From Lepidodermella squamata (taxonomy: Eukaryota; Animalia; Gastrotricha): DNA of 64,000 nucleotides. The notes under the pieces are model-generated. The model saw only the letters and a program-made list of their open reading frames with translations, did not search any database and was not told the DNA's origin. Within the stretch, counting starts at the first letter, position 1. Each line of letters opens with the position of its first letter. Below are positions 1 to 64,000 of the stretch, one piece after another. The DNA lies in assembly GCA_047495785.1 (NCBI GenBank), contig JBLDXI010000002.1, positions 2,108,001 through 2,172,000 of the forward strand, given 5' to 3'. Both the position numbers and the translations under genes were made by a program.

Positions 1-395
1 GCAACCATGTTCATGTGATGAAGAACTGGAGCGATCGACTTACATCCACCAGAATAGCCACCGGCAAATACGAGTGGAGATTGAATGAAATTATCCATTT
101 CAGCGCCGTTTTCCATTCGTCTCGCGTAGTCGAATAAGCGCTTCGCCAAGAAAATGCTACCGGGCCCTTCCCCTTGGTTATTGAAAACTATTTTGTAATC
201 GGCTAGGATATCAGACCGGTTGTTCACAATATCCACCAGAAGCTTTTGAACATGAGGGCAAATATCGCCTTCAGGGTCACATACTTGAATATCAGTTGTT
301 CCAAAAAATATCTCCAATAGATTTGGTTTATCGAAAGCAAATGTGCTAAGCGTCAAACAACTGGCAGCAATCGTCAATACGAAGCAAAAGTACAT
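1..395 (-). CDS. Class C GPCR (GABA-B-like), N-terminal part; runs off the window edge
   Basis: Open frame from ATG 395 (MYFCFVLTIAASCLTLS, signal-peptide-like) through ...CDPEGDICPHVQKLL...GPGSIFLAKRLFDYARRME...FAGGYSGGCKSIAPVLHHMNMVA. Nearly identical at DNA level to 2870-3180 of the adjacent GPCR. Confidence 0.85.
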   Translation of the reverse strand, partial: MYFCFVLTIAASCLTLSTFAFDKPNLLEIFFGTTDIQVCDPEGDICPHVQKLLVDIVNNRSDILADYKIVFNNQGEGPGSIFLAKRLFDYARRMENGAEMDNFIQSPLVFAGGYSGGCKSIAPVLHHMNMV

Positions 396-926
396 TGTCT
401 TACAACAGACTATGGCGGATAAAACACGAAAATCTAAGATTTAATGTATGTACACTTATTCTTATTAAATAGCCAGGGTTTATTTTGGAGCTGATGTACG
501 ATGGTTGTAGGAGGAATTTTGTTGGCACTGGCCTGAAAATAGCACACATACATCTGAATACACATGAAAGACTCAAATGAATATCCGCTCAAATGATGCG
601 AGGTTGAGAAATGTAACACCAAAAAACGACATTTTCAGCAGAACTGCGACAAAAAGCGATGTGGGTTGGGGATTCCTGATATTATAATCATTAAATTTGT
701 CTGCGATAATGATCTAATTTTTGTCTGAGATTCTCAACATGAGCTTTGGGAATCTGAATCTGAATTTAGTCTCTCATTTTACCTGTTTTTCCTATTACTT
801 TATTACTTTGAATAGGGTTTCTCTGTTGCTAAATTTTGTTTCGAAGTTCGCAGCTTCTGAAAATGAAAATTTAACAAAAGCATGAAGTATCACGAAAATT
901 TCATGAGCAACAAAAAGTCCAATTCA

Positions 927-3275
927 TCATTCTATCGGATACAAAGCTGAACGATTTCTTCGTGGTAAAATGATTAAGCTGGAGCCAACCGATAGCGCGA
1001 GAAAACCGCATGACACAGTGATTTGCTGCGCTAGTGGTGAAGATTCAAACATGATTATGATAAAAATAGCCCCCAGAAGAAGCGTTGGCGACTGCAGTGC
1101 AGCTAATCGCAGCCGTTTGGCTTCAGAATCTTTCACATGACGCGTCGAAACCGCGAACAAAGCTGCCAAGAGTCCAGGAAAGATGTTTATGACTGTAAGT
1201 GTTAGTAGCAACTCGGAACTTGTGCGGGACGTGCAGACGTCCGCAAAAACTCGAACAAATTTATCCTCACTCATGACGCGTCGGCTCAGTGTCACTAGCT
1301 CAACGTTGTCGTGTCGTAAAGGATCAGAAATCAACCATAAAAACAAAGTAGCGAAATTCAGGATAACGGTGCTTATTATTCCGATGAACGCGGTCGATTT
1401 TTGCACTTGAACCGGAATTACTCCCCTCCATTTTTTGGGGTACACCACTGAAGTTGCTGTTATTCTTTTTGTTCCGATAGTGCTGCCAAAAATTGACCTG
1501 TTTTGAGTATCAATGTGCTTATAAACCTCCGCCTGAGCCTTTCTGCCATTCCAAAATACAATGACACCCAAGCGACATGCCAAAAACACGTGAATAATCG
1601 ATAGTCCAAGACTTCCGAGTAAAATTCTTACAGAGCAAATAAAGCTGGATTCCGCATCTAATGCGAACAAGATCGCTGCTCCATTTGTCACGATACAGCC
1701 AACAACAAACATTAGATTCGTCACAGAAACTGAATTTCTAAACTCAATTGAACGACAACTATAAAACGTTGCGAGTTGTAAGATTGAACTGAAAGCCGCA
1801 ACTGATAGAATTAGAGCTCTGAACTCATGAGGAATCTTGATTTCCCATTTTTCAATTTGATAGAAGTCAGCGGGAGGTTTTCCATCTTTTGTAGCCCATT
1901 TAATGACATTGAAATGCTTTATACGGTACTTTTCCACGTCGGAGTATGTAGTAACATTAATGGGAAACTGATACTCCGTGATAATTCTCACGGGATAATC
2001 TTCATGCGTCCATTGAAAGACGTATTGTGGTTCGAAATCATTTTCAAGGCGCGGTGATAACCTAATCTCACCCTGCCGTAACCCAATAAAATTTATATCA
2101 GCAGCACTTGCATTAACCACTTCCATAACTATTCGCGGATTCTTCGGGTAATCCGCTAGAGACATGTTCAACCTTCGAAGAGCGCGGTCGGCTTTGTCGA
2201 GGGTAAGAATGATTTGAACCATGTTGTCATGGCAGAAACTTCGTCGTAAGTAGCCGCTAAAACTTTCAGCGTTTGGCACGCGCTCTTTAAGCATGGCATC
2301 GAACTGCTTCAAATCGTATCCGAATGATGTAATACCTTTGTAATCATACCCAATAGAAGACCAAATAGTTCCGATGAAGAAAGTTTGCTTCAACTGCTCA
2401 AGCATGATTCGGCGGGGGCAACCTGGTGCTAAATTTTCGGGATAGTCGTATGGATTGGAATATTGTAAAGCTGCGAGAATAAAGACGTAACGACTGCCGC
2501 TCATTCCGAAGCGGTAGCAATGACAGAGGAAAGTGAAAGCAGCAGGTAAGTCCGATACATCATAAGTTATTACCCTTGCATCACTTGCTTTCAGCCCTGC
2601 AATAGTTTCATCTGTAATTTCGAGTGCGATGTCATAACGTAGAACTTCGATATTTTGGGAAAGAGCAAGATTGTAGAAGAAGGTAGCGGTGTAGATGTTG
2701 AGAATGTTGTCCGCTTTAGCCATTATCGCGATTTTCCTCCATTTCCCGACATTTTTAATAAAGTTGACCCTAGGCAAGGCGATGGCTTCTCCTGATGATC
2801 TCAGGCGGTATAGATTCGGGAATCGAGCTCGATTCGCCGTGAAAATTGAGGTCAGGCAGACCGGGGCAAGTGCAACCATGTTCATATGATGAAGAACAGG
2901 AGCGATCGACTTACATCCACCAGAATAGCCACCGGCAAATACAAGTGGGGATTGAATGAAATCATCTGTTTGTGCGCCGCTTTCCATTCGTCTAGCGTAG
3001 TCGAATAAGCGCTTAGCCAAGAAGATACTTCCAGGTCCTTCGTCATGATTGTTAAAAGCGATTTCGTAGCCAGGCAGAATGTCAGATCGATTGTTGATCA
3101 GGTCAGCAAGAAGTTTCTGCACGAATGGGCAAATATCACCCTTGGGATCGCAAACGTGGATATCAGTCATTCCGAAAAAGATGTCCAGCCGAACGGTGGA
3201 GTTCTTTGCTGCGCCATAATTTATTGCAATATACATACCAAGGACGATGGTGGCTGAGTAATAGCCCTGTTTCAT
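927..3275 (-). CDS. Intronless class C GPCR, GABA-B receptor-like (Venus flytrap + 7TM, no cysteine-rich domain)
   Basis: 782-aa ORF with signal peptide and VFT motifs (INNRSDILPGYEI, RFPNLYR, WRKIA, LKASDARVI, GSRYVFIL). W-x4-PP linker leads straight into hydrophobic TM segments (NLMFVVGC, C-x-VR, WLISDPL). Very short C-tail. Confidence 0.9.
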   Translation of the reverse strand: MKQGYYSATIVLGMYIAINYGAAKNSTVRLDIFFGMTDIHVCDPKGDICPFVQKLLADLINNRSDILPGYEIAFNNHDEGPGSIFLAKRLFDYARRMESGAQTDDFIQSPLVFAGGYSGGCKSIAPVLHHMNMVALAPVCLTSIFTANRARFPNLYRLRSSGEAIALPRVNFIKNVGKWRKIAIMAKADNILNIYTATFFYNLALSQNIEVLRYDIALEITDETIAGLKASDARVITYDVSDLPAAFTFLCHCYRFGMSGSRYVFILAALQYSNPYDYPENLAPGCPRRIMLEQLKQTFFIGTIWSSIGYDYKGITSFGYDLKQFDAMLKERVPNAESFSGYLRRSFCHDNMVQIILTLDKADRALRRLNMSLADYPKNPRIVMEVVNASAADINFIGLRQGEIRLSPRLENDFEPQYVFQWTHEDYPVRIITEYQFPINVTTYSDVEKYRIKHFNVIKWATKDGKPPADFYQIEKWEIKIPHEFRALILSVAAFSSILQLATFYSCRSIEFRNSVSVTNLMFVVGCIVTNGAAILFALDAESSFICSVRILLGSLGLSIIHVFLACRLGVIVFWNGRKAQAEVYKHIDTQNRSIFGSTIGTKRITATSVVYPKKWRGVIPVQVQKSTAFIGIISTVILNFATLFLWLISDPLRHDNVELVTLSRRVMSEDKFVRVFADVCTSRTSSELLLTLTVINIFPGLLAALFAVSTRHVKDSEAKRLRLAALQSPTLLLGAIFIIIMFESSPLAQQITVSCGFLALSVGSSLIILPRRNRSALYPIE

Positions 3276-3914
3276 CTCCTCTAAAATCTCGAATGAATTA
3301 AATGGATGATCTGATAGAAACTAAAATAAAACTTCTTATGCCTGTCGCAAGACGCGCGATACTGAACATTAGCCACCGAGGATGTCCCTGTGGGGTTTAA
3401 TTTTTAAACGATGAAATGTTTTTGCTACAGAACGCGTAAATTGAGCTTCCTGTTTTTATTTTAAACATGTATAAGTACTACATAACAGGCGCGCCTTTCA
3501 CGCCTACATTCTTAACGCATTTCCTTAGGAAAACTTACTTGACTCGACGAGTTGCATTCTGAAGTCACGATCTCCAGTCCGTGCTCGCACCTGAAGTATG
3601 AAAATTTAGTCACGTTCGATGTATTTCAGCCTCTTGGATGCAGCTCAAGTTCGGGAGGAGATGTTTGGTACTTCGAGTTAAACCGGACACTTCGTGGAAT
3701 TCTCGTCGTGGAAATATTGAGCGGCGGTCGATGGTCGATTGGAGGCTAGTCATCACATCGAAGTCAAGAAAAATAACTCAAGAAGTTTCTCGACAGAACT
3801 GCGATTTTATTTATTTTTACGGCTGCTCAAAAATCTATCTCAACAACTTGATAACAAAAAGAAGACGAGTAGGGTCGAAAAATTGATAAAAGAATAAATT
3901 ATCAGCATTTCTCA

Positions 3915-4538
3915 TCACTTCTGTTCATGATCGTCGTCACTGAGAGCTGCAGCGTCGCCAGCCGGTTGATAGCCATTCAGACATAGCTCGCCAGTTGTCG
4001 ACATTGGATCTTTATTGAGCCACGCCTTGTCGTTGACGTTGTCTTCGGCGAACGGGTCGTACTTGTAAACTGGACGGCAGTCGCCTTCATCGAAAACTGG
4101 CTGCTTCGTAACTTGTTTCGTTTCATCGCCATACGAGATTTTGCGATTCGAAGTTCGGCGTGTGTTCAACAGCTCTCCCGGATAATTGGGTTTCGCATCG
4201 ACAGTGATTGTGAACGAAAAGTTGGGGTTCTTGTTGTTGCAGTCGCGATAGTAGCAGAAACAAATCTCGAGGCCATGCTTCACGGCGTACTATAGACAAA
4301 TCAAATAATCAGGTTTTCCTGTCAAGTGATCAGATCAAATGATTACATAAACACAGTCCTTGATGCAGTCGAAATCCGCTGAGTTGTTGAAAACGCAGGC
4401 AGTGAACTCGATCGGACCCTTCGGCGGCTTGGCTGGGCCACTTCGATTACGCTTCCAGAAGCAGCAGTTGCATAGCTGAGACAGCAAAAAGACTGCGATC
4501 AAAGCTTTCGCGAAAAACCTCAAAAGTGATGCTTCCAT
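3915..4538 (-). CDS. Small secreted cysteine-containing protein, two exons, unknown function
   Basis: ATG 4538 with signal peptide (MEASLLRFFAKALIAVFLLSQLCNC). A ~50-bp intron (GT near 4346-4352, acceptor ctatag ending 4290) joins ORF 4335-4568 in frame to ORF 3915-4283. Confidence 0.65.
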
Positions 4539-4802
4539 AATACTGAGTAATTGGCAAAATCTCAACAAATATGTGATCTAAATTCTCTGACGATGAAGTT
4601 ATACGGTCAAATGAGTATTTAAAGCCGTTCTTAAACTAACAACATGTGGTGACGATAGATAACACCCCACGTAACAACTGTTTTGTTTATTCTTCAGGGG
4701 CGCCATATATATGTGCTATCAACTGTTGAGCGTCACGTGAGCGCAGGAAAAGCAAATAACAATGTGATTTGGGAGTATTGTTGTAGTCATAATACATGAA
4801 TC

Positions 4803-7390
4803 TTAAGCAAAGCACACAACTTCGCCGGATGACAGCCCTGCCATAACGCCGGGTTTTGGTTCTTCAAGTTGTCCATTTATCTCAAATCGCGAAACAACTG
4901 GAACAACAGCTCCAACGTACTGACCAAGGTTCTTCGAAACCCAAGCCGGCCTGTAAGGCTGTCGGCCAGTTACCGCATCAGCTCCAAAAATCTGCGTTTT
5001 AAATTTTGAGAGAATAAAGCAAAGCTAAGAGGACTTCACAAAAATACCTGAACTCTACCGCATCCGCCATCAGCAACTAAGATGTTACTACCCAGATCAA
5101 AGTTAACCTTACCAGGTCGGCCGATAGAACCAAGATCACATTTGCCTGAGTAACGAGCAATCATTCCGATGTACTCAGTTTGTGTAGCATTATCTTTTCC
5201 TGCAAGGAACAGTGTGAGCTGGCTGTTTCCATAGTCAGTTACGGCAAGCAATTTTCGATTCTGCTGGCCTCCAGGAGCTGAAATACCGAGATGCCGAGGC
5301 TGAAAAGAGGCAGCTGTATCTGCAGCATCGCCCGGTTTCGTAAGCCTCGCTTGGGACCATCCATCGCGTTGTGACCAGGCAGAAATTCGACCACTGCTGC
5401 TGTCTGCGGAATAAATCACGCCAGCATCTGAGTCTACAGCTAAACCTTCGAATTGCGGTCCGTTTTTGTAACCCGCAACTAGATACTGTGGCATGACCGT
5501 TGCGCCACGCAGGCCAGCTGAAATGACGACATCCAGATTTGACTCGAGAATGCCCAGCCGCTTCACAGAGGAAGTGAAATACATCTGACGACGCACAGGG
5601 TCCAACTCAGCCGCGTAGAACGGATCTTGTGACCACCCGACGATACCTCTAGGCGGGCCTACAACTGACTTCCAAACAACTCCTGAGCAATTAGTCGTAA
5701 TTCCCATGACAAGACCTGAAGAGCAAACAACGATAGCCTGAAATCTGTTGTCAGGATCGGGCAATAACTCTGCAACTGCACCCCACGGGCATGGTCTGAA
5801 GCGTGCCTTAGGGTCGTTTCCGAAGAATGACCAATAACGTCGTTTAAACATCTCAGCAACTTGGGTCGTTTCCAGCAGTGGGAGCGAAGCGTTCTCGTTG
5901 AATTTACAAGCAGGTGGCGGATTCGACCAGTTCCCGTTATCCATGCATTCGATTGTTATCTGAAGTGGAGCCTCCTCGGGAGTTGTTCGGTAAGCATCAG
6001 TCAGATAGAAACCTTCATCGCATGCGTATACTAGACGAGCACCAGGTGCAAACCATCCAACACCCCGCGACGTAGTGATCGAGCGAGAGAGGACCACTCG
6101 GGTGTTGTCCGGGGTATCCGGCATCGAGCAGCGTTTGGTTGGTATCGCTGGAGTTGCAGTAGCAGCAACAGAGAGGCAGCCACCGATGATTGGGTACCAC
6201 TTTCCTGAAGTTTGGCACATCGACCAATCGCCATCGGAAGGTGTTACTTTGAAGCCAGTGTGGCAGTACAAAGTGATCATAGTACCTACTTCGTAGGAAG
6301 TCTCAGCCGGCCACACTTCCCCATTGACAACAGTGATAGGTGGGCAGCTGCTTGCTATGGTATCAGGAGCTACTGTTTGAGCGCCAGAAATGCTACCTGG
6401 CCGAGCTGCTTGATTCAAAACACACGTCCCCACCGTTGGGGACCACATACCACCCTCGCTGCACATCAAAAACACGGATTCTATTGGTCTTATGGAATAC
6501 CCGTTGTTGCACGTCAAAGAAACTGTCTCGCCTATCTGGTACGATTGCTGCACAGGGAAAACTTGACCGTTTCTGAGATTAATTGCATCACACGAGCCTT
6601 CGATGACTTGTGCTGCTTTGGTGCAAGTCGGCGGCTTTTCACTCCATTCTCCATCCACTTGGCACACAATTTGTTCCGAATCGGTCGTTGTAAATCCAGC
6701 GTCGCAGCGATATTCGAAGAAAGACCCGGGCGCGTACGGCTCTTCGCCGGGAGTTTTGTTTGAAATCCTAGCGTTGACTGCGTATGGCGGTTGCTTGCAA
6801 GTAGCACCCTGCATTTTGCATGTGCCGAGATTTGGTGACCAAACACTCGTGTCTCTATGTTAAATTGAAATTAGGTTGAAGGTTTTTGCTATGAGGAAAG
6901 GATACTCACAGACATTTAGACGTACGCGCATCTGGTGGAATCAAACTGTACCCTGGGTTGCACCTGAAAGTTACCACTGTTCCAGCTTTAAATGTTCCCG
7001 CAGCAGGTGGCGTCTTATCGGTTGTATTCGCTGTTAGGACGCCGTTCTCGGACGGGGGACGTCTGCAGGTGATAGCAGCACAGAACGGAGGGTCTTCGGA
7101 AAATTGCCCATCTGAGCAGTTGATTTTAGTAGAATTCACAAAAAATCTTCACTTGAAACAACTCAACCTGCTAAGCATTCAGCTGACGCTGCTCCCGCTA
7201 ATCCGAATCCGGGGTTGCAAACGTATTTTATAACTTCGCCAACGGCGTAAGCTAAGCCTCGAGATGTTTGAACAGTGGGAATTCCTATAATTTTGCCGTC
7301 ATCAGGAGTTTCCGGCGTCTCGCAAGGCTTCGAGCTGGCATAGCTCAGAAATGTCAAGGCAACTACCGATAATAACAGGCTTTGAACCAT
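4803..7390 (-). CDS. Secreted protein with six CCP/Sushi domains and a C-terminal NHL-like beta-propeller (4 exons)
   Basis: Signal peptide MVQSLLLSVVALTFLSYASS. Six C...Y/F-x-C-x-x-G-F/Y...C...W...C modules. C-terminal GLAVDS-x-x-G-x-IY-x-AD, P-x-HLG, AVTDYGN, ILVADGG-x-GRVQ repeats. Three short GT-AG introns keep frame to TAA at 4803. Confidence 0.85.
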
Positions 7391-10300
7391 TTTTCTGGTC
7401 CTAGCGAAAATCAAATCAAATTGAAAGAAAGGAAAAACAGACGCAAGTCGATGATTATGTATCAAAAATGGTGGTTCTCTACTTATATCAAGCATGTCGT
7501 CTTCCCGTGTGTGTATAAATGTCAACAAGCTGGAGTGAATAAGGTGACCAACTACACATCTCGGCGCTTATAGGTATCATTAACATACAGGCGACGTTAA
7601 TCTTACAAAGTATGCGCTTACTTGCGTGCAGGTCATTAGGAAGTTATTGTGAGATGATATAGTGCTTAATCAAAACATTAAAATATCTTTTTCAGCCCCA
7701 TCGTTTCAAGTCAACCCTGTAAACTAAAAGATTCAATTAGAGATTCAAAAAGACAACCACGTGATCTCTTCAAAGTCATTACTGTAGCATCAGTACATGT
7801 ACCAGTTTCAAATAAATTTTCAAATTTAATTCGGTGAATCTCCTATACAAGAAATGCGGCTATCGCATTCGCGCGTTAGTAACTCAGTTCTAACATTACC
7901 AACTTGCCAAATAGCTGCTAGATGAGACTGCAAAGTTGAAATCAAGTAACGCGGCAAAACCACAGGAAACTGGGAACTAACAAAATTACTAAAAATTTAC
8001 TGCACTAGAAATGGAATTCACCTAGATCTACACACCGCTGAGCGACTAATTTATCTGAACTATGCCAAGTCGATTACAAAAACCAGAAACATGATCAATC
8101 GTGAGCAGTGAACGTGATTGTTGATGGTTACGACAAAACTTGAAATGGAAGCGTGTGGGAACGAAAATCGACTGGAAACAGCCGTGTACCATTCTTTTCA
8201 TCGATCTAAGTCCTTGTTTCCTGGTTTATCACGAATGAACTCGCATTTAGATTTAGGTTTCGCCCTCGAATGCAATGCAAACTAATTCCCAGTTGTTGTC
8301 CTGGCCCACCTGCTCTGCATTCTATGATTGTTCCATAAATCCCTGTTACTATTTCGAAAATTAGTCAGCCTATGATGAAAGCTGAAGAGCAAGGCCTGTC
8401 TTGATTGCTGGTAGGTGCCATGAGAGGGAAAGAGAAAGGGAGAGCGGGAGTGGAGTGCGAGAGACCCACCAAAAATTGCTTTCGACTGAATTGTCATGCG
8501 ACGAACAAGTTGAGTTATTATCATCAACATATGTTGACCTAAATTTTTTTACAGCTTTTATTAATCGAAAACTGTTTTTTATATATGCGGAAAAATTTGA
8601 ATATTCAAAACGACCAAGTTACCGGTTTTGGCGGCTCGCCGATGAAACTTGGCGATTGTCGATCCTCCGTTTCCCAGTTTTGTTGCTCGAAGCTCGAAGT
8701 TGGACGTTCGGCATAAGACAATCCGGTGTCCTGTGCAAATTTATCGCGTAGCACGCAGCGTCTCCGTATCGCTTTTTTACTGAGTTTCGGCTATATGTGT
8801 TTATTCGGTTTTCGGTTTGTCGAAGCTCCCGGGTCACACTTGGGTTTGAAATATACAGATCATTATTACGTGCAATTATCAATTAGCAATCATCTTACGC
8901 TTCAGCAGACAGGTGGCTATGGGCTCTCCAGATCAAGTATCATCAGTCTTATCTCTCTGCTTGTTAATTGTGTTTTGTTGTTAATATGAAATGTGGAAAT
9001 ATTCTTGAAACCTTTGGCTGAACCCATCGTCTCTTAGTTGTGCAGCCGAGTTGAATGCTTACGCCTTCACCCTTCACCCGATGGACAAGGGACAAGATTT
9101 ACTAGATACTTGGGTTTACTTACGCCAACTTGACCGTTTACAGGTGGCAGGATATTTCCGTGTTTGGTAGCGCTCAGAGCCTAGGCCAGAAGGGTGATGT
9201 ATTGTTGATGGCTTTGATCCCCATTTCTGGTGCCCAACATGCATTGCAGCAGCAGCGCGCAACAACTTCAATATCTATCTTCTTGTGGTGGTCTTTGCAC
9301 AAATCAGCCGAAGCTGTTGGAAATCGGATTACGCATACACTTTCCCGCTTTGCAAATCAATTTTTCATATTTTTCAAATGATCTGGTGAAAAAGTGTATT
9401 AGAGAGCTCTTGCCTAGCGCGTACATAGGTTTCGCTCTGACGACTACGGCTTCCGCTTTTGTTTTATGGTATTGATACGACCGTAAATCGTAAATCTCGC
9501 CGGTCGCCTTTAATTAGGAGGAAACAATATGAGCCCTGTGAGTTCGCCGGTTCTTTTTCACTAAATCTAGAGAGTCTCTAAAAACTGTCTCCGCAAAAAC
9601 TGTTGAGGCCTATTGATTCAGACATTCCTATGCGTATTTTTGTCAGGAATTTCGCTGTCTTATTCCCCACGCTAAAAGTATAATCTCATTCACCTTTGAG
9701 CCATACGATTTCTGACTCAGATATCTAATACGTTGTTTCTGTAAATATTTCTTTCGTTGTTCACTGTTCTGCGCTTTTAAAGCGACCACAAGAAGAGAGA
9801 GAGAGGGAGAGAAAAATCTATTTAGTCATTACAAATGAGCTATATCGTATCTTCAATGGTGAGCACGAATATTAAAATGCGTGTGGCGCTCTCCGTCAAG
9901 CAACTGCTTCACTTTACACTCTTCATAAGGTCTTGTTACTATGTAATTGCTCAGCTAAATGCTAAAAGTTTCATATTAACTATTCTTCTAACGTGTTTTT
10001 TGATCACTGAACCTGCATGACTTAGTGATTCGCGACTACGCCTTGATCGAGCTTGCTCCAATTTCCTTTTTTCCCCGTGATTTTCCAGTTTTGAATATGC
10101 TCAATTTGGTCAGCACTTCCTCTTGCGGCAGTAAACACGTGGCTATTTTTAAGCGCTATAAATTTCAGCGACATATTTACTCTGCATCGCGCATTTAGAG
10201 TCACTTGTTTACTCTTAGCAGCGGGCTAGTCACAGATTGTCTTTAATTATACGCCGTCAATTGAATTTAGTGTTGGTGGTGTGGATGAAACGCCAAGGCT

Positions 10301-11422
10301 TTATTCACACAGCGTGCCTAGTTTGAATGCGGGTAAACATTTGAGAAGTCACGTATCTCAAGTTTCACCGCATTTCGCTCGAGCGAACACCTTGAATGGG
10401 TCTTATTTAAAAAAACAGCGTTGACCTGTTTTTTGTTATTTACGATAAATAATGTATTCATGTCACATTTTGAATTCGTCGTATTTACGACATGTAGGGA
10501 AAAGCAACACTCCCTTCCACCTGTAAACAACTCGTTATTTTTCAGTGTCTGGGGCATGATTTACGTTGCAACTAGTCTGGACGGTGTTTTATTTATTGGC
10601 GTAACAATAATTTTCACTAATTACGCCGTTTCCGGCCGTGTTGTCGGCACAGCTTTTAGGAATGTGCTTGTTGTATCATCTGTTTGGTTAAATAAATGAT
10701 GATATATTGTTATATTATTACTTCTGCGTCTGGCTATGTGATGATGATTATTGTTATCATAGATCTAAAAGCTTGCCACACGCGTATTAACCGTGGAAAT
10801 GTGTAGTAGTCGGTAGGCATGTATGTGTAGCACCTTTTTGCTGCGTTGTTTACCTAGAGATATCGTCTCGGTCTTGTCAGAAGTCGTGTCTTCTTTGCCT
10901 TGCTTCGCCGCGCTGGTCTTAATCAAATATTTTCCGGTTCTACTCTGGCCACTACCACCGCCACCACCGTTCGCCTGTACTTGACTGACCGGTGAAACCA
11001 CGTCTCGCTTCGTCGTTGCGTGTTGTTTTTGTTTACGCCAACGATTTACAACAATAATACTTCCATATTAGGTAGCAACGAACGAACAGAAAGCAGCCGC
11101 ATAGCGCGCCAGGCACACGTTTTCTTGCTCCTTGTGCTACCGACAATAATATTATTCGAGTTGTTTTTCGCTGTGCGATTATACCCTACTGCCTCCCACG
11201 TATCTCTATAGTTACCCACCACCAACCAGTCCATCAAATAATCATAATAATAATATACTTTTTCGCCTGTGATGCTAACGAGCCGGGTGGGAAATCTCGT
11301 TATGTATTCGATTTTTGGCGCCTGCTCACGCAAAATCTGTGCGTGTTATTATTGTTTACTCTTCCGTGCATTTTCTAGGCTTGTTATGATGGTTGTTTGA
11401 CTTCAATCAAATCGGTCGGTAT

Positions 11423-14400
11423 ATGGAGGAAAGAGGCATCGATATTCCAGCGGATGTCGTCGTTCGCCGAGCCACTTCGACGTCGCCGACCGCGAATTCG
11501 GGTTTGTTATGTTATTTTTTCGAATAATAATTACGACAGCTGTAGAGTGGCGAAGATGCGCTGCCGCTTTTTTTCGCCGCTTCTGTTTATTATGTGTGTG
11601 GCGGCTCCGAAAAAAATGCATGCGAATATAACGGCGGCGCGTTTTTTGTTTTCATTTAAGTGCGTTTATTACCAGTTATAAAGTTCACCCGGCTATGGGC
11701 AGAGCACATTACGCGCTAATAAACATAGAGTCTTGTAAGTAATGTATGTCTACTACTTTCTCATGCCAAAAAGGAGCTGCTCTCGCCGGATATATTTCCA
11801 TTTTTGTAGAAAACGGGGCGCTCCTTTGTTTTCACCGCGCGTCGCTTTTTAGCTGTACCTTTTATGAACAATATCTGACCAAAACACTTTCGAGTGCAGC
11901 CATTAAGGCGGCTCGAAGCAGCGTGCGCAAACAACATTGTAATCATTCGATTTCCGTATTTTTGTTAATTTAATACATTACTACTTGGTTGGTACCTACA
12001 TTATTCAGTACCTGGTTGTTGTTATTATCATCATAATCATCATCATCCTGGCGTCGCGGTTTTTATTTACCGAGCACCCGCGAAATCTCGCAATAAACTC
12101 GCTCGGTTCTTCTAGCCTCATCGCGTGTAAATTGTTTAAAAAATTCTACTCTACCATGTTTTGTATAGTTGTTGAACCGGCTAGTGCGAGTGCGCACCGC
12201 TCGTCGTCGTTTTCGAAACCATTTCGCGGCTTGAAACGCATACTGTTCGGCAGCAAGTCGAGCGAGAAAATCCAGCAACAACAACAGCCCGCCGTTGTTA
12301 ACAATAGCATTGCGATGTCTCAACAGCAGCAACGCAACGAACTGAGCTCATCGTCGTCCGACGACGAGGGTGTTATTTTATCTGAACCTATGGATGGTGT
12401 TGAGCAGCAAAAAAGCGGGCCAGTTTTTCTGCCCGCCTTCCGCCACCAGGCGCGGCCGGCGAGTCGTGAAAACGCGCAGAATGCAGCGCCGCAGCCGCAA
12501 AATCAGCACCAGTCTAACGCGCCGTCTTGGTCGAAAGTTCGCCACTCTTCCTCGCATCGTTCGTTATCGAGTCAGTCGAGCGAGAAGGAAGAGGGTTACG
12601 CGTCATCGCGGGCCAGTCACGGCAGTCGCGAGTCGATCGACCTCGATTGCCTCGGCCGTGAGCAACAGGCGAATAATTCTTATAATAACAATCCGATGCC
12701 CTCGCCGTCGTCTCAGCAGCTGCTTTCAAATGACATTGCTAAACATCGGATAGCTGTCAGGCCGAAGCGGAGGCATGCAGCGACTACGGCCCCATTGAAT
12801 ACCGGCTCTCAGTTGGCTGATTTGCCGAGTCTTAAAGAAGAACCCGGCTATCTTTCAAACGCAGGTAATTTTAAGGAGGATTTTTCTAGCTATTTAATTA
12901 TTTTTCCTTTTTGTTAAATTCGACCCTATACCTCAAAAGCTTTTATTGAAATCAGTTTTTTAATTGAAGGTTTAGATTTTGCCATTTAATTGATAGAAAT
13001 TAATTTTCTATCATATAGTCAATTTTTGTGATTTTTTAGGTATTTTTTTAGAATTTTGTTAATCCTCTTAAAAAATACTTTTTCATACTTTCTCTCAATA
13101 TTTTTAACAAAAAATCCTGAATTTTAAGTAATGCTAGCCGATTTATTCGGATTTTTTTTAAAATTATTTTCATGAAATTCTAGAAAAATTGCGAAAATTG
13201 ATTATTCGGAATTTTTTACAGTTATAATAAGTAGCTACTACGATAATTTAAAACCTTTTCTTTTCTTGGCTTTTTGCAAGTTATCTAGGGCTTGAATAGA
13301 TTTTGAGAATGCGTCTTCGTGATTTGATCGATTAGCCGTTTCAGCCAAAGAAAAAATCGATATCTTATCCCTGTGATAACAAGCTGGATTATAAATTTCG
13401 ATGAAATGTTTTTGAAAATACAAATAATCTTGTTTACTCTTCTCGCCGCTGTGTGTTTACTCATTATCGAGATTTTTATGTAAATTTTTTATCCTTAAAT
13501 TTGTGTTTTGCGTTATGCAGCTTACACGCCGGCGCCATTTGTCGTCAACCAGCAATCGATCACGCAGCAACTGGCGGCCGCACGCAAAGTGCCGCTGTCC
13601 GTGAATGCGGCCGCCTCGAATGGCGCCTCGGGGACCCCTTCTTCGGTCTCCGGGGCTTCGTCGGCCTCGGCGCCGAAAGTCATGAAACAAACGACCAGTA
13701 GCAGCAGTTCGTCATCGCTATCGCCGCCTCACTCGTCAATAATCGTGACGAATGAACCCGTGCCCGGTCCCAAGCCCAGTGTACTACATCGCGGCATTAA
13801 ACTGCCCGGTTTCGACCCGGCAGGCGCGTCGCCCCTCACCCACAAAACTTCTTTCACGTCGAAAACCACGCCACCGGCCGCCGCTGCCCCAACGCCGACC
13901 GGGCCGTCGACGGAAGAAGAGTTGGCGAAGGCGTTCTCGCGGCTGCGGAAAGTGAACGCGGGTGATGCGGATGCGGCTAAATCTACAGTCGATAGTAGTA
14001 ATGACTCATCTGCCATGGGCACCCCCTCGCTCAACCTTCCGGTCGTGTTGCGGAAAACTGGTCATAGTGTAGCGGCTGATTCCGGTGCGAGTAATACTGA
14101 CGACGACGGTCGGCCGGCCGTCGCTGCTAAACCGCTCGTGTTGCCTAAGCCTCTCGCCGCGGCTAAAAATCGGCAGACTGTGTAAGTTTCATATGTCCAG
14201 GAAATGATAGCCGAAGTGACCTGGGCGCGTTTATTGCCATAGAGTAAATTACGCTAAATTAGGGGATAGCTGATAAGAAATCAAGCTTTTGAGTGCATCC
14301 ACAGATTTGATATCAAAAGAGGGCTCATCGAATTGAAACAATCGATTGATTCAAACAGTGGGATGAAACAACGATATTTATTGAAGGTTAAATAATGAGC

Positions 14401-15434
14401 TTCTGCTCAAAAAAAATTGAATATGAAAAAAAACGGATTCTCGATTTTACTGCCAATTTTGGGAATTTTATTTTATACCTATTTCTGATTTTTTGCCTAT
14501 AAAGGGGCAAAAATTATGAAATTGAAGGTAGATGCCCTAAATATACTCGAAACAAATTTCGTCGAAACAAAAGAATTAAGGGGGATTTTCGAAAAACTAA
14601 GCAGTGATTATTTGTTCTCAGAGCTGACTGACCGACATTTTTATTGCTGATTTTTTCTTATTGGGAAAAATTTCGAATTCTTGAATGGACCTGAAGACAC
14701 TTTTAAGGTTCAATATTAGTCCGAAAACGTATAAAATCAGCATTTTCCGAATTAGATTAGTAATCGAGATCAGGTTTTTCTTGAATTTTCGTTCTCATAT
14801 ATTTCCCGTCATAGTTTTCCCATATTCAGAGCCTATCTGGAAAACTCGATTTTTAGTTGATAATGGGAAGGTTTACAAGCGTTTATCTCTAACTCGTTCC
14901 GGTCAGAGTCAATTAGAGTCCACCTCGCGGCAGGTGAAGTGTGTTTCATTGAGTCTAGTTCGTACTGGTCGCATTTAAATTCTCTCAGCGGTATAGTCAG
15001 TCATATTGCATCTTAATGTGTTCACTCGAGTGAGGTCAAATTGGTGTCAAACTGTGTTTGCACGCTCGCGCGCGCCCAGCCATTACTTCATTAGCGCTAT
15101 CAACTCTGTTATAACTCTACACACCATTCATTATCATCGTGTAATGCATTTGAACAGGTGCTTGGCGTCGCTGCCTTTCGACACACCAGCAGCCGCAGAG
15201 TCGCAGCAGAGTGTCGCGACGCTCAAGTTGCAGCAGCAGCAACAACAACACCAACAGTCTGGCAGCAGTAGTCAGGCCTTTCCTAAAAGCACCTCTCTCA
15301 ACTTCAGCCGAAATAAATCCCCGCCCGACTCGTCGCTGCAGACTTCGACGTCGCGCCTCGTTCTACAGCTGAGTAGTAGTAACAGTCATCAGCAGCAGCA
15401 GCCGCAGCAAAACCAGCCGTCAACAAACGTCTGA
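11423..15434 (+). CDS. CRACD/KIAA1211-like low-complexity protein (DUF4592-type motif), 4 exons
   Basis: Exons 11423-11501, 12169-12864, 13521-14181 and 15158-15434 join in frame across GT-AG introns. LSNDIAKHRIAVRPKRRH resembles the DUF4592 motif. Q/S/P-rich, with EELAKAFSRLRKV. Confidence 0.65.
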
Positions 15435-16235
15435 AATTCAAAACCTGGGATCTGTTGTTTTTCATCATCTGATACAAAATCATAATAATAATAATAAAAA
15501 TAATTATTTACAAAATTATAATACTATGCATCGGAGTGAAAATCAAGCGCAACCTGATTGTTTTGTTTTCCGCGTCTCTTTCTCCGCAAATATATGAGAA
15601 GTAACTGTTGTTGCTGATCAAAACCCTTCATTGTTGTCACATCTACAACGTTTTCTTTCCACGCGCGGTCGTTGAAATAACACACACACACAGGCCGTTA
15701 TTTCGGTTTTACAAATAAAATGCGACCGTGTTTTGTTGATATTCGACCGGGCTGCGGTTTCTTACCCTGCCTGCGCCTGTTACAACCGGCTGCTTGAGAA
15801 AAACCAATAATTATTGTTGTTGATGTATATTATAGAAGCCAATATTTGCTTTACAGATGGCGCTCGCGCAATATCTTCAGGTTTTATATTTCGTGTTGTG
15901 CATGTTCTTCAACAAACTTTTTTGTGTTTGCGCTGTTGAAAAGCCTTAAAAAGCGAGCGAGCGAGCGTGGCCTTTGTTTAAGTCGTTATTATGACAATTA
16001 CTACTGTTATACTACTCATTACTACTGTATACTGTTTTATCGCTGTTACACAGAGAGAGAAAAACAGAGCTACTCGATAATGATGCTAGCCATATTATTA
16101 TTATAATGATGCAAAAGGTTTCGACGAAAAAATGAGCGACGATGGTGAAAAAAGAAACTTTACATTAAAATAAACGAAATTGAAATCTGATAAGAAAAAA
16201 CGATTTTAAGGTGGAGTTTTTATACAAAAGAATTG

Positions 16236-18647
16236 TTATGAGCTTGGCACTGACCACCATTTGATCTTGATTGAGTTAGCTGCCTGGGATAGGAGAATGA
16301 CCACACTGTTGGAGAGGCAAGTTGCTAACATGGCGACTGCGACAGTGATCTGCTGTCCGATAGGTGTTCCAATTATGAACAGAATAAACATAGCAGCAAT
16401 GAAGAGCGTTGAAGATTGAACGGCTGCCCAGCGCAGTGATTTCATCCCAGCACTTTCGGCCGGATTCAGGCCGCTCATTTGGAAAGCGAATAGCATAGCA
16501 ACCATCAGCGGCATGTAGTCGATGGCTGCTAATGCGAAATACCAAGCGTTGCCGTATTTCAGCGATCGGCAGGTTGTTACAGATTTCGCATACATTACAT
16601 CTGCATCGGCGTCGTAGTTAGCAGTCATGTCAATTTCATCCGTATGAAGTGGATCCGATAGAAACCAGACTAAAAGGATGACGCAGTTTACAGCAACAAA
16701 AATAGCTACGCTTGAATAGACCATTAAGATTTGCCGGCGGATGGGCATCTCTCTGGCGACCTTACGCAGAATGCCTTTTCCTGTGTTTTTCCGGGAACGT
16801 GATGGTTTCTTCAGCTTGGTGGGGGGAGTTTTCACAGACTGACCTACAGACTGAACGAATACGGTCTTTGCTACTACGGAATTAATTTTGATAGCTCTGG
16901 TATTCTTCATTGTTATTCCGAGACGCGTGATCAAAAACGAATTGTTGAAAGCAATCCCAACAGCGGCGAATACAACTCGAACAGAACAAATTGCGTCCGA
17001 GGTTGGGTCAATAGAGAATAGGATAGCAGCTATGTTCGTCAAAATGCAGCCAACTGCGAGCAGAACTCTAGTAACCTCCACGCTTTTCCGATCCTCCCTG
17101 CTTTTCAACAAATCTCTAACGGCGAAAATCTCGCAGATGAAGAGAATGCTTGATATCGATACAATCACTATGAAAACCTGGACAGGAGCTTGCCAATCTA
17201 CCAGTTCAATGCGATACCTGTCGTTTGGAGGTTGCCTATTAGGCGTTCTCCATTTGACAGAATTCATTAGACGCATCGAGTAGTCGCCAAGTTTGGAAAA
17301 CTCTCCGGTAGAGTTCATTTTGATTTCGTAGTTAACTCGGATGCCCTCTGAAGGCGACCACTGCCAAACGAATTGAGATTCGTAATCTTGCTCTAAACGC
17401 TCTGACAGTTTTGTCGGACCGTGCCGAAGTCCAACGTAACTTACTTTTGCAGCACTCGAGTTGACAGCCATCATTACTTCACGAGGGAATTTCGAATAGC
17501 TATCAATAGTGAGATCATTGCTGCTTTCCTGCAGAGCGCTGATTGTTCCATTTAGCGTGATCAACGCATGTAAGAACTGGTCATGGCAAGCTGTTCTTCG
17601 CTGGTAGTCTGCGTCGGACTTCGCTGATGGCATGGTGGCATCAAGATACTCATCAAACTTCCGCCGATCGTAGCCAAGAGTTGAGATACCCGAGTAATCC
17701 ATTCCAACGCTGATCCACGTTGCGCCGATGTAGAAGGTTTGCTGAAGCTGCTCGAAGACGGTTCGGCGAGAGCATGTCGGGGTCAACTGTTCTGACAAGG
17801 AGTACGGATCAGTGTACATTCCTGATGGAAATATGAAGACATAGCGACTTCCGAACAGGCCGAAATCATAAGCCAAACATAAGAAAAGATATGATCCACG
17901 AATGTCAGTCGTTTCAAGGATAATAATTCGAGCCTCAGAATCTTTCAGACCAGACATAGTGTCTGAATCAATGTCGAGTGTCACCTCATATCGGACAACT
18001 TTCAGCTCGTTTGCGATGGCGATATTGTGGAAATAGGTAGCTGTATTAATGTTGAGGATATTTCCAGCGTGGGCGATCATTGCAATCTTCTGCCATCGTC
18101 CGATTCTTCTGATGAAGATCAGCCGAGGGTAAGCAACCAATTCCCCAGATATCCTTGTCCTGTATAAATTTGGATACTGTAGGCGATTGTTTGTGAAATA
18201 GTTTGAGAGACATCCTATGGCCACGTACACCATGTTAAGATGATGTACTACTGGGGCGATGGCTTTGCATCCAGCCGAGAAGCTACCGCCGTAGATGACA
18301 GGGGATACGATAGGGGAATTGTCGTTGCTCGCTTCGTTCAGGCGAGAGTAGTCTACAGCTAGTCGAACCAAGTTTGCGCTATTTGCCCCTTCACTTCTGA
18401 ACTGAACAGCCAACTCATATCCGGGCAGAATGTCATCTCGAGAGTTTGCTATATCCGCCATCGTTTTCGCGACGCTCTCGCACAGGCTTAAACCATTCGG
18501 GTTGCTTGTACCAGCGGTTGCAGCGAGCATTATGATTTTCTTGGTTTTAAGGGGGCTTTTCTGAAGAGTTAAATCGCCTTTGACCGCAAAGATACCGCAG
18601 CATAAAGCTAAGAGGCTGACTGTCGCGAAATATCGAGCAAAAGTCAT
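16236..18647 (-). CDS. Intronless class C GPCR, GABA-B receptor-like; diverged paralog of 927-3275
   Basis: ATG 18647 with signal peptide. Motifs IANSRDDILPGYEL, GGSFSAGCKAIAPVVHH, YPNLYR, LKDSEARIII, GSRYVFI, W-x4-PP and 7TM with WFLSDPL. Confidence 0.9.
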   Translation of the reverse strand: MTFARYFATVSLLALCCGIFAVKGDLTLQKSPLKTKKIIMLAATAGTSNPNGLSLCESVAKTMADIANSRDDILPGYELAVQFRSEGANSANLVRLAVDYSRLNEASNDNSPIVSPVIYGGSFSAGCKAIAPVVHHLNMVYVAIGCLSNYFTNNRLQYPNLYRTRISGELVAYPRLIFIRRIGRWQKIAMIAHAGNILNINTATYFHNIAIANELKVVRYEVTLDIDSDTMSGLKDSEARIIILETTDIRGSYLFLCLAYDFGLFGSRYVFIFPSGMYTDPYSLSEQLTPTCSRRTVFEQLQQTFYIGATWISVGMDYSGISTLGYDRRKFDEYLDATMPSAKSDADYQRRTACHDQFLHALITLNGTISALQESSNDLTIDSYSKFPREVMMAVNSSAAKVSYVGLRHGPTKLSERLEQDYESQFVWQWSPSEGIRVNYEIKMNSTGEFSKLGDYSMRLMNSVKWRTPNRQPPNDRYRIELVDWQAPVQVFIVIVSISSILFICEIFAVRDLLKSREDRKSVEVTRVLLAVGCILTNIAAILFSIDPTSDAICSVRVVFAAVGIAFNNSFLITRLGITMKNTRAIKINSVVAKTVFVQSVGQSVKTPPTKLKKPSRSRKNTGKGILRKVAREMPIRRQILMVYSSVAIFVAVNCVILLVWFLSDPLHTDEIDMTANYDADADVMYAKSVTTCRSLKYGNAWYFALAAIDYMPLMVAMLFAFQMSGLNPAESAGMKSLRWAAVQSSTLFIAAMFILFIIGTPIGQQITVAVAMLATCLSNSVVILLSQAANSIKIKWWSVPSS

Positions 18648-19639
18648 TTGCAAATCGTCTCAATTTCAAAGTTGAATGATAGCTGATTTATTTCTTTAAT
18701 AATTCAGCTGCTCGTTTTCACGAGTTCATATACTCCACCCTCAAATACTTTCTTGCGCTGAATTCCGAGATGTCACGTCTGGAAAAGGTTGGTGTTCCGT
18801 GAAGGCTAGTAATTAGCTTAGTCAACACGTCGCGCCCTAACAGCCGCATAATTGCGACCTGATTTTCAGTGTCTGTCGTGAAGCGTTAATTAATGGAACT
18901 GATGAAACGTCAGGTAAGATGCCGAAAGCGTAGGAAAAATAATGAGGCGCGTGGTTTGCAAACCGGCAGCAAAGTTCCTCCTTCGTCTGGTGCTTGTGCG
19001 TCAATGGTCTTCGTGCATAGCTTCAACTTCCGTGCATATACGAAGAAGTGTTGTTAGGTTCCCTCCCATCCGCAGTTTATTAAAAGAGACATTCTTAGCC
19101 CCTACCATTCATGGTGCCTTCGATTCCTGAAGTACCTTCAAGACCTAATTTACTAGACCTGTCAGCTGATTTCCTAGCCTGAAAATTGATATCAAGCTAT
19201 AACTGACAAGCATGTTTACCCTCTCGTTACGACAGTCTCAGATGAAAAAAAATCTAAGATGAGCAAAACTGAAAACGTGAATCAAATTAGCTCAACTAAT
19301 AAATCACGTGGTTGGTGGTATCAACGAGTTCATGGTTAATGAATTGCGGAAAATAATTTCCTGACGTAAATTCCCCAAAATTCCACAGAATGAAGCGCCG
19401 TGATGGTAAGGATTACTATCGATCCTTACCCTCATTGAAGAGGGGGTAGTATGAATCGCCATATTGATTCGATTGATATTGAGGATTAATATCATATGAT
19501 AAAATACAAGCACGCGCCTAATACGTGGTCTTATTTGACGCTTAAAAAGGCCTTCATAAAACCGATTGGTGTCAATCGTTACATATACCGAAATCCCGAT
19601 CGTTAAGATTGCATTAATTTGAATATGTTTGTTATAGCT

Positions 19640-20465
19640 GGCTTTGATTTTATGATGGAAAACTCAACGAAACAGCCTCAGAAGCGACCAAGAAAACATG
19701 ACCCAGCAACAACTGCAGAAACAAGCAACGGATCGCTTCCCAGGAAACTATCCAGAAGAAGAAATCAACGCATCGGAGTCCAATTTACGTGCTGATCTGA
19801 TGCTGCTACTCGTCGGTATTCTAGTTTGTATTCTAGGTATTCTGATTGTTCCAACCCATTTTAGCGGGGCTTAAACCTAAAGTCATCCCCAAGTATGATA
19901 TGATCAGCAAACGACATACTGAAGGCTGAAGTATTGGCAACTAAGGGCGCATGGTCAGTGCTTTCGTTCTCTCTGTGGCAATATGGACTTACTCAACCTC
20001 TACTATACAAAATCGTGAGTGATTCCCGATTTGCAATGACAGCAAAATTTATTCCAAAATGTTCTCAGCAATGAAATCTTCCGCCCCATTGAATCGCCCG
20101 TTCCCGATACAGCTTTTGATGATCTTCGTAAAACTTCGTTATACATCAGGACTTTACCTCTTCCTGTAATGATCGGTACTATTTTTTTTACTCAATTGCA
20201 GCTCTTTCTGAAGCGAATCTATTTCCCCTCGTGACCGTGAAGCTACGTGAGCGTTGAGAACCAAGATTTTCAATTTTCCTTCGGCATTGTGACCGACTGT
20301 ATTCACTGGTATTTCCTGAAGCTTCGTATGGATGGCGTCTATTTGGTTTCAGAATGTTACGATCTACCCGCCAATGTCTTTGGACAAGGCACGCCAGCTG
20401 ATCTATCCAAGCTTTGTGGAATTTGCAGTCGAAGTCGTAAAATGGTCGCGAGAAGAAGCGACTAA
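19640..20465 (+). pseudogene. Disrupted spliced gene with possible PD-(D/E)xK REase-like C-terminus
   Basis: Coding-like segments with splice sites (gtgagt 20015, ctcag 20068, tgcag 20201) but with stops and frameshifts. C-terminal FSFGIVTDCIHWYFLKL resembles the GIVTD...W-x-F motif of REase-fold proteins. Confidence 0.35.
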
Positions 20466-21202
20466 ATATGTAAGCTAACCGTCTCGTTCCATTTATCAGT
20501 TGTTGATAATCTAACCCTAAATAACATGTTTCCATTTTGCACAAGGAATTCGAATAAAAAATATAAATGAAAATTATTGAAGTTTCCAAACGACTAAAAG
20601 TTCTAAAAACGACTTTTTATCCCAATTTATCTATACTACTAATATCATTTTTGGAGCTGAAAACGAAAATAATTTCGATAAGCCTAGCACATATAAGAAT
20701 GCTGCCGTTGTGAAAATTCTGAAAGCTGAAAATAATATTCGTATTTTTATCTCGCAGTATAATTTTATGGCCGCAGTAAAGCCTTCCGATATGAAAAAGG
20801 GCTTCCGCTGGCCTGCTCTCGGTGTAATCAATCTTGGTGTTTTGCATGCCACACCCTGCGTGCAATCGCACCCATAGTTATCAAAACATTGCCCGTCAGT
20901 TTTTTAGTTGAAATAATGGTGTCTGTAATTTTTTATGATTTTCCAGCCATGAAAACCAGAAAACAGTCATGGTGATATAGGGTAAGCTCACGGGAGATAA
21001 TACCTTTTAATAGGCTTAAGGAATTGTGTGTTCTGTGTTCGTGACCTTTACGCGGCTCAAGTCGAATTAAAAAAGCAGCTTTTCAACCATATCGTGTGAC
21101 CAAAATCTTTTTAAGGCGGCGATCCTTCTGAAATTGTCTTGAAAACATGCGTCACCACCACTCATCAATTTGCATTGATCACTTGAATTCTATTTAATTA
21201 TA

Positions 21203-21777
21203 CGGAGTGGATATTCGTACTTAAATAAGTACGCGTTTTTTGATATTCATACTTAAATAAGTACGCATTTTTTGATATTCGTACTTAAATAAGTACGCGT
21301 TATTTGATATTCGTACTTAAGCAGCTTTCCGCTTACGTAATATTCGAAATTTTTCGACCATAATATTCAGCTTTTAAAACTGAGTAAGAATCATATCTCA
21401 CCCAGGAAGCTGAGATAACTTGGACTTGTCAAATTTGATGGCAAAATCTGGAGTTTCTCCCTATTTTCATCAAGTTGGATCTAAGGTTCAGGACCTTTTA
21501 GGTTTCCTGAGCTTTCCAACCCTAATTTCATGTTTTTGGATGCAAATTTGACAAGTCCAAGTTATCTCAGCTTCCTGGGTGAGATATGATTCTTACTCAG
21601 TTTTAAAAGCTGAATATTATGGTCGAAAAATTTCGAATATTACGTAAGCGGAAAGCTGCTTAAGTACGAATATCAAATAACGCGTACTTATTTAAGTACG
21701 AATATCAAAAAATGCGTACTTATTTAAGTATGAATATCAAAAAACGCGTACTTATTTAAGCAGGAATATAACGACCC
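21203..21777. mobile_element. Foldback/Mutator-like non-autonomous DNA transposon
   Basis: 218-bp inverted arms (21220-21437 / 21543-21760) that mirror even unit-specific variants. Arms carry 32-bp tandem subrepeats. Flanked by 9-bp direct repeat TTAATTATA (21194-21202 and 21778-21786). Confidence 0.9.
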
Positions 21778-24700
21778 TTAATTATATGGCCATTATTCTC
21801 GCATGATATGTTCTATAGCCGTTTTTTAGTTGTGATAATCATCAAAAGAAAACAACATATTGTTACCGCTGTTTTGTTGCGGCGCCGCGTGAGTGAGCGC
21901 ATTATATAATATTGCGCGAGATATTATTATATAGGCGATGAAAAATTTGTAGAGAAACATTTCGACAACATGATGCGGTGTTGTTGGACGTGTTTTTTGT
22001 AAATAACACGTGTCAAGTGAGCCTCTTGACGATGAGCAAAAGGTATTGATGCTGTTGAATACCTAGAATGCCATTAGCGAAATTTTCTGTCTGCTACGAT
22101 GTCTCGAAAACAGCCAATCATTCGTTGTAAGAGGAGTATAATTTAGCATTAATTCATGTCTTTCGAGATATTGAATGCTCGAGTTTTTTTTATTTAATTA
22201 ATTTCAGAATTACGCAAATATTTACTGAAGTATTTTTCTTAATGATATCAATAAATATTCTTCCTCCACGCCTTCTTCATCTGCGATAGAAATGGATATA
22301 ATATTAAAGGAAAAACCTTCAGGCTGAAAAATTTAGTCCAAAATTGCCCATGTTTTCCTCATTTCAGCTGCAAATTTTCAAAAAAAGCTGCATTTCAAAG
22401 CAAATATAGGTCGTGACTTTCGCCTAAATCAACAAATATACCGTCTTTTTTGGCGCCACGCAAGATGATATTTGACAACTTGTGTCTTTCCTTTTTGGTA
22501 AAACGTGAAAAACGCAAGAACCGCGTAAACACTCTGGCAAGCCTTCTCTATAATATTTCCTATATAGTGCCGGAAACCTTCGTGGCCGAGAGCGCAAGGC
22601 AAAACTCTGTTTATACACTTTTCGGCGAATAAAAGACACCGCTCTCTTGTCTCTTCATCATACCGCTATTTCGCAGGCATGCAAACAGACATGCGAGAAA
22701 AAATTACTCGGGTATTATTAGGCGAAAAAAACGCGACCAAAGGCCATCCGCTGTAGCACTTTAGCGCTCTATTTGCCTAAATTCATTCCCATCATCGCCT
22801 GTTATTGTTTCATTGCATGAGATGATGACATTATACCATGTGTGTAACACCGCCATTGTCTCGTTTGCTTTAGCGGCGGCGGCAAAATGGCCCCGAGCAG
22901 GATCGTTCGCAAAAACGTAATATCATGCGGTGTAATTATCTTGCAGTGCTAAAAAAAAATCATTTTTTTTCACCAATCGCAAACTTGGGCAAAATAATTC
23001 ATTTCTTTTTCGCACTTGACATATTGAATTGGCGACGCGTGCGTGTTGCAGTGATAATTACTTGTTTCAAAAGCAAAAAATATTATTTACCTTCTAACAT
23101 CTGTTGATAAAGTTGTATTGTTTTTATCAGTCACAAAAGTAAATTGTTTTCACGTAATTGAAATTTTCACCGAAAAGCAGTATTCATTTAAAACGTTCCG
23201 TTTTCATGCTTCCTAACTTTAGAACAATTATTGCGATCTAATAATTATTGTGATGTTTTAACACGGCTCAAGTGCTTATAGGGCCGTGTTTTTCTTTTGT
23301 TTTCTTTTTTTGAGTGCTTAAACTTGCGATGCATTAATACCCCTACATACCCGGCCGGACAGCGGCGAGAAAGATGCTGTTTAGAACAGCCGAGGCCTTT
23401 TCATTAGCACCATCTACAAGGTAAACATGTTCTGAATTGCAAGGAGCCGTAAAGCGGAAAGTAATTTTATAATAATCAGCCGCACATCGGAGGTGTCTCT
23501 TTTTTCTCTCGCGTTATATCGCACCTCTCAATCTGTGTCTCGTGCACGGCTAGGAAAGTATATAAGCAACGACATCGCATGTATGGCTCCACCTCTGAAA
23601 ACAAATCGCGACGCCATTTTAGCTCTACAATAAAATTTCATATTTTTATACGATTTTTATGATATTAAACAAAGCCGTTAGCGCACTTTTGACATCTCTT
23701 CATCATCATCATCACACATCACAAAATAAGCTGAAACGATGAAACTTTTTGATTGTTAAGATGATAGCATTAAGGCATCAGGGCGGTGGCTTAGCCATAA
23801 AAGATTAATAGCTGCTACATTTATTGTTTTATTCTTCGCTCTCCGGTGATTCTTTTTAAGGCGCGCGCCTACTTATATACGCCGGCGCAAAAAGACGCGC
23901 CATTTTTGCTATAGAATGCTATACACGTGAAATTTCTCAACGCTCCATTGTATTTTTGCGCGCGGCCCATTTTGTTGTTTGTTATTTATTGTTGTTGTCG
24001 TCATCCACCTTAAAAGCCAACAGGGATCTCCACCTCTGCGATTTGCTATTCAAAAATGCCGTAAGGCTAGATAGTCAGACAGAATGTGATTAGCAATACA
24101 CCGTTGGGCTCTATCAAATTATTTATGCCCGCGCCATTTAGGTGGCCATTGATGGCCGTTACGCTACCTTAAAAATCGCAATTGCGATCACAAAACAAAT
24201 TTTATTCTTGCTCAACATTGTTTGTTTTCTTCATAATTTAGCTGCATATTGCTATAAAACTTATAGGTACCAGTGACCAAAATCCAACAAAATATATGCT
24301 GGTGTTGTACCCGGCTCGCGTGCAATTCGCATGAGGTGATAATTATGCGCAGCCAAAATTATTGCCAACAAACCAGCACAGTTTCACGCTAGGGTGTCGA
24401 GACTTTTTGCACTCACCTTATACTCGGCCGTAGGCATGACCAATCAGCATAGAATTCGATATATTTAGTATTTCGCTTGTTTTTTATGCGCATCTGCATC
24501 ATAATATTTGTCTGCGGTTTTTTTGCCGCTCCTGAATTGTTCCATCTCTCGAATATTGGCTCATTTTTTGCGATAGATGATAAAAAATGAGCAACCTTAA
24601 TGATATTTGCATATTTTATATACTTTTTTGCCGTTTGCATATTATTTATTCTGCGCAATATCGTATTTCAATGGGCTCTAAACATTATTTATGTAATTGG

Positions 24701-26333
24701 CAGTCGGTTTTACTGCCTTCGAAACTTAACTTTTCCACCAAAAAGTTTCTACCATTTGTTTACGCCGCTCGTATCACGGTTTTATTTGTACACTTGGATT
24801 TACAGCTTTTGCGCTGTATACGATAAATAGCGCGTGATAAGGTGATATATAGGTGTTGAAATTAAAACACGAGCCCGCGGCGTGTTTTATCGCTAATAAT
24901 CACTTGTAGGTATATTTGGTATAGAAAAATAACACAAAAATGCGCGCGCACGCGCTACATTTTCGCCTTATTAATTACGCCGCACTTGTTGCTATAATGC
25001 CAACTTCGTTTCATTTTGGAACCGTATCTGATATTTTATTATGAAGCACCGGTAGTCGTCGCGCCTATTTAAATAGTCAACGGCGCAACCGTGATATCCC
25101 TCATCATCACTCGCGCGTTTATACACCGAGAGAGAGAGAGCCAAAAGTTCACGTTAATATTTGCCAAACTACATGGTGTTCGGATACGAGGCGGATAAGC
25201 AGGGCCGATGACCGAGAGTGTTATCGTCGTCTCCTCGACGGCGCGGTGTTGGGGTGAAACAGCGGTGAATAAGGCGGTGGGTAACTAACGTGCGCATGAT
25301 GATGGATATCTCTCTTACATTGACACCTGAGTGTTTTTTTATGCGCGCCGAGCCTTTTCTCTCGCCCTTCCTCCTCTTCGCCGTCATCATCATCATCATC
25401 ATCATGCGCTTCTCACCTTTTTCGGGTTATTATTTCAAACATGCGAAATATTATTGTTGTTTATTGGTGACGTGTCTGCACCTTTGCTATATGGGTAGGT
25501 ATTATTGTTAAATATACATTTTGACGATATATGTAGTCGAGTGTATGTGTATGTCGGTATATTATCCAACCACCTGTGTTGTAGTGGAATGTGCTTATAT
25601 CGGCGGAAAAGCTGCGTCTTGAGGCGAGCACGCGCCAATTAATACATCTTGGATGCGTCTCGATGGGAGTAGAGCAATAAAAGCCGCCGTTTTGGTTATG
25701 ACTGTGCGCGACAAAAAGCGGCTCTGGTTCTTCTTGTATGCTGTGTGTCTACCTTAATACTGTCTCAGCAGCGGCGGCGCGTGGGCCGATATCGCTGGCC
25801 GCCAGCAACACCCCATCCGTGGTTATAAATATTATTATTTAGCCGACGTGCGCGTTTCATGATACCGCCGCCTGCTTTTTGCGTTACATTTCGCCGCTCT
25901 CGGCTCTCTGTGTTTGTTATTGTTGCGAAAATCTGCATCGCCCAGTGTGTTAGTACAATAAAAATAGCCCGGAATCGCATTGCCGGCTTGTAGCAGCTCA
26001 TCGGCGCCTATAAGTGGTACACGAGTGAAGAGAGAGCGAGCTGTAAATGTTGTTAGTTGCGCTAATAAATGCGATACCTATATAACTATACAGGAATAAG
26101 CGTGAAGAAATGCTCACAGGCGGGGGCGTGCGGGCAAAAATAATGCGTCGCTTCCGCCTTTTAAACCCGAGCAGCCACTCAGCTGATGCGCATATTTAAT
26201 ACCTACAAGTCGAGTCTATAAATAACATCATCCATCATTGACCGGATTGTGAACAACCTCGGTCTGGTCAGGAACATGGATATATTTCCTGTTGCCACAA
26301 GCTATTTATTTGTACATGATTTTTATTTCACAG

Positions 26334-27729
26334 CCGTAAACATCACTCACTTACAGGTAATATATGTTGTTGTTTACCAGCATAATTTTACCGAAAAAAA
26401 TCAGACCAGCTTTATCTACTCGGTTTATAGATTGCTTATTAATGAAATGATTAGACGATTAAGGCAGTCATTACAAATCGAGGAAAGTTACCTGCCCGAG
26501 GTAAAATTACTACCAGCTTATTTTTCGTAACAACAATCCATGTTTTATTTTTACAGACATGCCCGTTTTTATGCAAATGCCCAACCGTGCTGTTTATTGG
26601 CAGTGCGCTTGAAATTAAGGCGACTCCGGTTCCAGGCGCCTCGAAGGAATTCCTCGTTGCGCTTATAGTTGCGCCCCAAAATTCGCCTCTACCTAACCCC
26701 CTGCAATCGCCGACTTGCAGCGATGACGGCAGCATAATCGGTAGTCATCACGGCAGTGACGAGCTCGAAAATAACAGCGATGGCCGAAATAGCGGTTGCA
26801 ACAGCGATTCAGACAGTGATACAGTGGCATCAAATCAAAATAACTCGAACAACGCGACAACGATCGCGCTACAACTGCGGCCTAAACTCAGCAACGGATC
26901 TATTTTATGCTCGGCTGGCAAGTTGGTTGCCAACAAAAAGGTCGAGGAATCTACCGTGCGGTTAGCCTCGAACCCCTTCGTGATCAACCGCTCATTCAGC
27001 CTTATTCTTCTCGTTCAGCAAGACTGTTATCAGGTGAGGACTCATCTGGCTCATCTGGGCTGCAGGGTTAAATTTTTTATTTTAAGGTGATTATTAACGG
27101 CGAACATGTCATGGATTTTTGTCATCGAGTGAGGGCTGAAAGCGTGACGCATTTGCTCCTGGACGGTGATGCCATCTTCGAGCACGTGGCGTTCTACTCA
27201 GGCGTGACGCGGGCTATTCCGGGTCTTTTTCGAAGCAGTAGCAGCGCGAATAACATCCGGCGGTTAGTGTCTACATCGGCCCGGCCGTTTCGAAAAATTC
27301 AGCAGCAACAACAGTTATCGAACCTTCTCGCGGCGAAACTCGGCCGTTCCGCTTCAATGATAGAGCCTACAGCGGCTGAGTTGAAAGAGTAAGAAAACCG
27401 CAGTGTATTTGTTCTTTTATTTTTTTCTATGCATTTTTAGACAAATACTACAACACGGAGCAGCGAAACAACAGCCGGCGCCTGAGCCGCAGTTGTATCA
27501 GGTGAAGGTGAAACGACAGGCGCCTCTGCCGCCTCGGCAGGTTGCCAGCAGTAGCGGCGGCTCACTGAAAAATAGCAGCAGCAACAAAGAACCATCAAGG
27601 CCGGCAAACAACAAAAACGAGGACGAAAAACTGGTTGTTATAAAGGAGAAGTTGGAAAACAAGGTCGCAATTTCTTCAAGCGCAAACAAACCAGCTGGAA
27701 CCCGGCTGTTCATAAAAAGCAAGTCATAA
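26334..27729 (+). CDS. Galectin-related protein with degenerate sugar-binding site, Ser/Asn-rich insert and low-complexity tail (5' and 3' ends uncertain)
   Basis: Exons 26334-26356 (23-nt microexon), 26557-27033, 27087-27388 and 27441 onward. Galectin-like strands LFIGSALEIKATP, IALQLRPK, NPFVINRSFSLILLV, YQVIINGEHVMDFCHR, VTHLLLDGD. Possible start ATGG|gtaggt at 25491 and possible last exon from 27768. Confidence 0.65.
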
Positions 27730-28308
27730 TTCTTCAATGAATTCTTGTTGTTTACTCTTCCTTGCAGGTTCCCAAAGACCGATGAAAGCTGATTCGCCAG
27801 GAATTTTGATGACAGAAAACAAGTCGTTGAGAACACTACGGCCCGTTTATCGAACTCAGTCTCTAAGAAATGTGGAGCAATCTGCCGGCTGATCGAGGAA
27901 ATATTTTAACGTTACCTATCCTTCAAAGTCATTTGCTGCTTGTTTGTTTTCTTTACGCAAACACTTTTGGATATACAACAGACAAGACAGGCTTCACTCT
28001 TCGTGTTAATTTTAATTCTTATATTATCGTAAAAATTTGAAACAAAAATAATAACAATAATATTTGAAAAAATAAATGACAACGAACAGATCTCGAAGTT
28101 ACTTTCTTTACCAGTTATTTATTTGAGAAAAATAGCAATACCAGCTGTAACACCGAAGTCTACAGACGCAGCAATTTATCGACTAGGGTAGTAAATATAT
28201 CAGCTGTTACCGCATTTCTTTAGCTAATTATGGTTCAACAAAATATCCGGGAGAAGTAGTATCAAACATTCATGTGCGCACAAAGAGAAAGACGAATAAA
28301 TAAATCAT

Positions 28309-29433
28309 CTAGTAAACTTCAGGTTCTGGTGCAAAGTCGCTTTTGGAAACATTTGATAAAGAAAATTCGGGATGGTTTCTAACCATGTTGATCAGCTCAG
28401 AAGGAGGTATCTGGCGAGTGCATATTTTAAAAACGGCAGTGAATACGGGAAATTGTTTCTCAAAACCGCGTCGTTTTACAATCAAATTAATTTCAGCTGC
28501 AGTATCCGGGCCTTGCAAATGCTGACCATTCAGAAGCTCCTTCTCCAGTTCAACGATGGACTTCTCAGGGTTTTTCGCAAACGCTGCAGCAACGAGATGG
28601 TTTCTTCCACCATAACAAGTAGCAATCAAGTCGGCGACCCCAGAAGACTGATAGAACGTCCGAAGATTAGTACCAGGGTGGAAGAGTTCGACAAACTTGA
28701 TGATTTCCATGAAGCCCAAGCGAATTATTGTTGCTTTAGTGCGTGAAGTCTGTCCGAGGCCGTCAGCCAAGCCAGCAGCAACAGCTACGACGTTCTTCAA
28801 AGCTCCACATAATTCAACGCCGCCGACGTCAGGTACAGTAGTAATGCGGAAGTAGTTTGCTTCGAATAGCTTCTTCATCAATACTGCATCGTCTTTATTC
28901 GATGATGCGATCGTGGCTTCGCAAAAAAATTCAGCTGCTACTTCGTTAGCGATGTTCGCACCCATCAACACAGATACGCGGATACCCAACTGCTCCTTAA
29001 TCATCTCTGAGATAAGTTGCATGTGCGTCTCAGTTGCAATAACACCTTTCACCAGGGAAATTCCTATTGCATTCGGAAGAATTTTGTGTTTGATTTGAGC
29101 GATTGTGTTGGGCAGGAACTGATGCGGCACACAAAACACGAGAATCGATGCATTTTTAACGGAGTCCACGAGGCTCGGAATTGCTACCACATTTTCAGGA
29201 AGCTTTACACCGGGAAGGTACTTGACATTAATGTGATCGGTATTGATAATGTCAGTAATTTTCTCGCCATTAATCATTTCTTCGAAAACCCACTCAGCGA
29301 CAATTGGCTCAAATAGGTCTGGGTATTTCAGACAATTGTCACCAACAATGCGGCATATGGCAGACGCCCAGTTGCCAGATCCAATAATGCAAACCTTACG
29401 AGGTTTCGAATATTTTGGCTTGTATTCCCCCAT
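28309..29433 (-). CDS. GPD1: NAD-dependent glycerol-3-phosphate dehydrogenase, intronless
   Basis: Motifs KVCIIGSGNWA, WVFEE, NVKYLPG, VPHQF, SLVKG, LMGANIANEVA, CGALKNVVA, DLIATCYGGRN, QGP. Confidence 0.95.
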   Translation of the reverse strand: MGEYKPKYSKPRKVCIIGSGNWASAICRIVGDNCLKYPDLFEPIVAEWVFEEMINGEKITDIINTDHINVKYLPGVKLPENVVAIPSLVDSVKNASILVFCVPHQFLPNTIAQIKHKILPNAIGISLVKGVIATETHMQLISEMIKEQLGIRVSVLMGANIANEVAAEFFCEATIASSNKDDAVLMKKLFEANYFRITTVPDVGGVELCGALKNVVAVAAGLADGLGQTSRTKATIIRLGFMEIIKFVELFHPGTNLRTFYQSSGVADLIATCYGGRNHLVAAAFAKNPEKSIVELEKELLNGQHLQGPDTAAEINLIVKRRGFEKQFPVFTAVFKICTRQIPPSELINMVRNHPEFSLSNVSKSDFAPEPEVY

Positions 29434-29548
29434 TGAGAAATATAACAAAAAAACCTAATAAAACAAATGTTGAACAATGAAACAATGACACAATAGAGAC
29501 AGCATTATGAGTTCGCAAAATAGAGCTCAGCCCAACGCGGAACGTGGT

Positions 29549-29908
29549 TCTTGGCCCTTAATTTCATCGCAGGATAAGCATGAAGCCTCTGGTGGCTGGT
29601 GGGATATCTTAAAAAGCTAAAGTAGTAGCGCCGTCGTTGACCTGAGCAGACGACACGGTTGTATCCGCAAAGCCCGCTTAAGGATGCACACGTGTGCTGC
29701 CATGACTCTCAATGGTTGTCTCGCTCGAAAGGTGGGGAAACCCACAGGTCGATGGACCGTCTTCTGCGAAAAGGCTTAGATAAACTCGACCGGGATTTGG
29801 CACCACATCTCACCATGGTGTCGAATCTCCATTAGAGTGGGAGGAATGAGAGTGGGGAGCCAGCTCATCCTCTTCCTGATCTTCCAAACCTGTCATCATC
29901 ATCATCGA
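29549..29908 (+). mobile_element. Degenerate 3' end of an RTE-like non-LTR retroelement (or related SINE)
   Basis: Residual IRKARLRM...RKVGKPTGRW resembles the RTE C-terminal IRxRRLRW / RGRPxxRW motifs. (TCA)n tail at 29893-29906. Direct repeat AACGTGGT at 29541-29548 and 29909-29916. Confidence 0.5.
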
Positions 29909-30662
29909 AACGTGGTGGACACAGGGACAGCTATTAACCTCCCATAATCGCACTGAGTAAGTAATTGTACAAGCTTTTGCGAGCAAAAATCCAACGTTGA
30001 TTCAACTGTAGCAAGAAAACCACAGTCGGCCTGGTTGCGGACAAATGGGCTCTGGCTTGGGTGCATAAGATAGGACCTAGCGACGTTTACTTCGAGAAAT
30101 ATTCATTTTTTCGTGACACATTTTTATGGCATCATTACACAACTGGGCTGATTAGATTAAAAAATGTTATTAGAATAAAATGTATTTAATTTGAAAAGTT
30201 TTCGCGGGTTTACGCGCGGTATTTGGCGGCTTCGGTTTCTGGGATTTTTTGAAGCTCTGCCTCTTTGTTAGCTACGACGGCGTTTGTGACTTGTAGGTAA
30301 GCGTTGTAGGGGAGTGACTGGCAAGCCAAGAGCAACCTGTAGACTGTAGAAAAGCCTGGCCTGGAGAATAGTCAACAATAACCGTAGTACCAGGGGTAGG
30401 AAAATCATAAACAGATTAGATCCAATGTTCTTATTAGCAAGTGAGATGTCACCCCCAAATATCATACAAGTATTATTCAGAAGTGCTGACGATCTTTGAT
30501 GCATAGATTCCCATCTCTGAAATCGCCCTGAAATGACTATTAATTTGAAATGAAAAGGTTTCAACTCTTTCTCTACGAATCATGTGCCTTGGATATCTCT
30601 ATCATGGCTTTGATTTGATTTTACCTGTAAATTAGATAGAGAAGTACAGTGAGATATTTATC

Positions 30663-32347
30663 ATGCCCACGGTGAAGCCTGCAGCGACTAAACCTGCAGC
30701 CAAGAAAGTTGTTGATCCCGTTTCTTGGGCTGCATTTTCAGCTACTTTGAAATATGGCTCGAATTTAACTCTGGAGTTGAAAGGCTTTCGACCCATCTCT
30801 GCAGGAGATAGCATTAAAGTTTTGACTAGTGCCAAGCAGTATCCGCGATTCGCCGATGTCTTCAATAACGAAAACGTTTTCTGTTCATTTCAAGAGAGCC
30901 CCGAGTACGTTTTGAAGATAACGGCAAGATTTTCTTCAAGCTGCAGAGTAGCTTCTGTGGCTATAAATCATGCCGCTGAAGTCAACCTGAAGCTAGTCGA
31001 GGGTGTGAATCAAAAGTTATGTACAGTATGGTCAATCCGTCCAGGGCTGTCAGATACTTCTTACCCTGTCGATCAACGGCGACCTTGTTCGGCCATAGTC
31101 ATCACGGTCATTCCTTCATCTTCTGAATGGTCTGTCGAAACGTCAATTTCTGTGCAGGATAACACATCAACTGTCGAGAATGCAGCAGAAACTGCGAGGA
31201 GTCTCGCGCTCTTCGAAAGCGTTCCTTTGGACATTGTGCGCCATATTTTGACCTACATCAGCCCGCCACAACGGCTTCAAGTATTACAGAAGGATTGCTA
31301 AATTAAGAATTAGCTTATTTAATATCGTTTTAGACATTGTTAGCTCTATCCGGCTCATGCAGACATTTCAGAGACATATTGAAAGGATCCGAGTTTTGGA
31401 ATTCTGTTGATTTTCAAGCCCATGCTCTAAAACCTCCGAGTGAGCATTGCTATGGATTCCTTGCCAAGCATTCTTCGGTAGTAAAGCATCTCAACTTCGC
31501 TGCGATTACTGTGAGATGAGAATACTTTTCAAGTTACTTCATAAGTTACTTTCAACAGGCGTTTCCAGCACCCTCCATTTCGAAACTATTCAGCGGAGCT
31601 TCATTACTAACAACCCTATCTTTCCGAGATAGCCCCTGTTTTGACGACATTTTCCTGGACACGTTATTAAAGTGCCAGTCTTTGAAGCAAACTGTGGAAA
31701 CGCTGAATATTTCTGGATGCTCGAAGCTGACCGTGAAGGGCTTACCAAAGATAGCGCAATTCAAACATTTAATTCGCCTGGGCATGGCTCGGTTGAACGT
31801 TGATGCCAAAGGCATCCTTTCAAAAATTGTGATGGAACTGAAGAGGTTGGAAGTTCTGGACCTCGAGCAATCCAAAATTTCCGATTTCAATGACTTCCTA
31901 TGCGATTTTGCCAAATTTCCTGCGAGATCCACCCTGCGATATTTACGTCTTGGTAACGGATCAACGCTGGGCACGAGTGGTTTTATTGCTATTTTCAACA
32001 ACTGCTGTGCGCTGGAAGGAATTCACATTGACTGGCCATTTAAACGGCCTGACATTTTCGAGCTGAATCCGCCCAAGTCTAAAATAAAGTGGCTTTCGAT
32101 GAATCAGGCTTACTCGGAGGATTTCGAAGTATTTCCGAAATTTATGCCTGATCTCGAAGTTCTGGAGATTCGAGAAAACTCAGAAATAGACGTCTCACAA
32201 ATAAAATCAGTGCTGGAAAATTGCACTAGATTATCTGCTATTTACGTCGATAAGAAAGCAAAGATAACACCAGATACTGCTGACTTTCTTCGGCTTAACT
32301 CGGAGCAACCAAAATGCAAATTTATTCTTAATGATTATTCGAAATGA
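30663..32347 (+). CDS. F-box / leucine-rich repeat protein (FBXL-like), 3 exons
   Basis: Exons 30663-31280, 31334-31510 and 31559-32347 in frame. F-box LFESVPLDIVRHILTYI...LSGSCRHFRDIL...FWNSVDF. LRRs TLNISGCSKLT, LKRLEVLDL, LRYLRL, LEVLEI. Confidence 0.85.
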
Positions 32348-32498
32348 TATCTTGAGCGCTACAAACTTACTCGATACCAATTTTTTGTGATATCTGTGAT
32401 ATTTTTGAGTTTACGTTTTTCATTTTCAATTCTGGTTTTGAATATTATTTTATTAAATATTATTATGAATTTCTTCGGCATTTTGTAGAGTTTTCATA

Positions 32499-33332
32499 AT
32501 GGCTGCGACCTTGGGAAATATTTTGATTTCTGGCGCTAATCGTGGCATCGGTTTGGAACTTGTCCGCCAGGCTGCGCCGAATGCCAAAAATTTCATTTTC
32601 GCCGGCTGCCGAGATCCGCAACAGGCGAATGAATTGAAAGATTTAGCCGGGAAGCATTCCAATATTCTACCTTTCAAGCTTGGTAAGATGTCCAATTACT
32701 ATTAAAATCATCCTAAATTATTTCGGATTTTAGATGTCGCCAATGATCACGACATCGATGAAGCTGTAAAATTAGTTGCTGGAAAAACTGGTCACTTGAA
32801 CGTTCTTATCAACAACGCTGGAATTTTCGAAGATCGAGGCAGCTCTCTGGCGGAGCAAAATCGCGATACTTTGAACAAGCATTTTAACGTCAACACGACT
32901 TCAGTCATAATGATGACCAAGGCATTCCGAGATTTGCTGGTTAAAGGCAAGGTTCAGAGCCAGAAAGAATCAAAAGTGATCAATGTCGGCAGCGAAATGG
33001 GTTCGATCGTGAACACTAGTACCAAGTCATACGCTTATCGCTCTTCGAAAACTGCTTTGAACATGGTTTCGAAGTGCTTGGGCAATGAGCTGGGCCCTGA
33101 AGGCGTATTCTGCGTTTCGATCCACCCTGTTAGTCATCAGTTAATTCCTATTTTCTAGAATAATTTCGGATTTTTATCGTTTTAGGGCTGGACTCAAACT
33201 GATATGGGCGGCGCAAATGCTCCAGTCAAGACCACAGACAGTGTTGCTGGTATTTTGAAGGTTACCGCGGAGCTTTCAGCTGAGCAGAACGGCAAATTTG
33301 TCGACTACTTGGGCGAATATCGTCAATACTAA
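32499..33332 (+). CDS. Short-chain dehydrogenase/reductase, C-factor (CsgA)/sniffer-like, 3 exons
   Basis: Exons 32499-32682, 32734-33128 and 33186-33332. Motifs ISGANRGIGLE, LINNAGI, catalytic YRSSK, HPGWTQTDMGG. Confidence 0.92.
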
Positions 33333-33479
33333 CTTGCATCCTAATTCAAAATGTTGTCGCGATGATTCTTTATTTTTTTTCCTGGTGAGAAATATCACGT
33401 GCTACTCATCTGGTGAAACATTCAATTCTAAAATAAAATATTAAGATGGCAGTATTATACACCAAGGCAGTAACTATAT

Positions 33480-34889
33480 CTATATCGCAGAATCGGCAGG
33501 GCGCAGTAAGGTGACTTGAATAAGCGACTCTTTTGCGATGCCGTAGTCACCTAAAGTCCGACTCGGTTCGGACAGCTCGCGGCCTGCAAAAAACAGCCGC
33601 TGATCACAGCAAGGAAAGCCTCTCAATCGTTCAATAGTTTTCTTGAAGTTTTCCACAGTTTCAGTTGTAGCTGACCAAAGTACATCGACGCCGTCTGTTT
33701 AAAGGTAAACGTAAAATTGGAGCGAAAAAGTAGTGTATCAATTACTTGGCGGTGGAAATGCCACGCAAACCATGACATCAGACGTTTCGACGACAGTTAA
33801 GGCGGCTCCATTTTGGACATTGCTTGAAGCCAAGGTGGAGCCATCTTTCAGCCGGCGCCCGTTGTGGAACAGGGCAGACCAACCTTTTGAGGTTATCCCT
33901 GCCCTCTTTTTGACAGTCTCAACTGTATCTGATGATCTCACGTCGAGGAAAGAGCAAGATTCTGGAAATTGAAGAAATTTAATTAATTTGAATAATAAGC
34001 TTAATACATACTGAAAGGTTTGTTGACGGCAATTTTCAGCTCTTTTCCGAACGATGACTCCAGAAGTCGTAATGTTTCCTCAACTACTGCCCAGCCAACA
34101 GGAAGGGTATCGATTGCCGTGCGAATTATTACTCCGGAGCAATTTATCAAGAATACACCCCTGTTGTCGTAGAACACCTCAAAATCAGTATATTCTACTC
34201 GTAATTAATTACCTGATAGGTTCCATGTTGGAGTTAACAGCTCCATATCGTTTTGCGATTTTCGCGCCTTTATCTAACCCTAGTATAATATCAAGATTCC
34301 CAATGCCTCCTCGTTCACGAGGCGTTCGAGTTCTGGAATAAAATCTCGATAATTAGGGCTTAATAAGCATAATATTCGCATACAAAGTTTTCAGGCGAAT
34401 TTCCGAGTCTGATGACAGCACAATCACCTCACAGCCTTGATTCCGAAATCGCAAGGCGTGATCATTGAATGCCAGAATCTCTTGTGGAACAACATATTCT
34501 CTATAAATAAAAATCGGATAAACGTAAAACTGGAACATTCGAATCACTAACATATCAACGGGACAGAAAAATAGCAAGACGTGTGATCTGCTGATGTAGT
34601 CCTCCAGGGTAACAATGGACTGACGTTCGCCATCGGCGACAGTACGCGCAACAAAACCTGGCGCCGGAAAACCAGTTTTAACACCTACAATTAAAATTTA
34701 ATATTTTCGTACCAGTAAAATAAACAATTATAGGTACTCACCGCTTGGTTCGTTATTTGATATTACATCCTCTTCCTCATCGTTACCACGATCGAAAATA
34801 GTCACGCGTTTTGACCGAGAAGGTGACTGTTTGGGAGAGGGGGAGAGATAGTTGGAAGGATCACCGCCTATTAACCTTCGCGATCCCAT
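33480..34889 (-). CDS. Pseudo-peroxiredoxin (AhpC/Prx1 fold) fused to two ubiquitin-like domains, 7 exons, 365 aa
   Basis: Exons 34889-34742, 34684-34552, 34500-34384, 34332-34213, 34160-34012, 33961-33746 and 33694-33480; all introns GT-AG, 50-57 bp, total 1098 nt in frame. Prx motifs GFPAPGF, VLLFFCPVDIEYVVPQEILAF, TPRERGGIG, IRGVFLI, LPVG. Followed by two UBL domains (SDTVETVK...LFHNGRRLKDGSTL; ETVENFK...DQRLFFAGREL...RTLGDYGIAKES). Confidence 0.85.
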
Positions 34890-35559
34890 TCGTCATTCAC
34901 AAATTTTTCGCAGGCAGTCGTAAAATAAATTTTTGTACACAATCGTTAAAATGTCATGCAATCTACGGTTCAATTACAGCTCCTGCGAGAATGCATTGCG
35001 ATCAGCTAATGCGCGCCTTAAATAAAGAAAATTAGCGTGCAATAAAAAATTTATAACGGAGAGCGATATGGATGCCGCTTGTTCAATAGCTTGAGATCAA
35101 ACAAAACTGAATAAACTTGAGGTAAATATCGCGGGTAAATTCTTGCAACGCCAAAATCTCTTTTAGCCAAAGAGTGATCCGCAAGAAAAAACGGCATCAT
35201 TACACTAAGCGTTTACCATGACATAATTCGTCTGTTCGTCTCTAATTAGCAAATCCATCATTAAATTTTTCAAACAGAGTAAAAGAAGTCAGAAACAGGT
35301 ATTAAACCGACATTTTTGAAAAACGATTCACCTCTGTTTCTTTCGAATTTTCTTCGGTGAAATGGAAGAAATGGACACAACTTGCTTCGGTAGAACTCAG
35401 ATTTTGCAAAAATAACCAATTCTCAGCTGTAGGCAAAAGCTCACAATGTACTAGTTGTGAATTTGAAATTTGAAATTTGAAATTGAAATTTGAAAGTTGT
35501 GAATGTGTGTTGAAGTTGTCACAATGTAACCTCGCTTTCTCACAGAGGAGCTTCGATCA

Positions 35560-36490
35560 TGAAAAGGGCTAGGTCAGGTTCACCTATTCACGCATCCATA
35601 ACCCTACCGAAGTGACAGCAATTGAGATTAAGGCCAACTTGGTCGATTCAGAATCTCCTCTCGCCCTCAGTGCATGGATTTTATAGGTTCTGAATTCTGA
35701 AAATTCTTATTCACGCTCTCTTGCGCATACAATCGTTCTAACTCAAACACTTCAAACTTTATTATTCGAGAGATAGTTTGGCTGGTTGACAGCTGGTAAG
35801 GAAGTCTTGATTACACCAACCACAATCCACCGCAAGGTCAAGCCAAGGTTTATTAGCCATGCAGCAATAGATTGTCCATTTTAAATCGAATCCCCGTGGT
35901 TCCCTAAAGATCACCACATTCAAATAGGTATTCCTAAATATTTTCTTACCATTAGGCTGGAATCTGAGCGGACAATTGCGCTTGAAAAATCAAACATTTG
36001 GTCCTCATCTTTGGCTCAAACTCAGCGGATCATCGGGGAAAATGACGGGAAATCTATTGGTAATGATTTCATCAGAGCCGCAGCATGTTTGACATCTCAA
36101 TACCAAGCATCGGAAACCAAAATCAGCAAAAACTCTGCAAAAATCACAAGGATCAGGATCAGGATTTACGATTTCTCCTCGCCCTGACGGACTCAAGCTT
36201 TCGCCATAAGGCGGAGCTTGTGAGAAAATCGCGAGCTTACGCTCTAGGAAAGTTTGAACTGGTTTACTAACTACTTATTTGAAATCCCTACCCCTGGTAC
36301 TCCAGTTATTGCTGACTGTTTCTCCAGGGCCCAGGCATTAGTGCCCAGGTGGCTTTTCCACTCACTCAGCGAAGCCTACAAACGCCGTCGTAGCAAGAAA
36401 GCTACCAAAAGACTAGTTTGGAGAAATATTTACAAGAGTAGAGATAATTTACAAGAGGTAATTCCACGGAGCCAAAATATAAGATAATTT
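35560..36490 (+). pseudogene. Disrupted coding-like region of unknown family; diverged inverted copy at ~30260-30560
   Basis: Fragmented ORFs with splice-like sites. 36286-36393 (cctacccctggtact...ttattg.tgact...ctccagg...acaaacgccgtcgtagc) matches the reverse complement of ~30271-30400. Confidence 0.35.
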
Positions 36491-36578
36491 AGTGACGGAG
36501 CTATAAAAGAAAATAAAGTATATTACATTTGGTTGAGTATAGGCTTTGAAAAATATAAATAAAATTTGGAAAACACAT

Positions 36579-36870
36579 TTAGTTCGGCACGTAGTTGTAG
36601 ACGAAGGCGGCTTTGGAGTACGGATTGAACGCGACCTGCGGCTGCAGAGAGGCGCTGAGTTCCTTCTTCTTTCGCTCGCTCTTCGCCTTGATGATGGCGT
36701 CGTGTTTGGCCTGTTCGCGTAGGAATTCGAGCGTGGCTTGCCGGCACGCCTTTGTGGAAGCGGACAGCCTGATCTTCGCTGGCAGCTGGTTCCACCACTG
36801 GATGGCCTTGGTTGGGAACGAGCGCTGGCCTGTGGCGAGCTTGGCGAGCAAGGCGTGACTGTGTCGCAAA
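36579..36870 (-). other. Open, GC-rich ORF segment resembling the C-terminal end of CR1/L2-type LINE ORF2
   Basis: GQRSFPTKAIQWWNQLPAKIR resembles the G-x-RSF...A-x-x-x-WN-x-LP-x-x-IR motif at the end of CR1/L2 RT proteins. No stops up to TAA at 36579. Confidence 0.45.
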
Positions 36871-37033
36871 GACTTTCTTTTTCGCCGGTAAATATTCATG
36901 AGATATGTGTAAAATATATTAAAATTGATAAAATATTTATTTCGCAAAAAAAGTTATCGACCTTGACATTTTTTATTTGGCGCGATATTCAAAAGCAATC
37001 ATCATCATTTCAGTAACGGATCGGTTTGGTGGG

Positions 37034-37170
37034 TAATGGTGACTGTATTGTGTGACATTTTTGTAAGACTTAGTATCATATCCTCTTAACTAACTCATGT
37101 ATTTTCAATAACGTTTAAGAAATATGTTAAAGTCTGGGGCTTTAATAATAAAACGCATTCATTCATTCAT
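37034..37170 (+). mobile_element. Short 5'-truncated retroelement insertion with (CATT)n tail
   Basis: 13-bp direct repeat TCGGTTTGGTGGG at 37021-37033 and 37171-37183 flanks an insert ending AATAAAACG(CATT)n. Confidence 0.75.
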
Positions 37171-37469
37171 TCGGTTTGGTGGGGTTTTTTCAAAGAGTCA
37201 TGCTCGCCTGGCTTATGCTGGTAGCAAGCGTTTAAAGCCTATTGGAGTGCGTTGAAGAGCCGATAATCATGAGTTATAGGCACGAATGTATCCGCAGAAG
37301 GCTCGGAAAAGCGTGGAAAGTTCGATCACTAATGTCAACTTATGTGAAACCTGCTGCAAAGACATCTTGCTTATTCTGTGGCTGTCAAAGAGTATCTTTG
37401 TGACACCTTTGTGATTACACAAAGAGAAATGTTGCTCTAGATTAAAGTCGTTTGTTTTTAGAATTTAAG

Positions 37470-40400
37470 ATGAGCTCCAAGATCCGTGTCGGAGTCCGTA
37501 TCAAGCCTGTAAGGTAAGTTAATTGTCCCCATTCTGCTTCGAACAATGCTGATTCCTCGTTCGCAATCTGCTTTATATTCTTAGCGCTTCGATTACGGTC
37601 CCTGTTTCGGTCTCTAAACAAACTCGATCGATAACTATTACAGACATCTCAACTGGTCGTTGTGTTTCCCAGTTTCCCTACGGTTAGTCTTAACAATCGA
37701 CACATTATCCATTCGAACATTTCGCTGTCTTTTAAGATCATGTATTCGGCCCATCCGATGATACAACTGCAGTTTACAGTGGTCTTGCCAAAGATATTGT
37801 AATAAATGCCGTTAAAGGCTTCAATGGTAGGCTACGAGCGCGAAAAGTTATCGAATCTTCACTATTAAAAACTAATTTTTCTTAGGAACGATTTTTGCTT
37901 ACGGCCAAACTTCTTCCGGGAAGACTCACACCATGATTGGCGACAACTCCAATCCTGGCATCGTCCGCCAGGCTCTCCTTGACATCTTTGACTCGATCGA
38001 AAAAGTTTGCGAAGAATTTTAGGTTACATTTTGACTGTATTTCCCAATCTTGATTTAGTCACCCGACCGAGTTTTCTTACTGCGGTTATCTATTCTCGAC
38101 ATCTACAACGAAGTTTTGACTGATTTGCTTGATCCAAACTCAGCCAAGCTCACCATACGAGAAAATTCCGTAAGTCTTGCCCGTTCATGTTAGGCGATTG
38201 GCTGAAAATTTTAATTCAGGACGGAACTATCTTTGTCGAAAACTTATCCGAAGAAATCTGCACGTGTCCGGAGGATATCTTGCGATATTTAAACGACGGT
38301 CTTGGTATGTAATTTCTATTTTATATCAGTCGAAATCATGGAAATATTTGGTTTTTAGCTCGGCGTCATGTTGGCGCTACAAATATGAACGAGTATTCCA
38401 GTCGTTCGCATACCATTTGCCGTCTTATCATTGAAAGCCGACCGAAGGAAGAAGAGGGTGTTGTCAATGTTTCTCAATTGGTGAGATAGATGATTCTGTT
38501 TGATTTTATTCTTGCAAGCAATTGTTTGATTCTATCTTAGAATTTTGTCGATTTGGCTGGTTCAGAGCGCGTTGCTCACACCGGAGCTTCTGGGGAGCGA
38601 TTGAAGGAGGGCCAGGCAATTAACAAAAGTCTTTTCTTGTTGACTCTAGTCATTTCAAAGCTCAGTGAAGGGAGGCAAGTTATTTCATTAGATTTGATTC
38701 ACAAGATTTCATGTTTGCGAATTTTAGTACCTTCGTAAATTTTCGCGATTCAAAGCTCACTCGCATTCTTCAAAATGCGCTTGGTGGGAATTCATTGACC
38801 GCAATTGTCTGCACCGTGACCCCTGCGATAAATTTCCTCGAGCAAACTCTGAGCACCCTGAAATTTGCAACAAGCGCTAGCAATATCAGCACCAAGCCAA
38901 CGTTGAACGAGAATGTGTCGAGCGAAGCTTTGATGAAACGCATGCAACAAGAAATTGCTGAACTGCGAGCCAAAATCAAACAATTTGAGTCGACTGATCA
39001 GGGTGAAATCGCGAAAAAAGAGCTCGCTGAGAAGGAACTGTTATTCCGCGACGCAATTTGTTTCTCAACTCGAGCCACGCTTTTGGAGAAACCTGCGAAG
39101 AATTTCCGCCGCCTCACCTGGGCACCGCGCGATCGATGCCACGCTTTGACCATTACAGATGACGAGGCTGGGCCGCCGCAGCGCGTTGGTCCTGGTTCAG
39201 CAGTCAAACGAGATCTTGAATCGATTCTGGGTCGTGGCGGCGATAACAATCAAGGAGACTTGTCTCGGGTTGAAAGCAGCTCAAACAAACGATGCCGCCG
39301 TCGTGAGGTGATTTTCCGTGTACCGGTCGAAAAACCTATCGAAGAGAAGGACGAGCCCGACGAGTTGAATTCATCGAAGAACAGCGACGAGGTTCAGGCA
39401 ATAACCGATTCGGCTAATCGAAACGGAGTGGCTACTGGCATATTGGTCGATATCACAGATCCGGTTTCATTCAGATCAGCTGCTACCTCTCCGATTTTCT
39501 TCCCCGAGGTCGCGGAGAAAGTTGACAAAGAAGTTCAAAACGACGTCACTGGTTTGTTGCTAACTTACTAATTTTCTCATTGTTAATATAATTTATTGAA
39601 AAACCAGAAAAAATTGACAAGGAAACCCAGAATGAGCAAACTGGTATGAAATCTAGATTGAGAACCCAATAATTCTTCAAAATTTTATATTTTTTTAGAA
39701 ACCGATGATTTGTTCACGATTGGGCGCGAGATTTTCTTGGAAAATTCTGTCGCGCATTTCGAAGCTCGCGAAGAAATCGTCAAGTTGGAGTGTGAAATTC
39801 GCCGCTTGTCTGATGAAAACTCCGAAATGCGTTCGAAAATCGGTCAAACCAGCGAACCAATGGCTGACGATCGCAATGACAGCTCGCAACTGGAATCGGA
39901 AATCCGGCGACTTTCAGAGGAAAACGCGTCGCTTCGACAGAAACTTGAAGCGAACCCCGAACCAATGGTTGTTTCGCAATCTGCGTCCTGTGACAAGTGC
40001 CGCAACTTGGAGGATGAATTCGCTAGTATCAATGCTCGCTACTCGTCGTTGAAAAATAAGTACGACCAAGTTGTAGCCGCTTTGGACGAAGAGCGGAATT
40101 CGAAAAGTGAATCCGGGATAGCTGCGTCGAAGGAAATGTTGGAGGCAGCTTCGAAGCGATCTGCCGAGCTGGAAGAGCAGCTCAAATCTCAAAATGGTCG
40201 ATTTCAAGAATTGGAGAGCCAGTTATCACTGAATTCGGCTATGACGTCAGATCTCGAGCTTCAAATTTCTGCCCTGCGGGAATCGCTTGAAGTTTCTGAG
40301 AAAGAAAAGTCGAGTCTTGCATCGAAAATCGAAGAATTTTCGCAAGAAATCGAAACGTGGAAGGGGTCTTTCGAGAAAATTGAAGCAGAGCTGGCCGAGT

Positions 40401-43400
40401 CCTCGCAGTCGAATGCTGAGATTAAACGCCAATGTGACGATTTGGTCGCCGAAAAGAATCGCTATTTCGAATCAGCCGAAAGCGAGAAGCGTGATTTTGG
40501 CGATAAACTAGGTGAATCTGAGCGACGTGAGGCCGAAAAATCTGCTGAAATCGAAGAATTGAAGGCGAAAATTGCGGCGATTGAGCAAACCGAAGCCGAG
40601 ACGAGGCTGAAATACGAAGACCTATTCAACGAAAAGAATCAGTTGCTTCAAACTCGAGACGCTATCGAGGGTGAAAAACGTGAATTAATGGCGAAAGTAA
40701 TTGAATTCGAACAGCGGGAGGTTGGTTCGAGCGAGAAATTTACCGAAATCGAGAACATTCTGTCGGAAAATAACGCCGAAAAATCGTCTCTTATCGCCGA
40801 AATCAATGATTTGAAATCTAAGATCGACCAAAGAGAGGCTGAGTTGAATGAAAAATTGAACGAATTGACCGATGAAAGAAATCTACTTCTCCAAAATCGA
40901 GATTCCATCGAAGCTGAGAAACAGGAGCTTAGCGCGAAAATTTCCGAATTCGAAAGGCGTGAATCCGAATTAGCACATCAATTGGCCGAAGTTCAAAGCA
41001 CCTTGACTGAAACTGCTGCTGAGAAATCTTCGATTTGCGAAAAGCTGGAGGAGGAAATCGCTAAGCTGCAATCAAATCTCGAAAACGCGTTAAATGAAAC
41101 GGCTAAAATTTCCGCTGAGAAAGTCGATCTCAACGACCAATTGGCCCAAGTTCACGAGGAACTCGTTTCAATGAAGGAATCTCGTCACACTCTCGAATTG
41201 CGGGTTAAAGAGTTGGAGGATTGCGAGGGCATTTTGAAGAGCCAAATCGCTGCTTTGGAGGGCGATGCCGATGAGAAGGTGACCAGTTTGGCACGCGAAA
41301 AAACCGAATTAGCCGAGGAAGTCGTCCGACTTCAAGCTTCGATAACCGAATCAAACCTGAACAACGAGGCTCTTTTAGAAAAATTACGTGAGGAAATCGA
41401 GAATCTAAAAACATCTGTCGCCAATTTGAAAATGGAGAAAGAAGAGACTGAGGCGAAGTTCCAGTTGAGTTCCGAGACTCATCAATCGATTTTGTCCGAG
41501 CTCGAGCTTAATTTGAAGGCAGTCGAGTCTGAGAAAACTGCTCTAATTTCTCGCCTGGACGAAGCTACCGCACAGATTTCAGCGATTGAGCAACAAAAAT
41601 CTGAGCTTTCAGCCAAAATTGAGGCCTTTGATCAAGAAAAACAATCGATTGAATCTCTGTTGGCAATTTCGAAGCAGCAAGTTGAGGCGTTGGAATCTGA
41701 GAGGAGTTCCATGCAAGATCGAATCAATGAGTTGCAGCAAATTGAATCCGCACTATTGTCCACGATTTCGTCCTCGAGTGACGAAAAAAGCGATGAAATC
41801 GTCAAACTCGAGCAGGCTCGAAGCGATTTGGCTAGCCAAGTTGAGACTATGAAAACATGTATGGCCGAGTTGGAGAGCCAAGTAGACAAACTCCAGCGAG
41901 AAAACGAAGGCCTTCATGTGAAATTAGCCGATTTGGAGGAGAAACAGCTTGTCATTGAGCATGAGAAGGGCTGCCTAAGGTCTTCCCTCGAAGTCGCGCA
42001 TTGCCAGGTAGCGTCAGTTCAGGCCGAGAAAGCTGAGATCGAAGCTAAATTGGCCACTCTGATCGAATCAGCCGCCTTAATCGAAAGTGAAAAAGTTGAC
42101 CTGGCTAGCAAAATTTCTGAATTCGAGTTGAAGGAAGCGAAACTTCTTGAGCAATTCAACACTGAGAAAGAGGCTCTTGTCGCTAAAATTGCCGAGCTGG
42201 AAGAGAAATCTGCGGTTGATACAACCCAACATGATCCAGCGCAAATTTCAGAATTAGAGGCTGAAGTTGCTCGCTTGAACAAAGAATCAGCTGAAAAAGC
42301 GGAAGAATTCGATCTCATTCGGCAGGAAATCGATGCGTTGTTCGAAGAGAATCGCGATTTGAAGGCGAAATGCAAGAAACTTGAGGAAGATCTCGCTGAA
42401 AAATCTGGGAAATTCAACGAAAAATGCGAGCAATTTTCAGTTCTCGAGTCCGATGCCGAGCTGCTTCGCCAACAAATTTCTGTCGCTGATCAAGAACGGA
42501 AAATCTATATGAAGGAGTTGGAAGATGCTGGGCAAGAAGCTGCGAGGACTAAAATTCAACTCGAGAAACTGCAGGCGTTCATTTCAACTCAGACGAATGA
42601 AGTCGCCTGCAATACATCGCTGGCTAGTACCGCGAACGAATCGCGCACTTTTGTCAACACCCCGACCTACGGCGTTTCTCCGCCGAGAAAGACGCGACTC
42701 TCAGCTGTAATGCCTCGATTCAATTCGGAACTGATGCATTCTGATAAGAGTGATAAAAGCGACCATCCGGGTTGTGGTGATAAAACTGGGCTGTCGATGG
42801 TCGAAGCCTCTCCAGCCTTCTCCTCCCCGTTTTCAGTATCGACTATTACCGTAAAGGAAACACCGGCTAAGGCTAATTTGGCGCCGGACTGCTGTGAATC
42901 GTTCGCTCAAACTGAGGATGAATCAGTCGCGGCGATTATCAAGCGAATTCAACTGACGTCAGATTTTAAAGAGCGGTTCATTCTTAAGGCGGACTACGAC
43001 GAGGCTGTTCAGTCGTACCACACCACTGTAACTCTGTGGGATAAAATGCGGGAAAAATTGACGAATGAGAACGCGAAACTTCGCGATCGGGCCGATCGTT
43101 TGAGCGAGGCGGTTGGGCGGATTGTCGAGGGCGGCCAGTTGTCGCCCCTACCCACCCCTACCAGCACCAGTGTGGTGGATAAAACGACGTTAACTGCAAC
43201 TGGCGGTGATGTGACGTTAAGTGTTTCGACGACGGATGATAATATCGATGCGCTGTTGGGTCGATTGAGGATTTTCATGAAGGAGAAGGAAGACGCGGCT
43301 AGAAATGGCGTGTCACGTGAGCGTGATACGTGGTCCGAACAGGCGAAAGAGTTCGAGGAGGAAATTTCTAAGCTAAACAAAATCATCGCGAACTCGGAAC

Positions 43401-46400
43401 GGACTATTTCGGCGAAAGAAGATGAACTGAAGCAGTTGGCTCAAAAATTGAAGTAAGCTTTCTAGCCACTAGCCATGTACAATTACAAGCCCATGTATGA
43501 TATTAAGGTAGCTTTCATTTCACTACGGTAAAGAAATTCAAAAGGAGGCTTAAAGCCCTTAATAGCGAGCTTTTTGCAAAGAGGGAGATTAATTCAGAAA
43601 CGGGGCCAAAGTTAAACATTCTGCAATTTCTTTAGTTTTAAGAAGAAAGGAAATAATTGGTCAATTGATTTGTCTATTCGATTTTTCTTTGATTTGATTT
43701 GAAAATAATTCAGGTGAGCTAACTTGTAACTGATCAGAGCCTGTGAAGCTTGAAAAATTGCACACATTTAGTATTTTGCAGTCTTATCAGTCTCGAAAAT
43801 TGAGACTTTTTATTCAGAACTTGCGTGCCTTGAAAATCCATCTTAATTCGGCGTTATCTGGGAATGAGTAAAACTGCAAGAAATTTGAGGCCTTAAGATT
43901 TGATTAGCATGGCTCAATTCGTGCCTTTAATTTGAAATTTAATTTAATTAGAAAGTGGGACAACATTTCAAATGTCCTCATTTTCTGAAAAAATGAAACA
44001 ACTAGGTCGCTAAAAATAATTGCTAAATTTTGACAAAAAATATTTTGTGATTTCCGAAAAATATATCAGGTGGTTTCGAAATTTCTAAGGTATTACGGGT
44101 TTCTTCAATTTCGACTCATTTCGAGGGATTATTTTACTCCTCAGGTCCTTCCCTAGCGATTAGGTTAGTAACGTATATTAAGGAGTCATATGAGCGATGG
44201 TAGAAAAGAAATTAAAGAATCGTAATTTTCTTGAATTTTTAATTTGACTTTGAATTTTAAGGTCGCTCGAATCCGATAGCGCGACGTCTCAGCAAGGATT
44301 AACCGAACTAAAAGCGACCCTGGCGGCGAAAACCGAGGCGTTACGCCAACGCGAGACGGAACTCGTCGACGTGAAACGATCGTTAGACGACCGCCAGACC
44401 GAAATCAAGCGCCTCCAGACCGAACTAGCCCTGACCACTGCGTCCCTCGTCGTCGCAGACCAGGGCCACAAGACGAGCGAGAAAGGCTTCGCCGTGTTAC
44501 AGGAGCAACTCAACATCGAAAAAACGAGCCGCGCCTCGGCCGAGTCGATTGTCAACGATTTGCAGGTGAAATTGAACCACGCTAGAGCTGAGGCTGATTC
44601 GTGGCGAGAACGCGCTTGCCTTCATGAGGATGAAGGTAACCGCTTGATTAATGAAGTGACCCGCCTTCAAGCGATGTTCGAAGCCGCGGAGGAACAAGCG
44701 CGGTCGATTTCGCAGGAGAGAAACGAAGCGCTATCGAAGTTGGAGTCGTTCGAAAGCGAACGTGCTCAGCTAAAACGAGAATTGACGACAACTCAGCAGG
44801 AATTGACAAAGCAGCAAATGCTGGTTGATTCGCTGACGAAATCAGTCGATGCGGGCCAGCAGAAGGTCGAGAAAGCTCGCACTCTGTTCAACACACTTCG
44901 CGACCAGATCAAGGAGTTGCAGACCCGAAATGATAAGTTGAAGGAGGAAAAGCGGACGGCTGTGCAATTTTTGACCGAAATGAAGGCCGATCGGGTTCAT
45001 CTTGAAAATTCTATCCGAGAATGGGCCGAAAAATGCGAGGTGATCGAGGTAGGTCGGCTTATTATTGCTTCGATTTTTCTTCGTTATTTCTTCGTATAAC
45101 TTTATTTTGAGGCATTGAAAGCTTAGAAATTGAAGGAATTAATTTGACATTTTTGAGAAATCCAATTTGAATTTGGGTCTTCCTTTTACCGGAACAAAAT
45201 TTACGGTGGGCGGAACCAAATTTTGGAATTTTTTAGTGGCCTGAAATCTCTTTTCGGATATTTCTTGCGGGTAAAGATTGACCACAATAATTCTACAAAA
45301 ATCACCGGTAAATTCAGCGTAGCATTCTCTATAAGACAGAGTGTTCAATTCAAAACTCATGCTTCGCCTCAAATTTGCAGAATTATTCAAAAATTAACTG
45401 CTGGCATATTTCGAATTTGGTTCCGCTAACGCAAATTAGGTTCCGCTAAAAGATATTCCGTTTGAATTTGATTCAATTTTCTTGAATTACTCAAAATTCC
45501 AAGACTTGGGCGAAAATTCCAGAACTATCATAGTAGGTATTCGAAAATTCCAAAAAATTTTTTCGATTTGCTCGGTAGCATTGTGGATGGAAGTTCATTT
45601 GAATTACGTCACCTAAAAATCATGATTTTCGCTGTTGTCCCGATTTATTTCCCAAATGAAAGAATAATATTAAGGCTGCTTTTTGTATTTCTTTGAAAAT
45701 TCATGAATAATTTTAGTCACATTTTCTTAAATCCCGTCATTTTATGAGCCTTTTCCCCGCTGCCCAATTATGTTTTCGAGATTTTCGTGATAAAATTTCA
45801 CTCTCAATCCTATCGGGCGAAATAAACAAAATATGGCCCTGAAATTCCAGCTTAATTTCGAACCAGAATTTAGCCGTATTTCTCTTCAATTTGAACCATC
45901 GCCAATATTTTTTATATTATTTTGAATCAACAAAAAATCACATTTGAATTCGATAATACTCCATCGATCAGTTCAAAACGAATTTTTCAATTTCTTAGAA
46001 TCGATGCAAGGTGCTGAAACAAGAGCGCGATGCGTCGGATCAAGCCATGCAAGACTCGCGAAAAGAGCTGCGAGTAGCCCGCGACGAGCTGCAAATGTTC
46101 CACCGCGACTTGACGCAGCGACTGCTCGACCTCGGCAAGGCGTGGCGATTGTGCCTCACCAACGCCGGCATGCCGGTGAGCGAGGCGACCGAGTCGGACC
46201 CGCATCACCTCATTAAGGAGGTGAAATGGACGAGCAAGCACTCGGTCGCCAAGATCGACCCTGTTCACGCGCTGCAGGGCCTTGGCGTGACCTGCGAGTG
46301 GCTGTACAACGAAGCTCATCAGCAAATCTCGGTGTTGGAAAGCACGCGGCGGCAGACACTGGCCCGAGAGCGCAGCGCGGCCGAACACGCGGAGAAACTT

Positions 46401-46649
46401 CAATGCGAGGCGTTCGAACTGCGAAAGGCCCTGTCTGGCTGCCGGTGCCGCTCGAACGAGCAGCATGCAGTTCTTTTGAAAACAAGCGCCGCCATTCTAA
46501 CCGCGTTGAATCGCCAACCGTTGCAAGTTGCCAACGAGCCGGCGTTGGTTGAAAACAAAGAAAACGCCGCGAAACACGTTCTGTCGCCGAAGGAGCTGCA
46601 GATGGCTGAGAATCACGAGGCGGTTGACATGGAGATCGAGTCGCCTTGA
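37470..46649 (+). CDS. CENPE: Kinesin-7 / CENP-E-like motor with long coiled coil (12 exons)
   Basis: Spliced motor domain: [76 protein letters not shown] matches the CENP-E RRVTW motif. Coiled-coil exons 39699-43452, 44262-45048 and 45999-46649. Confidence 0.88.
45190..45460. repeat. MITE-like remnant in a kinesin intron; related sequence at 62590-62636
   Basis: GCGGAACCAAATT motifs in inverted orientation at both ends. 45414-45460 reverse complement resembles 62590-62636. Confidence 0.4.
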
Positions 46650-48055
46650 TATGACTTTTGTTTTTTCTTTCATTTTACTTCTCATGATTTTGCATGCGCC
46701 GTAGTCCGGTTTTTTTTCTGACCAAACTGATACCTACTGCCATTTTTTTGCAATATTATAATAAAACATTTCAACTTTTACGAAGAGCCTATTGTTTCGG
46801 GTTTGCCCCGGTCTCACAGTATGTAATGATAATCAAAATAAGCAGTGATGGTCGATGTATCGGCAGAACCTGAGTGTCAAAAACTGATGGAGAAGAACTC
46901 TGGCTTGTATTCTGGCTGGTATACTCTCAGTATATAGTATATAGTGAGCATGATTCACTGGCGATAAGCGACACATAGCTCTGCAACTTGCAGCTTGCGG
47001 CTAGCATCGACTTTGGAGCTTCGCCAAATATGCCAGGTTCTATTAAGCTAATTTGATTTTGGCTTGTATATAAAGGGAGTGTTTGAGTTGCAGTTTACAA
47101 TCCTAATATTTTTCATCAATGTCGTCTCAATTATTATTATTATTATTCATGTTCATTTGGTATTATTCATGATCTATCATAATGATCATAATGATATCAT
47201 TTACTGTACTGCCAGGAAAACCATCACATTCTTTATTTGAATCCTCGGCCAACATTTACTTCAAGCCATTATTCATCCGAACCATCAAGCCCAAGTCGCT
47301 AAAATGGCAAACATTTCTCCACGATTCAACCTATTTTTGACGAACTAATTGGTCGTTGACTTCGTTATTAGGTGCCTCAAACGAGAGCTATTTCCAACCG
47401 GAATACTGAAATGGGCTTATTTGTGGTCTTAAATAGTGCCCAGCTGCTTATTTCGGGCATTCATTTTTCAACCAGCCTGTAACCCCTGACATATTTTTCG
47501 GGCATTTCCACGGTATGTTAACTCTTTCCCAATGAAGAATGGGTGTGAATTCGATAAACGCTATGGACAGATGAGGAGACAGATTACGCGGAAGAGCAGT
47601 CAAAGGTCTCGTTTCCGGTATTTGTGGCGCTGAATTTCCTCAAAATTGAGGCACATTTTCCAAGTAAGTCCGCTTTATTTCGACGAAAGTGCTGCCTGTC
47701 ATTCATATTTCTTCACACACAGCTATATTCATCTTTCATATTAAACATCTGTTACCAAGTAATACACCTTTTCAACATTATCAATTTGACTCAATAGCAC
47801 GTATATACTTTGGACGGAGACAGCCAGTTTATCAGCCTTCCAGATGATTCATCTTATATGTTGTAAGATGAATCATCATGAGTACGCGCTTTTATTGATT
47901 ACATGCAAAGAGCCAGTCAAATGAAAACGGCATTTAAGGACTTGTGCGTTTTTATCGCGCGCGCAGAGCTGAAAATATTTTGAATGATTCATACGCACGC
48001 ACACTCATTTTTCGCCCGCCTATTTCCCCGCAATTATGAGGGGCATTTCATTAGA

Positions 48056-49420
48056 TTATCTTTCTGTTGTCGTTAAATTCAATGAATAGGAAGGCGTTGA
48101 CGTGTTAGGTGGGCCTTGTCCGCGATATTTCGGCGATGACGTGGAATTTGATGTTTCATTGCCAGCATTACTGTAAATCACGTTCAAAGCCTGACTCAGC
48201 CTTGAAATCGCGCCTTGTTTTCTCGGTGAAAGTGTGGGGTTGACGTAGTTACTTTCACCGGGCCGGCAGTCAGGTTCGTATAGCCGCTGATGGGAGTAGG
48301 CAATGTCGCAAAACCGATGAACTTGACTTGAAACGTTGAAAAACAAATTGACAGTAAAATATCGCAATGGCGCATCGCCCCAACGTCGCTCGTAGATTTT
48401 AAACGAATTCGCAACTTTTTCGTCGAAAATTCGCACTCCAGGGTGATTGCGAAAAGTTGGCACATGAACGATCTCGAAATTGTTGTAGTAAAGCGGTAAC
48501 TTTTCAGCTTTCGAATAGTCGCCGATTTGTGACTCCAGAACTAAATTTCCGTGTTCATCCATGAATTTTCGAATAAATGGCCACATTCCATCCGTATAGT
48601 CGGGTGATTCGAAATCCGTGACTCGATAACCGTATATAAAACTGCCGTTTTTCATCAGTTCAAACACGTCGTAGTCTATCGGCTGTTCAATGTACGAATC
48701 GTGATCCATCCGCCATAAATAATCGACGTCGCTCAATTCTTCGAGTTGAAATATTCTTCGAAACCAAAAATCGATCATATTGTGGTAGCCTGGAAAAGCA
48801 TGAGGCCAAATCGGGGTGAAATTCAATTTTTCCGGACGTCCATGGGCGGGGAAAAATCCGGGTGGATAATCGATCTTCAGTTGAACAAATTGTATCAAAT
48901 CCAAGTAATTTTGCGGTAAAACGGCGCTGGTTTTCAAGCGTTTACGCAATTTCTTCGCCACTTTCTCATCCTCGTAGAAGCAGATAATTTCATAGCGATG
49001 ATGCTTGTTGAAAAAATTGTATAGGTTAAGAAGGGATTTTAAAAAGTTATTCAAGCTATATTGGTAGTCGTGTACCAAATAAACGATAACACTGCGCCGA
49101 TTTTGCTCCGATTTTAGCGTTGTAGCCGCTTCGCGCGAATTCGGTTCCTTAATTTCCGAAGACATTTCATGGTAATTATCCGAATTTTGGAAACTCGAAG
49201 GTGCAGTTGCTGGATGATCAGCTACGTTTTCGAAAGACATTTTCCCGAATTTCTTTTTGGCAATAGAAGTTCGCATATCATGCTCAGAATTTAGCGCCAA
49301 AAATTGCAGAAAAATTATGATGAGAAAGCATAAAATTAACGCGAGAATTGCAAAATAAACACAGTTAGACTCCGAACGGAACGAAATTAATCGTCTGAAT
49401 GCAAGCAAAATGCGCGCCAT
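48056..49420 (-). CDS. Glycosyltransferase family 15 (KRE2/MNT1-like alpha-1,2-mannosyltransferase), type II membrane protein, intronless
   Basis: N-terminal TM anchor and stem. Motifs FFNKHHRY, GYHNMIDFW, DYLWRMDHD, DYDVFELMK...YGY, YNNFEI, RWGDAP. Likely ATG 49420 follows a tttttcag acceptor. Confidence 0.88.
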   Translation of the reverse strand: MARILLAFRRLISFRSESNCVYFAILALILCFLIIIFLQFLALNSEHDMRTSIAKKKFGKMSFENVADHPATAPSSFQNSDNYHEMSSEIKEPNSREAATTLKSEQNRRSVIVYLVHDYQYSLNNFLKSLLNLYNFFNKHHRYEIICFYEDEKVAKKLRKRLKTSAVLPQNYLDLIQFVQLKIDYPPGFFPAHGRPEKLNFTPIWPHAFPGYHNMIDFWFRRIFQLEELSDVDYLWRMDHDSYIEQPIDYDVFELMKNGSFIYGYRVTDFESPDYTDGMWPFIRKFMDEHGNLVLESQIGDYSKAEKLPLYYNNFEIVHVPTFRNHPGVRIFDEKVANSFKIYERRWGDAPLRYFTVNLFFNVSSQVHRFCDIAYSHQRLYEPDCRPGESNYVNPTLSPRKQGAISRLSQALNVIYSNAGNETSNSTSSPKYRGQGPPNTSTPSYSLNLTTTER

Positions 49421-50344
49421 TATTTCTGAAAAACGCAACCTGGTCTCTATAAACCAAAAATCGATCATAATGAGATATATTTGATCCTGGAAATGCAAGT
49501 GGCAAAATAGGCGTATTAAAGAAGAGCGATTCAGTTTATTATCTCTAATTATTCTTTAAACAGTAATCTGGGATATGTAAGATATAGGTTTATTGAAGAT
49601 TGAAGGCTTTTAATAAGAGCCATATTATCGGCAAAAATTACAGGCTGAAAGAGATATTGTTGTAATTTGCGTTCTTGGTCCACAAAAATTCCATATTCCG
49701 AGCAAAAACAACCCACCAATCCTTCGCACATAAAATGCGCGTGTCTCGCCAAGTGTTTACTAGGTGATTACTTATTCACCAATCGGCGATGGTTTTCACC
49801 TTATATTCTCATTAAATCCAAGACGTTCAAGTTAAGCAAAAGCATCGCAAATTAGCCGAATTATCAATCTTTGCAATTTGCAAGATTCAGGGGTAGAGTG
49901 GAATCAACTTCATGACTCAACGCAGAAAGTGGTCCAAGTCAATCTCGCTAACTCCAACTCGCTTCAGAGATTATTCTTAAAATTTTAATATAAATTCAAT
50001 GCAAGTATATCACATGCTTCCTTATTTTTTATGAAAACATCATCAATAAGCAATAAAAAAGATCTGTAAATCAATCTAAAAATGTAAACGGAGATTCCGA
50101 GAAGACTTGAGCCATTTATCTGCGCCGCTAAGCGAAGCAATAGAGCAATATTAAAAAGCCCAAAGTTAGCTAAATAATTCATTTCAAGTTTTCCGGCAGG
50201 ACACCAGCTGAGGAACTGGAACCGAATAGCATCGTAGATTTGACCTTCGTTCGACCGCTCGAAGCGAGTAGAAGAGCGAAAGAAACGAGACGAAAAAGCC
50301 AAACAGCTTTCGAGCCAGTTCGGCAACCGTCCCGCCGTTAATTG

Positions 50345-53300
50345 TTAGCCAATTGGGGTTCTGCAGATTGGGCATGTAGGGTGTTCCCTTAACCATCGAT
50401 TTACACACTCCATGTGAAATACTAAATTGAAAAATATGATGAATAAAAATATGCTTTGATTTCAGGATGCGAAAAAACCAACCATGTTTGCATTTCAGAC
50501 GACGAGTGTTGCAAGCAAGTTTCACGACCTCGAGATAGCAAATCGGGCACTGTTCCGGCACATCGAGGTTCGAAACCGTTTCCGCTATTAAATTTGAAAA
50601 AAATTGAAAAAAAATCAGCTCAACCGATTAATTTTAAAAAACCATTGCCGCCCGTGTGTAGTAATTCTTTCGAGGCTGTGTACAATTTTTCCGCCAATAA
50701 AAAATAGTACCGATCGCGGCTTGGCGCTTTGCTGAAAATCTCCGCCTCTGCTTGCACCGTAAAATTGACAACACGATCTTTCTCGTTGTAGTTGCCTTGG
50801 TGCATCAAGTCGACAACAAATTTGTCTATAATCTTTTTTCTATCTGGCGTTGAAAAATTCCTCTGCCACGTATGGACCGTGGAAACATCCAACGGCTCGC
50901 CGATTCGCGACGATTTAACTGCACCACCGCTGCTGCTACCCGAACCTTTCGCCTCCTCAGGCTTCGATTCAACTTCCATCGAAACAGTAACAGGCGCGCT
51001 TGACGTCTGAGCCGGCTTTTGGCTGCTGGCGTCGAATAGCGGCTTCGACAACGTAGAAAGCATTCGAACTTCCTTACAAACCGGACATTCAGCATCCTTG
51101 CAATTCTGCCAGTGCAAAATTATTTGACGCGTTGATAAACAGCTTTTATCTATATAAATCGAATTTAAAATAAAATTTCGAAATTTTTTGAAAATTACAT
51201 TTGCAATCCTTGTCGTTTTTGCATCCTCTCAAATGTTCGATCACGTCTTTCATTCGCTTGCAATAGGCCACCTTGCAGTTGTTGTTGCCGCTGCTGGCGC
51301 TGTCTTCGGTAGATGATGATGGCAGTTGAACCGGGGCTGATGTAGACGATGCTGGTTCAATGACTTCGGCCAGCGATTTTGCTAGGGCGTCGCGTTTCGC
51401 ACATTTATGCGCGTGAAGTATAAGAATCAATTGATTTTGAATCCCAATCCTCTTCTCCTCCGTAAGGCCCTGGTTTTTCGAGCTCTAAACAAGAAAAAAT
51501 GTTGGAAAAATGAGTTTAATCGTTATTGAAGCTAATCACCGTGGGAGGTTGGCGAGCTTCAACGTAAGCAGCGGGAGCCGATAACGACGATGCCTCGATG
51601 CTAGTTTTGCCAGACGGATCATAAGCCATCGGTGCCGAAGTAGTCTGCAACGGGATAGCTTCCCTTTGATAATTGGATCCTTCCGATGAAACTGAAGGAA
51701 CACCTGGTTGAGAGGCGTATCCTGAAGAAGCGCTCGAATGGTAGCCAGAGCTTCCACTTGACGCCACCGAAGGGTCTGAAGTAACACTGTGCTGATAGGT
51801 CGATCCTGAAGAACCGCTCGAATAGTAGCCAGAGCTTCCACTTGACGCCACCGAAGGGTCTGAAGTCGATGAGTGGCCGGCATTTACTAGCAGTGGAGCT
51901 ACGCTGCTAACACCAAAGGCTGCCGACGATTGGTAGCCGGAATCTGTATTGCTTGAATAAACTGCCGTTGTTGGTATTCCTCTAACACTAGAGACTGTCG
52001 GAACCATTGAAGGATCACCCTGCTGACTGCTGGATCCTAAAACCATAGGAGCCGATAACGCCGGTGCTTCGACGTTAAATTTGGCATAATTCGGGTCAAA
52101 GGTCACCGGTGCCGAAGTAACTTGCGAAGCTGGGAAAGCTTCTTTTTGATAGTTGGAACCTGTAGTAACTGACGAGCCGTAGCCAGAATCTTTACCGCTG
52201 GAGTCTTTTGAAACCACAGAAGCAAGACTCTGGGGATATCCGATCGAACCAGCCGACGTTGCGATTCCAGAATCATTGCTGCTGATGCTTGAAAATCCTG
52301 CTTGCTGTTGTCCTACGCGAACATTTTTACCAGAATGAGGCAAAGATATCGATGCAGCTGGCGCAGATTTGAAAATTATCTCTTCCTCGTCGTGAAGTTT
52401 CTTCGCAAATTCGTAAGGGTCGTTTAAGAAAGGTTTCTTTAGAATTTCAGAGGCCGCGGGTCGCTGGCTAGGATCATCAACCACTAGGCTGTAGCACAGG
52501 TCCTCAAAATCCACAGAGAACTTTGCATTTGGGTGTTGAATCTTTCGAGAATCCCAACTGGGACATCACCGAATATTTGATAGTTGATAAGAGCACGGGT
52601 ATAACTTACCGAGCACATGCCTCAGGTAGGGACATGACAGTCTCACATTCAAAAGCAGGCACTTTCAGACACGCTATTTCATAGAATACGACACCTAGGG
52701 CAAAAATGTCTGTTTGTTTTGTGAAATTCGCTCCTTCTTTCCACAAGTCTTTAGGAATGTACACGGCTTCCTCGCGGTCCAGTTCGTGTAGCGACTTCAG
52801 CCTACGCGGGGAACATAGCCAAGAATAGAAAGAAATTAGGGAAATAAACTCACTGTTTACGTTTGACTAAGCCAAAGTCCCCTAGCTTAATCATATCAGT
52901 CGAAACTGATTGTACTAAGGAGACATTCTGCGGTATATATATAAGGTAAAAATTTCGTCATTTTTCATCGCAGAAACTTACATCAGCCTTGATTTCGCGG
53001 TGGACAATGTCACGCTCGTGAAGATATTCAACCGCCATTGCAAGCTGGACAAGCCAAAGTTTTATTTGGTCTTCATCGAAAGGTTGTTCCTTGTTTCGTT
53101 TACTGATAATTTTTCGCATATTATCTAAAAAATATTGCAATAATTTTAGAATAATTTAATTTTCAAAATTTAATTTCGATTAATAATCCTTCACCCCACC
53201 CACTTGTGTCCGCAGCGCACTGCCGCCGGCAAGCGCATATAATCTTGTGACCCCGCGTCATTGATATCTTTCACTTATTTCGTCTCCCCTATTTATGTGA

Positions 53301-53745
53301 TATCATAGCATAGCATAGCATAGCATTTTCTTTATTTTATCTTTTCCTTGATCAACGGTGATATCAATGAACAATAAATATTTGAATTTAGAATTTAGAA
53401 TTTTCAAAAACAAAATAACTAACCGGCGTTGAAACATTGCACAACGACACATGAGGCCGCTCCAATTGGCACGATATCCATAACGCGAACCATGTTCGGA
53501 ACAAGCATACCCTTCAATTTTTTGTACTGGAAAAAAGGAATGAATTGCAGGTAGATTTATATTTAAAATGAATTTATCACCTCTTCCAGAGATTTTAGAA
53601 CATCTTCGTCGGGTTGCTCAGCCATATAGGCTTTTTTCAAGGTGGGCGTCTTTCGGCCAGGGACCTTGAACGCATAACTTCCAATTGTAATCGATTTAAA
53701 TTGAGCTGGCAGCTCAGCAGCATTTTCGGATGTACTCGTTGCCAT
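50345..53745 (-). CDS. Chimeric NEK-like pseudokinase - Ser-rich linker - TAZ1 - KIX - RING-H2 protein, 10 exons, 888 aa
   Basis: Exons 53745-53581, 53526-53424, 53124-52982, 52927-52854, 52801-52610, 52557-51540, 51484-51199, 51149-50643, 50584-50483 and 50421-50345 (2667 nt, all GT-AG, in frame). Kinase: WLVQLAMAVEYLHERDIVHREIKADN, IKLGDFG, DIFALGV. TAZ: QNQLILILHAHKC...HWQNCKDAECPVC. KIX: RDRYYFLLAEKLY. RING-H2: CPIC...CKHVFHMEC...CPIC. Confidence 0.85.
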
Positions 53746-55884
53746 TTAGATAAATGGAAACGCATTTATCTGATCATTACGAGAAAAACTCTGAAAATAC
53801 GCAGATCAGCGAGTGAAAAATTGGATGTTTTTGTCTTCCAATTGTAAGCTTTCGAAGTCGATTTCGAACATAAATGTATTTCCATGGCGGGAAGATACTA
53901 GAATATTTGGCATAGATTTTTTCAATTGAGAAACAGCATAGGAAAAGTGAAAATTTGTTTTTTCAAACGAATAAATTGGTTGGTTGTTACTCAACAATGG
54001 TCTTACACAAGATGTTGCCGCGTTTTTTGCTCTTAAAAGTCAAAGTGCCAGATGTCATCCCATAGAAAATGTTGAAGCTTTTCAAGATCGAAAACTTGAA
54101 CTGACGAAGTCAGAATTCATCGAAAATATTGGATCAAAAATAATCGCCAGGAATCACCTGAAATAAATTTTCATAAATTTTACCTAATTTATCGATAAAA
54201 AAATCGATTTTCCGGGAGTTTTTTGCAGATTTTCGCCGAGGAAAATAAAACAAAGAATTCCGCGTTGTTTCGCTAAAATAGATCCTGAGACAAAGCAGGC
54301 AGAAATTAGTTACAACAATTTCCTGATTTTTCGAGGGCCGATGCTTCTCAATTCGGGGGATGATTTGCCTTTGCTGACCGGTCACCTCAAGATAGATCAG
54401 CCGATTCTTTCTTGTGGAGCTCCTCAGAAAATTGATCACAACGCTGAATGAACCATAGCTCCTCCCAGAGAGTAAAAAGCACCTCCAGCAATATGATTTC
54501 ACAAAAAAAGTGTCGGTTTTCTTATTCTGTCTCAACTTTCGCGTTATCGAAGAATACATGAATACAAACGGATTCGAAAAAGCCGAATAATTAACATCCT
54601 CAAAAGTTGGTTAATATAATTACTCACACGCTCAACATTTGGGATGAATACGTGCCACGTAGCAGAGTGATGCAATTATATTTGATTCATTATTTAAAAT
54701 TCATCATTATAATATAGACCATGCACGAATGAAGACGGCGCTTGCGCATTTTTTAGCAGCAGCAACAATGACACAAGTTTCACTTTTTAATGGTTGAGTA
54801 ATTTCCCAAATTTTATCGACAATTGAAGAGGTATCAGAAGGCTATTTACACCGAAGTTTTAGAGTATAACAGTCGATACAACAGAGAATATAATGATATA
54901 TCTTCCGTGATAAATAGCCTCAATTGTGGAAATTTACAGATTCTGATTTTTCATTCCGTATTTTAAACAACTGATTCAGAAGGCGGTTCGCATAATAACA
55001 ACAATCTAAAAAAAGCGACAAGCCATTGCTTTAGTTAGTTCTTGCTTTTGGTTAAATAGAACAGTAGCAGGAAAAAATAGCAGCTGAGAGTTGTAAAATG
55101 AATCATCTTGAGATACTGCTCCACGCGCCCGGCTGGTGGACGCATGGAGCCATAGATGGAGCGTGTTTCGAGCAATATCTTGGCGAAATGAAACTACGCA
55201 GTTACGTGTTAACATTAGCTCGCAAGAGATCTCGACGAAAATGTGTCATTTACATAAAAACAATCTCTGAATATTCATGCCATTTATACTTTCAAATCAG
55301 ATCACCACTCGTGAGGGAAAATCGGAAAAAGTAAGCGATGTTAGTAATTTAATGCCTCATATGGACAAACCATGGGAGCATAATAAAGCTTGTGCACGCT
55401 CCTTTATATAGCAGTACTACAGCTATTAATATATGCTGAAATGTGCGCATGCTTTTTATCAACGCATATAACGGCTTGTCAAATAATAACGGCGTAAAAC
55501 CTTCATAAAACTGGATGTGGCTTTCGTAACCATTATTTTCGATCGCCAAAAATCAGGTAAAACTCGTAAAATCACAAAAATTTACAGATAAATCGGTAAT
55601 CACCTTACACACCATAGTGGCAAAATTCGTCGATTTCTGAATCAAGGCTGATTTTCTATACTAAACAACCATGGCTTTCTACAAAACTACCCCACCCTAT
55701 GATAATTAGTTTCATTAGTTGCTAGCAAAAAAAATATTTAAAATAAGTTAACCATGTGATTGGGATTAAATAGCCTAATATAATGGTTTTCCAAAACAGA
55801 AGAACAGTCGCGATCAAAACTTCGTCAAAATTCGACCATTACTATTATTGATTATTATACGGATTATTTTCCTTATAAAATATA

Positions 55885-56271
55885 GCGCAACGCATTTACA
55901 TCCAAACACTTACATCAACGCGTTGAAGGTCATCGATACACGGAAGTCGGCAAACATATGGAGCAGCATGGCGTTGGGAAGGACGAACTTGATAAGTATT
56001 TCAAGGTGCTCGCTAAAGGACAAACTAAATGGGACTGCTCTACATACATGCTCTACATTCGTAAGCTTAAGCCCAATCTCAACAAACAAACCGACTCGAT
56101 CAAAGCTAAGTTATTTACGGAGCCGATATTCCATGAGAAGTGCAGAAGAAGATGAAAAGCTAATCGGATCATAATTTCCATATGTTTTAAAAACATCAAC
56201 CTTAATTATTATCTTAACTTCAAATTTCGATTGAATTTCTTAACTAATCCCTGAAGATGGTTATATCGAGT
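55885..56271 (+). mobile_element. Penelope-like element remnant (GIY-YIG endonuclease C-terminus plus 3' region)
   Basis: TSKHLHQRVEGHR...VGKHMEQHG...FKVL...KWDC...MLYIRKLKPNLNKQTDSIKAKLF resembles the PLE GIY-YIG C-terminus. It is followed by a hammerhead ribozyme motif. Confidence 0.7.
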
Positions 56272-57301
56272 CATAGACAAATAATAAAATGACCGCTGCA
56301 AAGTGAAAAGTGTATCTTGGCGATTTTTCAATTATTTTCAGCAACAAGAAAAACAAGTCTCGGGACCAGCCAAGGCCGTTCTAGTTTCATCTAATTACCT
56401 TACGTAGTTTGAGTCGTAGATTCCAAATTTCGCATCCTTAACTTCACAGGACCTACGGATCCACCTCAAATTTGCATTAATCTTCAAAGCATTAATTAGC
56501 GATTTTTTCTACATTTTTGTACGCATAATTTACGATGCAGACATCAAGATTTGTGCGCATTGAAAGCTAAAACGATGTTTTAGCATTTCGCCGACATGCA
56601 ATAAAAGCAAAAGCCGCCCTCATTTGCCAACGCTCGCGCTTTTTGGCCCTTAAAACTGAAACAGTAGTAATAGAAGCAGTCCTCGAAATCGCCACTCACA
56701 TTATCGTGTGCTATTGCTTATCAACACGCCATGAGTGAAATTTGCCTGGACCTTGCTACAAGAACACACTAGGGGATCGAGAATACCAAGCCATAGGTCC
56801 TGAACTGCCTGGAATTTTCAGGTATTCATGTCTGTGGTAAATTACGCGCTGGTATTCAAATTTAAATAAAAAAAGCTAACAAATTTTGTGCTTCGCCATT
56901 TTTTATTGATATTCCAATTGAATGCTGGTGTGAAAAGCGCCTTGTCTCGCTCTATCGAACGGTATAAAATTTGTAGAAATACGATTTAGAAATCCGGAGA
57001 TAATGACGGTGAACACGTGTGCAAATCATTTTTTATGCGCGCAAAATGAAGTTTTTATTTTCATATTTTTCTCAAAAAGTGAAAAAATTGTCTCTAAACT
57101 TCTAAACACGATATCTCGGTCAGTTTGAGGTATTTTTTCGAACGGTTTTCACCAATAGACTCGTGATGTCATGGCCAACAACGCTATGTACTCATTTCGA
57201 AATGGCAAAAAATTCGCCAAGATACACTTTTCACTTTGCAGCGGTCAAATAATAAATAAATTATTATTTGTCTATGTATCGAGTATAACAGAAACGTTGG
57301 A
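56248..57301 (+). ncRNA. Minimal type I hammerhead ribozyme (Penelope-type), interrupted by a MITE in loop II
   Basis: Removing the MITE and one TSD gives TCC-CTGAAGA-TG-GTTATA-TCGAG-TATAAC-A-GAAA-CGTT-GGA. This has stem I TCC/GGA, core CUGANGA, stem II GTTATA/TATAAC, GAAA, palindromic AACGTT stem III and a GUU cleavage triplet. Confidence 0.65.
56272..57276. mobile_element. Non-autonomous DNA transposon (MITE) with 8-bp TSD, P- or hAT-like
   Basis: Terminal CATAGACAAATAATAA / TTATTATTTGTCTATG plus an internal ~34-bp inverted repeat TGACCGCTGCAAAGTGAAAAGTGTATCTTGGCGA. Perfect 8-bp TSD TATCGAGT at 56264-56271 and 57277-57284. Confidence 0.92.
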
Positions 57302-57810
57302 ATTCGAATAAATGCGTTACGTTTCATAAACAACATTTACTTAAAGAAACTTGTAATACAAAATATAGCGCATGAAAAGAAATTCCACTGACTAGTACAG
57401 CCACTTTACCGAGGACTGTGGAACATCGCAGTAAAGAGCCATATGGGCCGTGATTCAAATACGTAAGCGTGATCAGATATTCTGCTAATATTTTTTTTAT
57501 TTTGTAAATGAAAATATTGGCACTTGTCCATGCTGGCCGAATGATTCTATCCGAAAAAGGTGGCTACCCTAAGTGATTGAGAAAGCGAAAGCCTTGGCGA
57601 AAACATATCGTTAGTGACCTAAAAATAATGTATATGTCGTATTTGTCGTAGGGGTTTACCATAAGTATAACATAATATTATGACTATGTTGTTTATCTAA
57701 TTCCGGGATTTTTCATATTACGTTTTTTATCAGAATACAGTAGGTATCTATTTTTGTCGAATAAAGGCCGCACCCATAGCCCACGCCTTAATCACTCATT
57801 AAGCCCTAAA

Positions 57811-59135
57811 ACTAGACATAAGGATAGACTGCTTACTCACGAGAAAAAAGGTGCTACGCCATGGGCGCCAGATGGTCAGCTGATTCATCAGCGCTTGAAA
57901 GTGAAGTAAACAACATATTCGATTGGTTTTTAGCTGGTTCCGAGACAGTTTCTACATGTTTGGTTGATGGATTCAGAGGAACAGAGGAAATCACAAGTAA
58001 CAAGCTGGTTGTTTTTTTCAAAATTTGTATACCTAGGAACCCTAATCGACGAAAAATGGTTTCGCAGTTACCAAATACAATTAAATTTCAGGATCAATGA
58101 GGTTGAAATTGAAGCAGCTTTTTATTCCAAGTAGCTCGCATCATACCGTGGTGTGGGGTAACTTGGCCGGAAATATGGTTTTTTGAACCTCTCATGTCTC
58201 CGGTAACTTGTTTTGCTTTAAATTTTACACCAAAAAATCCCCGTTCAATTCTCGATCGATTGGTCAAAACCGGGTCGACGACCGATAAAATCAATCGATT
58301 CTGTGGAGGTTGAAGTGATCTTGACCAAGTGGGGTAACTTGGCCGCATGGCTATTTCACTTGGCGATGAACCATCTGGCAGAAACTAGGACGATGATTCA
58401 TCTCGCCATCTCATGTCTAGGCCAAATTTTGGTGCGCATTTCGTACGGTAAAATCGGTCAAGTTACCCCACAAAATTCAGGTAATTACCGCTCGCGATTG
58501 TGACATCAGTTTTCTGTGTTCAAGGTGTGATTTGAAAGGTATCACCGGGAGGAATATTTCTGTGAAAACGGCGTTTTCATCCGATCCCAGAATTCCTTGT
58601 TATAAATGCTCAAAATCTCAGCGCCTAAAATGAATGAGTTGGTACTGACCTAACTTGTCATTTAAAAACGATTTTTCGAATTCGGTTAAAAGGGAGCTGT
58701 AGCTTAGGTGGCAAGAAATGTTCTTATGAAAAAAGTTTTTTCGATGTGAAATCGTCCAGAAGGCGACTTTTACGGCCAAGTTACCCCACGCCACGGTAGT
58801 CTACATTTCAATACTTGGAGCGAGCTTGACGAATTTTTACTCATTTTCTGGAAATTTTCGAAAAATCATGATCTTTTTCCAGCTACACCATGTGGGTATG
58901 GCGCAATATAAAGATTCTAGAGTGTAGCCTTCAGTTTTTGTATAGCTAGAGGTTGAGATTTCATAGATAAGATCGAAGAAACTATCATAAGCAAGGAACC
59001 AGCTACTAAAAATCAATAGATTATTTTGTTTACTTAACCTCCAAGCACTGAACCAAGCTGGCCATTTGACCGCCCATGGCGTAGCACCCTTTTTCTCGTG
59101 AGTATAAGCTGTCTATCCTAAATTATGTCTATAGT
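57811..59135. mobile_element. Older non-autonomous TIR element (~70-bp imperfect TIRs) hosting a nested MITE
   Basis: Left end TAGACATAAGGATAGACTGCTTACTCACGAGAAAAAAGGTGCTACGCCATGGGCG matches the reverse complement of 59070-59135. No clear TSD. Confidence 0.75.
58146..58796. mobile_element. Tc1/mariner/pogo-type MITE, nested
   Basis: 24-bp TIR CCGTGGYGTGGGGTAACTTGGCCG (1 mismatch) flanked by TA on both sides. Internal partial TIR copies at ~58329 and ~58454. Confidence 0.88.
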
Positions 59136-59199
59136 TAGAACCCTCGAGAAAGCGGCCAACGACACTTGAAATGCTCATTTTTAAGCAGATGAGAGAAAC

Positions 59200-62100
59200 C
59201 ATTTTATTTGGTTGTACTGTGTTATTAACAATAATAACAATGCCTTTAAGACGCAGTGGTATATATTTCTTAATTTTAGTTGAATAATATTTTGATTAAT
59301 GGTTGGATTGATTGTTAGCGTATAGATGATGATTTAGGATTCTAATTCCATCTTTTAGAACTTGAAGGGCGATTTCCTCTGATTTGCTGCAGCTGATGCC
59401 GCAACCCTGAAGTCACCGCTTCTTTTGTCAGTGAGCCACGGGCGCCAATGTAGAGGCCGCGTACTTCGATCGAGTCCAGGTCGAAAGCTTCACAAATAAA
59501 GTTACTACACGGTTCATATATTGAGCGCTTTTCCAGATCTACAACTGTAAATTGGTCTTCAGTTGATTCGAATCTAATCGTCGGGTCGATAATTAATCCA
59601 TTTCTACTTCCCTTTTGAACTGCTAAAATGTCGAATCGTCGCGTTGAACCATTGTTGGCGATGCAGTGTCCTTCCTCAGTCACTTTGAGGCCTTGGCTAC
59701 GTAATTCAGCCGCAATTTTCTGACGGATCTTGTTATGTCTCGAAGTAATCAGCAACGAGTTGAAGGGGCAAGCGCCGAGGAAGTGGGCAAGGGTTTCAAT
59801 CTCAGCGCCGCATCTGCGACACTGGGTACCGTCCTGACTGACACCTGGCACCCCTCTCACCGTATTCGTTGACATCTTAATTGCTATTGTCCACTCTGCT
59901 ACACTCAAGCCATTCCTTCGCAGAACCCAGTTGTTTGTTTTAGGCACACATTTAAACTGAGACACTCCTTTTCCTTCCTGTTCCAGGCTGCACCAAAATT
60001 GGAATTCTCGTTCTCTCAAATTGCTGCGTATAGCTTTTACGTGTGGCGGAAGGTTCTTCTCTGCCTCATGTCCATCATTTTCATCCAACTCTTCTTCAAG
60101 ATTGAATTCGAGGTTTTCGTCCGAGGCTAAGTCGATATCAATGTTGGCAAGGCATTCCTCCATTTCACCTTCCAGGTCCCTACAAGCCATCACAAGCGGT
60201 TCGCCATGGATGAGAAGCTTCCTGCAGATGTTATATATTTGTAAATACGCTTCCCAAGATGCTTTTGGTAGACCAATACCACGGTGTTTTCGTGGTGCGT
60301 ATAAGAAGCTCGATGGCGTACTGGTAGGAAGACCAATGAATTCTTTAACAACACTTCGTAGGATCACATCAACGGAGTCAAGGAAGGTTTTTCTTATAGC
60401 TTTGACTGGGGCCGTTTGAAAGGGATAGATAAGCTTTGGCCAGATAAATTGCGTTAGAATTGTTAGTTTTTGGTCCGCGAGCAAAACATTCGATTTCGCG
60501 AGTAGTTCCAATTGTTCCTTCAATTCTGAAATGACAGCTCCTTCATCGAAAATAATCTCGTCGTTAAAGGTTACTCCTAAGTATCTAATGGATTCATCCT
60601 CTTTGATAGCCGGAATCAAATCACCGTTGTTCAATACCAAGGGTTCAGGATTACGCTTTCCATTTTCGACAATAATTGCCACGCATTTCTTCACATTTAC
60701 TTCGAGTCCAATCTGTGCAAATAGGTTTCTTGCAATTTCGACAAGCGTGGCAGCTGATTCGCGGCTGTTCCCGACAGGCGTAGTGTCGTCAGCGAAACCA
60801 AGAACAGAAAGATCTGAGGAAAGTTTGAAACCATACTCTTCAGCTACTTCCCGCGCTCAGATAGCTCACGTAGAACGAAATCAATGCAAAGATTAAATAG
60901 AGTAGGTGAGATAGGTGAACCTTGCATAACTCCGCGTTCAAACGAGATTGGAGAAGTTTTAAGGCCATTTGCTTCGATTTGTGTAGAGTTATTAATTACT
61001 AGCTCCATTAGCATAAAGCGAAGGTCACTCGGGATGGGCAGATATTCCAATGTTTTCCGTATATTATGTTCGAAACCAACGTTATCGAAGGCTTTGGCTA
61101 AATCCAAGAAGGTCACAACGCAAGTAGATTTGTCTGCTTTGGCTTTTCTAAGACACCCAGAGACAATCGAAGCATTTAATAGGGTGCCTGGGCACGAAGT
61201 GAATCCACGCTGATTCGATGAGAAGCATAGGTACTCTCTAAGCCGGCGGTCCAGCATTCGTTCGAACACACGTCTCACGAGGGATGTTATTGTTATTGGG
61301 CGCCAGATGTTCGGGTCATTGAGGTCACCTGATTTATCAATAAGCACAGTTCTCGCAATCCGCAGGCTGCTCGGAAGAAATCGGCGTTTCAACATGAAAT
61401 TGTAAATCAAGACGAGTACATCAAGGCAACCCTCTGCATGAATAACTCTCATGAGTGTTCTATCCGGTCCAGGAGATGTGTCAAGGCCAATTCCAGCAGC
61501 TGCTGGCTTGATCTCTTCTACGTTGGTGCCTAATTCGAAACTCGAGTCAATATTATTCTGATCACTATCTGATATTGGTTCCATAGGACGGTCTTGTTGC
61601 GTCATTCGGCTTGCCCCATCTTGAAGAGAAGAATGCGAAAAGCTGTGAAATAGGTACCATGCAGCCTTTAGATTTTGATTGGCTAGTTACTAGTCTTGCG
61701 ACTTGTCGTCGACGATTGTAATAAAGGTACTGAGCTAGCTCGTATTCATACTGATGCCTAGATTTCGCACGCGAACGTTTGGCTACTCTAGATGGATTCG
61801 ATGATGCTTTGAAGTTGCCTTTCTTTTTCTTGCCTTTTCGTTTCTTTCGAGCTGCGACAAATTTTCGAGCGGGGTGTTTTGGTCCGGGTAGGTTATCTAT
61901 AACGCTAGGGAGGCCTTCCATAAAGTCAGAAACAGCTTTGTCAAGGTCGCTATCGGAACAGTTACTAGACATTATGTTTTTGAACTTCATATTCCATTCC
62001 GTGAAGAAAGGTAGCGGCTTCTTTGTTGTATTCCCGTCTGAATGATTGTCAACGTTGGCTTCTGTGCTCCTTTCAGATTTTGTTCTAACAAACTTTCCGA

Positions 62101-62468
62101 CCGTCTCATTTCGACGCTGATCAGGGTGTGACCTGGTAATGTGCTGAGCTAGGCCTTTGTTCGAGGCGAATTTTCTGTCACAGTGAGGACAATCTATCAA
62201 GGGAGCTGTTCCGCCTTCGCCGGCGGTTGTATCTTTGTGTTTCATTCGCATGTGGCAACCAAGTCCTCGATTGTCTAAAAATTTCGCGTTGCAATTCGCT
62301 TCTGGACATAAGACTGTCTTAATCTTCTTCGGCTTCTCGTTCGAAATGCTACTTGACGATTGTCTATTTGTCTCAAGTTCGGTCGCTGGTTTCGGCGAGT
62401 TCAGTACACTTTCTATTTGATCAACAACGAGTGTTCCAGACCAGGCTTCACTATTAACAACTACTTGG
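59200..62468 (-). mobile_element. RLE-type non-LTR retrotransposon (R2/NeSL-like), 5'-truncated and frameshifted
   Basis: Two C2H2 fingers (CPEANC...HMRMKH, CPHC...HITRSH). RT motifs SPGPD, WRPITI, QRGF, DLAKAFD, GVMQGSPISP, FADD, YLG. Then CRRC...ETLAHFLGAC, RHNK, RRFDIL, IIDPTIRFE and KRSIY (RLE). Frameshifts near 61600, 60860 and 59400; reconstructed stop 59296; AATAAA near 59208. Confidence 0.92.
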
Positions 62469-63270
62469 ATAAGTGGATAAGTGGATAAGGATAAGTGGGG
62501 AAATGAAGGCCGTACCCGAATTATCGCCGCGTTTTCAAAAAATCAAGAATATAGTCGCCGCGGCCCTTATTCGGTATCTTGAAAAAATACGGGATCTTTT
62601 AGCGGAACCAAATTTGGCTGTTGCGGAACCTAAATTCAGAGAAGCCAAAGGTGATTTACGAATATTTCTGCGATGTTAATGCAATGTAAGACTTTTATAG
62701 TGAAGAACGTGTCTTTTTCCAGAATTTTACGCTGAAGATGATAAAGAATTGTACCATGCGGGGTTGATTTAATGGCAATCTCATGATTCGTTAGTTAGAC
62801 GTGAATTAGACGTGAATTATGGAATCAATCGTAGTTCGGCAGAAATAGTAGCCGAAATATATTAGTTGTGGCAGAGGGGCAAAAGGGTAAAATCCCTAAC
62901 AAGACGTGGTCATAATACGAAAATGGTAGCACAAAAATAACACAACTACGGTAGTGCTACGGCGACTGCTATTTCGGTACTATCACAGTGCTACGTAGCA
63001 CTTTAGGGTGCTACGGCCAGCTTGAATTTTTTTAAAGACATCAAAACTAGCACAGGATTTTCACGAATTTCCGTTTCCTGTCTGTATGAAAGGCAGGCTA
63101 CATGAAAACAAGTCAATAACCGAAAAACACAGTAAGGCAAGAATATTCAGCATGTAGCCAGCTGAATATCATAAGCTGAATGTATATCGGATACTTCCCG
63201 AGTAGTAGGTGCGTTAAATACAAATTGCTGCGAAATGTGTACAAAGAAGAGTCATAATAGGAAATCGTTG

Positions 63271-63504
63271 ACAACCCGTGATCGGAAGGGAGTCTCTGGA
63301 ACCCGTGAAAGTGGGCTGGAAACCAAACTCTAAAATCAGCCAGAATGCTAGCTATGTGTTATGGGGAACTTTGGGGTCCCAGGGCGACCAGGTGGTGAAA
63401 GACGGGCGGGTTCCAGCCTATTCAACTAACAGCTGGGATCCCAGGTAACCCGTTAACAACCCGTCATGGGGAAGGGAGTCTCCAGAACCCGTGAAATTGG
63501 GCTC
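63271..63504. repeat. Diverged ~47-bp direct repeat pair spaced 185 bp apart
   Basis: ACAACCCGT-AT-GGAAGGGAGTCT-AACCCGTGAAA-TGGGCT at 63271-63317 and 63456-63504. Confidence 0.6.
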
Positions 63505-64000
63505 TGATTTTCTTGCCTGAAATCAGCCAACAGCCGGTTTGCCATCGCAGGCAGCGACAACAATTAAGGGGACATTGGTCAGTATGAACAGTAGCAAATT
63601 CATCATACTCGGCTCCGGCTTGTTACTGTAGACCTCTAGCCTCTAGGTAGTATGTGAATACATTATATATCATGGTTTGACATACTTTTAAACGTTTTCT
63701 ACAACGAGACTGAAGCAGTTTTACCTGATTTTTATCACCGTTCACGTGACCTTTTATACCCCGCTCATATTAAGGTAATTCGCCAATGCGAGTCCCTGAT
63801 TGGCTATATGCTAGTTTTTGAAATTTCATAAATTTGAAGTCAGGGCGAATTTAAAAATGCTACGGCGCCGATATGACTGGCCGTACCGGCACCACGTAGC
63901 AGTGCCGTTCTTTCGGGTAGTAAGAACCCTACCTTCTATACCCGAAAGTATAGTAACGGTGCGAGTGCTATGAAATTCGACCAATAGCAAAAGTGGCTTC

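What the first reader, a model, noticed from the sequence alone, without database searches (positions are those of the whole stretch)
33480..34889. Catalytically dead peroxiredoxin fused to a tandem di-ubiquitin-like tail
Seen: seven exons give an intact 365-aa frame. The Prx1 active site FYPxDFTFVCPTE has become FCPVDIEYVVPQE, so the peroxidatic Cys is Val and the Thr is Glu, with a new Cys at the Tyr position. The catalytic Arg (IRG) is kept and PVGR has become PVGW. The resolving-Cys tail is replaced right at the domain end by two ubiquitin-like domains with no terminal GG. Known: tandem non-conjugatable UBLs on an inactive enzyme occur in human OASL; Prx oligomers also act as chaperones and as immune danger signals. 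Inference: a pseudoenzyme that displays UBLs, possibly by co-assembling with Prx rings, and links redox state or Prx clients to the proteasome or to ubiquitin-binding receptors. The architecture is unfamiliar to me.
Basis: partly seen in the sequence, partly recalled or inferred. Interest (0 to 1): 0.85.

Follow-up and report, generated by a model that had tools for sequence, protein, structure and literature searches.

The report
Dead peroxiredoxin with two ubiquitin-like domains
An animal gene encodes a peroxiredoxin that has lost its catalytic residues and carries two permanently attached ubiquitin-like domains; natural selection is clearly preserving it, but no transcript or relative in another species could be found.

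Summary
On the minus strand, seven exons (34889-33480) joined by six GT-AG introns of 50-57 nt give an intact 365-aa frame. Exons 2-5 match typical 2-Cys (Prx1/AhpC-type) peroxiredoxins colinearly. The peroxidatic Cys is Val98, the motif Thr is Glu95, the second Arg is Trp196, and the resolving-Cys arm is absent. Residues 214-360 align in one piece with head-to-tail di-ubiquitin, and neither domain ends in GG.

The fusion does not depend on a splice junction. Exon 5 alone encodes the last Prx helix and the first strand of UBL1.

It is not a decaying copy. Against a second haplotype in a DNA run, 15 of 16 itemised exonic differences are synonymous (pN/pS 0.023, P 1.4e-8). All 11 listed indels lie outside the coding frame.

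Weak points:
- There is no RNA evidence. The only RNA-like run that holds the neighbouring GPDH gene was not listed for this gene.
- No ortholog was found, but the lineage is barely represented in the databases.
- The spliced protein has no reference, so whole-protein searches and structure prediction were not run.

The adaptor mechanism is inference. I rate it a new variant of a known kind (an inactive enzyme with a tandem UBL tail, as in OASL), of moderate interest.

The parts
33480..34889 (-). Whole coding region: seven exons, six GT-AG introns, 365 codons plus a TAG stop
   Evidence: model; intron lengths and GC
34742..34889 (-). Exon 1: ATG and a roughly 50-aa Ser/Pro- and acid-rich N-terminal extension with no family match. 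An in-frame TGA lies two codons upstream of the ATG.
   Evidence: two synonymous and no nonsynonymous haplotype differences
34058..34684 (-). Prx1/AhpC-type peroxiredoxin-like domain, aa 51-207, spread over exons 2-5
34479..34568 (-). Degenerate active-site motif FCPVDIEYVVPQE (aa 89-101), split by intron 2. Val98 (34490-34488) replaces the peroxidatic Cys, Glu95 replaces Thr, and Cys90 replaces Tyr.
34160..34214 (-). Arg173, the retained catalytic Arg. Its codon AG|G is split by intron 4 (bases 34214, 34213 and 34160).
   Evidence: the alignment starts at the next residue
34091..34093 (-). Trp196, in place of the second conserved Arg (PVGR to PVGW)
34012..34160 (-). Exon 5: one uninterrupted exon that encodes the last Prx strand and helix, a short linker (FGKE) and strand 1 of UBL1 (LKIAVNKPF). 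This makes the fusion independent of any splice junction.
33774..34039 (-). UBL1, aa 214-285, 32% identical to ubiquitin, ending VVETSDV with no GG
33498..33773 (-). UBL2, aa 286-360, 40% identical to ubiquitin in the global alignment (45-49% over the core in local matches). It ends LLRP followed by ADSAI; Pro-Ala stands in place of Gly-Gly.
33369..33374 (-). AATAAA, 108 nt after the stop: a candidate polyadenylation signal
   Evidence: sequence only
35050..35055 (-). TATAAA, 166 nt upstream of the ATG: a candidate TATA box
   Evidence: sequence only

Best explanation
This is a real, selectively maintained protein-coding gene. Its product has three parts: a disordered N-terminal extension of about 50 aa, a Prx1/AhpC-type peroxiredoxin fold that cannot perform thiol peroxidase chemistry, and a head-to-tail pair of ubiquitin-derived domains that can be neither cleaved off nor conjugated. 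The peroxidase chemistry is ruled out because there is no peroxidatic Cys, no motif Thr, no second Arg and no resolving-Cys arm. Up to this point the account is shown by sequence, homology and polymorphism. What follows is inferred. The protein most likely acts as a non-catalytic adaptor. The conserved Prx fold would serve as a binding or oligomerisation module, for itself, for canonical Prx1-type subunits or for Prx partners. The permanent di-UBL tail would serve as a docking signal for UBL/ubiquitin-binding proteins, in the manner of other proteins with integral UBLs. My confidence in the identity and reality of the gene is about 0.85-0.9. My confidence in the adaptor mechanism is about 0.35.
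For: The gene model is intact, with uniform short AT-rich GT-AG introns. There are colinear matches of about 42-49% identity to typical 2-Cys Prx in four exons, with E 1.7e-8 for exons 2+3 together. The catalytic positions are replaced. Both UBLs score above the Pfam gathering threshold. The tail aligns with di-ubiquitin in a single alignment at E 1e-17 with no linker. Exon 5 carries both Prx and UBL1 sequence. Purifying selection is strong: on the 743 exonic bases where every difference was itemised there are 15 synonymous and 1 nonsynonymous change. This gives pS 0.080, against 0.068 in introns, pN 0.0018, pN/pS 0.023 and binomial P 1.4e-8. All 11 listed indels lie in introns or flanks, except one inside the stop codon that still leaves a stop. 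Prx1-type subunits of different isoforms are reported to form heterodimers and heterodecamers (PMC13038412), which makes co-assembly conceivable.
Against: There is no transcript evidence. Run X1 is DNA. The RNA-like run X2 holds 95% of the words of the neighbouring GPDH gene but was not listed for this gene. No ortholog or paralog was found. The differences in 33453-33618 (9) and 33642-33846 (17) were not itemised, so the constraint on UBL2 and on the end of UBL1 is unknown, and their density (5-8%) is higher than in the Prx part. The Ile44-patch positions of ubiquitin are altered in both UBLs. Residues thought to be needed for the decamer interface appear changed. No binding partner was tested.
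Confidence: 0.55

Rival explanations
1. A young, lineage-specific chimeric gene that is not expressed or has no function: a prediction with a good frame but no biology.
For: No relative was found in any search. The one RNA-like run that holds the neighbouring gene was not listed for this one.
Against: pN/pS is 0.023 with neutral-site divergence of about 8%, and indels are confined to non-coding sequence. The database negatives are weak. Even the conserved neighbour GPDH finds nothing above 65% identity, and full-length relatives were outside the length range of the searches that could be run.
Confidence: 0.08
2. A redox-active protein that uses other cysteines (Cys90 next to the old active site, Cys117, Cys180, or the Cys323-Cys324 pair in UBL2) as a thiol sensor or relay instead of the canonical peroxidatic Cys.
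For: There are seven Cys in the protein. They include a new one at the Tyr position of the FYP motif and a CC pair in UBL2. Arg173 and Pro91 of the active-site pocket are kept.
Against: The position that activates the thiolate (first turn of helix 2) holds Val. The Thr that positions the peroxide is Glu, and the second Arg is Trp. A Prx1 mutant without its peroxidatic and resolving Cys had no detectable activity (PMC6617597). I know of no precedent for a shifted peroxidatic Cys at this position.
Confidence: 0.1
3. A Prx-fold holdase or scaffold whose UBLs mainly control its own fate (turnover, solubility or localisation) rather than recruiting clients to receptors.
For: Chaperone activity of Prx1-type proteins independent of the catalytic Cys is established knowledge, for example the Leishmania mitochondrial tryparedoxin peroxidase (from memory). 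The Prx core is the best-constrained part.
Against: Nothing here distinguishes this from the adaptor reading, and the oligomeric state is unknown.
Confidence: 0.15
4. An OASL-like signalling protein: the uncleavable head-to-tail di-UBL mimics a short ubiquitin chain and activates or blocks a ubiquitin-chain reader, for instance in innate immunity.
For: It has the same general layout as OASL, an inactive enzyme fold followed by two C-terminal UBLs (PMC8764230 is listed; the OASL function is from memory). The junction has the register of linear di-ubiquitin.
Against: The tail residues of the first unit (LRLRGG) and the surface patches that chain readers recognise are not conserved. There is no immune context in the neighbourhood: GPDH, an F-box/LRR protein, a short-chain dehydrogenase and a kinesin.
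Confidence: 0.1

Closest known systems
Typical 2-Cys peroxiredoxins (Prx1/AhpC subfamily; e.g. human PRDX2 1qmv, yeast Tsa2 5ept, PRDX3 5ucx)
   Same: The thioredoxin-fold AhpC-TSA domain matches colinearly at about 42-49% identity per exon. Pro91 and Arg173 of the active-site pocket are kept, and so are the strand GVFLIN and the helix EETLRLL.
   Different: The peroxidatic Cys is Val, the motif Thr is Glu, and the second Arg is Trp. The C-terminal arm with the resolving Cys is missing. There is an extra 50-aa N-terminal extension and a di-UBL tail.
OASL (2'-5'-oligoadenylate synthetase-like protein)
   Same: An enzyme fold without its activity, followed by two tandem C-terminal ubiquitin-like domains that lack a conjugatable end.
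   Different: The enzyme fold is unrelated (nucleotidyltransferase versus thioredoxin-fold peroxidase). There is no evidence here of interferon-type regulation or of a partner. The resemblance is one of layout, not of descent.
Polyubiquitin / linear di-ubiquitin, and ISG15-type tandem UBL proteins
   Same: Two beta-grasp units lie head to tail without a linker. A single alignment to di-ubiquitin gives 36% identity and E 1e-17.
   Different: There is no LRLRGG or GG at either end, so there is no processing and no conjugation. Most Lys and surface-patch positions are changed. The units are attached to another domain.
FAF1-type proteins (two tandem UBLs plus a cysteine-less thioredoxin-like UAS domain; from memory)
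   Same: A non-catalytic thioredoxin-fold module combined with two ubiquitin-like domains in one polypeptide.
   Different: The order of domains differs. The UAS domain is not of the peroxiredoxin type. FAF1 also has UBA and UBX domains, which are absent here. This comparison was not tested with tools.

Membership tests
Prx1/AhpC-type (typical 2-Cys) peroxiredoxin | Homologous AhpC-TSA thioredoxin-fold domain | tested here: met
   Exons 2-5 hit typical 2-Cys Prx chains colinearly. Exons 2+3 together give E 1.7e-8. Pfam AhpC-TSA on exon 3 alone gives E 4e-4, below the gathering score because only 35 of 124 profile positions are present.
Prx1/AhpC-type (typical 2-Cys) peroxiredoxin | Peroxidatic Cys in the PxxxTxxC motif | tested here: not met
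   FVCPTE aligns with YVVPQE. The Cys is Val98 and the Thr is Glu95; Pro91 is kept.
Prx1/AhpC-type (typical 2-Cys) peroxiredoxin | Conserved active-site Arg before the GLFIID strand | tested here: met
   Arg173 lies directly before GVFLIN, with its codon split by intron 4.
Prx1/AhpC-type (typical 2-Cys) peroxiredoxin | Resolving Cys in a C-terminal arm | tested here: not met
   The homology to Prx ends at LRLLES (chain residue about 160-163). UBL1 starts 7 residues later.
Prx1/AhpC-type (typical 2-Cys) peroxiredoxin | Thiol peroxidase activity; dimer and decamer assembly | not testable with these tools
   This needs recombinant protein. The spliced product could not be given to the structure tool because it has no reference.
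Ubiquitin-like (beta-grasp, PF00240) domains | Match to the ubiquitin family profile above the curated threshold, twice | tested here: met
   Exon 6 scores 29.5 bits and exon 7 scores 49.5 bits, against a cut-off of 25.4. The di-ubiquitin alignment gives E 1e-17.
Conjugatable ubiquitin-like modifiers (ubiquitin, NEDD8, ISG15) | C-terminal Gly-Gly exposed or exposable by processing | tested here: not met
   UBL1 ends ETSD and runs directly into UBL2. UBL2 has Pro360-Ala361 at the Gly75-Gly76 positions, followed by DSAI and the stop.
OASL-like layout (inactive enzyme plus tandem C-terminal UBLs) | Two C-terminal non-conjugatable UBLs after an enzyme fold that lacks catalytic residues | tested here: met
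   This is a resemblance of layout only.
OASL-like layout (inactive enzyme plus tandem C-terminal UBLs) | OAS (nucleotidyltransferase) domain homology | tested here: not met
   The N-terminal domain is of the Prx type, with no OAS match in Pfam.

The most novel reading that the evidence does not exclude
The dead Prx subunit co-assembles with canonical Prx1-type subunits into mixed dimers or decamers. The ring would then display a variable number of permanent di-UBL tags, and the redox-dependent assembly state of peroxiredoxin would be read out by UBL/ubiquitin receptors such as the proteasome. This would be a direct structural link between peroxide sensing and the ubiquitin system.
Probability: 0.12. 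Interest if true: 0.8.

Novelty: new variant of a known kind. Interest (0 to 1): 0.55.

Why it matters
Peroxiredoxins are abundant peroxide sensors. Their non-catalytic roles (chaperone, scaffold, signal relay) are hard to separate from catalysis. A naturally dead Prx1-type protein kept under strong purifying selection would be a natural separation-of-function variant. Its permanent di-UBL tail suggests a link to the ubiquitin system that is not described in the literature I could search. The case also shows a pseudoenzyme-plus-tandem-UBL layout arising independently of OASL. Its importance is limited for now by three things: it is known from one locus, it comes from a poorly sampled animal lineage, and there is no expression evidence.

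Tried and rejected
1. RNA evidence.

2. Ortholog searches.
- Exon 6 by word search found nothing.
- Exon 7 against 1.84 billion representatives was swamped by polyubiquitins, whose repeats add up in the score, and no protein of the right architecture was visible. This was a poor choice of query on my part.
- The stop-free stretch of exon 2, intron 2 and exon 3 found nothing.
- Metagenome scans with exons 7 and 5 found nothing.
- The top 150 ubiquitin hits contain no Prx-like domain.

3. Synteny. The exact GPDH product is not on record. The closest GPDH relative (65% identity, ENA metagenome contigs L001 and L002) has no Prx-UBL gene nearby.

4. Paralogs. There are none in the window.

5. Atlas searches with exons 5, 6 and 7 found only generic ubiquitin or thioredoxin-like clusters, none with both families.

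6. Literature. No paper holds both 'peroxiredoxin domain' and 'ubiquitin-like domain'. Other searches gave nothing on such a fusion.

7. Steps left out. The whole-protein search, the cluster look-up, AlphaFold and the fold search were not run. The spliced 365-aa product has no reference, and long sequences may not be typed.

8. Considered and rejected.
- A recent internal duplication of the UBL: UBL1 and UBL2 are only 29% identical, less than either is to ubiquitin.
- A PP1-docking RVxF motif in KRVTIF: it does not fit the consensus.
- N-myristoylation of Gly2: position 6 does not fit.

Full report
**The sequence**

Seven exons give 1098 coding bases, that is 365 codons and a TAG stop:

| Exon | Coordinates |
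|---|---|
| 1 | 34889-34742 |
| 2 | 34684-34552 |
| 3 | 34500-34384 |
| 4 | 34332-34213 |
| 5 | 34160-34012 |
| 6 | 33961-33746 |
| 7 | 33694-33480 |

The six introns are 57, 51, 51, 52, 50 and 51 nt long. All begin with GT and end with AG, and they are 20-33% GC against 48% in the exons. An in-frame TGA lies two codons before the ATG, so this ATG is the first possible start in exon 1. A TATAAA lies 166 nt upstream of the ATG, and an AATAAA lies 108 nt after the stop. The gene converges on a short-chain dehydrogenase gene whose last ORF ends at 33332. The window holds no paralog.

**The peroxiredoxin part**

The spliced protein has no reference, so each exon was searched on its own.

- Pfam finds AhpC-TSA in exon 3 (E 4e-4).
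- Against the sequences of solved structures, exons 2, 3, 4 and 5 each hit typical 2-Cys peroxiredoxins, in colinear order. In PRDX2 numbering the matches cover residues 6-45, 48-80, 87-119 and 127-160. Identity is about 42-49% per exon, counted from the printed alignments.
- The stretch of exon 2, intron 2 and exon 3 happens to be stop-free. Searched as one piece it gives E 1.7e-8 against PRDX2. The 17 intron codons fall exactly between PRDX2 residues 47 and 48, which independently confirms that splice junction.

The active-site motif FYPLDFTFVCPTE reads FCPVDIEYVVPQE here. The changes and retentions are:

- the peroxidatic Cys is Val98;
- the Thr of PxxxTxxC is Glu95;
- the Tyr is Cys90;
- Pro91 is kept;
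- the Arg before the GLFIID strand is kept as Arg173, with its codon split by intron 4;
- the Arg of PVGR is Trp196.

Homology to Prx stops at the helix EETLRLLES. The C-terminal arm that carries the resolving Cys in typical 2-Cys enzymes is absent. By the accepted Prx mechanism, a protein without the peroxidatic Cys cannot be a thiol peroxidase. A Prx1 mutant lacking both of its Cys had no detectable activity in PMC6617597.

**The ubiquitin-like part**

- Pfam's ubiquitin family matches exon 6 (29.5 bits) and exon 7 (49.5 bits), both above the 25.4-bit cut-off.
- A di-ubiquitin unit was cut from a polyubiquitin returned. The assembled model aligns to it in one piece: residues 228-357 on di-ubiquitin 15-147, 36% identity, E 1e-17, with no linker between the units.
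- The end-free global alignment starts UBL1 at Leu214 (LKIAVNK on MQIFVKT).
- UBL1 (214-285) is 32% identical to ubiquitin and UBL2 (286-360) is 40% identical. Over its core, UBL2 is 45-49% identical in local matches.
- Neither unit has Gly-Gly. UBL1 ends ETSD and runs straight into UBL2. UBL2 has Pro-Ala at positions 75-76, followed by DSAI.
- Positions of the ubiquitin Ile44 patch are altered. L8 is Pro in both units, I44 is Leu or Phe, H68 is Thr or Gln, and V70 is Thr in UBL2.

**The fusion is not an artefact of joining two genes**

Exon 5 is a single uninterrupted exon; the ORF 34001-34177 contains it. Its first 35 residues align with the last strand and helix of Prx. Its last nine residues are strand 1 of UBL1. 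The Pfam match in exon 6 starts at profile position 12, so those residues in exon 5 are needed to complete the domain.

**Selection**

The only run found for the locus, X1, is DNA. Its contigs cover the introns and there are no joints. It carries a second, strongly diverged haplotype (or a very recent copy).

For three contigs (33817-34167, 34237-34686, 34787-35122) the number of listed differences equals the number reported per contig, so the list is complete there. Of 16 exonic differences, 15 are synonymous and one is not (His255Tyr). One further listed difference, at 33627, is also synonymous.

| Measure | Value |
|---|---|
| Synonymous sites | 188 |
| Nonsynonymous sites | 555 |
| pS | 0.080 |
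| Intron divergence | 11/161 = 0.068 |
| pN | 0.0018 |
| pN/pS | 0.023 |
| Binomial P | 1.4e-8 |

All 11 listed indels lie in introns or flanks. The exception is a 4-base insertion inside the stop codon, which still leaves a stop.

This rejects the 'decaying copy' alternative for exon 1, the Prx-like domain and the first half of UBL1.

There is a limit to this result. The differences on the contigs that cover 33453-33618 (9) and 33642-33846 (17) were not itemised. Their density is higher than in the Prx part, so the constraint on the end of UBL1 and on UBL2 is unknown, apart from the absence of frame-breaking indels.

**Expression**

There is no positive evidence. As a control, the neighbouring GPDH gene was searched. 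An RNA-like run, X2 (2015, labelled as another organism code), holds 95% of its words. That run was not listed for 33400-35000, where a holder needs a twentieth of the words. A spliced transcript would keep roughly half of the words, so no assembled transcript of this gene seems to be in that run. I count it as a weak negative.

**Relatives**

None was found. This says little, for two reasons. First, the lineage is almost absent from the databases: the conserved, intronless GPDH next door finds nothing better than 55-65% identity, and its exact product is not on record. Second, the searches that could be run with single exons cannot see full-length relatives, or were swamped by polyubiquitin. 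The closest GPDH relative sits on metagenome contigs with no similar gene nearby. Literature searches found no description of a peroxiredoxin joined to ubiquitin-like domains.

**Mechanism**

What is shown:
- a conserved Prx1-type fold without its catalytic apparatus;
- a permanent di-UBL tail derived from ubiquitin;
- a disordered N-terminal extension;
- strong purifying selection on at least the first two thirds of the protein.

What is inferred: the protein is a non-catalytic adaptor. The Prx fold would bind or oligomerise. Mixed oligomers of Prx1-type isoforms are documented in PMC13038412, and the strand used for the dimer interface is well kept here. The UBLs would dock onto UBL/ubiquitin-binding proteins.

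Against a simple version of this reading, the classical recognition patch of ubiquitin is altered in both UBLs. The segment that holds the conserved His and Trp of the decamer interface in canonical enzymes reads LKTL here; the canonical sequence is from memory.

The rival readings are listed with their tests: an unexpressed young chimera, a thiol sensor using other Cys, a holdase whose UBLs control its own fate, and an OASL-like chain mimic.

**Comparison and verdict**

By descent it is a member of the Prx1/AhpC fold family, but it fails the family's defining catalytic features. I therefore file it as a Prx-like pseudoenzyme, not as a peroxiredoxin. Its layout resembles OASL, an inactive enzyme followed by two non-conjugatable UBLs, without any homology in the enzyme part. 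I rate it a new variant of a known kind.

The function, the expression and the taxonomic spread remain open. Interest is 0.55.

Noticed in passing
window 34012/33961 and 33746/33694 (introns 5 and 6): Both UBL units carry a phase-1 intron in the codon that aligns with ubiquitin Gly10 (Lys223 and Asn295). Exon 6 is exactly 72 codons, one repeat unit. Yet UBL1 and UBL2 are only 29% identical to each other, less than either is to ubiquitin. Either the intron predates an old duplication, or the source ubiquitin repeats already carried it.
   Followed up: partly
window 34501-34551 (intron 2): This 51-nt intron is stop-free and in frame. If retained, it would insert 17 residues into the active-site loop without breaking the reading frame (ORF 34353-34577).
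   Followed up: no
window 28312-29433 (-): An intronless 374-aa glycerol-3-phosphate dehydrogenase ORF in a genome otherwise full of roughly 50-nt introns. Its best database identity is only 55-65%. An RNA-like run holds 95% of its words. It may be a retrocopy that became the working gene.
   Followed up: partly
window 33200-35200: The DNA run X1 carries a second haplotype (or a very recent copy) that is about 7-8% diverged at introns and synonymous sites, with many small intron indels. This is unusually high heterozygosity.
   Followed up: partly
window 30663-32347 (+) and 32796-33332 (+): The neighbours are ordinary. One ORF pair looks like an F-box followed by leucine-rich repeats. There is also a short-chain dehydrogenase whose 3' end lies 148 nt from the stop of the Prx-UBL gene, in convergent orientation. 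These readings are from the sequence only.
   Followed up: no
window 38711-43456 (+): A kinesin-like gene with a single 1248-aa coiled-coil ORF, resembling CENP-E. It was not examined.
   Followed up: no
L001 and L002 (ENA metagenome contigs): Two near-identical 13-kb contigs from different samples hold the closest GPDH relative (65% identity), next to TIP49, metallo-beta-lactamase-fold and DENN/SBF2 genes. This appears to be a compact eukaryote, perhaps the nearest sampled relative of the window's organism.
   Followed up: no

What the first reader, a model, noticed from the sequence alone, without database searches (positions are those of the whole stretch)
50345..53745. Pseudokinase-TAZ1-KIX-RING-H2 chimera: a candidate CBP/p300-mimic E3 ligase for transcription factors
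Seen: five or six unrelated-looking ORF fragments splice through nine canonical introns into one 888-aa frame. It carries a TAZ domain with all 12 His/Cys zinc ligands, followed by a KIX domain (the order found in the CBP/p300 N-terminus), with no bromodomain or HAT. It ends in an intact RING-H2 and starts with a NEK-like kinase fold. Known: CBP TAZ1 binds HIF-1alpha, CITED2, RelA and STAT2 activation domains; KIX binds pCREB, Myb and MLL; RING-H2 domains recruit E2s. Inference: the CBP transcription-factor-capture modules were rewired to a ubiquitin ligase, giving a decoy coactivator that could bind and ubiquitinate activated transcription factors. I know of no described protein with this architecture.
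Basis: partly seen in the sequence, partly recalled or inferred. Interest (0 to 1): 0.92.

Follow-up and report, generated by a model that had tools for sequence, protein, structure and literature searches.

The report
Coactivator-mimic RING ubiquitin ligase gene
An animal gene joins copies of the two transcription-factor docking domains of the coactivator CBP/p300 to a ubiquitin-ligase RING finger, and probably to a degenerate kinase, so it may tag activated transcription factors for destruction; the domain combination is real and belongs to a small unannotated family, but its transcripts and activity are untested.

Summary

- **Domains found:** a NEK-like kinase domain with HRD changed to HRE; a 290-aa Ser-rich linker; a CBP-type TAZ1 with all 12 zinc ligands; a KIX domain whose predicted fold matches solved CBP KIX structures; and a canonical C-terminal RING-H2.
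- **TAZ1-KIX-RING is one unit:** unannotated, intronless 242-320 aa proteins from metagenome assemblies have the same order in one open frame. They form a 100/99-supported clade with the window's TAZ-KIX, beside a true CBP.
- **The kinase link is less certain.** Arguments for it: the TAZ exon has no start codon, its frame opens at the acceptor, and a 55-nt, 27%-GC, in-phase GT-AG intron joins it to the kinase/linker exon.
- **Not unprecedented as a design:** plant BTB-TAZ adaptors, rice KIX-F-box proteins and fish TAZ-KIX-SOCS-box proteins (found here) are parallel fusions.

This is a new variant of a known kind. The scan noted putative paralogues 111 kb away in the same genome.

The parts
50345..53745 (-). 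Whole gene model: 10 exons, 9 GT-AG introns, 888 codons plus stop
   Evidence: An in-frame stop lies immediately upstream of the ATG at 53745 (read from the sequence).
52419..53745 (-). Kinase-like domain (model residues 1-272; exons 1-5 and the start of exon 6), NEK-like and degenerate
   Evidence: Colinear Pkinase hits on exons 3, 5 and 6. NEK1 is the best full-length PDB match to exon 3. Exons 1-2 (the N-lobe) have no detectable kinase match.
52994..53002 (-). HRE in place of the catalytic-loop HRD (catalytic Asp changed to Glu)
   Evidence: Alignment to NEK1 pairs ILHRDIKS with IVHREIKA.
52871..52879 (-). DFG motif, retained
   Evidence: Alignment to the PKR and ACK1 motif K(I/L)GDFGL.
51540..52418 (-). 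Ser-rich (26% Ser) low-complexity linker, in the same exon as the kinase C-lobe, with in-frame internal duplications
   Evidence: Composition. An 84-nt tandem repeat at 51683-51850, and a module at 51574-51642 copied from 52048-52119 at 474/477-nt spacing.
51485..51539 (-). Intron 6: the junction that links the kinase/linker exon to the TAZ exon
   Evidence: 55 nt, GTGATT...TTTAG, GC 0.27, phase 0 on both sides, stops in all three frames. It is the only donor at the usual intron length with a near-consensus sequence. An ATTAAA at 51520 overlaps the read-through stop.
51067..51457 (-). TAZ1 zinc-finger domain (residues 575-688), split by intron 7 (51150-51198), with a roughly 30-aa Ser-rich loop insert
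   Evidence: zf-TAZ hits 1-47 and 50-72. All 12 ligands found. PDB TAZ1 chains score E 2e-8 against 4e-4 for TAZ2.
50653..50877 (-). KIX domain (residues 752-826)
   Evidence: Pfam KIX and KIX_2 above their cut-offs. AlphaFold2 model pLDDT 80-91. The top seven Foldseek PDB hits are CBP/p300 KIX, probability 0.99-1.00, target TM-score 0.67-0.76.
50585..50642 (-). Intron 8 (KIX to RING junction); alternative in-frame donor at 50624
   Evidence: Intronless homologues run from KIX into RING through a 13-aa spacer, which favours the 50643 exon end.
50363..50549 (-). RING-H2 finger (residues 842-883), split by intron 9 (50422-50482)
   Evidence: zf-RING_2 hits 2-23 and 25-44. The C3H2C3 pattern matches.
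50345..50347 (-). Stop codon

Best explanation
This is a protein-coding gene of an unidentified invertebrate animal. Its C-terminal 320 residues belong to a small, unannotated family of RING-H2 ubiquitin ligases. In that family the target-binding part is a duplicated N-terminal module of the coactivator CBP/p300 (TAZ1 followed by KIX). At this locus the TAZ1-KIX-RING cassette has most likely been captured as the 3' exons of an upstream gene. That gene encodes a NEK-like, catalytically degenerate kinase domain (HRE instead of HRD, no recognisable glycine loop) and a 290-aa Ser-rich disordered tail, so the product is one 888-aa protein. Proposed mechanism, by inference: TAZ1 and KIX dock the acidic or amphipathic activation domains of transcription factors, as they do in CBP. 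The RING-H2 then recruits a ubiquitin-charged E2, so bound factors are ubiquitinated instead of coactivated. The pseudokinase and the Ser/Tyr-rich linker would act as a regulatory or scaffolding input. Shown here: the domains, their order, the metal ligands, the KIX fold, family membership, and that the cassette needs an upstream coding exon. Inferred: use of the 51540/51484 junction from the kinase start codon, E3 activity, and the substrates.
For: Domains and order. KIX fold. TAZ-KIX-RING is one translated unit: intronless single-ORF homologues P0002, P0003, P0236, P0237 and P0238 are colinear with model residues 531/566-887. Common descent: the window's TAZ-KIX groups with P0002 and P0003 at 100/99, beside the true CBP fragment P0001. 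The TAZ-only tree gives a 7-member clade at 100/100. Need for an upstream exon: exon 7 opens at the acceptor's own TAG, has no ATG before the conserved helix 1 and first zinc ligands (EEKRIGIQNQLILILHAHKC), and its first in-frame Met lies inside TAZ1. Intron 6 is 55 nt, GC 0.27, phase-compatible, and the only near-consensus donor at the usual intron length. The linker up to that donor is one evolutionary unit with in-frame duplications and shares an exon with the kinase C-lobe. Parallel fusions support the functional logic: fish TAZ-KIX-SOCS box, plant BTB-TAZ CRL3 adaptors (PMC11101318), and rice KIX-F-box (PMC5668377).
Against: No RNA evidence was available. None of the 102 exhaustive-search hits, and none of the homologous loci, has a kinase. 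All relatives are stand-alone proteins of 242-320 aa that start with their own Met. An internal start, for example Met536 in exon 6, could give a stand-alone 353-aa product. An ATTAAA overlaps the read-through stop in intron 6 and could end a kinase-only transcript. Donors of introns 8 and 9 are weak (GTTTTT, GTTGGT). The TAZ1 carries a roughly 30-aa loop insert, and the KIX is only just above the Pfam cut-off (27.3 against 27 bits), so the binding specificity may differ from CBP. No orthologue was available for a dN/dS test.
Confidence: 0.55

Rival explanations
1. There are two transcription units on the same strand. One is a NEK-like pseudokinase gene with a Ser-rich tail that reads through the 51539 donor and stops at 51516 (...VISFNND*). 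The other is a stand-alone TAZ1-KIX-RING-H2 gene of about 350 aa, like its relatives. Its transcript would start inside the linker exon, for example at Met536 (MAYDPSGK...), and use the same intron.
For: All detected relatives are stand-alone proteins of 242-320 aa with their own Met. P0003 has a comparable 60-aa Ser/Thr-rich N-terminus that aligns to model residues 531-565. No TAZ/KIX homologue has Pkinase. ATTAAA at 51520 overlaps the read-through stop. An earlier scan note reports stand-alone paralogues 111 kb away (unchecked).
Against: It requires a promoter and transcription start inside another gene's coding exon. The 55-nt spacer cannot hold a 3' UTR plus a promoter. A trans-spliced or exon-7-initiated mRNA would have no in-frame ATG before the conserved TAZ1 helix 1. 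The last 25 codons before the donor are an in-frame copy of a linker segment 474 nt upstream, which ties them to the kinase tail.
Confidence: 0.25
2. The protein is not a substrate-directed E3. It acts as a competitive decoy that sequesters activation domains from the true CBP, with the RING serving only its own turnover or localisation.
For: It has the TAZ1 and KIX docking domains without any HAT, bromodomain or TAZ2. A 97-aa TAZ1-only relative with no RING exists on a virus-like element, showing that the docking domain alone can be a useful product.
Against: The RING-H2 is conserved in every full-length family member across about 30% sequence identity, with all eight ligands. Independent fusions of TAZ/KIX to SOCS-box, BTB and F-box modules point to ubiquitination of bound partners.
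Confidence: 0.12
3. It is a recent non-functional chimera or decaying gene copy with no selected function.
For: The kinase motifs are degenerate. The architecture is unique. No orthologue was found for a constraint test.
Against: All ten exons are open and all nine introns are canonical. All 12 TAZ and 8 RING ligands are intact, as is the KIX helix-3 motif YYxLLAEKxYxxxKEL. A 1017-nt linker frame without a stop is very unlikely by chance.
Confidence: 0.05

Closest known systems
CBP/p300 (KAT3) N-terminal region, TAZ1 (CH1) plus KIX
   Same: Same two domains in the same order. All 12 TAZ1 zinc ligands are present. The best PDB sequence matches are CBP/p300 TAZ1 chains (1l3e, 1l8c, 1r8u, 1u2n) and CBP KIX chains (1sb0, 1kdx), and the KIX fold matches. 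The family branches beside a true CBP. CBP itself has a reported E4 polyubiquitination activity on p53 (PMC6478392).
   Different: No bromodomain, CBP-type RING/PHD, HAT (KAT11), ZZ, TAZ2 or IBiD. A roughly 30-aa Ser-rich insert sits in the first TAZ1 loop, and the KIX is 5 residues shorter. It carries a canonical RING-H2, which CBP lacks.
Unannotated TAZ1-KIX-RING-H2 proteins from metagenome assemblies (P0002, P0003, P0236, P0237, P0238; truncated P0081)
   Same: Colinear over TAZ1, KIX and RING-H2 at 29-35% identity, and in the same clade.
   Different: They are intronless, 242-320 aa, start with their own Met, and have no kinase and no long linker. No kinase lies upstream in their loci.
Plant BTB-TAZ (BT1-BT5, MdBT2) proteins
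   Same: A TAZ zinc finger joined to a ubiquitin-ligase module. They act as substrate adaptors of CUL3-RING ligases (PMC11101318, PMC8774732).
   Different: The E3 link is a BTB domain that recruits CUL3, not an intrinsic RING. They have no KIX, carry a calmodulin-binding tail, are plant-specific, and arose independently.
Rice KIX-F-box proteins, and fish TAZ-KIX(x3-4)-SOCS-box 'p300-like' proteins (Myripristis murdjan XP_029933398, XP_029933400)
   Same: CBP-type docking domains fused to an E3 adaptor module (PMC5668377).
   Different: F-box (SCF) or SOCS box (Cul5/Elongin BC) instead of RING-H2. They are uncharacterised and sit in separate branches of the TAZ-KIX tree.
NEK-family Ser/Thr kinases
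   Same: NEK1 is the best full-length PDB match to the catalytic-loop exon (E 5.7e-6). There are weak NEK1/NEK7 matches to the activation-segment/helix-F exon. DFG and the catalytic-loop Lys and Asn are kept.
   Different: HRD changed to HRE. No recognisable GxGxxG. APE replaced (YIPKDLW). The N-lobe exons give no kinase hit.

Membership tests
CBP/p300 (KAT3) coactivator acetyltransferases | TAZ1 (CH1) zinc finger with three HCCC sites | tested here: met
   Pfam zf-TAZ across exons 7 and 8. All 12 ligands found. PDB TAZ1 chains score better than TAZ2 chains.
CBP/p300 (KAT3) coactivator acetyltransferases | KIX three-helix bundle | tested here: met
   Pfam KIX 27.3 bits (cut-off 27) and KIX_2 26.3 bits (cut-off 25.6). 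The fold matches CBP/p300 KIX.
CBP/p300 (KAT3) coactivator acetyltransferases | Bromodomain, CBP-type RING/PHD and the HAT_KAT11 catalytic core | tested here: not met
   No such Pfam hit in any exon. The gene ends at the RING-H2 stop codon. It is therefore not a CBP/p300 family member.
RING-H2 (C3H2C3) E3 ubiquitin ligases (PF13639 type) | C-x2-C-x(9-39)-C-x-H-x2-H-x2-C-x(4-48)-C-x2-C ligand pattern | tested here: met
   Residues 842-883 match the pattern. zf-RING_2 profile positions 2-23 and 25-44 are hit on the two exons.
RING-H2 (C3H2C3) E3 ubiquitin ligases (PF13639 type) | E2-dependent ubiquitin transfer | not testable with these tools
   The residues usually at the E2 contact are present in the sequence (Ile after Cys1, Trp after Cys6, Pro after Cys7). 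That is my reading from general knowledge, not a test.
Active eukaryotic protein kinases | Catalytic Asp of the HRD motif | tested here: not met
   HRE; alignment to NEK1 HRD.
Active eukaryotic protein kinases | DFG magnesium-binding Asp | tested here: met
   KLGDFGL aligned to the PKR/ACK1 DFG.
Active eukaryotic protein kinases | Glycine-rich loop and the beta-3 Lys / helix-C Glu pair | tested here: inconclusive
   Exons 1-2 give no kinase hit in Pfam or PDB. By eye, IGSYAFKV has one Gly, and TLKK and LEEY could supply the Lys and Glu.
TAZ1-KIX-RING-H2 family (unnamed; defined here) | Colinear TAZ1, KIX and RING-H2 with no other CBP domain | tested here: met
TAZ1-KIX-RING-H2 family (unnamed; defined here) | TAZ-KIX part forms a clade apart from canonical CBPs | tested here: met
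   Support 100/99 and 100/100 on TAZ alone. Caveat: the branches are long.
TAZ1-KIX-RING-H2 family (unnamed; defined here) | Stand-alone protein of about 300 aa with its own start codon | tested here: not met
   Exon 7 has no ATG before TAZ1 helix 1 and opens at a splice acceptor. The window's copy depends on an upstream exon.

The most novel reading that the evidence does not exclude
The full 888-aa protein is a signal-gated 'coactivator-mimic degrader'. A pseudokinase and a phosphorylatable Ser/Tyr-rich linker would control when CBP-derived TAZ1 and KIX domains capture activation domains of active transcription factors, or viral transactivators, and hand them to the RING-H2 for ubiquitination. 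It would belong to a lineage-specific family in an arms race with mobile or viral elements, one of which carries a TAZ1-only relative of this family.
Probability: 0.22. Interest if true: 0.8.

Novelty: new variant of a known kind. Interest (0 to 1): 0.6.

Why it matters
TAZ1 and KIX are the best-studied docking sites for transcription-factor activation domains. A natural protein that couples them directly to a RING-H2 would be an E3 whose degron is an exposed activation domain. That is a simple route to activity-coupled transcription-factor turnover, and a natural counterpart of engineered degraders. TAZ and/or KIX turn up fused to four different E3 modules: RING-H2 here, SOCS box in a fish, BTB in plants and F-box in rice. 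This suggests the solution is recurrent and convergent, and it gives testable candidates. The possible pseudokinase fusion would add a regulatory input not seen in any relative. A TAZ1-only relative on a protein-primed-polymerase element hints at a host-parasite dimension.

Tried and rejected
- **Own annotation:** the exhaustive HMMER search with exon 8 returned no hit above 45% identity, so this genome's proteins or transcripts are not in the library.
- **Word-index search with P0003:** found only itself plus unrelated RING proteins.
- **JGI metagenome and IMG/VR viral contigs:** scans with the family alignment found nothing. Viral origin was considered. The IMG/VR scan was negative, although L005 later showed a TAZ1-only relative on a PolB element.
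- **Paralogues in the window:** none.
- **Kinase upstream of homologues:** none in L001-L003.
- **Kinase classification:** this could only be done exon by exon, because a spliced protein cannot be passed by reference and I did not type long sequences. The N-lobe stayed unclassified.
- **dN/dS:** L001 against L002 gave only two codon differences, too few to use.
- **Protein self-BLAST of the linker:** uninformative. The DNA repeat finder worked instead.
- **Organism identification:** an intronless GPDH gave only 53-57% identity to animals of many phyla (best 65%, an unnamed metagenome protein), so the species stays unknown.
- **Trans-splicing/operon reading of the 51484 acceptor:** rejected, because exon 7 lacks a usable start codon.
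Full report
**Observation**

The region 50345-53745 holds a minus-strand gene.
- Eight introns are 49-61 nt and one is 299 nt.
- Intron GC is 0.14-0.40, against 0.38-0.51 in the exons.
- An in-frame stop directly precedes the ATG at 53745.
- A second in-frame donor at 50624 would add six residues.

**Domains**

A spliced protein cannot be passed to the tools by reference, so each exon was scanned in frame. The Pfam hits are colinear across exons, which itself supports the splice model:
- Pkinase profile positions 90-126 (exon 3), 170-197 (exon 5) and 228-263 (exon 6).
- zf-TAZ 1-47 (exon 7) and 50-72 (exon 8).
- KIX and KIX_2 in exon 8, both above their cut-offs.
- zf-RING_2 2-23 (exon 9) and 25-44 (exon 10).

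Further checks agree:
- Pattern searches on the model find all 12 TAZ1 ligands and a complete C3H2C3 RING-H2 at residues 842-883.
- Against PDB sequences, exon 7 matches CBP/p300 TAZ1 chains at E about 2e-8 and TAZ2 chains only at about 4e-4. The domain is therefore TAZ1-type.
- Exon 8 matches the end of TAZ1 and the CBP KIX.
- An AlphaFold2 model of exon 8 gives a KIX region with pLDDT 80-91. Its seven best Foldseek PDB hits are all CBP/p300 KIX, with probability 0.99-1.00 and target TM-score 0.67-0.76.
- The helix-3 motif YYxLLAEKxYxxxKEL is kept. From my own knowledge of CBP, it holds the pKID-contacting Tyr and Lys.

**Kinase part**
- Exon 3 aligns best to NEK1 among full-length matches, and the alignment shows IVHREIKA against ILHRDIKS. 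The catalytic Asp is therefore Glu.
- DFG is kept.
- Exon 5 gives weak kinase hits, including NEK1, NEK7 and pseudokinases such as KSR2 and ULK4.
- Exons 1-2 have no detectable kinase similarity. By eye, the glycine loop is reduced to IGSYAFKV and APE is replaced.

'NEK-like, probably pseudokinase' is a fair description. The state of the beta-3 Lys and helix-C Glu is unresolved.

**The TAZ1-KIX-RING cassette is a real, inherited architecture**

An exhaustive HMMER search of 1.84 billion representatives with exon 8 gave 102 hits, none above 45% identity.
- Two hits, P0002 (305 aa) and P0003 (309 aa), are TAZ-KIX-RING-H2 proteins. They align to model residues 566-887 and 531-884.
- Both are encoded as single uninterrupted ORFs on metagenome-assembly contigs. 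One contig also carries Cys-loop receptor fragments, so it comes from an animal genome.
- Because KIX runs into RING in one ORF there, the window's 50643/50584 and 50483/50421 junctions are supported by homology.
- A profile search added P0236, P0237 and P0238. P0081, a 225-aa TAZ-KIX fragment already among the 102 exhaustive-search hits, groups with P0238 in the TAZ tree. All of these are unnamed and come from ENA only.
- Among the 91 hits below 1100 aa, only two representatives carry zf-RING_2. Two carry a SOCS box, one a BTB domain, and none Pkinase.

**Phylogeny**
- On the TAZ-KIX region alone, the window groups with P0002 and P0003 at 100/99.
- This clade sits beside P0001, a true CBP fragment with bromodomain, CBP-RING and PHD. 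P0001 comes from the same sample as the family member P0103.
- A TAZ-only tree gives a 100/100 clade of seven.
- Branches are long, so the internal order is unsure.

The family is best read as an old duplicate of the CBP N-terminus that gained a RING-H2.

**Is the kinase part of the same protein?**

For:
- Exon 7's frame opens at the acceptor's own TAG. It contains no ATG before the conserved helix 1 and first zinc ligands. Its first in-frame Met lies inside TAZ1, and an out-of-frame ATG comes earlier. An upstream coding exon is therefore required, and a start by trans-splicing at this acceptor is unlikely.
- The 55-nt interval to exon 6 has the usual intron length, GC 0.27, stops in all frames and phase 0 at both ends. 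Its donor is the only near-consensus one at that distance.
- Exon 6 contains both the kinase C-lobe and the whole Ser-rich linker. The last 25 codons before the donor are an in-frame copy of a segment 474-477 nt upstream.

Against:
- Every relative is a stand-alone protein of 242-320 aa with its own Met, and no kinase lies upstream in their loci.
- Met536 could start a 353-aa product.
- ATTAAA at 51520 overlaps the read-through stop.
- No RNA data could be consulted.

I put cis-splicing of exon 6 to exon 7 at about 0.8. I put the full kinase-to-RING protein being the main product at about 0.65-0.7.

**Mechanism**

Shown: two CBP-type activation-domain docking modules and an intact RING-H2 lie in one reading frame, conserved as a set across about 30% identity.

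Inferred: TAZ1 and KIX bind activation domains and the RING-H2 recruits an E2, so bound factors are ubiquitinated.

The inference gains weight from independent parallels:
- Fish 'p300-like' proteins with TAZ, three or four KIX domains and a SOCS box.
- Plant BTB-TAZ proteins, which serve as CUL3 substrate adaptors (PMC11101318).
- Rice KIX-F-box proteins (PMC5668377).
- CBP's own reported E4 activity on p53 (PMC6478392).

A pure decoy role, and a role for the pseudokinase and linker as a phospho-regulated switch, remain open.

**Comparison and novelty**
- It is not a CBP/p300 family member, because it has no bromodomain, HAT, ZZ or TAZ2.
- It meets the sequence definition of a RING-H2 E3.
- It fails the HRD test for an active kinase.
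- I found no named protein and no paper with TAZ1-KIX-RING-H2. KIXBASE lists HAT, TAZ, bromodomain and ZZ as the usual companions of CBP-type KIX.

Because fusions of coactivator docking domains to E3 modules are known in plants, I class this as a new variant of a known kind. The kinase fusion is a unique but unverified extra.

An earlier scan note (s1-368326) reports tandem KIX-RING and TAZ1-KIX-RING genes 111 kb beyond this window in the same genome. I could not read that DNA.

**Context and limits**
- The window carries ordinary animal genes: class-C GPCRs, a Sushi-repeat protein, a kinesin, a GT15 glycosyltransferase and a reverse transcriptase.
- An intronless GPDH is only 53-57% identical to animals of many phyla, so the species has no close relative in the databases.

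Noticed in passing
L005:4903-5196 (Logan contig SRR24297604_102942), with L005:10138-13005 and L005:7804-8697: A 97-aa stand-alone TAZ1-only ORF (P0239) is the window TAZ's nearest relative in the tree: 56% identity over 95 kept columns, inside the 100/100 family clade. It lies on a 35-kb contig of about 20 tightly packed, mostly same-strand ORFs. These include a protein-primed type-B DNA polymerase (DNA_pol_B_2, 45 bits) and a separate RING-H2 protein. The contig looks like a Polinton/Maverick-like or viral element carrying a coactivator-domain mimic.
   Followed up: partly
P0006 and P0008 (Myripristis murdjan XP_029933398 and XP_029933400): Fish proteins annotated 'p300-like' or 'uncharacterized' consist of TAZ plus three KIX domains, or four KIX domains, followed by a C-terminal SOCS box. 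This is an independent fusion of CBP docking domains to an E3 adaptor module.
   Followed up: partly
window:51516-51525: An ATTAAA hexamer overlaps the stop codon that would end the frame if intron 6 were retained (...VISFNND*). It could allow a kinase-plus-linker-only isoform through intronic polyadenylation.
   Followed up: no
window:51574-52119: The Ser-rich linker was built by in-frame duplications. There is an 84-nt tandem repeat (51683-51850, 82% identity), and a roughly 70-nt module at 51574-51642 copied from 52048-52119.
   Followed up: partly
window:28309-29448: An intronless NAD-dependent glycerol-3-phosphate dehydrogenase gene. Its best database identities are only 53-57% to animals of many phyla (65% to one unnamed metagenome protein), so the source species has no close sequenced relative in the collection.
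   Followed up: partly
window:927-3275 and window:16236-18653: Two paralogous single-exon ORFs of about 800 aa. Both have an ANF_receptor ligand-binding region, and the second also has a 7tm_3 domain, so they look like class-C GPCRs.
   Followed up: partly
window:48056-49498: A single-exon Glyco_transf_15 (alpha-1,2-mannosyltransferase) ORF lies immediately downstream of the RING gene. It scores Pfam 79.6 bits. An earlier scan note flags it as a horizontal-transfer candidate.
   Followed up: partly
window:59342-62251: Consecutive minus-strand ORFs include a reverse transcriptase (RVT_1, 73 bits). This is probably a non-LTR retrotransposon copy.
   Followed up: partly
window:38711-43456: The end of a kinesin motor domain (58 bits) is followed by a 1248-aa ORF that looks coiled-coil by composition. 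It is probably one long kinesin-like gene.
   Followed up: no
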